A stretch of DNA of 51,009 nt from Dehalococcoidia bacterium (GTDB lineage: Bacteria; Chloroflexota; Dehalococcoidia; UBA2979), in NCBI GenBank assembly GCA_022451865.1, contig JAKUNM010000004.1, positions 1-51,009 of the forward strand, written 5' to 3'. Below the pieces are notes generated by a model. The model was not told the DNA's origin, ran no database searches, and was given only the letters and a program-made list of their open reading frames with translations. Shown here one piece after another: positions 1 to 51,009 of the stretch. The first letter of the stretch is position 1; every line of letters begins with the position of its first letter. The position numbers were made by a program, and so were the translations under genes.

Positions 1-111
1 GGAGAGTCAACCTCTCAAGTGGAGAATGCAAAATTAGCAGTGGCTCATGGTAATGGTGGGCTACTTGGTGGAAATCATACAGGCGGAACAATTATTCTTG
101 CTGCTGATTAG
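1..111 (+). CDS. Thiolase-like (SCP-x / nonspecific lipid-transfer type) protein, C-terminal fragment; 5' end lies outside the window
   Basis: Frame 1 is open from base 1 to TAG at 109..111 and translates GESTSQVENAKLAVAHGNGGLLGGNHTGGTIILAAD. This resembles the C-terminus of the full thiolase-like gene at 9424..10560 (..VNTSGGHLSEAY..GTGALILEPD). A DUF35 partner follows 9 nt later, as in the second pair. Confidence 0.6.
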   Translation, partial: GESTSQVENAKLAVAHGNGGLLGGNHTGGTIILAAD

Positions 112-120
112 GAGTCAAAA

Positions 121-534
121 ATGTCAGATAGATCGATGCCACAATTCCCTGAACCAGATACATTGCCTTTTTGGGAAGCTACAAAAAATGAAAAATTGAA
201 ATATCAGCAATGTAGTATGTGTAATTCTGTTGTGTTTTATCCAAGATTTGCATGTACTCACTGTGGTAGTGATGAATTAGAATGGAAAGATTCAAAAGGT
301 GAAGGTGAAATTTACACATATTCTGTAGTTCGGCAGAATAGAAATCCAGCTTTTGCTGATTTAGGTGCTTATGTATTGGCTTATGTCGACCTTGATGAAG
401 GTTTTAGGATGATGTCAAATATTGTTGGTATAAAAAATCCCATCACAGATGTAAAAATTGGTCAAAGAGTAAAAGTGAAATTCGAGAAACAGGATTCTGG
501 TGAATTTCCAGTACCAGTTTTTGAGCTAATTTAA
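121..534 (+). CDS. DUF35-type OB-fold / zinc-ribbon protein (thiolase partner subunit)
   Basis: 137 aa. Four-Cys zinc ribbon CSMCNSVVFYPRFACTHC, followed by an OB-fold-like GEIYTYSVV...VDLDEGFRMMSNI...GQRVKVKF. Paralog of 10553..10984. Confidence 0.8.
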   Translation: MSDRSMPQFPEPDTLPFWEATKNEKLKYQQCSMCNSVVFYPRFACTHCGSDELEWKDSKGEGEIYTYSVVRQNRNPAFADLGAYVLAYVDLDEGFRMMSNIVGIKNPITDVKIGQRVKVKFEKQDSGEFPVPVFELI

Positions 535-543
535 TGTCATTAA

Positions 544-1422
544 CTAATCTATCGATTCATATCTATAGAAATTGTTATCGCTACGAATAACTCCTGCAGC
601 AGGATGATGAAAATGAGTTCCCAAGATTAAAGTCTCAGTATTTGCGTATTTTTCTAAGAAGGTGGTTCGAGTTTTACGAGCTGGTACTGCATCTTTGTCG
701 AAAGTTGGTCGTGCTTCAGGTGCTGCACACTGTATGGGATTATGAAGAAGATCACCAGTGATTATGGCTGTTTCGTTATGTGAGGAAATATGAATACAAA
801 CGTGTCCAGGAGTATGTCCATGACTTGGCTCAAATGTGATTGAGTCACTGAGTTTATAATCTGCAGGAACTAGATCGACAAGATTTTCTTTAAAAACAGG
901 TATAACACTGTCTTCTATTATCGGAACCGGACCAATTTCATTGGAAGTCCAGTAGTCCCACTCTGGGGTTACTATTTTATAGCGTGCATTTTTGAACGTA
1001 GGTACCCAATTTTTTTCAACTAACCTTGTGTTCCAACCAGCATGGTTTTGGTGTAAATGTGTATTTATTACAAAATCGATACTGTCTGCTGGTATTCCTG
1101 CATTTTCTAAATCTTGTAAGTAAGTTCCTTGTTTCATATGCCAACCTTCAAAACCTTCGGTTTGGCGATTTTTATTATCCCCGATCCCTGTATCTACAAC
1201 TACCTTCATTCCATCTACTTCGACAATCCAAGAATGAATCGATTGTAGTAGATGACCTTTATCATTTATATAATGTGGCCTAAGCCAAGGTGTAGATTTT
1301 TCTAATAATCCATATGGATCAGAATACTCGGGGAGTAGCCATTTTACGGATGTTGGCATTACCATTTCTTCAATTAAAGTTATTTTCGCATCACCAACAG
1401 TTAAACTATTTCGAATTGGCAT
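544..1422 (-). CDS. MBL-fold metallo-hydrolase (lactonase-like) with a variant metal motif
   Basis: 292 aa. Metallo-beta-lactamase layout with THLHQNHAGW at the HxHxDH position (Asn in place of Asp), a later HGHTPGH, and a TGD motif. Confidence 0.75.
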   Translation of the reverse strand: MPIRNSLTVGDAKITLIEEMVMPTSVKWLLPEYSDPYGLLEKSTPWLRPHYINDKGHLLQSIHSWIVEVDGMKVVVDTGIGDNKNRQTEGFEGWHMKQGTYLQDLENAGIPADSIDFVINTHLHQNHAGWNTRLVEKNWVPTFKNARYKIVTPEWDYWTSNEIGPVPIIEDSVIPVFKENLVDLVPADYKLSDSITFEPSHGHTPGHVCIHISSHNETAIITGDLLHNPIQCAAPEARPTFDKDAVPARKTRTTFLEKYANTETLILGTHFHHPAAGVIRSDNNFYRYESID

Positions 1423-1440
1423 TAATTAATCCTTAAGTTC

Positions 1441-2958
1441 TTACCATTCATGATTTTCGAAGACCCAATCCATTAGAGTAGTTGCCTCTCCATATCTATC
1501 AGGTGAATTGAGAAGAACTACAAAAACACGGTTGCCATTTCTAGTTACTGATCCGACGAAAGTTCTTCCTGCTAAATCAGTATTACCTGTCTTAACTCCA
1601 TCTGCTCCTGCATAAGTTCTGAGAAAGGCATTCCCATTTCTCATATAGAAAGTTCTAGATCCTTTTGCTACCCATGTTGTGGTCTGTGCCGTGTTAGCAA
1701 AATCAGGGAGTGTCATAGCATGTCGACTAAGCATCGCTAGATCATATGCAGAAGCTAAGTGTCCCGTTTCATCTAATCCATGTGAATTTTTGAAATGACT
1801 ATTCTCTAAATTGAGTCGAGTCATTAATGCATTCATATGACCTGCGAATGCAGCTTCATTTCCTGCTAAATGTCTTGCAATAGTTATAGCTGCGTCATTA
1901 CCGGATGGCAACATTAGACCATGTAATAGATCACGAAGTTGAAGACAATCACCAGGCAGTAATCCCATTACACTACTACCTATCATTGCATTACTGTCCA
2001 CATCACTTTCTACCCATGTATCAAGATTTCCCTCTTCGATAGCAATTATTGCAGTAGCGATTTTTGTTAGGCTGGCAGGTGGTAAATTTTGATGGGCATT
2101 CAAGTTATATAAAATTGTTCCTGACCGATCATCTACGACTACAGCTGCTTTTGAATTGATGAATGGTGCTTCAGCATTTGTAATTTTTTGAGGAGGATTG
2201 ATAAAGTTTTTATTCGTATCAGTAATACTTGCTGTCGTATTTGATATATTTCCAACAGGTATGCATTTTAAAATTAGAATCGTTCCAGAACTTAAAGATT
2301 CTCCTCCAAAGTGATCAAACCATGGTTGATTTACAAAATTTGGTGCTCCAGGTTTATATGCAAGAAATTGCCCCTGAACAATCGTAAAAATTGAATCTGT
2401 ATCACAACCTTCTGTACGTGCAGCATCTACCAAGTTATTCATTGATCCTCCTCCCCATAACTGGAGACTGAATCCAGAAGTTGGTAATGGTGCTGAGAAT
2501 TTTGGCTCTATCGGTTTAGGTGTAATCGTTGGTGCTACAGGAGCAGGGAGTATACTTTGTGTTACTGCTGCTGACGACGTGCATTTTGGATTATCATCAT
2601 AGGGTTCCAGAAATTCATCAGCCATCCAGCCGATAAGTCCATTTACTGAAACTTTTTGCCAACGATAATCATTAGTAATTACTGCCCCTTTAAGTACATC
2701 AACTACAGTTTTGTCTGCTATACAACCAAGTTTATTACCACTCATTCCAGGTAAATCACGTATTCTTAGACAATCCCCACCTGCATCTATAATTGCTTGT
2801 TTGCCTGGTGTCAGTGGTATTTTTTTGACGATATCAATTGTGTGGTTGGAGTTCTGATCTTGCAGTAATACTCGCGCACTAACTTGAAGTGGTGAAAAAA
2901 GTAATGAAAATATAGTAATTGAAATAAATAGCACAAAGACACGGGGAGATTGTTGCAC
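1441..2958 (-). CDS. Serine-type D-Ala-D-Ala carboxypeptidase (peptidase S11 / PBP5-like) with N-terminal signal/TM, SH3-like domain and an unassigned middle domain
   Basis: 505 aa. All three penicillin-binding motifs are present in order: SLTK (SxxK), SGND (SxN), KTGNT (KTG). Hydrophobic N-terminus VFVLFISITIFSLLFSPLQVSA. SH3b-like segment CLRIRDLPG...YRWQKVSVNGLIGW. Confidence 0.85.
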   Translation of the reverse strand: MQQSPRVFVLFISITIFSLLFSPLQVSARVLLQDQNSNHTIDIVKKIPLTPGKQAIIDAGGDCLRIRDLPGMSGNKLGCIADKTVVDVLKGAVITNDYRWQKVSVNGLIGWMADEFLEPYDDNPKCTSSAAVTQSILPAPVAPTITPKPIEPKFSAPLPTSGFSLQLWGGGSMNNLVDAARTEGCDTDSIFTIVQGQFLAYKPGAPNFVNQPWFDHFGGESLSSGTILILKCIPVGNISNTTASITDTNKNFINPPQKITNAEAPFINSKAAVVVDDRSGTILYNLNAHQNLPPASLTKIATAIIAIEEGNLDTWVESDVDSNAMIGSSVMGLLPGDCLQLRDLLHGLMLPSGNDAAITIARHLAGNEAAFAGHMNALMTRLNLENSHFKNSHGLDETGHLASAYDLAMLSRHAMTLPDFANTAQTTTWVAKGSRTFYMRNGNAFLRTYAGADGVKTGNTDLAGRTFVGSVTRNGNRVFVVLLNSPDRYGEATTLMDWVFENHEW

Positions 2959-3023
2959 TGTTATCTGCCTTAACCCCGCCCAGTGCTTAAATGTTACATC
3001 TTTTTTACGCTTTTTGGGTAGTC

Positions 3024-3048
3024 TTATTTAAAATTTAATTTTAAATAA
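3024..3048. repeat. Perfect 11-bp A/T-only inverted repeat with a 3-nt spacer in the dac-like gene upstream region
   Basis: TTATTTAAAAT-TTA-ATTTTAAATAA, located 66-90 nt upstream of the carboxypeptidase start at 2958 (minus strand). Function is unknown; operator, UP-like element or chance in AT-rich DNA are all possible. Confidence 0.4.
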
Positions 3049-3173
3049 AGACGTTCCTCTACAAACTTGACTAGAGAAATTATGTCATTCACCACTAGAA
3101 TTCAATGATTTCCAATTATCTACGTGTGCACGTGAAGCTAATTTAGCTTCAGAAGAACAATTAAGTTTAAATT

Positions 3174-3845
3174 TTATTTTAATGATTTTAGCCAATTTTG
3201 GATAAAAGGGTTATTTTTACGTTCAAATCCTATAGTGGTTTCAGACATATGGCCTGGTAAAACGTTTGTTTCATCTGGTAGTTGAAATAATTTTTCGCAA
3301 ATACTCTTCATCTCTTGATTGTAATCGCCTCCAGGCATATCAGTTCTTCCGATTGATCCTCTAAAAAGCGTATCTCCACTAAACAGGAAGCCTTGATCGG
3401 AGTAATAACTTACACTACCTGGTGTGTGCCCAGGTGTAGTGATGACTTGTAATTTTACTCCTTCAACTTCGATGCTATCTCCATCGTTAACGAAGTATGA
3501 AGGCTGTGGGCTTGGTTCCTCAGGATTTACCCCAAACTTTTCTGCGGAAGTCTCCCAGCCATTACTTAATATTTTTAAGTCATGATCGTGTAGTAAAAAA
3601 TCTGCACCAGTTTCATTTTGTACACCACGGACTCCTAAGACATGATCAAGGTGTGCATGCGAATTAGCTATGCACTTAATTGTGACTCCCATATCACGAC
3701 TTAATGCCAATATTTCATGTGGTTCATCACCAGGATCTATACAAATAGCCTCTCCAGTATTTCTGTTACCTACGATCCAGCAGTTCTCCCTAAAAACTCC
3801 TACAACAATTCCTCGAACAATAAACTCATTTATTACTTCCATCAA
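3174..3845 (-). CDS. MBL-fold hydrolase, glyoxalase II (GloB)-like
   Basis: 223 aa. Canonical SHAHLDH (HxHxDH), TPGHTPGS, GDTLF and a C-terminal PGH motif, typical of the hydroxyacylglutathione hydrolase family. Confidence 0.8.
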   Translation of the reverse strand: MMEVINEFIVRGIVVGVFRENCWIVGNRNTGEAICIDPGDEPHEILALSRDMGVTIKCIANSHAHLDHVLGVRGVQNETGADFLLHDHDLKILSNGWETSAEKFGVNPEEPSPQPSYFVNDGDSIEVEGVKLQVITTPGHTPGSVSYYSDQGFLFSGDTLFRGSIGRTDMPGGDYNQEMKSICEKLFQLPDETNVLPGHMSETTIGFERKNNPFIQNWLKSLK

Positions 3846-3867
3846 AACCTACCTTGCTGAATATCTT

Positions 3868-4782
3868 CTAGAGTGCCGCTGTAATTGCATAAGTTTTTGG
3901 TAATCCATTTGCAAGTGAAATCCAATTTTTCCCACTGTCATGAGAAGCCCAAACCGTTCCATTCGCTACAGCAAAGCCAGTATCGGACGCATTCCAAAGT
4001 CTCGTAATTACTGGTTGTGTTTCCCAGTCGCTATTATTTTCAAGATTTATTTTGGACCATGTAACTCCTCCGTTTGGGGAACGGTATATCGAATAGGGAT
4101 TTTCTATTTTTTGGTCTTTATTAACTAATAGTAATGCGTCGGGTTTACTTGGAAATACTTCAAAATTTATACAAGGTAATTCTCCAATTCCCATAGTAGG
4201 GTGCATCCAACTGAAGCCACTATCATCAGATTTATAAAAACCCGATTCGGTACTAGCATATAAAATATCTGAGTTTTCAGGGTGTTCTTGTATTTTGTAC
4301 AGCGAAGTATCTAAACCATCTGATCGTTGAAGCCAGTTTTCTCCCTTATCACGTGTGTGCCAAGTTCCTCCACCAGCTATCCCTATAATTTCTCCTTGCT
4401 TAGGAAAAATGACACCTGATATATAAGGCTTTTTATGATGAGGTGGAATATTAATTTGGCGATGTTTTATAACATTTTGTAGTCCACTCATTTCGACCCA
4501 ATTTTCTCCCTGATCATTGGAAAAATATAAACGGGTATCAAAAGTTCCTACCCAAATAGTTCCGTCCGGACCGATTCGTGCTGAACTCGGGTTTCCTTCC
4601 CAGCATTGAGACCATATTTCATTTTTGTATATCCATAAACCTGCTTCTTTAGATGCTGCTATCGCTATGCCATCTTGATAATCAATTATTTCAAAACATG
4701 GTCCTTCTATGACTTGAATTGGCTCTTTCCCAGGTATGAGCTGTATTAATCCATTGTCTATTCCAAGTAAAATACCCAGCAA
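3868..4782 (-). CDS. BNR/Asp-box repeat beta-propeller protein (sialidase-fold / Ycf48-like); function unknown
   Basis: 304 aa with five Asp-box-like repeats: SNDQGENW, TRDKGENW, SDDSGFSW, SPNGGVTW, SHDSGKNW. No signal peptide is seen. Its start lies 1 nt after the stop of the upstream sirtuin gene. Confidence 0.7.
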   Translation of the reverse strand: MLGILLGIDNGLIQLIPGKEPIQVIEGPCFEIIDYQDGIAIAASKEAGLWIYKNEIWSQCWEGNPSSARIGPDGTIWVGTFDTRLYFSNDQGENWVEMSGLQNVIKHRQINIPPHHKKPYISGVIFPKQGEIIGIAGGGTWHTRDKGENWLQRSDGLDTSLYKIQEHPENSDILYASTESGFYKSDDSGFSWMHPTMGIGELPCINFEVFPSKPDALLLVNKDQKIENPYSIYRSPNGGVTWSKINLENNSDWETQPVITRLWNASDTGFAVANGTVWASHDSGKNWISLANGLPKTYAITAAL

Positions 4783-4783
4783 T

Positions 4784-5590
4784 TTAGACCTTTCTTGTGT
4801 GAATTTCAGAAATTAACTTGATAATTTCTGGTAATATTTTGCCTGAAGGTCCCTTCAAGCTGATGAGTGCAAACTCACTGAGTGGAGTTGTTTCAGGGTT
4901 TATCTCTATCAATGGGATACCTTTTTCTAAAGCCATAATGGGGAATTGTGCCGCAGGATAAACAATGGCTGAGGTTCCAATAGTCAAAAAAAGATCAGCT
5001 TTTTGAGTAGCACTATGACAAGTTTCTAGTAAGTTTGGAGGTATTGGTTCCCCAAACATTACAGTATCACTCTTAAGAATCCCATTACATAGTTCACATA
5101 TAGGTGGGAGTAAATCTTGCTGAATCGTGATGGATTTTTTTGGCCATCTAGAATTACAGGTGATACATCTAATCCAATAACGATTACCATGGATTTCAGT
5201 GATAGAGATTTGTCCAGCTTGGCGATGGAGGTCATCTACATTTTGCGTAATAAGGTGGGAGATGATCCCTAATTGTTCTAGTTGAACTAACGCATAATGT
5301 CCTTGATTTGGTTTGGATTGATCAAGAGCTGTAGCAAAAGAGTCGGTATTAGTAGGTGTAAATTTTTCAGTCCACCATTGCTTTGGATTATCTAAAAATA
5401 TCTCGTACTGATTCAGAGGTGGTTCGCCATTGATTGTCCATAATCCTCCCTCGCCTCGAAAGGTTGGTATCCCAGATTCTTTAGACATTCCAGCGCCTGC
5501 TAATACGACCGTGTTCTGAGATCTTGATAGTAATTCTGCTACTTTTTTTAGTTCTGAAAGATTCGGAAGTTCACTCTGTTTTGTTTCCAT
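4784..5590 (-). CDS. cobB: NAD-dependent protein deacylase (sirtuin, CobB family)
   Basis: 268 aa. GAGMSKESGIPTFRG NAD-binding motif, QNVDDLH, catalytic EIHGN, and a Zn ribbon CITC...CELC. Confidence 0.85.
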   Translation of the reverse strand: METKQSELPNLSELKKVAELLSRSQNTVVLAGAGMSKESGIPTFRGEGGLWTINGEPPLNQYEIFLDNPKQWWTEKFTPTNTDSFATALDQSKPNQGHYALVQLEQLGIISHLITQNVDDLHRQAGQISITEIHGNRYWIRCITCNSRWPKKSITIQQDLLPPICELCNGILKSDTVMFGEPIPPNLLETCHSATQKADLFLTIGTSAIVYPAAQFPIMALEKGIPLIEINPETTPLSEFALISLKGPSGKILPEIIKLISEIHTRKV

Positions 5591-5633
5591 TTTTGAAGGT
5601 TACATGTGTGTGGCTCTGAATGGTAGAGTATCT

Positions 5634-5879
5634 ATGATGAAAACTATTAGTGAAGTAGGTTATATGACTGATGTATTAGCTGAATGGCCAGGGCGAGTGG
5701 CTGAAGTGCACGTTAATGTGGGTGATACAGTAGAAAGTGATCAAGAATTACTTACTCTAGAATCTATGAAAATGTTAACTCCAATTACTTCACCGGCCTC
5801 TGGATTGGTGGATGAAATATTGGTGTCCGTGGATGAATATGTCGAGACAGGTCAACTTTTGTTACGTTTGTCAATATAG
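5634..5879 (+). CDS. Small biotinyl carrier protein (biotin/lipoyl attachment domain)
   Basis: Biotinylation motif ESMKM sits inside the typical hammerhead fold (GRVAEVHVNVGDTV...LLTLESMKMLTPITSPASGLVDEI). Start is uncertain: the ORF opens at 5604, only 13 nt from the divergent cobB start, so ATG 5634, 5637 or 5664 are more plausible. Confidence 0.75.
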   Translation: MMKTISEVGYMTDVLAEWPGRVAEVHVNVGDTVESDQELLTLESMKMLTPITSPASGLVDEILVSVDEYVETGQLLLRLSI

Positions 5880-5929
5880 TTAGCATTAGGCAATTCATCG
5901 CATTCATTTGAATAAGATGGGGGTTCATT

Positions 5930-7486
5930 ATGGTATGGGAATCAGAAATAGATGAATTAGAGAAGAGACGTGAACTTGCTTATCTTATGGGAACCGAAGA
6001 TCGTGTAAAAAGGCACCATGATCGAGGACATCTCACAGTTCGTGAGCGTATTGCCTTATTAGTTGACAGTGGAAGTTTCCGAGAAAGAGGAGTATTGGCA
6101 GGAAAAGCTCATTATGAAAATTCTGAGCTTAAGGATTTTATCCCGTCAAATTATGTCATGGGAGTTGCGAAATTAGATGGACGTCCTGCAGTGGTAGGTG
6201 GAGATGACTTTACAGTTCGTGGAGGAGCTGCAGATGGTGCTGTAGGTGGTAAAGCAGGTCATGCTGAGAAAATGGCTCGCGAACTTCGTATTCCTGTAGT
6301 GCGAATGGTAGATGGAACAGGAGGTGGCGGTTCAGTAAAAACTATAGAAGATTTAGGTCGCACGTATATTCCTGGTAATACTAACTGGGATGTGATTGTA
6401 AATGCTATGTCAGAAATTCCAATGGTAGCTACCGCGATGGGCTCAATTGCAGGAATAGGCGCTGCACGTGTCGCAGCAAGCCATTTTTCTATAATGATCA
6501 AAGGTAATTCTCAAGTTTTTATTGCTGGTCCCCCTGTAGTAGAACGAGCATTTGGACAACCTATTGGTAAAGAAGAATTAGGTGGTTCAGGAATTCATGC
6601 ACATGGAAGCGGAGTAGTAGATAACGAAGTCGATACCGAAGAGGAAGCTTTTGAACAAATCAGAAAATTTTTATCGTATCTTCCCTCTAACTCTTGGGAA
6701 GTCCCTCCTAAAATCGAATCAACAGATCCGATTGATAGACGAGATGAAGAATTGCTTTCTGTGATACCCAAGGATAGAAGAAAGCCTCATGATATTCGAG
6801 CTTTGTTAAGCTATGTTTTAGACAGAGACAGTTTTTTTGAAATTGCACCATACTTTGGACCTTCTCTTGTTGTTGGTCTTGCTCGATTGGGTGGCTTTGC
6901 AGTAGGAGTGATTGCAAATGATCCTAGAAAGCTTGGAGGCTCTATGGATGGTGCTGCTTCAGATAAATTTGCTCGATTTATAGATTTGTTTGACACATTT
7001 AATTTGCCAGTAATCAATTTTGTCGATCAGCCAGGTTTTATGTTGGGAACAGCTGCAGAAAATTCTGGTGTTGCAAGACGTGGGGTACGAGCTTTAGCGG
7101 CAGTTAATCAAGCTGTCATTCCATGGGCATCTATAGTTATCAGGAGAGCATTCGGTGTAGCTGGTGCAGGGCATCAAAATCATTCTCGATGGAATTATAG
7201 AATCGCTTGGCCTTCAGGTGACTGGGGTTCTTTGCCGATTGAAGGCGGTGTAATGGCTGCATATCGACGTGAGATTGAAGAGGATGATGACCCAGAAAAA
7301 CGTAGAGAAGAAATTGAAAAACGCCTAAATGAGCTACGATCACCATTTCGCACGGCAGAGTCGTTCAATATTGAAGATATAATTGATCCTCGCGATACGC
7401 GGCCTTTGTTATGTGAATGGGTTGAACTTGCTTATAAGTCTTTACCAACCATAGTTGGTCCTAAGTTTAGAGGTACTAGACCTTAG
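5930..7486 (+). CDS. Acyl-CoA carboxylase carboxyltransferase subunit (propionyl-CoA carboxylase beta / methylmalonyl-CoA decarboxylase alpha family)
   Basis: 518 aa. Family-typical segments: GHLTVRERIALLVDSGSF, GGDDFTVRGGA, and PVINFVDQPGFMLG...GVARRG in the second crotonase-like half. Confidence 0.9.
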   Translation: MVWESEIDELEKRRELAYLMGTEDRVKRHHDRGHLTVRERIALLVDSGSFRERGVLAGKAHYENSELKDFIPSNYVMGVAKLDGRPAVVGGDDFTVRGGAADGAVGGKAGHAEKMARELRIPVVRMVDGTGGGGSVKTIEDLGRTYIPGNTNWDVIVNAMSEIPMVATAMGSIAGIGAARVAASHFSIMIKGNSQVFIAGPPVVERAFGQPIGKEELGGSGIHAHGSGVVDNEVDTEEEAFEQIRKFLSYLPSNSWEVPPKIESTDPIDRRDEELLSVIPKDRRKPHDIRALLSYVLDRDSFFEIAPYFGPSLVVGLARLGGFAVGVIANDPRKLGGSMDGAASDKFARFIDLFDTFNLPVINFVDQPGFMLGTAAENSGVARRGVRALAAVNQAVIPWASIVIRRAFGVAGAGHQNHSRWNYRIAWPSGDWGSLPIEGGVMAAYRREIEEDDDPEKRREEIEKRLNELRSPFRTAESFNIEDIIDPRDTRPLLCEWVELAYKSLPTIVGPKFRGTRP

Positions 7487-8141
7487 GTAAGATTCGATGC
7501 TGAACCAAGCTAGCCTGAATTTGTCTGAAAGGATCTTTGTTGGGATGAATATGTCTTGCATGCCATCCATACTGTCTTGCGGATGCGATATTTTCTATCT
7601 CATTGTCAAAAAATAAAACATTCTCTTTTTTAAAATTTGATTTTTTCTCGAAAGCTTCAAAACTTTTGAAATCGGGTTTGATTTGTTTTATTAAATGACT
7701 ACCGTAAATTTCATCGAGCAAACCTAAAGTGGGGAAAGAGGAAAATTTCCTCTCTTCGATTCCAAGTAAATTCCAATGGAGTGCGTTTGTATTGGAAAAT
7801 CCTACTGAAGTAACACCAATATTTTTTAGTTTTTCAATGATTTGATTAACGCCATCGAATTCTTGAATGATCCATGCCCTTAATATATCCACGGCATTTT
7901 CAGGTGTATAAACAGAATTGGAAGCTAGACTGATTCCATTGCTCCAGGAAAGAAGATCGATTGTTCCACGTTGATGATCTTGTGCAAGATTTTTTCTTTT
8001 CTGATTAAAGTCTTTAGGCAACGAGTCGAATTTTTTTTTGTCTAACTTTGCAAGTTTGTGCGCATGTTCCCATCCTGAAACCATCTCTATGAGTACACCA
8101 CCAAGATCAAAAACAACGACATTAATTTTGGTATTGGTCAT
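7476..8141 (-). CDS. HAD-superfamily hydrolase (subfamily IA-like)
   Basis: 221 aa. N-terminal VVVFDLGGVL (motif I variant), a later SNTN (motif II) and an FFDN-type motif. Its 3' end overlaps the convergent carboxyltransferase by 11 nt. Its start shares 1 nt with the stop of the upstream CoA-transferase. Confidence 0.7.
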   Translation of the reverse strand: MTNTKINVVVFDLGGVLIEMVSGWEHAHKLAKLDKKKFDSLPKDFNQKRKNLAQDHQRGTIDLLSWSNGISLASNSVYTPENAVDILRAWIIQEFDGVNQIIEKLKNIGVTSVGFSNTNALHWNLLGIEERKFSSFPTLGLLDEIYGSHLIKQIKPDFKSFEAFEKKSNFKKENVLFFDNEIENIASARQYGWHARHIHPNKDPFRQIQASLVQHRILPKV

Positions 8142-9343
8142 TAAAGTGCACCAACATCACGTAATTGAGTAATTTCTTCCCAGCTATAACCGATTTCTAA
8201 CAAATATTCTTCAGTGTGCATTCCTAGTTCTGGTCCTCCTCCACTAATTTTAGTTGGCGTAACACTCATTTTTATAGGTGGACCCGGTACTTGCATTGTT
8301 CCTAATTGTGCATGTTCAATTTCTTGAAAATAACCATTTTCCCAAAACTGTTCATGTTCAACTACCCCAGCATAATCTAATACAGGAGCATGAGGTACAT
8401 CAGCTTTGGCTAAGGGATCTAACCAATCTTCCATTGGTCGCTCCTTAAAAATTTCCCCCAGAACTATTACAAGCTCATCTTTATTGGCAGCTCTGCCGAA
8501 TGGATCTGAGAATCTTTTATCTTCTTGGAGTTCTGGGTGATTTAATGCGGTACACATTCTCTCCCAAAAACGTTGTGTATTTGCTGCAATTGCAATGTGT
8601 TTGCCGTCAGCACATTCGTAATTTGTATATGTTGCTGCCCTACGTCGTTCAAAACCACTTTGAAATGCAGTTCTTAAAAATCTCGTAAATTGCATTGATT
8701 GCATGGCTGTCATTCCAGCAATTAAGGAGACATCAACATGCTGCCCAACTCCTTGACGTTCTCGAGCTACAATTGCTGAACTCACACCTAAAGCTAAAAG
8801 AATTGCACCTACCTGATCAGAAAAACCTCCAATTAGCGCATGTGGTTCACCATTTGGGCCATCTCCTTGCTCATACATAACACCACTCAATGCTTGTCCA
8901 ACATGATCATATCCAGGACGATTTGCCCATGGACCTACACGTCCCCATGAAGAACCAGATGCAACGATAATGTCCTCTCGTATTTTCTTCAGGTCATCGT
9001 ACCCAAGCCCCCATTTTTCCATAGCGCCTGGTCTAAAATTTTCTACTACTACATCAACAGAAGGGATAAAGCGTTTGACAACGCCTATTGCCTCTTTTTT
9101 TCTTAAATTAAGAGTGATGCTCCTTTTACTTCTGTTATAGCCTTCAAAATATGCTGAAAAACCATTTTCATCACGACCGTTTGCTCGACCTGGTTCTCCA
9201 CCGGGCTCTTCAATTTTTATAACTTCCGCACCCATTTCAGCTAATAACATGGTTGCAAAAGGGCCTTGTTGGTAACGTGTAAAATCGAGAATGCGTATTC
9301 CTGATAATGCACCTTTGGAATTATCTGATGTGTTCTCTTCCAT
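8141..9343 (-). CDS. Family III CoA-transferase (CaiB/BaiF/Frc family)
   Basis: GIRILDFTRYQQGPFATMLLAEMGAEVIKIE N-terminus and a central GFSDQ segment carrying the family's catalytic Asp. Start chosen at ATG 9343 (MEENTS...), preceded by GAGG 5 nt upstream. The ORF extends to 9373. Confidence 0.85.
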   Translation of the reverse strand: MEENTSDNSKGALSGIRILDFTRYQQGPFATMLLAEMGAEVIKIEEPGGEPGRANGRDENGFSAYFEGYNRSKRSITLNLRKKEAIGVVKRFIPSVDVVVENFRPGAMEKWGLGYDDLKKIREDIIVASGSSWGRVGPWANRPGYDHVGQALSGVMYEQGDGPNGEPHALIGGFSDQVGAILLALGVSSAIVARERQGVGQHVDVSLIAGMTAMQSMQFTRFLRTAFQSGFERRRAATYTNYECADGKHIAIAANTQRFWERMCTALNHPELQEDKRFSDPFGRAANKDELVIVLGEIFKERPMEDWLDPLAKADVPHAPVLDYAGVVEHEQFWENGYFQEIEHAQLGTMQVPGPPIKMSVTPTKISGGGPELGMHTEEYLLEIGYSWEEITQLRDVGAL

Positions 9344-9423
9344 AACTACCTCGTTACTAATATAAAACGACAATACTCAGAATGTTACTCGCATTGTTTA
9401 ACATTAATGATTACGATGCAAGC

Positions 9424-10560
9424 ATGGTTGATAAAAGTAAAGTTGCTATTGTCGGAATTGGTGAGACCGAATACTCGAGAGAATCAGGGCGCTCAGAGTT
9501 AGTGTTAACTTTGGAAGCCATTATGGCAGCACTTGAGGATGCAGGTATTAACCCTCATGAAGTAGATGGATTAATGCGCTGGTCAGTAGATACTTCCAGT
9601 GAAGCAATTGTTGCAGAAAATTTGGGTGTTAAAAGTCTTAATTGGTTTGGTGATATTAATCAGGCAGGTAATGTTGGTGCGGCGTTAGTTGCAAGTGCAT
9701 GTGCTGCAATTCGTTCAAATTTAGCTGAGACAATTGTTATATATCGTGGTGTGAATGGCAGATCTGGAAGAAGATATGGTAGTGGTGCAGTGACCGGTAG
9801 ACGTGGGCAAGGTTTAGGTGCATTTTCTGAACCTTTTGGATTATTAACACCTCAACATGGTTTAGCCATGATGACACAACGCCGGATGTACGAAACTGGG
9901 ATCACTAGTCGTCATTTTGGGATGGTGTCTGTTACAGAACGTTTTCATGCTAATCGTAATCCTCGTGCCACATTTTTTGATCGCCCTCTAACAATTGAAG
10001 ACCATCAGAATTCTCGTTTTGTTGTAGAACCGTTTAGATTGTTTGATTGCTGTTTGGAGACTGATGGTGGTGGCGCGATAGTTTTAACATCATTAGAGAG
10101 AGCAAAGTCACTACGTAAGCCACCAGCAGTAGTGAGAGCAGCGGCTCAACATGCCTATGCTTCTACTCGAGACTATACTGATACTGCAGCAAAATTTATT
10201 GCACCTCGTTTATGGTCTCAAGCTCAAATTACTCCTTCTGAGGTAAGTGTGGCCCAAATATATGATCATTTTTCTCCTTTTGTTATTTTTGCTTTAGAAG
10301 ATTATGGATTTGTTGCACGTGGTGAGGGTGGTGATTTTGTCGAATCAGGTCAAATGAGTTGGGATGGAGGTATCTTGCCAGTGAATACTTCGGGCGGTCA
10401 TTTATCAGAGGCATATATGCAAGGTATGAACCAGTTATTAGAAGGGGTTCGTCAAGTTAGAGGAACATCAACATCTCAAGTGCAAGATGTCAATTTTTCA
10501 TTCGTTGATACAGGGATTGGTACAGGTGCTTTAATATTGGAGCCAGACATCTATGGATAA
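9424..10560 (+). CDS. Thiolase-like protein, SCP-x / nonspecific lipid-transfer type
   Basis: VAIVGIGETEYSR N-terminus, FDCCLETDGGGAIVL, NTSGGHLSEAY. Start is uncertain: the ORF opens at 9382, and ATG 9424 (MVDKSKVAIVG) fits the family N-terminus. Confidence 0.8.
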   Translation: MVDKSKVAIVGIGETEYSRESGRSELVLTLEAIMAALEDAGINPHEVDGLMRWSVDTSSEAIVAENLGVKSLNWFGDINQAGNVGAALVASACAAIRSNLAETIVIYRGVNGRSGRRYGSGAVTGRRGQGLGAFSEPFGLLTPQHGLAMMTQRRMYETGITSRHFGMVSVTERFHANRNPRATFFDRPLTIEDHQNSRFVVEPFRLFDCCLETDGGGAIVLTSLERAKSLRKPPAVVRAAAQHAYASTRDYTDTAAKFIAPRLWSQAQITPSEVSVAQIYDHFSPFVIFALEDYGFVARGEGGDFVESGQMSWDGGILPVNTSGGHLSEAYMQGMNQLLEGVRQVRGTSTSQVQDVNFSFVDTGIGTGALILEPDIYG

Positions 10561-10984
10561 ACAAAAAGATATTATGATCCCAGAACCTCTCTTAATGCCT
10601 GTAATTGAAGTAGAGCATTCTTTCTTTTGGGAATCGCTATCAAAAAATGAGTTACGAATACAAAAGTGTTCTAACTGTGCTATTTTGCGATATCCACCGA
10701 ATCCAATGTGCTCTCAATGTCAGTTTTTTGAACACAGTTGGGAATTAATGAGCGGTAATGGAGAGATTTTTAGTTACGTAGTGACACATCAGCCAACGCA
10801 TTCTGCGTTTCGCGATCGCACTCCCCTTGCAACGGTGATAGTTGAATTAGATGAAGGTCCGCGTTTGGTTAGTAATATTCTGAACATAAGCCCATCAGAA
10901 ATTAAGATTGGAATGAAGGTACGAGTTGTATTCCAAAAAATGGATGATGAAATAACATTACCGTTTTTTGAATTAATCGATTAA
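10553..10984 (+). CDS. DUF35-type OB-fold / zinc-ribbon protein (thiolase partner subunit)
   Basis: 143 aa. Zn ribbon CSNCAILRYPPNPMCSQC, then GEIFSYVV...VELDEGPRLVSNI...GMKVRVVF. Overlaps the upstream thiolase gene by 8 nt, which suggests coupled translation. Confidence 0.8.
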   Translation: MDKQKDIMIPEPLLMPVIEVEHSFFWESLSKNELRIQKCSNCAILRYPPNPMCSQCQFFEHSWELMSGNGEIFSYVVTHQPTHSAFRDRTPLATVIVELDEGPRLVSNILNISPSEIKIGMKVRVVFQKMDDEITLPFFELID

Positions 10985-11094
10985 TATTCTTTTGTTGGGG
11001 TAGAAGATGCCCTAATCTGTAGACGTGTAGATTGAATTTAAATGTGAGTTGTTTGAAAAATCTCTAACAATAAGGGGGAGTATCTTGGCTAAGA

Positions 11095-12746
11095 TAAGTG
11101 GACATCAAATCATTGCAAAAGCACTCAAAACACAGGGTGTTGAAAACATGTATGGAGTAGTAGGAATTCCAGTAAATATCATTGCAGACTCATCACAACG
11201 TGAGGGCATTAATTATATTGGGATGCGCCACGAGATGCCTGCAACTTATGCAGCGCAAGCTAGTTCTTATTTAAGTGGTCGTATTGGTGCTGCTCTTGTC
11301 GTTTCTGGTCCTGGTGCATTAAATGCAGTTGGTGCATTTGCAAATGCTTGGTCTAATCGATGGCCATTATTGCTCTTAGGTGGTGCTGGTGAAGCTAATG
11401 GTGTTGATATGGGTTTTTTTCAGGAAGCTGAACAAGTGGCTGCCATGGCTCCCTATGCGAAGTATGCAAAAAGAGTAGAGAAGGCAGAAAGACTTCCCAT
11501 TTATATTGCCGAAGCAGTGAAGAAGTCACTAATGGGTGTTCCTGGTCCTTCATATTTGGATTTACCTGGTGATATTATTACAGCTGAAGTAGAAGAATCT
11601 GATGTTCAGTGGGCGGAAAGAGTACCCGATCCTCCGCGATTAATGTCTGATCCTAATGATGTTCGTGCAGCTATCGAAGCAATCAAAACTGCTGAACAAC
11701 CACTTGTTATCTTTGGGAAAGGTATTGCTGCATCTAGGGCTGAGGCTGAGATGCGACAATTTGTTGAGAAAACAGGTATTCCTTATTTAGCAATGCCTAT
11801 GGCTAAGGGAATAATTCCCGATGATCATGAATTGGCATCTGCAGCTGCAAGATCGTTTGTATTGTCAAACACTGATTTAATTTTTCTTGCGGGAGCTCGT
11901 TTGAATTGGATGTTGCATTTTGGCCTACCTCCAAGATTCCGACCTGATGTACGGGTTGTACAACTAGATTTCAATCCTGAAGAGATTGGCGTTAATGTTG
12001 ATACTGAAGTGGCCCTTATTGGCGATGCTAAACAAACACTTGGGCAAATGCTTGATGTACTTGAACAAGATCCATGGGAATTTCCACAAGATTCCGAATG
12101 GTTGCAATCTGTTCGTGCTGAAGCACGTCAAAATGCTGAAGCTATTCAGTCGATGTATGACGATCATTCTACTCCTTTGCAGTATTATCCAGCTCTTAAG
12201 TCGATTGACGATGCTTTAGAACGTGATGCAATAATTGTTGCTGAAGGTGCGTCGACAATGGATATAAGTCGCACAGTATTAAATAATTACGAGGCAAGGA
12301 CTCGATTAGATGCTGGTTCGTTTGGATCAATGGGACTTGGACATGGTTTTGCTGTCGCAGCTCAGGTTGAATACCCCAATCGACGTGTATTATGTTTGCA
12401 AGGAGATGGAGCTTTTGGGTTTGCTGGTACAGAATGTGAAGTTGCAGTGAGATATAATCTTCCTATTACTTGGGTAGTTTTTAACAATGGTGGTATTGGT
12501 GGACATACTCAAGAACAGATTGATAGTGGTACTGTACCGCCGGGTGCGATGAGTCCAGGTGCGCGATACGACTTAATGATGGAAGGTTTAGGTGGTAAAG
12601 GTTACCAAGCTGAAACAATTGATGAATTGAATGCAGCTTTAGATGATGCATTCAAACTTGGCGGCCCCTCATTAATTAATGTACCTATAGCTGCTGATGC
12701 TAAAAGGAAACCACAAAAATTTGGCTGGCTTACTAGTACTACCTAG
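11095..12746 (+). CDS. ThDP-dependent oxalyl-CoA decarboxylase / 2-hydroxyacyl-CoA lyase-like enzyme
   Basis: N-terminal MYGVVGIPV...GMRHEMPATYAAQA...VVSGPGALNAV and the C-terminal ThDP motif GDGAFGF...NNGGIGG. By my recollection the overall pattern matches Oxc/HACL rather than acetolactate synthase. Start chosen at TTG 11095, 4 nt after the strong SD AAGGGGGAG. The ORF track starts at TTG 11049. Confidence 0.8.
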
Positions 12747-12787
12747 TAGGGTGGTTTTGTTTATGAATTTCTGCATAAAGGATTGAG

Positions 12788-13660
12788 ATGACTACGTATC
12801 GTCCTATGCCAAAGTTTGAAACTGGTCCCGTTGAAATTGGTAATAATTTGTTTGCTTATTTGCAATGGAATGGTGGCTGGGGGATTAGTAATGCAGGTTT
12901 TTTGGTGAGTGATGATAGTTTGCTGGTTATTGATGCATTGATGGCACCTAGTATGGCTCATGAATTTGTTCGGTGTATGCGTGACATAAGTAGTTCACCA
13001 TTCGGTCACTTAATCAATACCCACTCTCATCCTGATCATACAAATGGCAACCAATTTATTGAGAATGCTGAAATCGTAGCGCATGAACATTGTCGTGATG
13101 AAATGTTGCAAGCTAAATCACTAAGGAAAATCAATGGTCGTGGTGATAAGCCAGGATGGATTCAAGATGCTTGGTGGGATGAACTTGAAAACGTGGATAT
13201 CGTTTTGCCAACGACCACTTATAGTGAAAAAATGTCATTAATGTATGGAAGTACTGAAGTTGAATTACTACATTACGGTCCAGCACATACATTGGGTGAT
13301 TCTTTAGTCTATTTTCCAGAGTCTAAGATATTATTTACTGGCGATCTTGCATTTTTTTATGCGATGCCTCTTTGCAGGGGTAACATGCCAAATTGGGTTA
13401 AAATATGTGAAATCATTGATGGGATGGATGTTGATTTAATTATTCCTGGTCATGGACCTACAGGTGGTAAAAGAGAATTACAAGATATGCAAGAATTTAT
13501 GCAATTTATGGTTAAAGAAGCAAAAGAGTGTTTTGAAAATGGGATGTCTGAGGAAGAGGCTGATAAAGCCATTGATATAGGAGATTGGGCTAAATGGCCA
13601 GAAGCTGAGAGGAAAACTATGAATATCAGTAGTCTCTATAGCACTTTTCAATCTCAATAG
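12788..13660 (+). CDS. MBL-fold metallo-hydrolase
   Basis: 290 aa. THSHPDHTNG (HxHxDH), GPAHTLGD, FTGDL and PGHGP motifs. Confidence 0.8.
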   Translation: MTTYRPMPKFETGPVEIGNNLFAYLQWNGGWGISNAGFLVSDDSLLVIDALMAPSMAHEFVRCMRDISSSPFGHLINTHSHPDHTNGNQFIENAEIVAHEHCRDEMLQAKSLRKINGRGDKPGWIQDAWWDELENVDIVLPTTTYSEKMSLMYGSTEVELLHYGPAHTLGDSLVYFPESKILFTGDLAFFYAMPLCRGNMPNWVKICEIIDGMDVDLIIPGHGPTGGKRELQDMQEFMQFMVKEAKECFENGMSEEEADKAIDIGDWAKWPEAERKTMNISSLYSTFQSQ

Positions 13661-13670
13661 GGGAAAAATT

Positions 13671-14522
13671 ATGAATGATGATGGAATGACTACCATAGGA
13701 TTACTACATCCAGGTTCAATGGGATCTTCTATAGGCGCTGCTACTCGTGCTTCAGGTGCTCGAGTAGTTTGGGCCTCAGAAGGAAGAAGTGAAGCATCCA
13801 AACAGCGAGCCGCACAAGACGATTTAGAAGATGTTGGTTGGTTAAATGCAATCGTTAATCAAAGCAAAATTATTTTATCTATTTGTCCTCCTGAGAATGC
13901 GATTGAAGTAGCGGAAGAGGTCTTTAGTCTAGGTTTTCGTGGTATTTATGTTGATGCAAATGCTATTGCCCCTGATACCAGTCGTCATATTTCAGATATT
14001 GTTGATTCTAATAATGCAACTTATGTTGATGGGGGAATTATTGGAGGTCCTGCACGCAAACCAGGATCTACACGATTATATTTAGCTGGGAATTCTGCTA
14101 ATTATGTTTCCCAATTCATGGACAAAGGTGATCTTGGAGTTGTTTGTATTGATGATGCTGATATTGGTGCTGCATCTGCACTTAAGATGGCTTACTCTGC
14201 CTGGACAAAAGGTAGTAGTGCATTATTGACTAATGTTTTAGCACTGGCAATTTCTGAACGTGTGGACACTGTTTTAATCGATGAATGGAAACTTTCTCAA
14301 CAAGCATTACTTGAGAGAACAGAAACTAATTTGCCTGTTGTTGCAGCCAAAGCTTGGAGATTTGTAGGTGAAATGTTAGAAATGGCAAAAACTTTCGAAG
14401 CCAATGATTTACCACCAGGTTTCCATCAAGCTGCTGCAGAAGTTTACACTCATTTAGTTGATTTTAAGGATGATCCCGAAGCACCTGGTGGTTTGGATTT
14501 AGCGAAACATTTACTCGACTAA
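13671..14522 (+). CDS. NAD(P)-binding oxidoreductase, 6-phosphogluconate/3-hydroxyisobutyrate dehydrogenase-like (DUF1932-type C-terminus)
   Basis: 283 aa. N-terminal Rossmann-like IGLLHPGSMGSSIGA, SICPP, and a helical C-terminal domain AASALKMAYSAWTKG. The family assignment rests on pattern recognition only. Confidence 0.6.
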   Translation: MNDDGMTTIGLLHPGSMGSSIGAATRASGARVVWASEGRSEASKQRAAQDDLEDVGWLNAIVNQSKIILSICPPENAIEVAEEVFSLGFRGIYVDANAIAPDTSRHISDIVDSNNATYVDGGIIGGPARKPGSTRLYLAGNSANYVSQFMDKGDLGVVCIDDADIGAASALKMAYSAWTKGSSALLTNVLALAISERVDTVLIDEWKLSQQALLERTETNLPVVAAKAWRFVGEMLEMAKTFEANDLPPGFHQAAAEVYTHLVDFKDDPEAPGGLDLAKHLLD

Positions 14523-14595
14523 TTATTCGAAACATAATTATGTCTATAAATTGAGATAATATAACCCTATGCATCTATCAATCTTAGGCGTCAAT

Positions 14596-15105
14596 ATGGT
14601 GATGAATCAATTTAAGTTCCTATCCATTATTTATATTGGTATTGCTTTTATCTTTATATCCTGTTCAGGTCAGGAAAGCACTACCAGTGCTGAATTAAAT
14701 GATTCTAGAGATACTTTAGCGGTGGAAAGTACTTTACCTGCTGTAATGGTTAGTAGTGATTATGAGATCCCGAAAGGTTATGTTGATAATACCGGAGCGT
14801 ATATACCTCAAAATGGTAAACCTACTATTGTTTTTGTTGATTCAATTTGGTGAATGTCGTGTGCGAGAGCAAGGCCCGTGGTTCACGGTCTAAGAATGGA
14901 ATATCAAGATAGAATTAATTTCGTCATACTAGATTATATGATATCTGAACAGAGAGAATTTGCCTCTATCATGTCAGTCGCTGGTCATCCTGCTTTTGCA
15001 GTTATTGACGTCAGTCAAGGTCCAGAAGATGCTCGTAATCAAACATTTGGATTTCAGGACGAGTCAAAGTTACGGTCAATTTTAGAAGAATTAATAGCTA
15101 TATAA
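14596..15105 (+). CDS. Candidate selenocysteine-containing thioredoxin-fold lipoprotein (UxxC), with in-frame TGA at 14851..14853
   Basis: ORFs 14569..14853 and 14854..15105 share one frame and are separated only by TGA. The joined product has a lipoprotein-like signal (FLSIIYIGIAFIFISCSGQ), then GKPTIVFVDSIW-[TGA]-MSCARARPVVHGLRMEYQDRINFVILDY...AGHPAFAVID. This is the thioredoxin layout: beta1, W-C-x-x-C, alpha1, cis-Pro. Start could be 14569, 14596 or 14602. Confidence 0.55.
14872..14891 (+). promoter_or_regulatory. SECIS-like hairpin 18 nt downstream of the in-frame TGA
   Basis: AGG(C)CCGTG-GTT-CACGGTCT: a 5-bp GC-rich upper stem, a bulged C, a 3-bp lower stem (one G:U pair), and an apical loop GUU. 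The loop starts 30 nt after the U of the UGA. Confidence 0.4.
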
Positions 15106-15199
15106 TTGTCCTAAAGTTGGCAGATTTCTAAATAGTTGAGAAAATCTTTTCTATGATCACTCGTAAGTTCAACTACTAAGGCCATCGCTTTGCATCTTA

Positions 15200-16519
15200 C
15201 TAACCACAAATATTTCGGACTGTTTTGTGGAGAACTTGCATTCCTAATCTTAGGTTATCAATTGAGACGCATTCATCATTGCCATGTCCTCGACCAACTT
15301 CTTGGTCACCTAAAAGAAAAGGTACAAATCCATAGGCTGGAGTCCCGCGTCTTCGAAAAACTCGCGAATCGGTAAAACCAGTTGATACACTTGGTAAAAC
15401 AATTGAATCTTCTACGGCATCTTTGGCAGTTGCTACCATTATTTCATACAGTTCAGTATCCATTCTGGAAGGTGGTGTTGAGGATTCAAATTCTCGGGTA
15501 ATTTGTACCTGTGGATCGTTGATTACATCCTCTAATTCTTTCATGAATTGCTCGCGATCATACCCTGGTACTAAACGACAATCCAAAGTTGCGGAGGCAC
15601 CTGCAGGAATGACATTCATTTTTACTCCTGCATTGATTGTTGTTAGTGATATTGAATTAGTTTGAAGTGATTTTAATCGTGGATTACCTTGAGCAAGTTT
15701 TTCTAAATAATCAGATGAAGGCGGAGCTTCAAGAATTCCATGGTCGTATAATTGTTGAAAATATTCAATTACCTCTGGAGTTTGTATGTAGGGTCGTTCC
15801 CAATTTGAAATTTTTTCTAGGGCACTAACCAATCTTACGGCAGCGTTGTCTGTAGTTGGAACTGAACCATGACCTGGAGTACCGATAGTATTAAGCGTTA
15901 CCCAGAAAGGACCTTTTTCAGAAACTCCAATATTAAACGTAGGACGTTCGTGTCCTAATATTTCTGATGTCCCGCAACCACCTTCATTAATTACATAGGC
16001 ACATTCTAGTAATTCTGGATGTTCACGATCGAAGTACTCGACTCCAAAGCTCGATCCGGCCTCTTCATCTGCTATTGCCATGAAAATCAAGTCTCTTTTT
16101 AGTGGTAAATTATGACGTTTATGTAATAGGAAAGTGATTAATTCGATTATTCCCATTCCTTTCATGTCGATAGCACCACGTCCCCAGATAAAGCCATCAC
16201 TGACTTCACCTCCCATTGGCTCTTTTGTCCAGTGTTCACGTTCAAAAGGAACGACATCTGTGTGATTAAGTAGAATTAGGCCATCTCCACGCGATCCATC
16301 TCCTTCAAGTTTAGCTACTAGTGATTGTCTACTTTCTGTCGGTCCATACATGTCATATTTGATGCCTTCTGCATCTAAAATTTCTGCAAACCATTTAGCA
16401 GCTCGCGTTTCATTCCCAGGCGGATTGATTGTGTCAACACGTAGATACTCAGAGAGAAGATCCGTTGCTTCATCTGTTAAAGTATTCCAATCAATTATTG
16501 AATTGGTTGTGTCACTCAT
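15200..16519 (-). CDS. M20-family metallopeptidase (ArgE/DapE/ACY1/CPG2-like dipeptidase)
   Basis: 439 aa. LLNHTDVVP, GRGAIDMKG, ADEEAGS and INEGG motifs in M20 order. Confidence 0.85.
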   Translation of the reverse strand: MSDTTNSIIDWNTLTDEATDLLSEYLRVDTINPPGNETRAAKWFAEILDAEGIKYDMYGPTESRQSLVAKLEGDGSRGDGLILLNHTDVVPFEREHWTKEPMGGEVSDGFIWGRGAIDMKGMGIIELITFLLHKRHNLPLKRDLIFMAIADEEAGSSFGVEYFDREHPELLECAYVINEGGCGTSEILGHERPTFNIGVSEKGPFWVTLNTIGTPGHGSVPTTDNAAVRLVSALEKISNWERPYIQTPEVIEYFQQLYDHGILEAPPSSDYLEKLAQGNPRLKSLQTNSISLTTINAGVKMNVIPAGASATLDCRLVPGYDREQFMKELEDVINDPQVQITREFESSTPPSRMDTELYEIMVATAKDAVEDSIVLPSVSTGFTDSRVFRRRGTPAYGFVPFLLGDQEVGRGHGNDECVSIDNLRLGMQVLHKTVRNICG

Positions 16520-16522
16520 ATT

Positions 16523-17521
16523 ATGCCGCCTTCGAGTATGTTTTATAATCAGATATTCTTAAATTGCATTTCTTCTAAAATAAGACTAGCTGTAATTTTG
16601 TTAGATGGGAATACAAAATTGATAAAGAATGCAACGCATAAAAATTGGCTACTGCTTGGATTGAGTGTTTTTGCAATTTCATGGAGTGGTCCATTAATAC
16701 GACTAGCATTTCCTATCCCTGTATTGGTAATAGTATTTGTAAGACTAGGGTTTGCTTTTTTGATCATGCTTTTTTTCTCTTGGTATCTAAAAGAGAAAAA
16801 TAATTATAGTTTTACTCGAAATTCTAATCTTCTTCTTATATTAGCTGGGTTGTCTCTAGGAGCTCACTTTTGGTTTTGGACAGAATCGTTGAAGCATACC
16901 TCAATTATAATATCTGTCGTACTGGTAACACTGCATCCAATATTTGTTGGCTTTGGCGCATATTTTTTTCTAAAAGAGCCATTTAGTCGAAGTCTTGTTT
17001 TTGGAACTTTGATTGCATTGTTAGGTACATTAATTATGACCGGTATGGATACTAGTTTGCAGAACTCATTATGGGGGAATTTTCTCGCTCTTATGGGGGG
17101 TGTGTTTTTCAGTATATTTTTGGTTATTAGCAAAGCTATGCGTAAACAATTCTCAACTTTTAGTTATAGTGCCATTGTATATGGTTTGGCCACATTATTT
17201 ATAAGCTTTACGTTTATATTTTCTGATGTTCAATTTGTTACGGTTGCTCCCAGTGCATATTGGGCATTGATTGGAATTGTTGTACTCCCTCAATTAATCG
17301 GTCATACGACTATTAATTGGACATTAGGTGTTTTCCCTGCGGCAATAGTCGGGGTTGCAATTGTTTGTGAACCAATTGGGGCGTCTTTACTTGCAGTAGT
17401 TTTACTCGGTGAAATTCCGACATTATTTGAAATGTTAGGTGCTTTAATTATTGTTAGCGGCGTGTATATTGCAATTAGAAGTCGTGCTGTAGTATCCAAT
17501 GATAAAAAAATATGCATATGA
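16523..17521 (+). CDS. EamA/DMT-superfamily transporter
   Basis: About 10 predicted hydrophobic helices in two EamA-like halves. The real start is probably downstream of 16523, for example TTG near 16619 giving MIKNATHKNWLLLGLSVFAISW. ATG 16523 is only 3 nt from the divergent M20 start. Confidence 0.75.
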   Translation: MPPSSMFYNQIFLNCISSKIRLAVILLDGNTKLIKNATHKNWLLLGLSVFAISWSGPLIRLAFPIPVLVIVFVRLGFAFLIMLFFSWYLKEKNNYSFTRNSNLLLILAGLSLGAHFWFWTESLKHTSIIISVVLVTLHPIFVGFGAYFFLKEPFSRSLVFGTLIALLGTLIMTGMDTSLQNSLWGNFLALMGGVFFSIFLVISKAMRKQFSTFSYSAIVYGLATLFISFTFIFSDVQFVTVAPSAYWALIGIVVLPQLIGHTTINWTLGVFPAAIVGVAIVCEPIGASLLAVVLLGEIPTLFEMLGALIIVSGVYIAIRSRAVVSNDKKICI

Positions 17522-17540
17522 ATAATTATTGAGGTGAGTT

Positions 17541-18779
17541 ATGCCGAGTCTTCCAACAGAAGGTCCTCTTAAGGATTTGAAAGTTCTTGATTTGACATGG
17601 GTTTTATCCGGTCCTTTTGCAACAATGACCCTGTCTGATTTAGGTGCTGATGTTATCAAAGTTGAAAGACCACCTTATGGTGATGTATCACGGACTACAG
17701 GACCGCTAGTGAATGGTGAATCCGGATATTTTTTCTCTGTGAACAGAGGTAAACGTTCAATATCTGTGAATTTAAAATTAGATTCTGGGAAAGATATTTT
17801 TAAGGAATTAGTAAGAGAAGTAGATATATTAGTAGAAAATTTTACCCCTGGAGTGATGTCAAAACTAGGATTGGGTTATAGCGATTTGTCAGAAATTAAT
17901 GATCGCTTGATTTATGCTGCCATTTCAGGATATGGACAAACTGGAGTAATGAGTGAACTTCCTGCTCTTGATGTTATTGTTCAAGGTGCAGGTGGAGTGA
18001 TGTCTATAACTGGAGAACATGGTGGAACTCCAGTACGCCCTGGATTATCTCTCGCAGATGTTACTGCAGGACTGTATTGTGCCATTGGTATTTTATCTGC
18101 TGTGCATGAGCGAGAACGATCTGGGAAAGGGCAATTGATAGATATTTCTATGCTGGATAGTCAAATCGCAATTTTAGAAAATGCATATATGCGCTATCAC
18201 GTTACTGGAGAAATTCCTGAAAAATTAGGGACAAGACATCCAACAGCAGTTCCTTTTCAAGCATTTGAGACTTTAGACGGATATTTAGTATTGGCTCTTG
18301 CTTGGGGAGTACCTAATCAGTGGGCGTTGTTATGTGCTGAACTTGACTTACCTGAACTTATTGATGATGAAAGATTTGCTACGGCACAGGCTCGTTCAAA
18401 AAATCATGATTTACTTGAACCTCTTCTTTCGAAAGCTTTTTTAACAAAAAACACTCAAAATTGGGTGGGTGCACTAAGTAAATTTGGTATCCCTTGTGGT
18501 CCTTTGAACGATATCCCCACTGTTACAAAAATGGATCAGGTGAAAAGTCGAAATATGTTTATCGATGTTCCACACCACACTATTGGTAATATACCTCTGA
18601 CTAATACTCCTATTAAGTTGTCTAGGACTCCTGGAGGGATTAAAGGTACCTCTCCAGATATGGGGCAAGATACGGAAGATATTTTGAAGGAATTTTTGAA
18701 ACTAGATCAATCTGAAATTGAAGATCTTTTGCAGAATGAGATCGTTAGTAATTTTCGACCACCTGTAGATCTTGGATGA
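17541..18779 (+). CDS. Family III CoA-transferase (CaiB/BaiF/Frc family)
   Basis: 412 aa. LKVLDLTWVLSGPFATMTLSDLGADVIKVE, and GLSLADVTAG carrying the conserved Asp. SD GAGGTGA lies upstream of the ATG. Confidence 0.85.
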   Translation: MPSLPTEGPLKDLKVLDLTWVLSGPFATMTLSDLGADVIKVERPPYGDVSRTTGPLVNGESGYFFSVNRGKRSISVNLKLDSGKDIFKELVREVDILVENFTPGVMSKLGLGYSDLSEINDRLIYAAISGYGQTGVMSELPALDVIVQGAGGVMSITGEHGGTPVRPGLSLADVTAGLYCAIGILSAVHERERSGKGQLIDISMLDSQIAILENAYMRYHVTGEIPEKLGTRHPTAVPFQAFETLDGYLVLALAWGVPNQWALLCAELDLPELIDDERFATAQARSKNHDLLEPLLSKAFLTKNTQNWVGALSKFGIPCGPLNDIPTVTKMDQVKSRNMFIDVPHHTIGNIPLTNTPIKLSRTPGGIKGTSPDMGQDTEDILKEFLKLDQSEIEDLLQNEIVSNFRPPVDLG

Positions 18780-18942
18780 GATATCTTATTTAGGCCATAG
18801 AGTTTTTTGTGATACATTAATATAAACTTGCGACTTTGTGATTAATAGCGCAAGATAATGCACCAATTATCGATCATGTGTTATCGTTCTCAGTTCAAGA
18901 AAATATATTTTCTGTTTAAAAAAACTGCCTTTGAGGGTTTAT

Positions 18943-21900
18943 ATGGTCGATCTGACGAGTTCTGGAACACAAGGACTTTACTGTTCTGAATACGAGCATG
19001 ATGCTTGTGGTGTTGGTTTTTTGGCACATATAAAAGGAAAAAAAACACACGATTTAATACAAAATGGACTTCTCGCATTGAGGAATTTAGACCATAGAGG
19101 TGCATGTGGCTGTGAAGAAAATACTGGTGATGGTGCTGGTATATTGATTCAAATTCCCGATCAATTTTTTCAAGAGGAATGTGAGACACTTGGTATTGAT
19201 CTTCCTCTTGCAGGCGAGTATGGGGTTGGGAATTTATTTTTACCTAAAGATGGAAAGTCATATAAGAAAATTCAAGAACTCTTTTCTCAAATAGCAATCC
19301 AAGAAAATATGAATGTTTTAGGGTGGCGTTTAGTTCCTACAAATGCTCAAGGTGCTGATATTGGTGCTACAGCGTTAGCTGCAGAACCTTTACAAATTCA
19401 AGTATTTGTAGAAAGTAGTACAAAATTACAATCACAAGATGAGTTCGAAAGAAAACTTTATGTTTTGCGAAAAGTATTTGAAAAAGAAATTACCAATCAA
19501 GAAATTGATAGTGATCTTTGTTATTTCCCTAGTCTTTCTTCTAGAACCTTGATTTATAAAGGGATGTTGACGCCCATTCAGCTTGGTGATTATTTCCCTG
19601 ATTTAGGTGATGAACGGTTAATTAGCTCTCTTGCTATGTTTCATTCACGTTTTAGTACAAACACTTTTCCAAGTTGGAAACTCGCACATCCATATAGAAT
19701 GATTTCTCACAATGGAGAAATCAATACTGTTCGAGGTAATTCGAATTGGATGAAAGCTAGAGAGGCATTGTTTGAGTCTCCATTTTTTGAAGATATTTCT
19801 AAAATTATTCCAGTTATTGATGAAGCGGGCAGTGATACTGCGATTCTTGATAATGCACTTGAATTACTTGTTCAATCTGGATGGTCTCTAGCAAATGCGA
19901 TGATGATGCTTATTCCTGAAGCTTGGAATGGTCATGAATCAATGCCTAAAGAAAAAGTTGATTTTTATGAATATCATTCAACAGTTATGGAACCATGGGA
20001 TGGACCCGCATCTGTGGCATTTACAGATGGAAAAACTATAGGAGCAGTTCTTGATCGCAATGGCCTGCGACCTTCTCGTTATGTTGTGACCAAAGATGAT
20101 TTAGTATTAATGGCCTCTGAAGTAGGCGCTTTACCGTTTGAGCCAGAACGTGTGTTGCGAAAAGGTCGTTTACAACCTGGAAAGATGTTCTTAGTTAGCC
20201 TCGAAGAGGGAAGAATCATTGACGATGAGGAATTAAAATTAGATTTAGCATCCTCAAAACCATTTGGTGAATGGAATAATAATCATTTACACCATATTGA
20301 TAATTTTTCAGATGATATTTCTGAAATAAGCCCTTCTCCTAAAGACATTCCCATTGAGACTTTACAGTTAGCATTTGGATATACGGTTGAAGACTTAAAA
20401 TATATTCTCGGGCCGATGATGACTAATAGTGAAGAGTCGATTGGCTCTATGGGTACAGATACTCCGTTAGCAGTATTGTCTAATCAATCTCAGCCCTTAT
20501 TCAACTATTTTCAACAATTATTTGCTCAAGTTACTAATCCACCACTTGATGCTATACGTGAAGAATTAGTGACTGCTGTTGATACATTACTTGGTCCTGA
20601 AGGAAATTTACTTGATCAAAGTTTCCCAGAAATTGACTTGGTAAAGTTATCTAGTCCTGTTCTAAGTAATAGGCAAATGCAAACAATTATTAACTTGGAT
20701 ACTGACCAGCGATTTAGAACTGTTCAAATCCCAATACTTTTTGATGCCACTGGTGGAGGTGATAAGTTAAATGCAGGTATGGAAAAGATGTTCTCCGCAG
20801 CTGAGAAAGCTATAGAAAACGGTGCAAGTATATTAGTACTTTCCGATAGAAAAACAAGTCGAGATTTTGCACCTATTCCTTCTCTTCTAGCTGTTGCAGG
20901 TTTACACCATTATTTGGTTAGAGAGAAAAAACGTACCAAAGTTGGGATTGTGCTTGAAACAGCAGAAGCACGTGAAGTCCATCATTTTGCATTGTTATTA
21001 GGATATGGCGCGAATGCCATCAATCCTTATTTGGCTATTGATTCTATTTCACGTTTGCATGATGAAGGGTATGTCAGTTCTGAAATTACTGAAAAAGATG
21101 CTAAAGAACATTACCTTAAGGCAGTGAAAAAAGGTGTAGTTAAAGTAATGTCAAAGATGGGTATCTCTACAGTCCAAGCTTATAGGGGAGCTCAGATCTT
21201 TGAAGCCATTGGTCTGGGTCCTCAATTTGTTGAAAAATACTTTACTAAAACAGCATCTAGAATTGGTGGAGTTGGTATTGAAGAAGTTGGTGAAGAAACA
21301 CTCTTACGACATAGGACAGCATTCCCACAACGTGAAGGTGGAATAAATTTCCTTGAGTGGGGCGGTCAATATCAATGGAGAAGAGATGGTGAATTTCATT
21401 TGTTCAACCCTGACACAGTTTTTAAACTGCAACATGCCACTAAATCTGACCGTGAAGATATTTTTCGCGAATACACAAAAATTGTAGATGAGCAGAGTAC
21501 AAATATGTCAACGTTACGTGGTTTGTTTGAATTAAAAACTAACGTTACCCCTATACCACTAGACGAAGTTGAATCAGCTGAGGAGATCTATAAACGCTTT
21601 AAGACTGGTGCTATGTCTTATGGTTCTATTAGTGCTGAAGCTCATGAAACACTTGCTATCGCAATGAATCGTATAGGTGGAAAAAGTAATACAGGTGAAG
21701 GTGGCGAAGACAGAAGGCGCTTTACTCCTGATGAAAATGGAGATTTACGGCGCAGTGCAATCAAACAAGTTGCCTCTGGTAGATTTGGTGTGACGAGTGA
21801 GTATTTGGTGAATTCTGATGAAATTCAAATTAAAATGGCTCAAGGAGCCAAGCCTGGCGAAGGTGGACAACTACCTGGCCATAAAGTATATCCATGGATT

Positions 21901-23505
21901 GCTGATGTTAGAAATTCTACGCCTGGTGTGCCCTTAATTAGTCCTCCACCTCATCATGATATTTATTCTATTGAAGATCTTGCTCAATTAATTCATGATT
22001 TAAAAAATGCTAATAGGTATGCGAGAATTTCAGTTAAGTTAGTTGCTGAAGTCGGTGTGGGCACTGTTGCTGCTGGTGTTGCTAAAGCAAAATCTGATGT
22101 TGTGCTTATTAGTGGTCATGACGGTGGTACTGGTGCAAGCCCATTAACATCTTTAAAACATGCAGGGCTTCCATGGGAATTAGGATTAGCTGAAACCCAA
22201 CAAACTTTGGTTCTAAATAAATTGCGTGATCGAATCACTGTAGAAGTTGATGGTCAACTTAAAACAGGGCGTGACGTTATTATTGGCGCGTTATTAGGTG
22301 CGGAAGAATTTGGATTTGCAACTGCACCATTGGTTGTAATGGGTTGTGTGATGATGCGCGTTTGTCATCTGGATACTTGTCCCGTAGGAATAGCTACTCA
22401 AAACCCTCAACTACGCGAACGATTTGAAGGCCAAGCAGAACATGTAGTTAACTTTTTTAAATTTATTGCTGAAGAAATTCGAGAATATATGGCTGCTTTA
22501 GGTTTTCGCAATTTTGATGAAATGATCGGTCGTAGTGATTTACTTGATATGCGTGATGCTGTTGAACACTGGAAGGCAGGTGGTTTGGATTTGTCTGCCA
22601 TACTGTATCGTCCAGAAATGTCAGAAGATGTAGCTACGCATTGTGTTATTGAACAAGATCATGGATTAGAAGAAGCCTTGGACCAAGAATTACTTGTACT
22701 GACAAAATCTGCAGTAGACAAAGGTGAAAAAATAGCACTCACAATGCCAATCACTAATCGTAACCGCACGGTTGGGACAATTCTAGGAAGTGAAATTAGT
22801 CTAAAATATGGCAATATAGGATTGCCTGATGACACAATTGATATTCATTTCAAAGGTTCAGCTGGACAAAGTTTTGGTGCTTTTATTCCTTCAGGTATCA
22901 CCTTGAATTTGGAAGGTGATACGAATGACTATGTGGGGAAAGGTCTTTCAGGAGGAAGAATTATTATTTGCCCTCCTGCAGAATCTACTTTTGTACCTGA
23001 AGAAAATATCATTATTGGTAATGTGGCTCTTTATGGTGCTACTAGTGGTTCTGCATTCTTTCGTGGTATTGCCGGTGAACGTTTTGCTGTCAGGAACAGT
23101 GGAGCATTTACAGTCGTTGAAGGTACAGGTGATCACGCTTGTGAATATATGACTGGAGGGCGTGTAGTTATTATTGGTAAAACAGGTAGAAATTTTGGTG
23201 CTGGTATGAGCGGCGGCATTGCTTACGTTTATGATCCTGACAATGACTTTGCGTCACGATGTAATATGGAGATGATCGGACTAGAAAAGCTGGAGGAACC
23301 AGAAGATCTTGATTTAGTTAAAGGTTTGCTTGAGAGACATTCTGAATACACTGAAAGTACGGTGTCAAAAAATATTTTGAACCAATGGCCTAAAATTGCT
23401 GATTCATTTGTTAAAGTCATGCCTTTGGAATATCGTAGAGTGTTAAACGAACAAGCAGCAGCTAATGAAAATAAAGCTGAAGGGGTATCTCTGACTAATG
23501 GCTAA
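18943..23505 (+). CDS. gltB: Glutamate synthase large subunit
   Basis: Ntn-amidotransferase N-terminus ...[12 protein letters not shown]/Fe-S central domain ([41 protein letters not shown]) and the C-terminal GXGXG beta-helix. ATG 18943 is preceded by GAGGG. The ORF track opens at TTG 18931. Confidence 0.95.
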
Positions 23506-24940
23506 ACCAACAGGATTTTTGGAATTTTCGCGTGAAACTCCTTCTCGTCGACCAGTTAAATCACGTGTTAATGATTGGCTGGAAGTATACGAAGAGTTCC
23601 CAGTTGTTTCATTACAAGCACAAGCAGCTCGCTGTATGGATTGTGGCATTCCATTTTGTCATCAAGGATGTCCATTAGGGAATATGATACCTGATTGGAA
23701 TGATCAAGTTTATAAAAATAAATGGGAAGATGCTCTTGAACGATTACATGCGACAAACAATTTCCCTGAATTTACTGGACGATTGTGTCCTGCACCTTGT
23801 GAAGCGTCATGTGTATTAGGGATCAATCAAGATCCTGTAACGATCAAGCAAGTCGAAATTGAAATTATTGAACATGCCTTTGCTGAAGGTTGGATTAAAC
23901 CTCAACCTCCTCTAAAGAAAACTGGTAAGTCTGTTGCTGTAGTGGGTTCTGGTCCAGCTGGCTTGGCAACTGCTCAACAGTTGGCTCGTGCAGGGCATGC
24001 AGTCACAGTTTTTGAACGAGAAGATAGGATCGGCGGTTTATTACGTTACGGTATTCCTGACTTTAAGATGCAAAAAGAATTTATCGATCGTCGACTTAAT
24101 CAAATGGAACTCGAGGGTGTTATTTTTCAAGTTTCTACAAATGTTGGAGTTGATATTGATGTTTCTACACTTACGAAGGAATTCGATGCAATTTGTTTGG
24201 CGGGTGGGTCGACTGTTGCTAGAGATCTAGAGGTACCAGGTAGAGAATTACAAGGTGTATATCCTGCTATGACGTACTTGCCCTTACAAAATAAGGTCAA
24301 TGCTGGAGATGATATAAAGTCTGATGATTTTATTTCTGCGGAAGACAAAAAGGTTATTATTCTTGGTGGTGGTGATACTGGAGCAGATTGTTTAGGTACC
24401 GCTATTCGTCAAGGTGCTTCGCAGATACTGCAGTATGAATTACTTCCTCGCCCACCCGATGAAAGGTCAAATGATAATCCTTGGCCTACATGGCCAAATA
24501 TTTACCGTGTTTCTTCAGCTCATGAAGAAGGTGGAGTACGTGATTACAGTATTTTGACAAAACATCTTTCTGGTGAGAATGGTATTTTAAAAAAACTGCA
24601 TGCTGTTCGCGTGGAAATGACTTTTGAAGATGGTCGTATGCAGTTAAAAGAAATACCAGATTCTGAATTCGAAGTTGAAGTAGATTTATTACTGCTAGCT
24701 ATGGGTTTTGTTGGTCCTGAGAGAAACGGTTTAGTTAATGAACTTGGTGTGAAATTAACTGATCGTGGAAATATTTGGGCTGATGAAAATAAAATGACTA
24801 GTATTGATGGTGTTTTTACTGCTGGTGACATGACTCGAGGACAATCACTAATTGTTTGGGCAATAGCAGAAGGACGAACTGCTGCTCGTCATATTGATGA
24901 ATACTTAATGGGATCTAGCGTTCTACCTGCACCGATTTAG
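23498..24940 (+). CDS. gltD: Glutamate synthase small subunit (NADPH)
   Basis: 480 aa. Fe-S Cys clusters [10 protein letters not shown] and [15 protein letters not shown] folds [12 protein letters not shown] and [13 protein letters not shown]. Overlaps gltB by 8 nt. Confidence 0.95.
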
Positions 24941-24948
24941 TCAATATA

Positions 24949-27900
24949 TTATTCATAACGAAGTGCTTCGGCTACTGGTACTTTTGAAGCACTCCGTGCT
25001 GGTAAAATTGTCATGATTGCGCTTGCGAGATAAGCAATTCCTACAACTATTAACACCCGTGTCCAAGGAATTGCGACGTCAATGTCTGTACCATCAGTAA
25101 AATCTGGTGATGTCATCAGGTTATATCCTAACGCTGCCCCTAGGGATACTCCAAGTATTATTCCTGTTAGAGCAATAAATGATGATTCCAGGAAAAAGGA
25201 AAAGGCGATGAGTTTTCGTGAATATCCGATGGCACGTAACATACCTATTTGTTGTCTACGTTCTGTTACGGTTCGAAATGCAATTACACCCAGTGCTGCA
25301 ACCCCCACAATAAGTCCTAAGCTCATAAAACCTTGGAATAGTGAAGAAAAAGCATTAGAAGTGCTTGCACTTTCTTGAATTTTTTGACTCAGTGAAATTG
25401 CTTGAACACCTTTATTGATTAACGATCTTTCGATATCGTTTGCTATTCGAACAGTATTTTCGACATCGTGCTGATTTGTTACAAGAAAGTAGGAATCAGG
25501 ATAATTATTCTTATGCATTTCACCAAATGCTTCATAATTTATGAATAAAGAATTCCATTGTGGTACTGTGCCGCTGATAATGGGTGATTCTACAAAACCA
25601 ATTATGTAGAAAATTTGTTCTTCATTTTCATCTGCTACTTTAAAAGTTACTGCGATAGGTTCCCAAGGCGTCTCTTGCAATTCGGTAATAGAACCTTCTA
25701 TTTGTAATCCTTCAGGTGGTGGACCAAATCCACCGTCATCTCTAACAAAAATTTGAGGATTACCAAGAGCAAAATTATTATTGTTTTTTAATGCTAGCAT
25801 TACAGACTGATCACTTGAATATCCTTTCGCAAATGTTGAGAGAGGGAAGTCAGCACTGTCTATAAAGTCACTATCAATACCAGAAACTTGGTAGCGTTTA
25901 AATTTGTCATTAATTTTTTCTGTCGGTCTCATTTTGAATTGATGTGATTGTAGTTTTCCAATTGAACGTATTTCGGTATCGAGATCATAACCTTGATTGA
26001 TGAGTTCAGTTCTCAAATCAGGAAGAGCATTGTTTTGGTTTGCAATAATTTGTATATCAAATCCACCCTGAGCATCTTCTCCAGTGAATAATTGTGTAAA
26101 GTTATAATTTAATGTGGCCATTACTACCAGACTAAATACAACTAATGTAAACATTGATAATGTCATGCCTGTTCGGAATTTGGATGCAAGCGGGTATGAA
26201 ATAGCAGTACGCACTGCTGGTGTAATTCCTCCGAGTATGGGTTGGAAAAACCCAGCCACCCTAACAAGTATATCTGCATTGAAAATCACAAATAATGTAC
26301 TTGCTGCTGTAATACAAATACCTGAAACAAAGAACATCTCAATATTCCCTGATATATCAGCGTGACCTAATCCGAATAGCTTGAATAATGCATTTACAGG
26401 ATCCTGCCACACTTCTGCAGTTCCACTTGTGGTTGCCCCTTCAATAAAAAGAGAAAATGGTAAAGGTAATAACCAATACCAAAGTGTAATAATTGAAGCT
26501 ATTGTAAAAGTTAAACGAGCCTGTGCCTTGAAATGAACTGCCATCATCGCAATAGAAAAGATAGCTAATGTCATTCCAGCTGTGTATGCGAATGCCTGTT
26601 GAGAGATCCAACCACCCCAATAGACCGCAATACAACCAATAAGGAGCATTAATAAAGCCCATCCTCCAGTATTTTGGTGGTTACTTGCCCATTGTTTTGT
26701 CCGGAGTAATAACCAAGTGATAAAGGCAATAATATTGAAAGAGATCCACCACAAAATGAGCAATTTTGATTTTTTATGATTTATATGTGTTGCGCCCCAA
26801 ATATAGAATGCAGAGATTACAATACCTGCTAACAAACTGGCTCCATATGTAGTGAGCCCATATATAAATCCGAAAAATACAAGAACTGCACCCAGGCTAA
26901 CTAAAACAAACCAAATTAAATACCAAATGGACGCACCTGTTGCCGCTATTAATCCTGAGAATGAAGTATCTTTACTTTTTAATAAGTCAGGTTCAGGGAT
27001 ATCTCTTATTGCGCGGACGATATTGATGTTTGCAGATCTCCATGAAGCCAAAGTAACAGTGATAAATGTGATTACGATCCCAAGGAGATAAGCCACAAAA
27101 AAGCCAGTCCAATTAAAATGAAAGCTTAGTTCGAGACCAAAATCATCGAACACTAACGATTCTAATATTTGTAGCAATGCATAGGAAACACCTAATCCGA
27201 GAGCTGCACCTATAAATGCAGATACAATGTTGTAGGTCATACCTTCAGCAATAAAAGCAAATGTGAGTTGTAATCGATTCATCCCTATCGCTCTTGCCAT
27301 ACCCATTTCTGCTTTTCTTTCTGCAGCCAAAAGAACAAAAGTTAAGAAGATGAGCATTATTCCTGCGGCTATAGAAAAGAGTCCAAAGATAAGAAAAAAG
27401 GTGACAAAAATAGATCCGATGAGTTCTGCAAAATCAATTGCTTCAGATTTATTTTGAGTAGTACGTATAGGTAGGTCGTTTTTTTTGATTAATTCTTTAA
27501 AGTCATTCTCTATTCCAGGGATTAGGTCTAATGTTCCACGTATTCCTCCCTGTGCTGAAATTAGTATGTTATCTACTCGTAAAGGACTTTTAAGAATTGA
27601 TCGAGAGCTTTCGATGTTTGTTACTACTCCACCCCAACCTCCGTCATTACTAAAATGAGAAACGATATTATTATCATGGATAATGTCTTTAACTTTGAAG
27701 TCGTATGGTGAATTTTCAATATATATTCGGATAGTTTCATTTTTTGATATTTGTATCTCTTCAGCTAGCAGATAGGTTACATAAACTTCATTTTTTTCTA
27801 GATTTTTAATATCTAATTGGCAATTTATATTTTCTAATGCATTTGTATTGGGTTCTTCACATTCAGATACAGAAGTTAAAGGACCGAAGGCTTCAAATGA

Positions 27901-28368
27901 AAGATCGTCTATACCAACCAGAACAGCTTGTGGTGAAGAAAGTAGTTGATCAAGATTAATTGCAGGTACATAAGCTTTTACGGTACCTGTTACTCCATCA
28001 ACGTTCTCATTTGATGCAAAGTGTTGACGTACTTGTTCGACGTGTTTTTGTTGGATTCCTTCAGGCGAATCACGTTTTACTTCCCCGATGACATCTACAT
28101 TTCCAAAACCCCAATAGGTTCCATTGGTAACAGAATAGGCTACAGTATCTCCTGTAGCGAAAGCTGCGCTTATAATGAGAGTTGATAGCATTAACCCTAT
28201 TACGATTAATGCAGTTTGAGTTTTTCGTCGTATTACATTTCTGAATCCCATTGATAATAATAATCGATGGCGCCAACCAATATAGATTAGTAATGCAATA
28301 ATTAAACTAGTGACTAGCATGAGGCCAGATAAAATCGAAGTTAAAGAAACACCGAAAAGACTATCCAT
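24949..28368 (-). CDS. Fused double FtsX/MacB-type ABC transporter permease with an extra polytopic insert
   Basis: 1139 aa. Two MacB-like units (FRNVIRRKTQTALIVIG... and LASKFRTGMTLSMF...). Each has a large extracytoplasmic domain followed by an FtsX 3-helix bundle (ERKAEMGMARAIGMNRLQL / ERRQQIGMLRAIGYSRKLI). About 300 aa of additional hydrophobic helices lie between them. Confidence 0.85.
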   Translation of the reverse strand: MDSLFGVSLTSILSGLMLVTSLIIALLIYIGWRHRLLLSMGFRNVIRRKTQTALIVIGLMLSTLIISAAFATGDTVAYSVTNGTYWGFGNVDVIGEVKRDSPEGIQQKHVEQVRQHFASNENVDGVTGTVKAYVPAINLDQLLSSPQAVLVGIDDLSFEAFGPLTSVSECEEPNTNALENINCQLDIKNLEKNEVYVTYLLAEEIQISKNETIRIYIENSPYDFKVKDIIHDNNIVSHFSNDGGWGGVVTNIESSRSILKSPLRVDNILISAQGGIRGTLDLIPGIENDFKELIKKNDLPIRTTQNKSEAIDFAELIGSIFVTFFLIFGLFSIAAGIMLIFLTFVLLAAERKAEMGMARAIGMNRLQLTFAFIAEGMTYNIVSAFIGAALGLGVSYALLQILESLVFDDFGLELSFHFNWTGFFVAYLLGIVITFITVTLASWRSANINIVRAIRDIPEPDLLKSKDTSFSGLIAATGASIWYLIWFVLVSLGAVLVFFGFIYGLTTYGASLLAGIVISAFYIWGATHINHKKSKLLILWWISFNIIAFITWLLLRTKQWASNHQNTGGWALLMLLIGCIAVYWGGWISQQAFAYTAGMTLAIFSIAMMAVHFKAQARLTFTIASIITLWYWLLPLPFSLFIEGATTSGTAEVWQDPVNALFKLFGLGHADISGNIEMFFVSGICITAASTLFVIFNADILVRVAGFFQPILGGITPAVRTAISYPLASKFRTGMTLSMFTLVVFSLVVMATLNYNFTQLFTGEDAQGGFDIQIIANQNNALPDLRTELINQGYDLDTEIRSIGKLQSHQFKMRPTEKINDKFKRYQVSGIDSDFIDSADFPLSTFAKGYSSDQSVMLALKNNNNFALGNPQIFVRDDGGFGPPPEGLQIEGSITELQETPWEPIAVTFKVADENEEQIFYIIGFVESPIISGTVPQWNSLFINYEAFGEMHKNNYPDSYFLVTNQHDVENTVRIANDIERSLINKGVQAISLSQKIQESASTSNAFSSLFQGFMSLGLIVGVAALGVIAFRTVTERRQQIGMLRAIGYSRKLIAFSFFLESSFIALTGIILGVSLGAALGYNLMTSPDFTDGTDIDVAIPWTRVLIVVGIAYLASAIMTILPARSASKVPVAEALRYE

Positions 28369-29057
28369 TAGGTGAATTCTTCATTTTCAATTTGCCCATC
28401 ACGCATCTGAATGATTCTGTTGCATTGTTTTGCTATTCCAGAATCATGTGTGACGATTACGAATGTCTGCCCTTGTTCTTTATTTAATGATTTCATCAAA
28501 TCCATAATTTCTGTAGCCGTTTGTGAATCTAGATCGCCTGTTGGCTCATCTGCCCAAACAATTGCTGGATTGTTAACGAGTGCTCTTGCAATTGTTACTC
28601 TTTGGCGTTGCCCTCCAGAGAGTTGTGCAGGTTTATGAGTTTTCCAATCAGTCAACCCAACTAAATCCAGCATTTTAAGGGACTGCTCTCGTGCCTCACT
28701 AGGACGTACTCCTGAAACTAGTAATGGAAGTTCAATATTTTCGATTGCATTCAATACGGGAAGTAGATTGTAAAATTGAAAAATAAAACCCATACGTCGG
28801 GCCCTGTAATCGGTTTTACTATTATCATCCAATTGAGATAAATCAGTATTTTCAATATGAATTGTTCCACTATTGATGTCATCAATTCCTGAAAGACAAT
28901 TCAAAAGTGTAGTTTTTCCACACCCTGACGGGCCCATGATAGCAACCATGGAGCCTCTTTCTATGTTAATCGAGAGATCTTGCAAGGCACGAACGTGCAC
29001 CTCGCCAGTATCGTATGTTTTAAAAATATTTTGTGCAGAGATAATTTGCTCTACCAT
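28368..29057 (-). CDS. ABC transporter ATP-binding protein (MacB/LolD-type)
   Basis: 229 aa. Walker A GPSGCGKTT, signature LSGGQRQR, Walker B IVWADEPTGDLD, H-loop VTHD. Shares 1 nt with the start of the downstream permease. Confidence 0.9.
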   Translation of the reverse strand: MVEQIISAQNIFKTYDTGEVHVRALQDLSINIERGSMVAIMGPSGCGKTTLLNCLSGIDDINSGTIHIENTDLSQLDDNSKTDYRARRMGFIFQFYNLLPVLNAIENIELPLLVSGVRPSEAREQSLKMLDLVGLTDWKTHKPAQLSGGQRQRVTIARALVNNPAIVWADEPTGDLDSQTATEIMDLMKSLNKEQGQTFVIVTHDSGIAKQCNRIIQMRDGQIENEEFT

Positions 29058-29105
29058 AATAATATCCTAGATATCGAATAGTAAGATTGTATCTCGCTTT
29101 TAATA

Positions 29106-30389
29106 TTAAGTTTGTTTTTCCAAGGTAGTAACACACTCAATATGTTGGGTATGTGGGAACATATCTAAAGGCTGTATATCTATGATTTCAAAACTACCAT
29201 CTACTAATAACCTTAAATCGCGTGCAAGCGTTCCAGGATCGCAGGAAATATAAACTATGCGTTCTATTGGTGAATTGATGAGAGTATTTATTGATTCTTT
29301 ATCCAACCCAGATCTCGGTGGATCTATAATTAGTACGTTAGCTGTTAAGTCCATATTTTGGAATGCACTTTCAACAGTACCTTCAATCCGGGTAATATTT
29401 TCATAATCTTGTAAATTTATTGAAGCATCACCGTCTGCAGCAGATGAAAATTCAATAGTTATTATTTCTTCTACTTCTGGTGCTAATTGTGCTGCGAAGG
29501 TTCCCACTCCTGAATAAGCGTCTATCACTTTATTGGGCTGTACTTCTAGTACTCGTTCAGTTACTAGTCGAACTAGTACTTCAGCCTGTTTTGTATTTAC
29601 TTGAAAAAATGCACCTGCAGAAACTCGATAATCATGTTCACCTATTTGTTCATAATAAGATCTTTGACCGCTGGAAGGGCGATTCGACTTAGTTCGAGGG
29701 CGCCATTTCAGATGTGGTTGGATCAAAAAATCATCTGTATTTTCGGCTACTCGAATAGATATTTGTTGTGTTTGCATAGTACGATCTTGTAGTAAATTCA
29801 ATAAATCATTAGCTCTAGGGGAAGCAATTTTACATTCATTTATACGAAGGAATCGATGTGTGCCGCGCTGCATAAATCCTATTTGGCCATCACGGCGAAC
29901 TGTAAAACGCATATGATTACGATAGTTCCATGAATTTACGGAACCAATCATCATTTTTAACCAATTGTCTATTTCTGTTTTGCTAAAATTTCCTATGTGA
30001 ATTAATTGGTTAGCGACTACATCTGTCTTTAATTGTAATTGATGATCATAATCAATGTGTTGTAGTTGACAGCCACCACACTGACCGAAATATACGCAAG
30101 GGGATTCAACTCTATACGGTGAACTTTTTGTTACTAAAACTGCTGTAGCTTCTATGAAATTTGGTTCGCTATTTGTAATTTCAGCTATTACATGTTCACC
30201 TGGAATCCCATATTCAACAAATGCAATTCTGCCATCATTGTGATGTCCAATAGCCCTACCTCCAGATGCAAAACCGGTTAACTCTAATTCAATTGGTTCC
30301 AGAGGCCTATTATGTATGCGATTATCCCTTCGTTTTTTTTTCTTTGGTATTGGGATAGGAATGGCTGACGTCGGTAATATAGATTTCAT
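29106..30389 (-). CDS. 23S rRNA (uracil-C5)-methyltransferase, RumA/RlmD family (TRAM + 4Fe-4S + SAM MTase)
   Basis: TRAM-like N-domain (LELTGFASGGRAIG), Fe-S Cys motif CVYFGQCGGCQLQH, SAM motif DAYSGVGTF, DPPRSG, and the catalytic Cys in YISCDP. Start is uncertain: the ORF opens at 30425, and ATG 30389 or 30398 are also possible. Confidence 0.85.
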   Translation of the reverse strand: MKSILPTSAIPIPIPKKKKRRDNRIHNRPLEPIELELTGFASGGRAIGHHNDGRIAFVEYGIPGEHVIAEITNSEPNFIEATAVLVTKSSPYRVESPCVYFGQCGGCQLQHIDYDHQLQLKTDVVANQLIHIGNFSKTEIDNWLKMMIGSVNSWNYRNHMRFTVRRDGQIGFMQRGTHRFLRINECKIASPRANDLLNLLQDRTMQTQQISIRVAENTDDFLIQPHLKWRPRTKSNRPSSGQRSYYEQIGEHDYRVSAGAFFQVNTKQAEVLVRLVTERVLEVQPNKVIDAYSGVGTFAAQLAPEVEEIITIEFSSAADGDASINLQDYENITRIEGTVESAFQNMDLTANVLIIDPPRSGLDKESINTLINSPIERIVYISCDPGTLARDLRLLVDGSFEIIDIQPLDMFPHTQHIECVTTLEKQT

Positions 30390-30472
30390 ATAATACATTT
30401 TAAGCCTCAAACAGTCGTATAACAATGTAATAATTACTATATCGTTGTAAATTAAATCTAGGACGGAATGTA

Positions 30473-31621
30473 ATGACTTTGTCTAAATTAAAACCTTTAC
30501 CAGTTTTGTTGAAAGAAATATTGTCGATTCCAACAACTTCGTACAATGAGCATTTAGTGATTGATTACATACGTGAATTTGCAATTGATAGAGGGCTAAA
30601 CTTTAAGTTAGATCAATTTGGGAATGCATATATTTTCTATAATCATGGGGATAGCTCTCGACCATTAGTTTTGCAGGCTCATACAGATCATCCTGCATTT
30701 ATTGTGGAGGAGATTTCTGAGGGAAAATTGGTTCTAAAATTTTTGGGTGGTTTGTCAGCACAATATGGTATAGGTGAAAAGATTAAAATCCACGGTGATG
30801 CTCTACCTCAAAATGGCGTGACTGCGACGGTCGAAACAATACAGAGTCATGAATTACACACTGGTACTTCTAGCCGTAGAATTATTGGTGCGATTGCTAA
30901 AGTCAACTCTGTTAAGAATATTAATATTGGTGACATTGGTGTTTGGGATGTAGAGCATTTTTCGCTTAAAAGAAAAATTGTTCATGCCTTACAATGTGAT
31001 GATTTAGTTGGATGTGCAATTGTTTTATCTACTATTGATCGAATGGTATTTGGTGAACATCAAGGTAATGTAATTGGTTTATTTACTCGAGCTGAAGAAG
31101 TTGGACTTGAAGGTGCAGCAGCTAGTGCTGCAGACGGTTTGTTACCTAAAGATTCACTTGTGATATCTATAGAAACTTCTTCCTCTGAGGGTGGACGTGC
31201 TGAACAAGGTCAGGGTGCTATTATTCGTGTTGGAGACAAACAGCATATTTTTTCTCCTAAAATGTCAATGTGGATGACATCGGTTGCTAATCGATTGAAA
31301 ACCATACACGATAATTTTCTTTATCAGCGAAAACTTATGGACGCAGGAGGGACAGAAGCTACGGCATTTGATCTCTTAGGTTATGAGACAGGGGCAGCTT
31401 GTATTGCCCTTGGTAATTGGCATAATGCAGGTAAAAAAGGGAAAATTGAAGCAGAAACAGTACATATTGATGATGTCCAGAATTTAATTCTTTTATGTGA
31501 AGAACTTGCAAAAAATACATCACATTTTTTGCAAGTTCACGAAGAAATGGTTAGTTTTTGGAAAAAACGTGCTTTAGACGTAACGCCCCGTTTAATCGAT
31601 AGTGCTCAATCAAATACTTGA
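30473..31621 (+). CDS. M42-family (FrvX-like) aminopeptidase/hydrolase
   Basis: 382 aa. LQAHTDHPAFIV (AHxDxxxF), CDDLVGCA, FTRAEEVGLEGA, and GGTEA near the C-terminus, in M42 order. Confidence 0.7.
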   Translation: MTLSKLKPLPVLLKEILSIPTTSYNEHLVIDYIREFAIDRGLNFKLDQFGNAYIFYNHGDSSRPLVLQAHTDHPAFIVEEISEGKLVLKFLGGLSAQYGIGEKIKIHGDALPQNGVTATVETIQSHELHTGTSSRRIIGAIAKVNSVKNINIGDIGVWDVEHFSLKRKIVHALQCDDLVGCAIVLSTIDRMVFGEHQGNVIGLFTRAEEVGLEGAAASAADGLLPKDSLVISIETSSSEGGRAEQGQGAIIRVGDKQHIFSPKMSMWMTSVANRLKTIHDNFLYQRKLMDAGGTEATAFDLLGYETGAACIALGNWHNAGKKGKIEAETVHIDDVQNLILLCEELAKNTSHFLQVHEEMVSFWKKRALDVTPRLIDSAQSNT

Positions 31622-32188
31622 TTCTAGTGTTTTCCAAACATTTTCTTCTGTTTCTTGGTCAACTCTACCTTCTCTAAGTAGCCTTACGACTAAGCGGCTG
31701 TCGTAACCTCTTCGACTTAAGATTTTTTTGAGCAGATCAATGCTCTCTCTTTTTTCTGTTAATATCGCGACCAATAATTCCCATTCTATTGGAGTGCATA
31801 ACACGATAATGTTCTCGCAATGAACGCTAACTAGTGCATCCCATAGTGATGGTATTTGAGTAGGCTTTATGGAGTCATACCTACCATATATTGTGGGATC
31901 ACCATGAATTGTGAAATTATGCCCATTTGAACTTAGCTGTATAGCTGTTGGTGAACTAATATTTTCTTTTATTGACTTTATGAATTGATTTGATGGGTCT
32001 TTTAATAATTTTAAGATGTCTCTTCTTGTTGTAATTTCTGTATTATCTGCGTCGCAGGGAACATCTTGTAATTGAAGTGATATCTTTCCATTTACTGCCC
32101 AAAGTGCATGATCATCAATACGATGTATTTCTTTAATTATCCTTTTAAGTGGGTCAACTCTTGAATTGTCACTTATTTTTTTGTTCAC
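31610..32188 (-). CDS. Hypothetical protein, weakly nucleotidyltransferase-fold-like
   Basis: 192 aa ORF with coding-like composition. WAVNGKISLQLQ...CDADNTEI could be a degenerate G[SK]-x(n)-DxD minimal nucleotidyltransferase motif. No confident family. Its 3' end overlaps the convergent M42 gene by 12 nt. Confidence 0.45.
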   Translation of the reverse strand: MNKKISDNSRVDPLKRIIKEIHRIDDHALWAVNGKISLQLQDVPCDADNTEITTRRDILKLLKDPSNQFIKSIKENISSPTAIQLSSNGHNFTIHGDPTIYGRYDSIKPTQIPSLWDALVSVHCENIIVLCTPIEWELLVAILTEKRESIDLLKKILSRRGYDSRLVVRLLREGRVDQETEENVWKTLESSI

Positions 32189-32311
32189 ACTTTTCTCCTA
32201 CGTTATTGTAGTTGTATTGGATAGAATGGTCTGATACTACAAGATATTATTTTTGATTTGTAATATAAAATTTCTTTGGTTAGTGTGTTTATGTGTTGAA
32301 AGGTTAATCAT

Positions 32312-32989
32312 ATGCCTAAACAGGTGACAAATGTTGCTGCAGACGATGCATTGACTACTATATATCGCTTATCAAATGACGAAGGTGAAGAAGTTATTGC
32401 AGCACGTGTTGCTGAACGTTTAGATATTCGTCCAGCATCTGTTGCTGGTATGCTTTCAAGATTGAGTAGAGATCGTTTAGTTGATATTGATACCAAGAAA
32501 AGGATCACCCTCACGAATAAAGGATTTGATCGTGCAAGATTAGTTGTACGTCGACATCGATTAGCTGAATGTATGCTTGTTGACGTAATGGGTTTAGATT
32601 GGGTTGATGCATATCAAGAAGCTCACCTTATGGAGCATGCAATTTCTGATGTCACGGAGCCGTTGATTGTTAAGTTGTTGGGTGATCCAGTCATTTCACC
32701 TTTTGGATACCCTATTCCTGGTTCTTCATCTAACGACGAACTATCTATGTTAAGGTTAAGTGATTTAGATGAAGGTCAACAAGGTAAGATTGATCGTGTT
32801 TTTGAAGAAGATGAGGAATTACTTCGTTTTTATGATGAAGTAAATCTTAAGCCTAGTTCGATCGTGAATATCGTTAGTGTAGCACGCGTACGTGGGGAAG
32901 TAGATTCAGTTACAATCACTGTAAGCGGACATACCGAACCTGTGCTTTTAGGTCCAAAGCGTGCATCAAATATTTGGATGGTGGAATAA
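32312..32989 (+). CDS. DtxR/MntR-family metal-dependent transcriptional regulator with a C-terminal FeoA/SH3-like domain
   Basis: 225 aa. wHTH (RVAERLDIRPASVAGMLSRL), the dimerisation/metal helix VVRRHRLAECML and HLMEHAIS, and a C-terminal GKIDRV...VNLKPSS segment. Confidence 0.85.
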   Translation: MPKQVTNVAADDALTTIYRLSNDEGEEVIAARVAERLDIRPASVAGMLSRLSRDRLVDIDTKKRITLTNKGFDRARLVVRRHRLAECMLVDVMGLDWVDAYQEAHLMEHAISDVTEPLIVKLLGDPVISPFGYPIPGSSSNDELSMLRLSDLDEGQQGKIDRVFEEDEELLRFYDEVNLKPSSIVNIVSVARVRGEVDSVTITVSGHTEPVLLGPKRASNIWMVE

Positions 32990-33001
32990 ATTTAACTTTT
33001 G

Positions 33002-36000
33002 TTAGCTGCAACCAGTAGTTGTTCCACACGCCATACATTTAAGACAAGTCCCATTTCGAACCATCATAAGCTGTCCACATTCAGGGCAAGGGTCACCTTC
33101 AAATCCGCTCTGTCTAGCTTGTTCTACTAGTACTAGATCTTCAGATTTTGTGGTGTGCGGACTTAATTCAATGACTGATGAAGCAGTAATTCCAGAAGGT
33201 AATTGTTGCGTCAATTTATCTGTGCTAACTACTTTTTCTCTTGCTATATCAATCGAATCGGCAAGTTCAACTTTAGATCCTATATCTATTGGCATATCAT
33301 CATCAGCACTAGGATCGGTAGTTAATTCAACAGGTCCTAAATGTGCTAGTTCATCTCTGTCAAGATATGTCACAGCTAGTTCTCTGAAAATATAATCTAT
33401 AATTGAACTCGAAAATTGAATTCTATCGTGACCTGTCACCATGCCGTTGGGTTCAAATTTGGTAAAGACAAAAGTATCTACAAATTTTTCTAATGGGACT
33501 CCGTATTGTAGACCCATTGAGACGGCAATAGCGAAACAATTCATAAGACTTCTAAAAGCTGCTCCATCCTTTGCTGTATCAATAAAAAGTTCACCTACAC
33601 GAGGTTTCTCACCTGGTTCTTTTTCGAACTCTCCAGTGTGAATATAGATTGTGTGGCCACCAACTTTTGCTTTTTGTGCGTAGCCCGATCGTCTTGCAGG
33701 GAGCGATTCTCTTTGTCCACGACCAATTGCGTGGAGCATTTTTTCAGCTGCTATCACTGCTGGGTGTTGTTCGGAATCTAATAATTCTTCATTATCTTCA
33801 TAATCATCGAAAATTGCTGCAGCTAATGGTTGGGAAAGTTTTGACCCATCACGATAAAGTGCAAGTGCTTTAATCATCGATTGTGAAGCTTCCATATAAA
33901 CTTCTTTTACATCTTTAATAGTTGATTCAGCAGGCATATTGATAGTTTTGCTGATTGCTCCAGCGATAAACGGTTGCGCTGCTGACATAATACGAACATG
34001 TGCAAGTGGTTCTATATAACGTTTTCCATATTTTCCACATTTGTTGGCACAGTCGAAGACTGAGTAGTCTGATTCTTTAAGATGTGGGGCTCCTTCTACC
34101 GTCATACGACCAAGAATATGGTCGTTTGCTTGTTCTATTTGATCTGATGTAAAACCAAGATTCTGTAACAAATTAAATGATGGATTATTAAGATCTTCAT
34201 CATTTATCTGTAACGTTTCTTTACAAAAATCATCTCCTAATTGGTATCTATTGAATACAAAACTAATGTGAAAGGCGGTACTTAGTGCTTGGTCTAGACT
34301 ATCTAATAAAGGCTGAGTAAATCCATGTTCTGCCAAGGAGGTTCGATTGATAAGAGGAGCTCCTTCAAGTCTTTGAGTACCCACAGCATATTTGATGATT
34401 TCATCAATGTTATTTCGACTGTATCCCAAGCGTTTAAGGGCAGTTGGAACTGATTCGTTAATAATACGAAAGTAACCTCCTCCTGCTAGTTTTTTAAATT
34501 TGACTAACGCGAAATCAGGCTCTACACCTGTTGTATCACAGTCCATTAATAAGCCTATAGTACCTGTAGGTGCTATTAGCGTTGTTTGCGCATTTCGGTA
34601 GCCATGTTTTTCACCTAGTTCTAGTGCACGATCCCAAGATTGACATGCAACAGCATATAATTCTTTTGGAGTAGACACAGATTCAATGCCTTTAGGATAA
34701 ACAGTTAATCCTTCGTAATCAGAATGTACTGAGTTATATGCTGCACGTCTGTGATTACGTATGACTCGTAACATTTCATTGCTATTATCGCTATATCTGG
34801 GGAAAGCTCCAAGTTCACTAGCCATTTCGGCGGAAGTAGCGTATGAGTCACCTGTCATGATTGCAGTTAGTGCTCCAGTCCATCCTAAAGCTTCGTTGGA
34901 ATCGTAGGGAATACCTTGAAGCATTAGCAATGCACCTAAATTTGCATACCCCAGTCCTAGTGTTCTGTATTCATATGAAAGTAGAGCAATTTGATCACTT
35001 GGATATTGTGCCATGAGTACCGAAATCTCAAGAACAATTGTCCACAGTCGTATTGCATGACGATATCCTTCAATATCGAAATCACCAGTTTCGAGATCGG
35101 TAAACGCAAGCAGGTTTATTGATGCAAGATTGCAAGCAGTGTCATCTAAGAACATGTATTCACTACAAGGGTTTGAGCCATTAATTCTCCCACCGGAGGG
35201 AGAGGTATGCCATTCATTGATTGTTGTATCAAATTGAAGACCAGGATCGGCAGAATTCCAGGCTGCTTGCCCTATTTTATCCCAGAGTTCTTGTGCTTTG
35301 ACTGTCTTATAGGTTGATCCGTCAGTGCGATTAGTAAGGTTCCATGATTCATTTTCCTCCACAGCTTTCAGGAAATCTGAATTAACTCTTACGGAGTTAT
35401 TTGAATTTTGCCCTGAGACAGACATGTACGCTTCACCTTGCCAGTCACTGTCAAATTCATCAAATTCAAATGAATGTTCACCTTGTTCAATTAACTGCAA
35501 GACGCGCTGAATATACCCTTCAGGAACTGCATCTTGACGGGCTAGGCGTATAGCCTTGCGTAAACTTTTATTTTCTTCCAAGACATCATTTTCTTTAGCG
35601 TAACTGAAAATTTCATTTAAATGACGTTTCACTACACGTGATCCAGTGATTAATGAGGCTACTTTTTGCTCTTCTTTTACTTTCCAATCTACGAATTCTT
35701 CAATGTCAGGATGATCTGCATCTACAATAACCATTTTTGCAGCTCGTCGTGTAGTTCCTCCAGATTTAATTGCACCTGCGGCTCGATCTCCAATTTTAAG
35801 AAAAGACATTAAACCTGAAGATTTGCCCCCTCCGGAAAGGCTTTCATTTGCTCCTCTAATATTAGAGAAATTCGAACCCGTGCCTGATCCGTACTTAAAG
35901 ATACGGGCTTCACGAGTCCATAGATCCATAATTCCACCTTCATTAACAAGATCATCTGCAACGGACTGAATAAAACAAGCATGTGGTTGTGGACGTTCAT

Positions 36001-36547
36001 ATGCACTTGTTGATTGAGTCATTTCGCCATTATCTGGATTGACATATGAATGTCCCTGTGCTGGTCCTTCAATGCCGTACGACCAGTTAAGGCCAGTGTT
36101 AAACCACTGAGGTGAATTAGGTGCTGATCGTTGACTCGCCATCATATGTACGAGTTCATCGTAGAATGTACGTGCATCTTCTTTTGTATCAAAATAATTG
36201 TATTTTGTACCCCAATAAGCCCACGTGCCAGCTAGTCGGTGGAAGGTTTGCCTAGCATCTGTTTCACATGTAAATTCAGTTTTAGCAGTTGGTTTGCGAC
36301 GTCGCATCCAATTTGGGATTCCTTTTTCACTTATTGCTGTCGTTTCAACTGGGACTCCAGCTTTGCGGAAGTATTTTTGCGCCATTATATCAACAGCAAC
36401 CTGTGAAAATTGCTCAGGCATTTGAATATCTAGTGCTTCAAAAACAACAGATCCATCAGGGTTCACAATTTTGGATGATCTGTTTGTAAAGTTAATTCCT
36501 TCATATGGGTCATGACCAGCTTGGGTAAAAAAGCGCTGTATACGCAT
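33002..36547 (-). CDS. nrdJ: Class II (adenosylcobalamin-dependent) ribonucleotide reductase
   Basis: 1181 aa. RNR barrel motifs (SNPCSEY with the thiyl Cys, ACNLASINL, TLIAPTGTIG) and the C-terminal Cys-rich tail CPECG...CLKCMACG typical of long NrdJ proteins. SD AGGAAGGA lies upstream of the ATG. Confidence 0.9.
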   Translation of the reverse strand: MRIQRFFTQAGHDPYEGINFTNRSSKIVNPDGSVVFEALDIQMPEQFSQVAVDIMAQKYFRKAGVPVETTAISEKGIPNWMRRRKPTAKTEFTCETDARQTFHRLAGTWAYWGTKYNYFDTKEDARTFYDELVHMMASQRSAPNSPQWFNTGLNWSYGIEGPAQGHSYVNPDNGEMTQSTSAYERPQPHACFIQSVADDLVNEGGIMDLWTREARIFKYGSGTGSNFSNIRGANESLSGGGKSSGLMSFLKIGDRAAGAIKSGGTTRRAAKMVIVDADHPDIEEFVDWKVKEEQKVASLITGSRVVKRHLNEIFSYAKENDVLEENKSLRKAIRLARQDAVPEGYIQRVLQLIEQGEHSFEFDEFDSDWQGEAYMSVSGQNSNNSVRVNSDFLKAVEENESWNLTNRTDGSTYKTVKAQELWDKIGQAAWNSADPGLQFDTTINEWHTSPSGGRINGSNPCSEYMFLDDTACNLASINLLAFTDLETGDFDIEGYRHAIRLWTIVLEISVLMAQYPSDQIALLSYEYRTLGLGYANLGALLMLQGIPYDSNEALGWTGALTAIMTGDSYATSAEMASELGAFPRYSDNSNEMLRVIRNHRRAAYNSVHSDYEGLTVYPKGIESVSTPKELYAVACQSWDRALELGEKHGYRNAQTTLIAPTGTIGLLMDCDTTGVEPDFALVKFKKLAGGGYFRIINESVPTALKRLGYSRNNIDEIIKYAVGTQRLEGAPLINRTSLAEHGFTQPLLDSLDQALSTAFHISFVFNRYQLGDDFCKETLQINDEDLNNPSFNLLQNLGFTSDQIEQANDHILGRMTVEGAPHLKESDYSVFDCANKCGKYGKRYIEPLAHVRIMSAAQPFIAGAISKTINMPAESTIKDVKEVYMEASQSMIKALALYRDGSKLSQPLAAAIFDDYEDNEELLDSEQHPAVIAAEKMLHAIGRGQRESLPARRSGYAQKAKVGGHTIYIHTGEFEKEPGEKPRVGELFIDTAKDGAAFRSLMNCFAIAVSMGLQYGVPLEKFVDTFVFTKFEPNGMVTGHDRIQFSSSIIDYIFRELAVTYLDRDELAHLGPVELTTDPSADDDMPIDIGSKVELADSIDIAREKVVSTDKLTQQLPSGITASSVIELSPHTTKSEDLVLVEQARQSGFEGDPCPECGQLMMVRNGTCLKCMACGTTTGCS

Positions 36548-36860
36548 TGTTCAGGTCCTTCCTCTTAGCAAAATAATATTATATCGATAAAATTAAACGT
36601 ATAATTTTGTAACTAATAAACTGTATACCCGCATAAGCACTTTGCTACATGTGGGATCGAAATAATGGCGAAAAGTTACAAAAATGTCAAGACATTCGTT
36701 TATTTATATAAGCACGTTAACATTTCTGAACTATTTTTACGAGTATTAATTAGCATTTTGTTATAGTTATTTTTGTTCTTAGCAAATATCACGATGTCTG
36801 TATGGTTTTTTTTCTGTATTAATCAGTCAACAAAGCCTAATAACGTTCAGATTTTTTAGA

Positions 36861-38129
36861 TCACGAGGGTATGTTCTTGCTTAAGTTGACATAACTATGT
36901 TCTGTTATAAGAATATTGTCTTCGATGCGAATACCGATCCCTTGAAATTCTTTAGGAATTTTATGGTTTTTAGCAGATAAATAAAGTCCAGGCTCTACTG
37001 TAAAGCACATTCCAGGTTCCAAGGCGATTGGCTCTTTTTTGTTACGATAATTCCCGACATCGTGAACGTCCATTCCCAGCCAATGTGAAGTAGAGTGCAT
37101 GTAAAAATTTTGATATTTTCGGTCTTCAATTAATTTATCGATGGCCCCAGAAAGTATCTTACTTTCCATTAATCCTCTGACTAAAACTTCTAGAGTTGCA
37201 TGATGGATTTCATCTAATGTTGCGCCAGGTTTTGCACGTTGGATCCCTGCCTGTTGTGCCTCTAAGACAACATCATAGATATAACGTTGTGATGTCGAAA
37301 AATGTCCATTGATAGGCCATGTTCTTGTTATATCAGCTGTGTAGTAGTCATATTCTGCACCTGCGTCAATTAGAAGTAAATCGCCATCCTTAAGTTGTTC
37401 TCGATTGGTTGTGTAATGGAGGATACAAGCGTTATCTCCTGATGCGACTATAGAAGGGTAACCATTTCTTGATGAACCAAGTCGACGAAATTCATTTTCT
37501 AAAGCAGCCTGAATTTCGAATTCATGCAATCCAGGCTCTGTCAGGCTTTGTGCTGTCTGAAATCCTTGTTCTGTAATACGTATTGCTTCTTTAAGAGATT
37601 TAATTTCATCATCTGATTTGAACATTCGTAAATTTTCAACTAAAGGTCTGGGATCTCTGAGTGAAGAGAATCCTTTTTGTCCACGGTGACTATTTTTCTG
37701 TCGTAAAGTTAAATAATTTGAAATGATTCCATCAATTTCTTGATCTGAACCTATTCCATAGAAAATATCATCTACTTCACTAAGTAATTCATTAATTTTT
37801 TCTGCAAAAGTATCAATAGGGAAAGCAGCATCGGCGCCATAAAATTCTTGCACGCCATCAATACCTGCCCTAGCTCCAACCCAAATTGCCATTTCTGGGT
37901 CATGTGGTCGAACGAACATGACGTATTCTTCAGGGTGATTGGGGCGAATAAGTAAAATTGAATCAGGTTCATCAAAGCCACTAAGGTAATAAAAATTGGA
38001 TTCCTGTCGAAATTCATGTAATACATCAGAATTTCTTGTCATTTCTCTGTTGCTAACAAATATTGCCGCACATGAATTTGATTCGGTATTAAGTGACTTA
38101 ATTAATTTTTTACGACGATTTTCAAACAT
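36861..38129 (-). CDS. pepP: Xaa-Pro aminopeptidase (M24B)
   Basis: 422 aa. Creatinase-like N-domain with FYYLSGF, metal ligands in DGDLLLIDAGAEY..YTADITRT, HSTSHWLGMDVHD, and EPGLY...IRIED. Confidence 0.9.
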   Translation of the reverse strand: MFENRRKKLIKSLNTESNSCAAIFVSNREMTRNSDVLHEFRQESNFYYLSGFDEPDSILLIRPNHPEEYVMFVRPHDPEMAIWVGARAGIDGVQEFYGADAAFPIDTFAEKINELLSEVDDIFYGIGSDQEIDGIISNYLTLRQKNSHRGQKGFSSLRDPRPLVENLRMFKSDDEIKSLKEAIRITEQGFQTAQSLTEPGLHEFEIQAALENEFRRLGSSRNGYPSIVASGDNACILHYTTNREQLKDGDLLLIDAGAEYDYYTADITRTWPINGHFSTSQRYIYDVVLEAQQAGIQRAKPGATLDEIHHATLEVLVRGLMESKILSGAIDKLIEDRKYQNFYMHSTSHWLGMDVHDVGNYRNKKEPIALEPGMCFTVEPGLYLSAKNHKIPKEFQGIGIRIEDNILITEHSYVNLSKNIPS

Positions 38130-38233
38130 AATTTCTTCTTTCTAGATTTAAAGAATGTTACCAAGAAAAGAAGAATTGCAGAAATAGTCAGGGTTGAATG
38201 GGGAATATAGTATTCTTTATTAAAAAATAGGAA

Positions 38234-38308
38234 TGGTGCCCCCGCCAGGATTCGAACCTGGGCACATGGCTTAGGAGGCCAATGCTCTGTCCACTGAGCT
38301 ACGAGGGC
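38234..38308 (-). tRNA. tRNA-Arg (anticodon CCU)
   Basis: Hand-folded cloverleaf on the minus strand: GCCCTCG TA GCTC AGTGGACA GAGC A TTGGC CT-CCT-AA GCCAT GTGC CCAGG TTCGAAT CCTGG CGGGGGC A CCA. CCA is encoded. 75 nt. Confidence 0.9.
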
Positions 38309-38409
38309 AATTTGAATTGCATATCGGTTATTATAAGGTGCGGTAAACTTCTCTGAAAGTTGAAATACGACATTGAATTAAAAATAATCGATCATTTAGT
38401 AATCTGGAT

Positions 38410-38961
38410 TTATATTTCAAGATCGGGCAATAAGCCGGGTAACACTTTAATGGTCATTATTCTATCGTCGATATTAATATTATCGATAACTTCAGCAGTT
38501 GCAGGAATAAGAACATCTTTTTGGCCGTGGTTGCGTATAACGTAAACATCATTAGCGCCAGTGGTAAGGACATCTACTAATTTGCCAAGTATTATTCCTT
38601 CATTGGTGGTAATACTTAGTCCGATTAAATCATGTACATAATATGTATCTATTTCTAATTTAGGTAGGGAATCCTTTTCGATTGAAATTAATTTTCCTAG
38701 TAAAACTTCAGCGGATTGTCGATCTTCATATCCTGCAAATTGAATAATTGGATATCCTTGCGGGCTTTGTACATCCAAAATTTTGGTTAACTTAGAATCA
38801 ATATAAACGCTCGCATTTGTAACTAGACGTTCTGGATTATCCGTGAGTGGTGTTACTTTTACGTGGCCATGTATTCCCCACGGTTGATTGATTTTTCCAA
38901 CAGCGACAAAATCTGTTGGGAATTCTTGGTTTTTCCCCATTGTCTTGACGATTGGACTCAA
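38410..38961 (-). CDS. rimM: 16S rRNA processing protein RimM
   Basis: 183 aa. VAVGKINQPWGIHGHVKV RimM N-domain and a PRC-barrel C-domain. Overlaps the upstream KH gene by 4 nt. Canonical position after rpsP and the KH protein. Confidence 0.85.
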   Translation of the reverse strand: MSPIVKTMGKNQEFPTDFVAVGKINQPWGIHGHVKVTPLTDNPERLVTNASVYIDSKLTKILDVQSPQGYPIIQFAGYEDRQSAEVLLGKLISIEKDSLPKLEIDTYYVHDLIGLSITTNEGIILGKLVDVLTTGANDVYVIRNHGQKDVLIPATAEVIDNINIDDRIMTIKVLPGLLPDLEI

Positions 38962-39185
38962 TCAATATCTAAGGAAACACGAACACCAGCTTGTACCGCA
39001 GCAACATGTAGTAATGATCTAATGGCATTTGCGCAACGGCCATCTCTACCTATGACACGACCTTTGTCTTCATCTGCAACCTGAAGGTGCATAATTACTC
39101 TATCACCACGATGTTCTTCGGTTACTACAACACTATCTGGATCACTGACTAATGATCGAGCGATATACTCGACTAATGATTTCAT
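38958..39185 (-). CDS. KH-domain RNA-binding protein (YlqC/UPF0109 family)
   Basis: 75 aa. VADEDKGRVIGRDGRCANAIRSLL contains the GxxG KH motif. Conserved position between rpsP and rimM. Confidence 0.8.
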   Translation of the reverse strand: MKSLVEYIARSLVSDPDSVVVTEEHRGDRVIMHLQVADEDKGRVIGRDGRCANAIRSLLHVAAVQAGVRVSLDID

Positions 39186-39197
39186 ATTTTAACTTTC

Positions 39198-39578
39198 TTA
39201 TTCTTCAGTATCATCTGTAGATTCGCCTGTAGGTTCTTCAATTTGCTCTTCTGTGCTATCACTAGAAGGCTCCTGGGACGCCTTGAGAGCTTCTTGCTCA
39301 GCTCTTGTTGGCTTGGTCACACGTGTGGGAGGAGGCGTAGTAACTAACCCTGCCTTGTGCAAAACTCTATGAACTGTTTCTGACGGTTGGGCGCCTATTC
39401 CGATCCAATGTTTAACTCTTTCCTCATTTAAAACCACAGTACTCGGTTGTGTTCGTGGATTGTAATGTCCAACGACTTCTATAAAATCTCCATCTCGTGG
39501 AGCACGCTGATCTGCCACAACCACTCTATAGTAGGGGTGTTTTTTCTTTCCATTACGTCGCAAACGAATTCTTAGCAA
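39198..39578 (-). CDS. rpsP: 30S ribosomal protein bS16 with an acidic C-terminal extension
   Basis: From TTG 39578 the product (M)LRIRLRRNGKKKHPYYRVVVADQRAPRDG aligns residue for residue with the usual MVxIRLxRxG..FYxVVVxDxR start. SD AGAGGA lies 6 nt upstream. The ORF track starts at GTG 39593. The last ~45 aa are Pro/Glu/Asp/Ser/Thr-rich. Confidence 0.9.
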   Translation of the reverse strand: MLRIRLRRNGKKKHPYYRVVVADQRAPRDGDFIEVVGHYNPRTQPSTVVLNEERVKHWIGIGAQPSETVHRVLHKAGLVTTPPPTRVTKPTRAEQEALKASQEPSSDSTEEQIEEPTGESTDDTEE

Positions 39579-39631
39579 TTTTTTCCTCTTCACTAAGTTT
39601 ATTTATAGTACTTTATGAACTAAATATCGTA

Positions 39632-40966
39632 CTATAACCCGAGTATCCGAGATAGTCCGCCTTGCCCTTTTCCAGTAGTTAATGCTTGCATCATTTTTTT
39701 TGCATCTTTAAATTGATTCAACAACCTGTTAACTTCTGCAGGTGAGGTACCAGAGCCATGTGCTACTCTTCTTCTACGTGATCCGTTCAGGATATCAGGA
39801 TTTCTTCTTTCTTCTAGAGTCATTGACAGCACTATAGCTTCGCTGTGTGCTATAAACTTATCATTTACTTCTACACCTGCAACTTGCTGCGCTAATTGTT
39901 TTCCTCCTGGAATAAGGTCTAATATTCCAGTTAATGGTCCCATATTCTTCATTTGCTGCATTTGTTGAAGAAAATCCTCCAGATTAAAATCGCCGGTTTT
40001 CATTTTGTTAACAGTATTTTTAATATCTTTTTCGGAAGATAATGTTTGAGCTTTTTCTACTAGTGTTACAACATCTCCCATACCAAGAATTCTGGATGCA
40101 ATACGATCAGGATGAAAATCTTCAAGTGCATCAAGTTTTTCTCCTGTTGTAATTAACTTTATAGGTAGTCCTGTAACTTTTCTAACGGAAAGTATTGCCC
40201 CGCCTCTCGTGTCAGAATCTACTTTAGTTACTACAATGCCTGTGCCTTCAATTTCTTCATCAAATTGTTTAGCTAATGTGACCGAATCTTGTCCTGTCAT
40301 TGCATCAACAGTGATTAAAATTTCTGAAGGATCGAATGTATCTGCTAGTGCAGCTAAATTATCTGCTAGATCATCGTTAAGAGATAAAGTTCCTTGCGTA
40401 TCAATAATGATTACGTTTGCGTTTATTTTTATAGCTTCTTCTAATGCTCGGATAGCTATCTTTGATGGTGATGATTGTTTTTCTTCTACCCAAACTGGCA
40501 CATCAATTTGTTTTCCGATCATTTGTAGCTGCTCACCTGCTGCAACTCTGTCGAAGTCAGTAGAAACTAAGAGTGGATGTGCTCCTTCTTTCTTATAGCG
40601 CAGTGCTAAACGTCCACAAAGTGTAGTTTTTCCTGCTCCTTTGGTTCCGACGATCATGATTTTAGTTGGGTCATTCGTTGGCGAAAATAATTTTTCTGAT
40701 TTACCGCCTAACATCTCTATTAGTGCTTGGTTAACGATTGCTATGATTTGTTGTCCTGGAGTAATTGATTGCGTAACTTCTTTACCTAGGGCCTGTTGTC
40801 TTATGTCAGAAATAAATTCTCTGACTACTTGAAAATTAACATCAGCGTCTAGTAGTGCTACACGCACATCTTTTAATGCTGTTTCGAGATCGGTTTCAGA
40901 AATTTTTCCTGAAGCTCCTAATCTTTTAAAGGTATTTTGAAATTTTTCTGTTAGTGAATCTAACAT
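39632..40966 (-). CDS. ffh: Signal recognition particle protein Ffh
   Basis: 444 aa. N domain, G domain (GTKGAGKTT, DTQG, TKVD) and a Met-rich M domain (QQMQQMKNMGPL). Confidence 0.95.
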   Translation of the reverse strand: MLDSLTEKFQNTFKRLGASGKISETDLETALKDVRVALLDADVNFQVVREFISDIRQQALGKEVTQSITPGQQIIAIVNQALIEMLGGKSEKLFSPTNDPTKIMIVGTKGAGKTTLCGRLALRYKKEGAHPLLVSTDFDRVAAGEQLQMIGKQIDVPVWVEEKQSSPSKIAIRALEEAIKINANVIIIDTQGTLSLNDDLADNLAALADTFDPSEILITVDAMTGQDSVTLAKQFDEEIEGTGIVVTKVDSDTRGGAILSVRKVTGLPIKLITTGEKLDALEDFHPDRIASRILGMGDVVTLVEKAQTLSSEKDIKNTVNKMKTGDFNLEDFLQQMQQMKNMGPLTGILDLIPGGKQLAQQVAGVEVNDKFIAHSEAIVLSMTLEERRNPDILNGSRRRRVAHGSGTSPAEVNRLLNQFKDAKKMMQALTTGKGQGGLSRILGL

Positions 40967-40973
40967 TGCTATA

Positions 40974-41987
40974 TTATTCCAAACCTCGTTCTGATATTAA
41001 GCTGATGACGTCGGTTAAGCGGCACGAATATCCCCATTCATTATCGTACCATTCAAGAGTTTTGACTAAATGATCATCAACTACCATTGTGGAAGGGGCA
41101 TCAAAGATACAAGATGCTAAATTGCCTTTAAAATCTGTAGAAACTAATTCATCTTTTTCATAAGCAAGATATGGTGCCAAAGAACTTTCAGCTGCCTTTT
41201 CAAAAACTTCATTTATGTCCTTGATAGTGGGAGTGTCTTTCAGGCTTGTCGTTAGATCAACTAATGAGACTGTAGGTGTAGGTACTCTTAGGGCAGTACC
41301 GTCAAATTTCCCTGCTAAATCTGGGATGACTTGGCCAACTGCTTTTGAAGCTCCAGAGGATGTGGGCACTATATTGAGTGCAGCTGCTCTTGCCCGTCTT
41401 AGATCTTTATGAGAGTTATCAACAAGATTCTGGTCTCCCGTATATGCATGAACAGTCGTCATAAAGCCGTGATTAATCGTGAAAGCATCATGTAAAACTT
41501 TTACTGCTAGTACAACACAATTAGTAGTACATGATCCTGCAGAGATAACATGATGTTCACTTGGTGAATAGTCTTCATGATTGATCCCCATTATTACGGT
41601 CCAATCTTCATTTTTTGCAGGTGCAGAGATAATTACCTTCTTAACACTTTTGCCGAGATGAACTCTTGCATCATCTGCTGTTTTGAATTGCCCTGTAGAC
41701 TCAATTACTAAATCAACATTTTCCTCTGCCCAAGGAATTTCAGCAGGTTCGTTGGAATCGAACACTCTAACCCTATGATTATCTACTGTGAAATAGTCAT
41801 CTCCATCAATAATTTCAGCAGGGAATCGACCATAGTCAGAGTCATAACGTAGGAGGTGTGTACGGACGTTAACAGGACCTCGATTGATGGCTACAATTTC
41901 AAAGTCTTCTCTTTTGTTTTCCCACCATGCTCTAAATGCTGCTCTGCCAGTTCGACCAAAGCCATTAATACCTACCCTTATTGACAT
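40974..41987 (-). CDS. gap: Glyceraldehyde-3-phosphate dehydrogenase, type I
   Basis: 337 aa. INGFGRTGR, active site SAGSCTTNC, WYDNEWGYS. Confidence 0.95.
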   Translation of the reverse strand: MSIRVGINGFGRTGRAAFRAWWENKREDFEIVAINRGPVNVRTHLLRYDSDYGRFPAEIIDGDDYFTVDNHRVRVFDSNEPAEIPWAEENVDLVIESTGQFKTADDARVHLGKSVKKVIISAPAKNEDWTVIMGINHEDYSPSEHHVISAGSCTTNCVVLAVKVLHDAFTINHGFMTTVHAYTGDQNLVDNSHKDLRRARAAALNIVPTSSGASKAVGQVIPDLAGKFDGTALRVPTPTVSLVDLTTSLKDTPTIKDINEVFEKAAESSLAPYLAYEKDELVSTDFKGNLASCIFDAPSTMVVDDHLVKTLEWYDNEWGYSCRLTDVISLISERGLE

Positions 41988-42048
41988 ATGTACTCCCTAA
42001 TACTTTGACGCCATATGTTTAAAATCTATTATAGTCGTCATTTAATTG

Positions 42049-44269
<2,221 letters not shown>

Positions 44270-44285
44270 CTATGATGGCAATTAA

Positions 44286-45191
44286 TTAACTAGCACGGGG
44301 ATGTACGTTTTCATAAACTTCACGTAAATGTTGATCTACTAATTGCGTATAGATCTGTGTAGTTGACACATTAGCGTGTCCTAGTAATTCTTGAACATCT
44401 CTTATAGATGCTCCGCCACGTAATAAATGTGTAGCAAAAGAATGACGAAGTGTATGTGGCGTTACGTGCGATTCAATACCAGCAGATTTTGCGTAGTTTT
44501 TTAAAATTAGCCAGAAACCTTGTCTGGTCAACCTTTCGCCACGTCTATTGACAAATAGTGCCTGTTGTAACCTAGCTTTGAGGAGAATATTTCTTCCTTG
44601 ATCTAGGTATGTATTTAATGCTTCTACCGCTTTTTCATGTACTGGTATTGTTCGTTCTTTCGCACCTTTGCCTACGCATCGAATATAGGCTGGATGAGGT
44701 TTAATATGTAAGCTATCAAGGTTAAGTGAGACTAATTCTGTTACACGAATTCCGGTCGCATACATTAATTCTAGCATCGCTGCATCGCGAACTGATTCGG
44801 GGGTTTCAAGTTTCAATGGCTGAGAGAGTAGTAAGTCTACATGTTGAGGGCTAAGGGGTTTTGGTATTACTTTTTGTGGTCTGGGAGAATTCAAGTTTGT
44901 AGTTGGATTGGATTGTAGATCACCGACATCAATTAAGTATGTACAAAAAGATTTCAGCACAGCTATTTTTCTAGCAACTGTCGATTTGGCATATTGTCTT
45001 TCATTAAGATCGGTCAGATAGTTAATTATAAGTTCTCGAGAAACTGCGTTGGTATGATCGACAGTATTCATTGTTTTTTCAGCAAATTTGACCAGACCGT
45101 TTAAGTCATTTCGATAAGCTTCAATTGTATTTCTTGGAGAACCTCTTTCTGCTGATAAGTAATGTAAAAACTCTTCAATCCGTTTTAGCAT
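44286..45191 (-). CDS. Tyrosine recombinase XerD/XerC-type
   Basis: 301 aa. SAM-like N-domain (LSAERGSPRNTIEAYRNDL) and the catalytic R..HxxR..Y set (ATGIRVTEL, HTLRHSFATHLL, LGHANVSTTQIYT). XerC versus XerD cannot be resolved by eye. Confidence 0.85.
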   Translation of the reverse strand: MLKRIEEFLHYLSAERGSPRNTIEAYRNDLNGLVKFAEKTMNTVDHTNAVSRELIINYLTDLNERQYAKSTVARKIAVLKSFCTYLIDVGDLQSNPTTNLNSPRPQKVIPKPLSPQHVDLLLSQPLKLETPESVRDAAMLELMYATGIRVTELVSLNLDSLHIKPHPAYIRCVGKGAKERTIPVHEKAVEALNTYLDQGRNILLKARLQQALFVNRRGERLTRQGFWLILKNYAKSAGIESHVTPHTLRHSFATHLLRGGASIRDVQELLGHANVSTTQIYTQLVDQHLREVYENVHPRAS

Positions 45192-45343
45192 TATTCAATC
45201 CTAACCGATCAGTAATATTGTATAAATATTTGCATCTCTTCAAATCGCAGTATACATGTAGAGATATGCAATGCATCCATTTTATTTATTTATGTGAAAA
45301 ATAAGTGAAATTGTATTGCAAAAAGGTTTATTTCTAAGTGATG

Positions 45344-47209
45344 TTAAAGGTACATTTTTAAGCGTTTTGCTAAACTAATTGAAAATCCCTCAATTTCTGT
45401 TAATTCTTCTATTGTTGCTTCTCGCATTGCTTTAACACTTCCGAATTTCTTGTAGAGAGTTTTTTTACGTTTTGGGCCGATCCCATGTATTGAATCGAGT
45501 AGTGATTTTTTCGCATTATTATTTCTCAAAGATCGGTGGTAATTGATTGCAAAGCGATGTGCTTCATCTCGTATACGCTGCACAAGGTACATTGCTTCTG
45601 ACGAAGAAGGTAGTTCGATAGGTTCGGACTGATCTTTTATAAAGAGCTCTTCTTTTTTCTTAGCCAAACCACATACAGGTATGTCAGATAAACCAAGATC
45701 TCTCATTACATCAAGTACAGCACTCAGCTGTCCCTTGCCTCCATCAATGATGACTAGATCGGGTAACTTCACCCAAGAATTGTCTTGATCGGTTACATTT
45801 TGCACACTAAATGTGGGATCTTTTTCTATATTACTAGCAATTTTTGTAAATCTACGTTTTAGTAATTCTTGCATTGATGCGAAATCATTTTGACCATCTA
45901 CAGACTTAATCTTAAACCTCCTATATTCTGACTTCACTGGTTTGCCTTGATTAAATACAACCAATGAACCAACAGTATTTGTCCCTTGTATGGTAGATAT
46001 GTCGTAGCATTCAATTCTCTGAGGTTCTTCAGGCAGATCTAAGCTTACTTGCAGTAGTTTTATTGCATCTTCAGTTTTCTGAGTGTCAGAGATCCATCGT
46101 GCGTGATGCATGGTCATTGATTCTTGTGCATTTTTTTCTGCAGTTGCCACGAGAGAGCGGCGGTGTCCACGTTTTGGGACAATAATATTAACCTTAGTAT
46201 TTCTTTGTGTACGTAGCATGGACTCTAGTTCGTGCAGGTCATCGGGTGCGGAAGGGAGAATAACATTTTTTGGGATGTAATTTGCATTTTCGTAGAACTG
46301 ACCTAAAAAAGCAGCCAGTATCTCGCTATTGGTGGCATTTTCAGTTCCCATTAACATAAAAGAGTCTGTATCAACGATCATAGTACCTCTGGCAAAAAAT
46401 ACCTGAATACAAGTTTCATTATTTTCTCTAAATAATCCAAATACATCAGCATCTAAGGGTGTTGTCGTAACCATTTGCTGTTGATTTTCGTGTAATTTTT
46501 CTATCGCCTCTAATTGATCTCTTATACGTGCAGCTTTTTCATATTCAAGATTTTCAGAGGCTGTATTCATTTCATTAATGAGTCGTGATTCAACCTCATT
46601 TGATTTACCGTCTAAAAATAGAATTGTAGATTGAATTACCTCGTCATACTCTTCTTTAGTACAATAGGAAGTGCATGGTGCAATACACCGATCAATAAAA
46701 TAATCTAAACAAGGTCTGTCATCAGTGCCAGTAATTTTTTTTGTGCAAGATCTCCATGGAAAAAGTTTATTTACAACTGCTAAAGATCTCCTTACAGATC
46801 CTGGAGACGCGTAGGGACCAAAATATTTTGCTCCATCTGAATCAATTCGACGTGTAATAGTTACTTGTGGCCATTCATTTTGGATATCAACTTTGAGATA
46901 GGGATAATGCTTATCATCTTTTAACCTCACATTATGATGCGGTTGATGTCGCTTTACGAGTGTGGCTTCCAAATGAAGAGCTTCTGTAGCGGTTTCTGTA
47001 ATTATGTGCTCGATATCAGCAATTTGCTTGCTTAAGATTTGGACTCGTGGCTCCAAAGATCTAGCTGATCCAAAATAAGAACGAACACGCGATCTTAACT
47101 TACTAGCTTTACCTATATAGATTATTTCACCAGCAGTATTTTTCATAATGTACACGCCCGGAGAATTGGGTAGTGTACTGACTTGATGGCGTAGATTATT
47201 TATATTCAC
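45344..47209 (-). CDS. uvrC: Excinuclease ABC subunit C
   Basis: 621 aa. GIY-YIG (GVYIMKN..GEIIYIGKA), the UVR domain (YEKAARIRDQL), an Endo V-like domain, and a C-terminal (HhH)2 (GIGPKRKKTL). Confidence 0.95.
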   Translation of the reverse strand: MNINNLRHQVSTLPNSPGVYIMKNTAGEIIYIGKASKLRSRVRSYFGSARSLEPRVQILSKQIADIEHIITETATEALHLEATLVKRHQPHHNVRLKDDKHYPYLKVDIQNEWPQVTITRRIDSDGAKYFGPYASPGSVRRSLAVVNKLFPWRSCTKKITGTDDRPCLDYFIDRCIAPCTSYCTKEEYDEVIQSTILFLDGKSNEVESRLINEMNTASENLEYEKAARIRDQLEAIEKLHENQQQMVTTTPLDADVFGLFRENNETCIQVFFARGTMIVDTDSFMLMGTENATNSEILAAFLGQFYENANYIPKNVILPSAPDDLHELESMLRTQRNTKVNIIVPKRGHRRSLVATAEKNAQESMTMHHARWISDTQKTEDAIKLLQVSLDLPEEPQRIECYDISTIQGTNTVGSLVVFNQGKPVKSEYRRFKIKSVDGQNDFASMQELLKRRFTKIASNIEKDPTFSVQNVTDQDNSWVKLPDLVIIDGGKGQLSAVLDVMRDLGLSDIPVCGLAKKKEELFIKDQSEPIELPSSSEAMYLVQRIRDEAHRFAINYHRSLRNNNAKKSLLDSIHGIGPKRKKTLYKKFGSVKAMREATIEELTEIEGFSISLAKRLKMYL

Positions 47210-47247
47210 ACTAATATCATAACTCTTTATGGATAGGTCGAAAAAAA

Positions 47248-47871
47248 ATGAGTAATAAAATCTCTTTTGAATTTCTAGAGCTCATATCTGATAAAGGATT
47301 GATTCATGCCAAATTTTATAATCCACCTTTAAGTACTGCTGCTGTGTTGATGATTGGTGGTGGTGATGGTGGTTTTGATGGACCTGCATCAGCTATATAT
47401 CCTTCTTTGGCAGAAAATTTATACGGTAAAGGGATTGCAGCTTTATTGTTGGATTATAGAATTCATAGTTTTCCAGGGAATCTCGAAGAGGCTATTTATG
47501 ATGTGCTTTTTGGTGTTCATCATTTATTAAAGATGGGAATAGATAATATTGGTTTGGTTGGTCATTCTTTTGGTGGTGCAGTAGCTATTGAAGCTGCCGT
47601 ACGTGAACCGATGATAAGTGGCCTTATTTCTTTAGCATCTCAAACTGCTGGAGCATTAAATGTCAAACAAGTTTCACCACGACCTATATTATTCGTACAC
47701 GGTTTAAATGACATTAGATTACCCCCAGATTGTTCACGATATCTTCACAGTATTGCGGAAGAACCGAAAGAATTGGTGCTTTTAGAGGGTGCTACCCATA
47801 GTTTAAGACAATGTCGGGAAGAACTTTTAATTTTGTTATTTGAATGGTTTGAGAAAAACTTAATATTTTAG
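47248..47871 (+). CDS. Alpha/beta-fold hydrolase (dienelactone hydrolase-like)
   Basis: 207 aa. Nucleophile elbow GHSFGG, a later HGLND (acid) and a GATH (His) arrangement. Confidence 0.75.
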   Translation: MSNKISFEFLELISDKGLIHAKFYNPPLSTAAVLMIGGGDGGFDGPASAIYPSLAENLYGKGIAALLLDYRIHSFPGNLEEAIYDVLFGVHHLLKMGIDNIGLVGHSFGGAVAIEAAVREPMISGLISLASQTAGALNVKQVSPRPILFVHGLNDIRLPPDCSRYLHSIAEEPKELVLLEGATHSLRQCREELLILLFEWFEKNLIF

Positions 47872-47937
47872 AATGTAATATTAACCAACAAACATGTCAC
47901 ACTTTTGTATTTTCTGGAGTGAATTAATAATTTTGGA

Positions 47938-49020
47938 TTAGGCATTAGATTTTACTGATTCACGTAGTTTGGAACTTTCATGCTTCAAGATAGGGATTAG
48001 TTCTTTACCGTAATCGATAGCATCTTGGTATGGATCCCAGCCGCGAATAAGTACAGTACCTACTCCTAGTTCATAATATTTTAGAAGTGAATCGGCTACT
48101 TGTTCTGCTGTACCAACTAGAGCTGATGTATTCCCTGATGCTCCAGTAGCTGCAGCGAGAGGCATCCATAAACGTTCGTCATGGAGATCCGATTCATTAG
48201 CAAAGTCGAGTAGTCTTTTTGAGCCAATTGAAGTTCTCTTACGAATAGGATTTGCTGCCAAGTTAGATTCAACTGAATTTAGGAATTCTCTCGCTTTATC
48301 CCATGCTAAGGCCTCAGTATCCTCAATTACTGGCCTAAATGAAACACTGAATTCAAGATTTCTTCCGTGATTTGCGGCACGCTTGTTCAGATCTTCGATC
48401 TGTTGCTGGATGGCTGCCCTTGGTTCACCCCAGAACATATATACATCAGCTTGACGGGCTCCAATGTCGAGGGCAATATCAGAACTACCTCCAAAATAGA
48501 TAGGGATGGAAGGTACTTGATGGGATTGTACCGAGCTCGAAGCGTTCTCAAATTGGTAGTACGTACCGCTATGATTGAATGATTCTTGCGAGAGTGCTTT
48601 GCGGAATACTGTAAGATATTCGTCTGTACGACGGTAACGATCATCATGTTCAAGATAGTCACCGTCTCTTCTTTGTTCTGCATCGCTGCCACCGGTTATG
48701 AAATGTACTCCGATGCGCCCACCTGTAAAGATGTCAACTGTTGATGCCCGGCGAGCAGCCAGAGTTGGCACAACAAAACCAGGGCGGTGGGCAACTAGAA
48801 ATTTTATGTGTTTAGTAGCCGCTGCAGCTGCCTGTGCTACAGCAAAACTATCTGCAGAATCTGATCTATATCCAACCAACACAGCATCGAAAGCACTCTT
48901 TTCATGAGCTTGGGTAAAGCGATTGAGGTAATCTACATCGATACCACCTCCTATAATGGAGACAGGTGTCTCACCTTTGCTTGGGTTTGCTCCAATCATC
49001 CCGACGACATTGAGTGACAT
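47938..49020 (-). CDS. LLM-class flavin-dependent oxidoreductase (luciferase-like monooxygenase)
   Basis: 360 aa. TIM-barrel LLM pattern: FDAVLVGY, LVAHRPG, TVDIFTGGRIGVHFITGG, the YxxxDEY segment, and FWGEP. Confidence 0.85.
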   Translation of the reverse strand: MSLNVVGMIGANPSKGETPVSIIGGGIDVDYLNRFTQAHEKSAFDAVLVGYRSDSADSFAVAQAAAAATKHIKFLVAHRPGFVVPTLAARRASTVDIFTGGRIGVHFITGGSDAEQRRDGDYLEHDDRYRRTDEYLTVFRKALSQESFNHSGTYYQFENASSSVQSHQVPSIPIYFGGSSDIALDIGARQADVYMFWGEPRAAIQQQIEDLNKRAANHGRNLEFSVSFRPVIEDTEALAWDKAREFLNSVESNLAANPIRKRTSIGSKRLLDFANESDLHDERLWMPLAAATGASGNTSALVGTAEQVADSLLKYYELGVGTVLIRGWDPYQDAIDYGKELIPILKHESSKLRESVKSNA

Positions 49021-49179
49021 AATTTCTCCAGTAATGTTCTAATGTTGAGTTAGTCAACCATATTTAGTGACAATTTGTGAACATCTTATGTATTGAAGGT
49101 GAAAAAGTAAATGCTTTATAGCTCGATGATAGATTAGGCTTTCGTCTCCTAATCTGATCGGACACTATATAATGATATA

Positions 49180-49255
49180 TGGCGCGCTCGGGAGGATTCG
49201 AACCTCCGACCTCTGCCTCCGCAGGGCAGCGCTCTATCCACTGAGCTACGAGCGC
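49180..49255 (-). tRNA. tRNA-Arg (anticodon GCG)
   Basis: Hand-folded: GCGCTCG TA GCTC AGTGGATA GAGC G CTGCC CT-GCG-GA GGCAG AGGTC GGAGG TTCGAAT CCTCC CGAGCGC G CCA. 76 nt, CCA encoded, A20 present in the D-loop. Confidence 0.85.
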
Positions 49256-49261
49256 ACATAC

Positions 49262-49349
49262 TGGTGCCGAAGGTGAGACTCGAACTCACACGGACAAAAA
49301 GCCCACTGCGACCTGAACGCAGCGCGTCTGCCAATTCCGCCACTTCGGC
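49262..49349 (-). tRNA. tRNA-Leu (anticodon CAG), class II with long variable arm
   Basis: Hand-folded: GCCGAAG TG GCG GAATTGGCAGA CGC G CTGCG TT-CAG-GT CGCAG TGGGCTTTTTGTCCGT GTGAG TTCGAGT CTCAC CTTCGGC A CCA. 88 nt. Lies 6 nt upstream of tRNA-Arg(GCG) on the minus strand. Confidence 0.85.
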
Positions 49350-49510
49350 TCAACTCTTCGTAACAGAAATCATACCAGCTAAATGCATCAAAAAAACAAG
49401 TAACTTTTTTTCATACAACTTTTATTAATAGTGTGAGAATATTTGACAACATCAATAAAACTGCCAAGATACAATCGATTGATCTTAAATTCTTGTGGAA
49501 GGGATTTTTT

Positions 49511-51009
49511 ATGGGTAAGACGTTAAATAGCTTTAGTTCACGATCAACCATTTCTCTCGATGGTCAAGATCTGACAATTTACAAGTTAAGTATCTTGGCA
49601 GAATCTCTAGGTATTGATATAGATCGATTACCATTTACAATGCGCATTCTTTTAGAGAATTTATTACGATTTGAAGATGGTTCAAGTGTTACAGAAGATC
49701 AAATAAAAGCAATTGCCAATTGGGATCCTTCAGAAATTCCCAGTACAGAAATTGCTTTCCGAGTCTCTCGTGTTTTATTGCAAGATTTCACAGGTGTTCC
49801 TGCGGTTGTAGATTTAGCATCGATGCGTGATGCAATTGCTGAAATGGGTGGTAATCCAGATAAAATTAATCCTTTACAACCAGTTGATTTGGTAATTGAT
49901 CATTCCGTTCAGGTTGATGCTTTTGGTACAAGTGATGCATTTATTAGCAATGTTCAAAGAGAATACGAACGAAATATTGAACGGTATCAATTGTTAAAAT
50001 GGGGCCAACAGGCCTTTGATGGATTCCGAGTTGTCCCCCCCGGAACAGGTATAGTACATCAAGTAAATCTTGAATATTTGGGCCAAGTAGTGATGACTAA
50101 TGATGATGGAGAGCTTTTCCCAGATACTCTTGTTGGTACAGATTCGCATACCACCATGATCAATGGGCTTGGTGTTGTTGGATGGGGTGTTGGAGGAATT
50201 GAAGCAGAAGCTGCCATGCTTGGGCAGCCTGTTTCGATGTTAATTCCTCAAGTTTTTGGTGTTCGTCTTGTAGGTGAATTACCTGAAGGTGCTACAGGAA
50301 CCGATTTAGTGTTACGTGTTACTGAATTGCTACGTCAAAAAAATGTAGTTGGAAAGTTTGTAGAATTTTATGGTCCTGGACTTGGTAATTTGTCACTTGC
50401 TGCACGTGCAACAATTGCCAATATGTGTCCAGAGTATGGTGCTACGGTCGGATTTTTTCCTGTTGACGAAGAAACGCTTAATTATTTGCGGTTTACAGGA
50501 AGACCAGAATCGCTAATAAAAAGAGTTGAAACCTATACTAAAGAGCAGTTTCTATTCAGAGATGAAGAAACTCCTGATCCAGAGTTTAGTGATTCTATCG
50601 AAATTGATCTTTCAACTATTGAACCAAGCATTTCTGGACCAAAAAGACCACAAGACCGTATTCCACTTCGGACAGCAAAAGCTGCATCTGAGAGAGACAT
50701 TGCAGCTGAAATTGACAATGGTGCAGGTGCAAAACCTGTAGAAATTTCTATTGATGGATCATCTTATGATTTGAAGAATGGTGCAGTTGTCATTGCAGCT
50801 ATAACAAGTTGTACAAATACCTCTAACCCTGAAGTGATGGTTGGTGCCGGTTTATTGGCAAAAGCTGCTGTTGAAGCAGGTTTGCAAACTCCAGAATGGG
50901 TTAAAACTAGCCTTGCACCTGGGTCAAAGGTGGTAACTGACTATTTGCAACAGGCTGGACTGACTCCATTTTTAGATAAATTAGGTTTTAATTTAGTTGG
51001 TTATGGATG
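49511..51009 (+). CDS. acnA: Aconitate hydratase A (AcnA/IRP type), N-terminal part; runs off the window end
   Basis: ATG 49511 preceded by GGAAGGGA. The frame stays open to the window end. Translation: [26 protein letters not shown]...[15 protein letters not shown]...[22 protein letters not shown]...[14 protein letters not shown]. Absent from the ORF track because there is no stop in the window. Confidence 0.9.

Follow-up and report, generated by a model that had tools for sequence, protein, structure and literature searches.

A probable, unannotated UxxC thioredoxin-like selenoprotein with a predicted lipid anchor in a Dehalococcoidia genome

Classical thioredoxins are cytoplasmic proteins with a WCGPC active site and without a signal peptide. 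TlpA, ResA, StoA and CcmG (DsbE) are exported or membrane-anchored thioredoxin folds with a W-C-x-x-C motif, which act as specific extracytoplasmic reductants and are supplied by CcdA/DsbD; these proteins are Cys-based, and an extra insertion and an N-terminal extension are typical of TlpA-like domains. Selenocysteine (Sec) takes the first position of the motif in several described groups. The marine 'Trx-like 1' proteins (COG0526, UxxC), found in the Sargasso Sea and GOS data, form the third most abundant GOS selenoprotein family, with 321 sequences (PMC2398784). A Sec-containing thioredoxin (PF00085, UxxC) is listed as experimentally verified, and the Rcas_1661 family (NF041057) appears as a 'DsbG-like protein' with UxxC in a 2026 review (PMC13188914). 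Our analysis concerns a 51,009-nucleotide (nt) stretch of DNA from a Dehalococcoidia bacterium (hereafter, the window). We consider it highly likely that positions 14569–15105 of the window encode a single thioredoxin-fold oxidoreductase of about 170–178 amino acids (aa), predicted to be extracytoplasmic and lipid-anchored, the attacking residue of which is Sec in a W-U-M-S-C motif.

On the forward strand of the window, an open reading frame (ORF) of 94 aa (14569–14853) closes with TGA at 14851–14853 and is adjoined in the same frame by an ORF of 83 aa (14854–15105). Read through the TGA, the two form one complete gene that ends with a TAA stop at 15103–15105, and the product is 178 aa long if translation begins at ATG 14569 and 169 aa long with the alternative start, ATG 14596. 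The start at 14569 is ATG in the clade of loci L004 and L005, and GTG in L001 and L006. The original prediction had joined these two ORFs in one frame through the TGA; its coordinates and frame are confirmed here, and the motifs that it quoted (FISCSGQ, VFVDSIW-[TGA]-MSC and AGHPAFAVI) are all found. Apart from the TGA at 14851–14853, the window copy carries no lesion. It had further been predicted that gene callers would split the gene, and in public databases the family does appear solely as paired hypothetical fragments 75–95 aa long, recognised by neither an NCBIfam selenoprotein model nor any public annotation. The gene is real, and its division into two in the databases is wrong.

Protein homologues were sought by HMMER with the C-terminal half of the read-through protein as query, and 53 related loci, ranging from 37% to 75% GC and representing 42 distinct sequences, were compared at the codon level. 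The codon aligned with the window TGA is TGA in 40 of the 42 distinct sequences (51 of the 53 loci) and TGC in the other two (L009 and L025); neither TAA nor TAG occurs in this column among the 42, and two loci fetched after this set, L060 and L061, also have TGA. Full-length Cys homologues carry Cys exactly at the TGA column, as WCFFC in P0009, WCPNC in P0011 and WCPPC in P0008, and the more distant P0014, P0016 and P0017 have WC(S/T)TC there. The TGA, Sec form is represented by 40 distinct sequences versus 4 Cys forms. This column of TGA, TGC and Cys underlies our reading of UGA 14851–14853 (+ strand) as Sec, at the nucleophilic first position of W-U-M-S-C. The resolving Cys of UxxC (TGT, 14860–14862, + strand) shows no variation within the close subfamily (C89 in alignment A5) and almost none in alignment A4. 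A check of homologues had been proposed for Cys (TGT or TGC) or TGA in the aligned column and for conservation beyond it; Cys (TGC) and TGA are both seen, and the downstream sequence is strongly conserved. Two sequences from a metagenome scan, L058 and L059, were discarded as non-homologues. Extra disruptions are present in a few metagenomic relatives: a frameshift before the motif in L053, an out-of-frame stretch in L055 and L056, and a broken hairpin with odd substitutions in L036. These disrupted relatives are a small minority, and they do not make the window gene a pseudogene.

The ratio dN/dS is 0.24–0.46 upstream and 0.10–0.20 downstream of the TGA in the same frame, with dS of 0.4–0.9. 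As judged from these substitution rates, both halves are translated in one frame and are under purifying selection. TGA had been described as an ordinary stop in this DNA, and it does terminate 6 of the 34 long window ORFs, including the CoA-transferase gene (18777–18779, + strand) and eno (42959–42961, − strand), with a second in-frame stop 1–16 codons later in each case; downstream of the TGA at 14851 the frame stays open for 83 codons. Open stretches of 50 codons or more flank seven in-frame TGAs of the window on both sides, 14851 among them; none of the remaining six is on the coding strand of annotated genes, and five run antisense to long genes. Abutting ORF pairs alone are not rare. Chance is excluded at 14851 because homology crosses the junction, 40 distinct orthologues have TGA in the same column and a covarying hairpin follows. 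Sequencing error is also excluded, as this TGA recurs in independent assemblies that cover many samples and lineages. When the window and the high-GC loci were scanned for further coding genes interrupted by TGA, only a second family paralogue in L013 and artefacts came up; the latter include, for example, gene-boundary stops.

The thioredoxin domain extends across the TGA. With C written at the TGA, the Pfam Thioredoxin model (PF00085) matches residues 70–162 at 27.0 bits (cutoff 23.5), and precomputed PF00085 matches exist on the Cys homologues. Compared with thioredoxins, the family profile gives an E-value of 5e-17 and aligns its U column with the leading Cys of WCGPC. The fold was tested by proxy, on the AlphaFold model of the Cys orthologue P0009, a protein with 39% identity to that of the window. 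This model has a pLDDT above 90 over residues 70–170 and the order β-α-β-α-β-β-α of a minimal thioredoxin fold, with strands at 76–81, 107–112, 132–136 and 143–148 and helices at 86–102, 116–124 and 153–165. Cys85 sits at the N-terminus of helix 1, and His129-Pro130 directly precedes strand 132–136. In the window gene, His-Pro (CAT CCT, 14986–14991, + strand) lies in the loop before strand β3, the thioredoxin cis-proline position, and the Pro is invariant in alignment A4 (P132). The solved structures closest to the P0009 model are thioredoxins, with target-normalised TM scores of 0.73–0.88 and rmsd of 1.3–1.8 Å. The original prediction had matched the protein to the thioredoxin fold element by element, which the thioredoxin profile matches and the confident model of the Cys orthologue bear out. 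It had regarded neither half as a credible stand-alone protein; the Pfam domain and the modelled fold cross the junction, and the Cys relatives are single full-length proteins.

Within the coding sequence, a bSECIS-type hairpin with a 7-bp stem occupies 14873–14891 (+ strand), 23–41 nt after the U of UGA. It reads GGCCCGUG-GUU-CACGGUCU, with the apical loop at 14881–14883 (G31, U32 and U33). The hairpin is present in the minimum free energy (MFE) or centroid fold of all TGA-form sequences but the degraded L036. Across 39 distinct TGA sequences, 93.8% of cells pair, versus at most 50% with slid partners; five of the seven pairs show compensatory double changes, and none of 500 shuffles reached the observed covariation. 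Loop residues G31 and U32 are invariant, although both also serve as the first two bases of a conserved Val codon, so that this invariance cannot be separated from protein constraint. Both Cys-form genes, L009 and L025, which serve as DNA controls (n = 2), have lost the hairpin: its energy is −2.0 and −0.5 kcal/mol in these genes versus −6 to −16 kcal/mol in the TGA forms. L025 encodes the same RPVVHSLR peptide, yet its hairpin is weak. A covarying hairpin with a G-U loop stands 27 nt past the codon, and only in TGA forms.

[quoted passage not shown] Like the bSECIS consensus used by bSECISearch, the hairpin is a stem-loop directly 3′ of UGA inside the coding sequence, and in the family the upper stem has 7–8 bp, the apical loop has 3–5 nt with G and then U first, and the UGA-loop spacing of 26–27 nt is inside the allowed 16–37. 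Unlike in the commonest N1/N2 pattern of bSECIS elements, C30 and C34, which flank the loop, are unpairable in most high-GC members. The geometry agrees with these criteria in the window and almost every relative. The energy agrees in the high-GC members (−9 to −16 kcal/mol); it is −6.2 to −7.7 kcal/mol for the core hairpin in the AT-rich window clade, and the window's own −7.1 kcal/mol is borderline against −7.5 (−10.1 kcal/mol for 60 nt). Folded alone, the 60-nt window segment 14851–14910 does no better than shuffles (z = +0.63), and Rfam gives no match in the junction region, neither SECIS nor tRNA-Sec, at gathering thresholds or in a permissive scan. Two extra helices from RNAalifold (columns 6–11/55–60 and 12–14/19–21) have weak support and were set aside. 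A search for a hairpin after the TGA had been suggested, and what we find there is compatible with the bSECIS model and covaries.

Upstream of the thioredoxin domain, the gene encodes a putative signal peptide and lipobox (14569–14664, + strand), recognised by inspection of the sequence and ending in Cys32 of F-I-S-C (TGT, 14662–14664). Compared with the pattern [LVI][ASTVI][GAS]-C, the window lipobox is atypical at −3; lipoboxes identified in the same way in relatives read L-A-G-C, L-A-A-C, V-V-G-C and L-L-A-C. A lipobox-type Cys is kept in all A4 homologues in which the N-terminus is present, in the contexts SCSG, ACGS, SCAG, GCTS, GCSS, ACND, ACTS and GCAN, and also in L060 (AACGS). The P0009 model has an N-terminal helix at residues 6–21. 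This conserved Cys points to a protein that is predicted to be exported and lipid-anchored. In alignments A4 and A5, a variable low-complexity linker, rich in Pro, Thr and Ala in high-GC relatives, and then a conserved N-terminal module (VSSDYEIPKGYVDNTGAYIPQNGKP) follow at 14665–14820 (+ strand), before strand β1; this region has low confidence in the P0009 model.

Other explanations of the interrupted frame can be weighed against these data. The locus could hold two small genes, or a termination–reinitiation pair, in which the first product ends at Trp94 and the second begins at an ATG after the TGA (TGAATG); every public gene caller reports two ORFs, and in the low-GC clade the ATG does follow the TGA directly. 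In high-GC relatives, however, the codon after the TGA is CCG, and the first possible start comes 4–9 codons on, inside the conserved xxC-A-x-x-R-P stretch. The GGTGA abuts the ATG without a spacer and is thus badly placed as a ribosome-binding site, the thioredoxin domain, Pfam match and modelled fold all cross the junction, and Cys-form relatives are single full-length proteins. A two-gene arrangement, which would also leave the co-occurrence of hairpin and TGA unexplained, is in our judgement very improbable. Still less credible, to the point of being negligible, is a pseudogene or a TGA that arose from TGT or TGC by sequencing or assembly error. The further damage in L053, L055/L056 and L036 might suggest decay of this kind, but 51 of 53 loci, independent in sample, assembler and lineage, have the TGA, as do L060 and L061, and it is never replaced by TAA or TAG; purifying selection acts on both halves at dS up to about 0.9, and the window copy is free of other lesions.

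TGA has been reassigned to sense in some bacteria, and genome-wide reassignment to Trp or Gly, or unprogrammed near-cognate read-through, could be invoked here too, with nothing specific in favour of either. Six well-supported window genes, those for enolase and the CoA-transferase included, nevertheless end in TGA with a backup stop 1–16 codons on, and homologues show Cys at the column, not Trp or Gly, which leaves these readings with hardly any probability. Closer in kind to Sec insertion is recoding of UGA by the same type of hairpin with Cys as the inserted residue, through a tRNA-Sec-like tRNA-Cys with a UCA anticodon and a SelB paralogue, the arrangement proposed for selC*/selB* systems. 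Such systems exist, and in E. coli an opal codon was read by selC* tRNA-Cys(UCA) together with an engineered CysRS variant; the conserved TGA, the Cys/TGA pair and the hairpin do not separate Sec from Cys at the codon. Cys insertion seems a very unlikely account all the same: selC* has been reported from anaerobic Firmicutes, Thermodesulfobacteria, Nitrospirae and Deltaproteobacteria, not from Chloroflexi, for which genuine tRNA-Sec is reported, along with large selenoproteomes in Dehalococcoidia MAGs. A TGA with a hairpin would moreover offer no obvious gain over TGC, and the TGC forms of the family drop the hairpin. The in-frame TGA is almost certainly a Sec codon at a thioredoxin-like active site, and the original prediction of a recoded selenoprotein gene is supported by the TGA/Cys column, the covarying hairpin and selection on both sides of the codon.

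Chloroflexi are known Sec users, reported with genuine tRNA-Sec, for which an 8/4 form is described, and two Dehalococcoidia MAGs are listed with 46–49 selenoproteins each. The relatives of the window gene are in Chloroflexota MAGs, with one fragment named Dehalococcoidia by NCBI, and synteny is kept across the family. Gene content and synteny look SAR202-like; the sources name only the phylum, plus the class Dehalococcoidia for one MAG. In the 51-kb window and the fetched flanks there is no selA, selB, selD or tRNA-Sec gene; ARAGORN found no tRNA-Sec in the window and 30 loci, and Pfam annotation of the long window ORFs gave no SelA, SelB, SelD, CcdA/DsbD or Msr. In the literature, we found no paper tying SAR202 to selenium, and 'selen' occurs in the SAR202 genome papers examined in author names only.

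With Sec insertion as the preferred reading, a pathway from decoding to function can be proposed. SelB with Sec-tRNA(Sec) would bind the hairpin and deliver Sec to UGA in competition with release factor 2; under selenium shortage, translation would halt at W94 and yield an inactive stub of 94 aa. The preprotein would be exported unfolded, its signal peptide cleaved and Cys32 then lipidated. At the cell surface, Sec95 and Cys98 may cycle between the selenolate/thiol and selenenylsulfide states through exchange with the disulfides or oxidised thiols that exported clients carry. Because the fold is nearest to classical thioredoxins and not to DsbA, a reductase or isomerase role would be favoured over that of an oxidase. 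Electrons would probably come from a membrane protein of the CcdA/DsbD type whose gene lies elsewhere.

Once the two ORFs are joined, annotation can be put right in numerous Chloroflexota MAGs and metagenomes, and a marine lineage of this phylum gains a predicted exported selenoprotein; the 39 distinct sequences could seed a family model including the SECIS. Knowledge of Sec decoding and of thioredoxin-fold selenoproteins is otherwise unchanged by the finding. Sec is nearly fixed over Cys in this predicted cell-surface thioredoxin, which suggests that Sec chemistry is selected outside the cytoplasm, where in our reading its likely advantages are resistance to over-oxidation and fast exchange. 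More tentatively, and with rather less than even confidence, the family could form a distinct, uncatalogued subfamily of 'selenothioredoxins', lipid-anchored at the cell surface and passed on vertically within a Chloroflexota lineage (Dehalococcoidia, SAR202-like), almost fixed for Sec and sometimes tandemly duplicated. Were this so, it would imply a standing selenium need in the envelope of bacteria that are abundant in the oxic ocean and whose genome papers never mention selenium.

Set beside the described systems, the family shares features with each and departs from each. Its likeness to the TlpA/ResA/StoA/CcmG type lies in weak HMM similarity (StoA, E 2e-4; DsbE, E 5e-3), at scores that stay far below the NCBIfam cutoffs (dsbE, 16.5 bits versus 123; StoA, 21 versus 210), and the ResA and TlpA NCBIfam models give weak matches only, on distant Cys homologues only. 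Unlike TlpA-like domains, the P0009 model is a minimal thioredoxin fold. The predicted design, an exported, lipid-anchored UxxC protein, is shared with the Rcas_1661 family of thioredoxin-like (seleno)lipoproteins, which likewise has Sec and Cys forms, but the NF041057 profile has 247 positions versus about 100 for the window domain; the window protein does not match it, and P0011 matches in the signal region only (12.3 bits, E 0.087, cutoff 190). The name Rcas_1661 refers to a gene of Roseiflexus (Chloroflexi). As in the Sec-containing thioredoxin, a Pfam Thioredoxin domain has Sec in place of the N-terminal nucleophilic Cys of CxxC. Unlike a classical thioredoxin, the family has W-U-M-S-C or W-U-P-x-C, preceded by a predicted lipoprotein signal and a linker, and it scores 29 bits with the NCBIfam thioredoxin equivalog model versus a cutoff of 96.8. 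There is a resemblance to 'Trx-like 1', which is also marine and thioredoxin-like, with Sec first in UxxC and with Cys homologues; that family is a broad COG-defined bin, in which the lipoprotein signal and the DYxxPxxxVDxTGAYLPxNGKP module of the present family are undescribed (PMC2398784). From its PF00085 match and UxxC motif, the window protein likely falls within this broad GOS bin, and it is an unannotated new member of the long-known, abundant marine class of UxxC Trx-like selenoproteins.

The TGA at 14851–14853 terminates a 94-residue ORF (14569–14853, forward strand), which is directly abutted by an 83-residue ORF (14854–15105) in the identical frame. The coordinates and translation agree with the original prediction of a single gene split by an in-frame TGA, and read-through gives ...GKPTIVFVDSIW-[TGA]-MSCARARPVVHGLRMEYQDRINFVILDY...AGHPAFAVIDV...LEELIAI. 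TGA also serves as a normal stop in this genome, as had been claimed: it ends 6 of the 34 long ORFs in the window, including the enolase and CoA-transferase genes cited as examples, with a second in-frame stop 1–16 codons later in each. The window holds seven in-frame TGAs flanked on either side by 50 or more open codons, and the six besides this one fall off the coding strand of the annotated genes; five of those six are antisense to long genes. Since ORFs that abut in this way are not unusual by themselves, the argument has to be built on homology and comparative evidence.

When the TGA is translated as Cys, the joined product matches Pfam Thioredoxin over residues 70–162, junction included, at 27.0 bits versus a threshold of 23.5. 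A profile of the family aligns with solved thioredoxins (E 5e-17), and the recoded column there coincides with the leading Cys of WCGPC/WCGHC. The structure of a full-length Cys orthologue, P0009 (39% identical), was modelled as a stand-in for the window's joined sequence, with pLDDT above 90 across residues 70–170. The model has the order beta(76–81)-alpha(86–102)-beta(107–112)-alpha(116–124)-beta(132–136)-beta(143–148)-alpha(153–165), with Cys85, the residue at the TGA column, at the N-terminus of helix 1 and His129-Pro130 immediately preceding strand 3. Its closest solved structures are classical thioredoxins (target-normalised TM 0.73–0.88, rmsd 1.3–1.8 Å). Strand 1 is encoded 5′ of the TGA and all remaining elements 3′, so neither half should be able to fold alone. 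As modelled, the ORF pair is a single thioredoxin-fold protein read across the TGA, and the fold originally proposed is borne out by the Pfam match, the profile match and the P0009 model.

All hits of our first protein search were N-terminal fragments, likewise terminating in VFVDSIW; their contigs carry the same TGA followed by an abutting 83-residue ORF and are syntenic with the window, with DUF1932 on the 5′ side and an M20 peptidase gene in convergent orientation on the 3′ side. A genome-collection scan located the close relatives in a pair of marine Chloroflexota MAGs, and the TGA is there in both. Distant relatives, recovered when the C-terminal half was used as query in a deep HMMER search, fall into two classes: full-length proteins with Cys at the column (WCFFC in P0009, WCPNC in P0011, WCPPC in P0008, and WCSTC or WCTTC in remoter proteins), and fragments of about 75 residues beginning MHGLR, each of which proves at the DNA level, in genomes of 67–74% GC, to be the tail of a gene after a TGA at the same column. 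An unbiased metagenome scan with X at the recoded column added 44 loci. The 53 family loci represent 42 distinct sequences after the codon, with TGA at the column in 40, TGC in two (loci L009 and L025) and TAA or TAG in none; outside this count, L060 and L061 contribute one further TGA sequence that differs from these and comes from a MAG named Dehalococcoidia by NCBI. The column singled out by the original prediction for inspection in homologues thus holds either Cys (TGC) or in-frame TGA.

When four clades of species rank within the AT-rich group are compared (dS 0.4–0.9), dN/dS in the same frame is 0.24–0.46 5′ of the TGA and 0.10–0.20 3′ of it; one reading frame is under selection on both sides. 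A reading of the abutting ORFs as two genes, the second translated by re-initiation, is ruled out by the high-GC members, in which the codon following the TGA is CCG and no start codon is present there.

Several loci carry further or damaged copies. L013 has recoded genes in tandem, with a second TGA-bearing paralogue at 7031 (forward strand; ...FVVVGAQW-[TGA]-PHCRRAKPVVNGLRLEFQDRVNFVI) about 1 kb 3′ of the first copy (TGA at 5971) and a DUF3179 gene and a Redoxin gene directly 5′ of the pair; L014 and L015 resemble the second-paralogue type. A small glutaredoxin- or thioredoxin-like ORF with the motif YVE(E/Q)G-C-(T/P)-S-C, its Cys codon TGC, lies 1.5–3 kb 5′ of the family gene at three high-GC loci (L021:3180, L022:54 and L054:1386, all forward strand). 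Other relatives may be pseudogenes or assembly errors: L053 (match 900–1255) is frameshifted right before the motif, L055/L056 (TGA at L055:4022) have an out-of-frame stretch after NFVIL with the frame later restored, and L036 (TGA at 390) has a broken hairpin and unusual substitutions.

Folding places a hairpin at nt 23–41 from the U of the UGA in all TGA-form sequences bar the degraded L036; in the window it occupies 14873–14891 (forward strand). Across 39 distinct TGA sequences, 93.8% of cells in its 7-bp helix are paired, versus no more than 50% after the partners are shifted by 1–3 columns, and double compensatory changes occur in five of the seven pairs (15 cells): G-C to A-U at 24:40 and 28:36, C-G to U-A at 25:39 and 27:37, and U-A to G-C at 29:35. 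None of 500 shuffles reached the observed covariation. Several doubles couple a non-synonymous with a synonymous change, for example Gly to Ser (GGU to AGU) with CCC to CCU, as expected under selection for RNA pairing. G31 and U32 of the loop are invariant; since these two nucleotides open a Val codon, their invariance is not fully independent evidence, and this Val is not kept in two of four Cys forms. The two Cys-form genes provide a natural control: L025 encodes the same RPVVHSLR peptide as the Sec forms of the L001 clade, yet its codons abolish the hairpin (−0.5 kcal/mol), and L009 folds at −2.0 kcal/mol, compared with −6 to −16 kcal/mol for TGA forms.

The published bSECIS model has a stem of at least 4 bp, a UGA–loop spacing of 16–37 nt and a loop of 3–9 nt starting with G then G or U (PMC13188914); the family hairpin lies within this geometry, with a spacing of 26–27 nt. 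The window's own hairpin is a weak point at −7.1 kcal/mol; its 60-nt fold is no improvement over shuffles, and no Rfam model matches the hairpin region. Outer helices from RNAalifold (columns 6–11 with 55–60 and 12–14 with 19–21 of family alignment A6) are weakly supported, with 82–88% of cells paired and few compensatory changes. Nucleotide conservation reaches past the core hairpin (window 14851–14913; A6 columns 6–21 and 55–60), which may reflect an extended lower stem or mere codon conservation (E-Y-Q-D).

Upstream of the TGA, the hydrophobic N-terminus ends in F-I-S-C (Cys codon 14662–14664). A Cys follows the hydrophobic stretch in L060 and in every homologue of protein alignment A4 with its N-terminus present; many have textbook lipoboxes such as L-A-G-C or L-A-A-C, and F-I-S-C, the version in the window, departs from the usual pattern at position −3. 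The linker after this Cys is variable, Pro/Thr/Ala-rich in high-GC members, and is followed by a conserved module, DYxxPxxxVDxTGAYLPxNGKP. From inspection of the sequence, the product is a predicted lipoprotein.

Relatives come from sources named 'Chloroflexota bacterium', '[Chloroflexi bacterium]' or '[Dehalococcoidia bacterium]'. The gene order Sortilin-like, SIR2, TPP enzyme, DUF1932, gene under study, M20 peptidase, EamA, CoA-transferase, GltB spans the 38% GC window and relatives of 70% GC; this conserved order indicates vertical inheritance within a single lineage, which looks SAR202-like by gene content. L060 (GCA_041390625.1, JAWKPM010000001.1, 342636–362878), on a 381-kb contig of an NCBI 'Dehalococcoidia bacterium' MAG, is syntenic with the window for about 20 kb; it shares the TGA and the hairpin, and its lipobox (AAACGS) is clean. 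Neither the window nor any retrieved flank of the relatives' loci contains selA, selB, selC or selD. Literature support for the Sec trait lies at phylum and class level only: selenoproteins of Chloroflexi have been tabulated (PMC1794560), an 8/4-type tRNA-Sec is reported from the phylum (PMC5389517), and the BSepDB top ten includes two MAGs of Dehalococcoidia, one with 49 selenoprotein genes and the other with 46 (PMC13326102).

Elsewhere in the window, two reverse-strand ORFs without a Pfam match overlap the 3′ ends of neighbouring genes: a 320-residue ORF (42049–43011) whose 5′ end overlaps the enolase gene (42959–44257) by 53 nt, and a 192-residue ORF (31610–32188) with a 12-nt overlap with an opposite-strand M42 peptidase gene (30473–31621). 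A class II (B12-dependent) ribonucleotide reductase with a TSCPD domain (33002–36547, reverse strand) has its barrel domain matched as two stretches, and its length of 1181 residues suggests an insertion, possibly an intein. A very long FtsX-type permease (1139 residues) adjoins an ABC ATPase in a MacB-type-like arrangement (24949–29057, reverse strand), directly downstream of opposite-strand gltBD.

Our data show that the nucleophilic residue of a thioredoxin CxxC motif is encoded by a conserved UGA, which is followed by a covarying, TGA-linked hairpin. We consider it highly probable that 14569–15105 is a Sec-decoding selenoprotein gene, as originally proposed, given the conserved TGA, the Cys homologues, the selection and the TGA-linked hairpin. 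SelB carrying Sec-tRNA(Sec) would bind the hairpin and Sec would be inserted at the UGA; the protein would then be exported and lipid-anchored, and a Sec95/Cys98 pair could cycle via a selenenylsulfide, exchanging with disulfides of exported clients. The predicted fold resembles thioredoxin and not DsbA, which makes a role as reductase or isomerase the more likely one, with electrons probably supplied by a CcdA/DsbD-type protein whose gene lies elsewhere. The neighbours include no conserved adjacent partner gene; the conserved M20 gene is convergent and therefore not co-transcribed with the gene under study.

No dedicated selenoprotein model in NCBIfam is matched by the family, and its scores for NCBIfam thioredoxin, DsbE and StoA are below threshold. 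Public records hold only split fragments, named 'hypothetical protein' or 'thioredoxin-like negative regulator of GroEL'; the family is unannotated there, well supported and unsurprising to a specialist. Thioredoxin-like selenoproteins of the UxxC type have been recognised for a long time and are plentiful in the ocean; in GOS, 'Trx-like 1' ranked third among the families by size (321 sequences; PMC2398784). The selenoproteins of a 2026 review include Trx, thiol:disulfide interchange, redoxin, DsbA-like and DsbG-like proteins, the last corresponding to the NF041057 Rcas_1661 seleno-lipoprotein family (PMC13188914).
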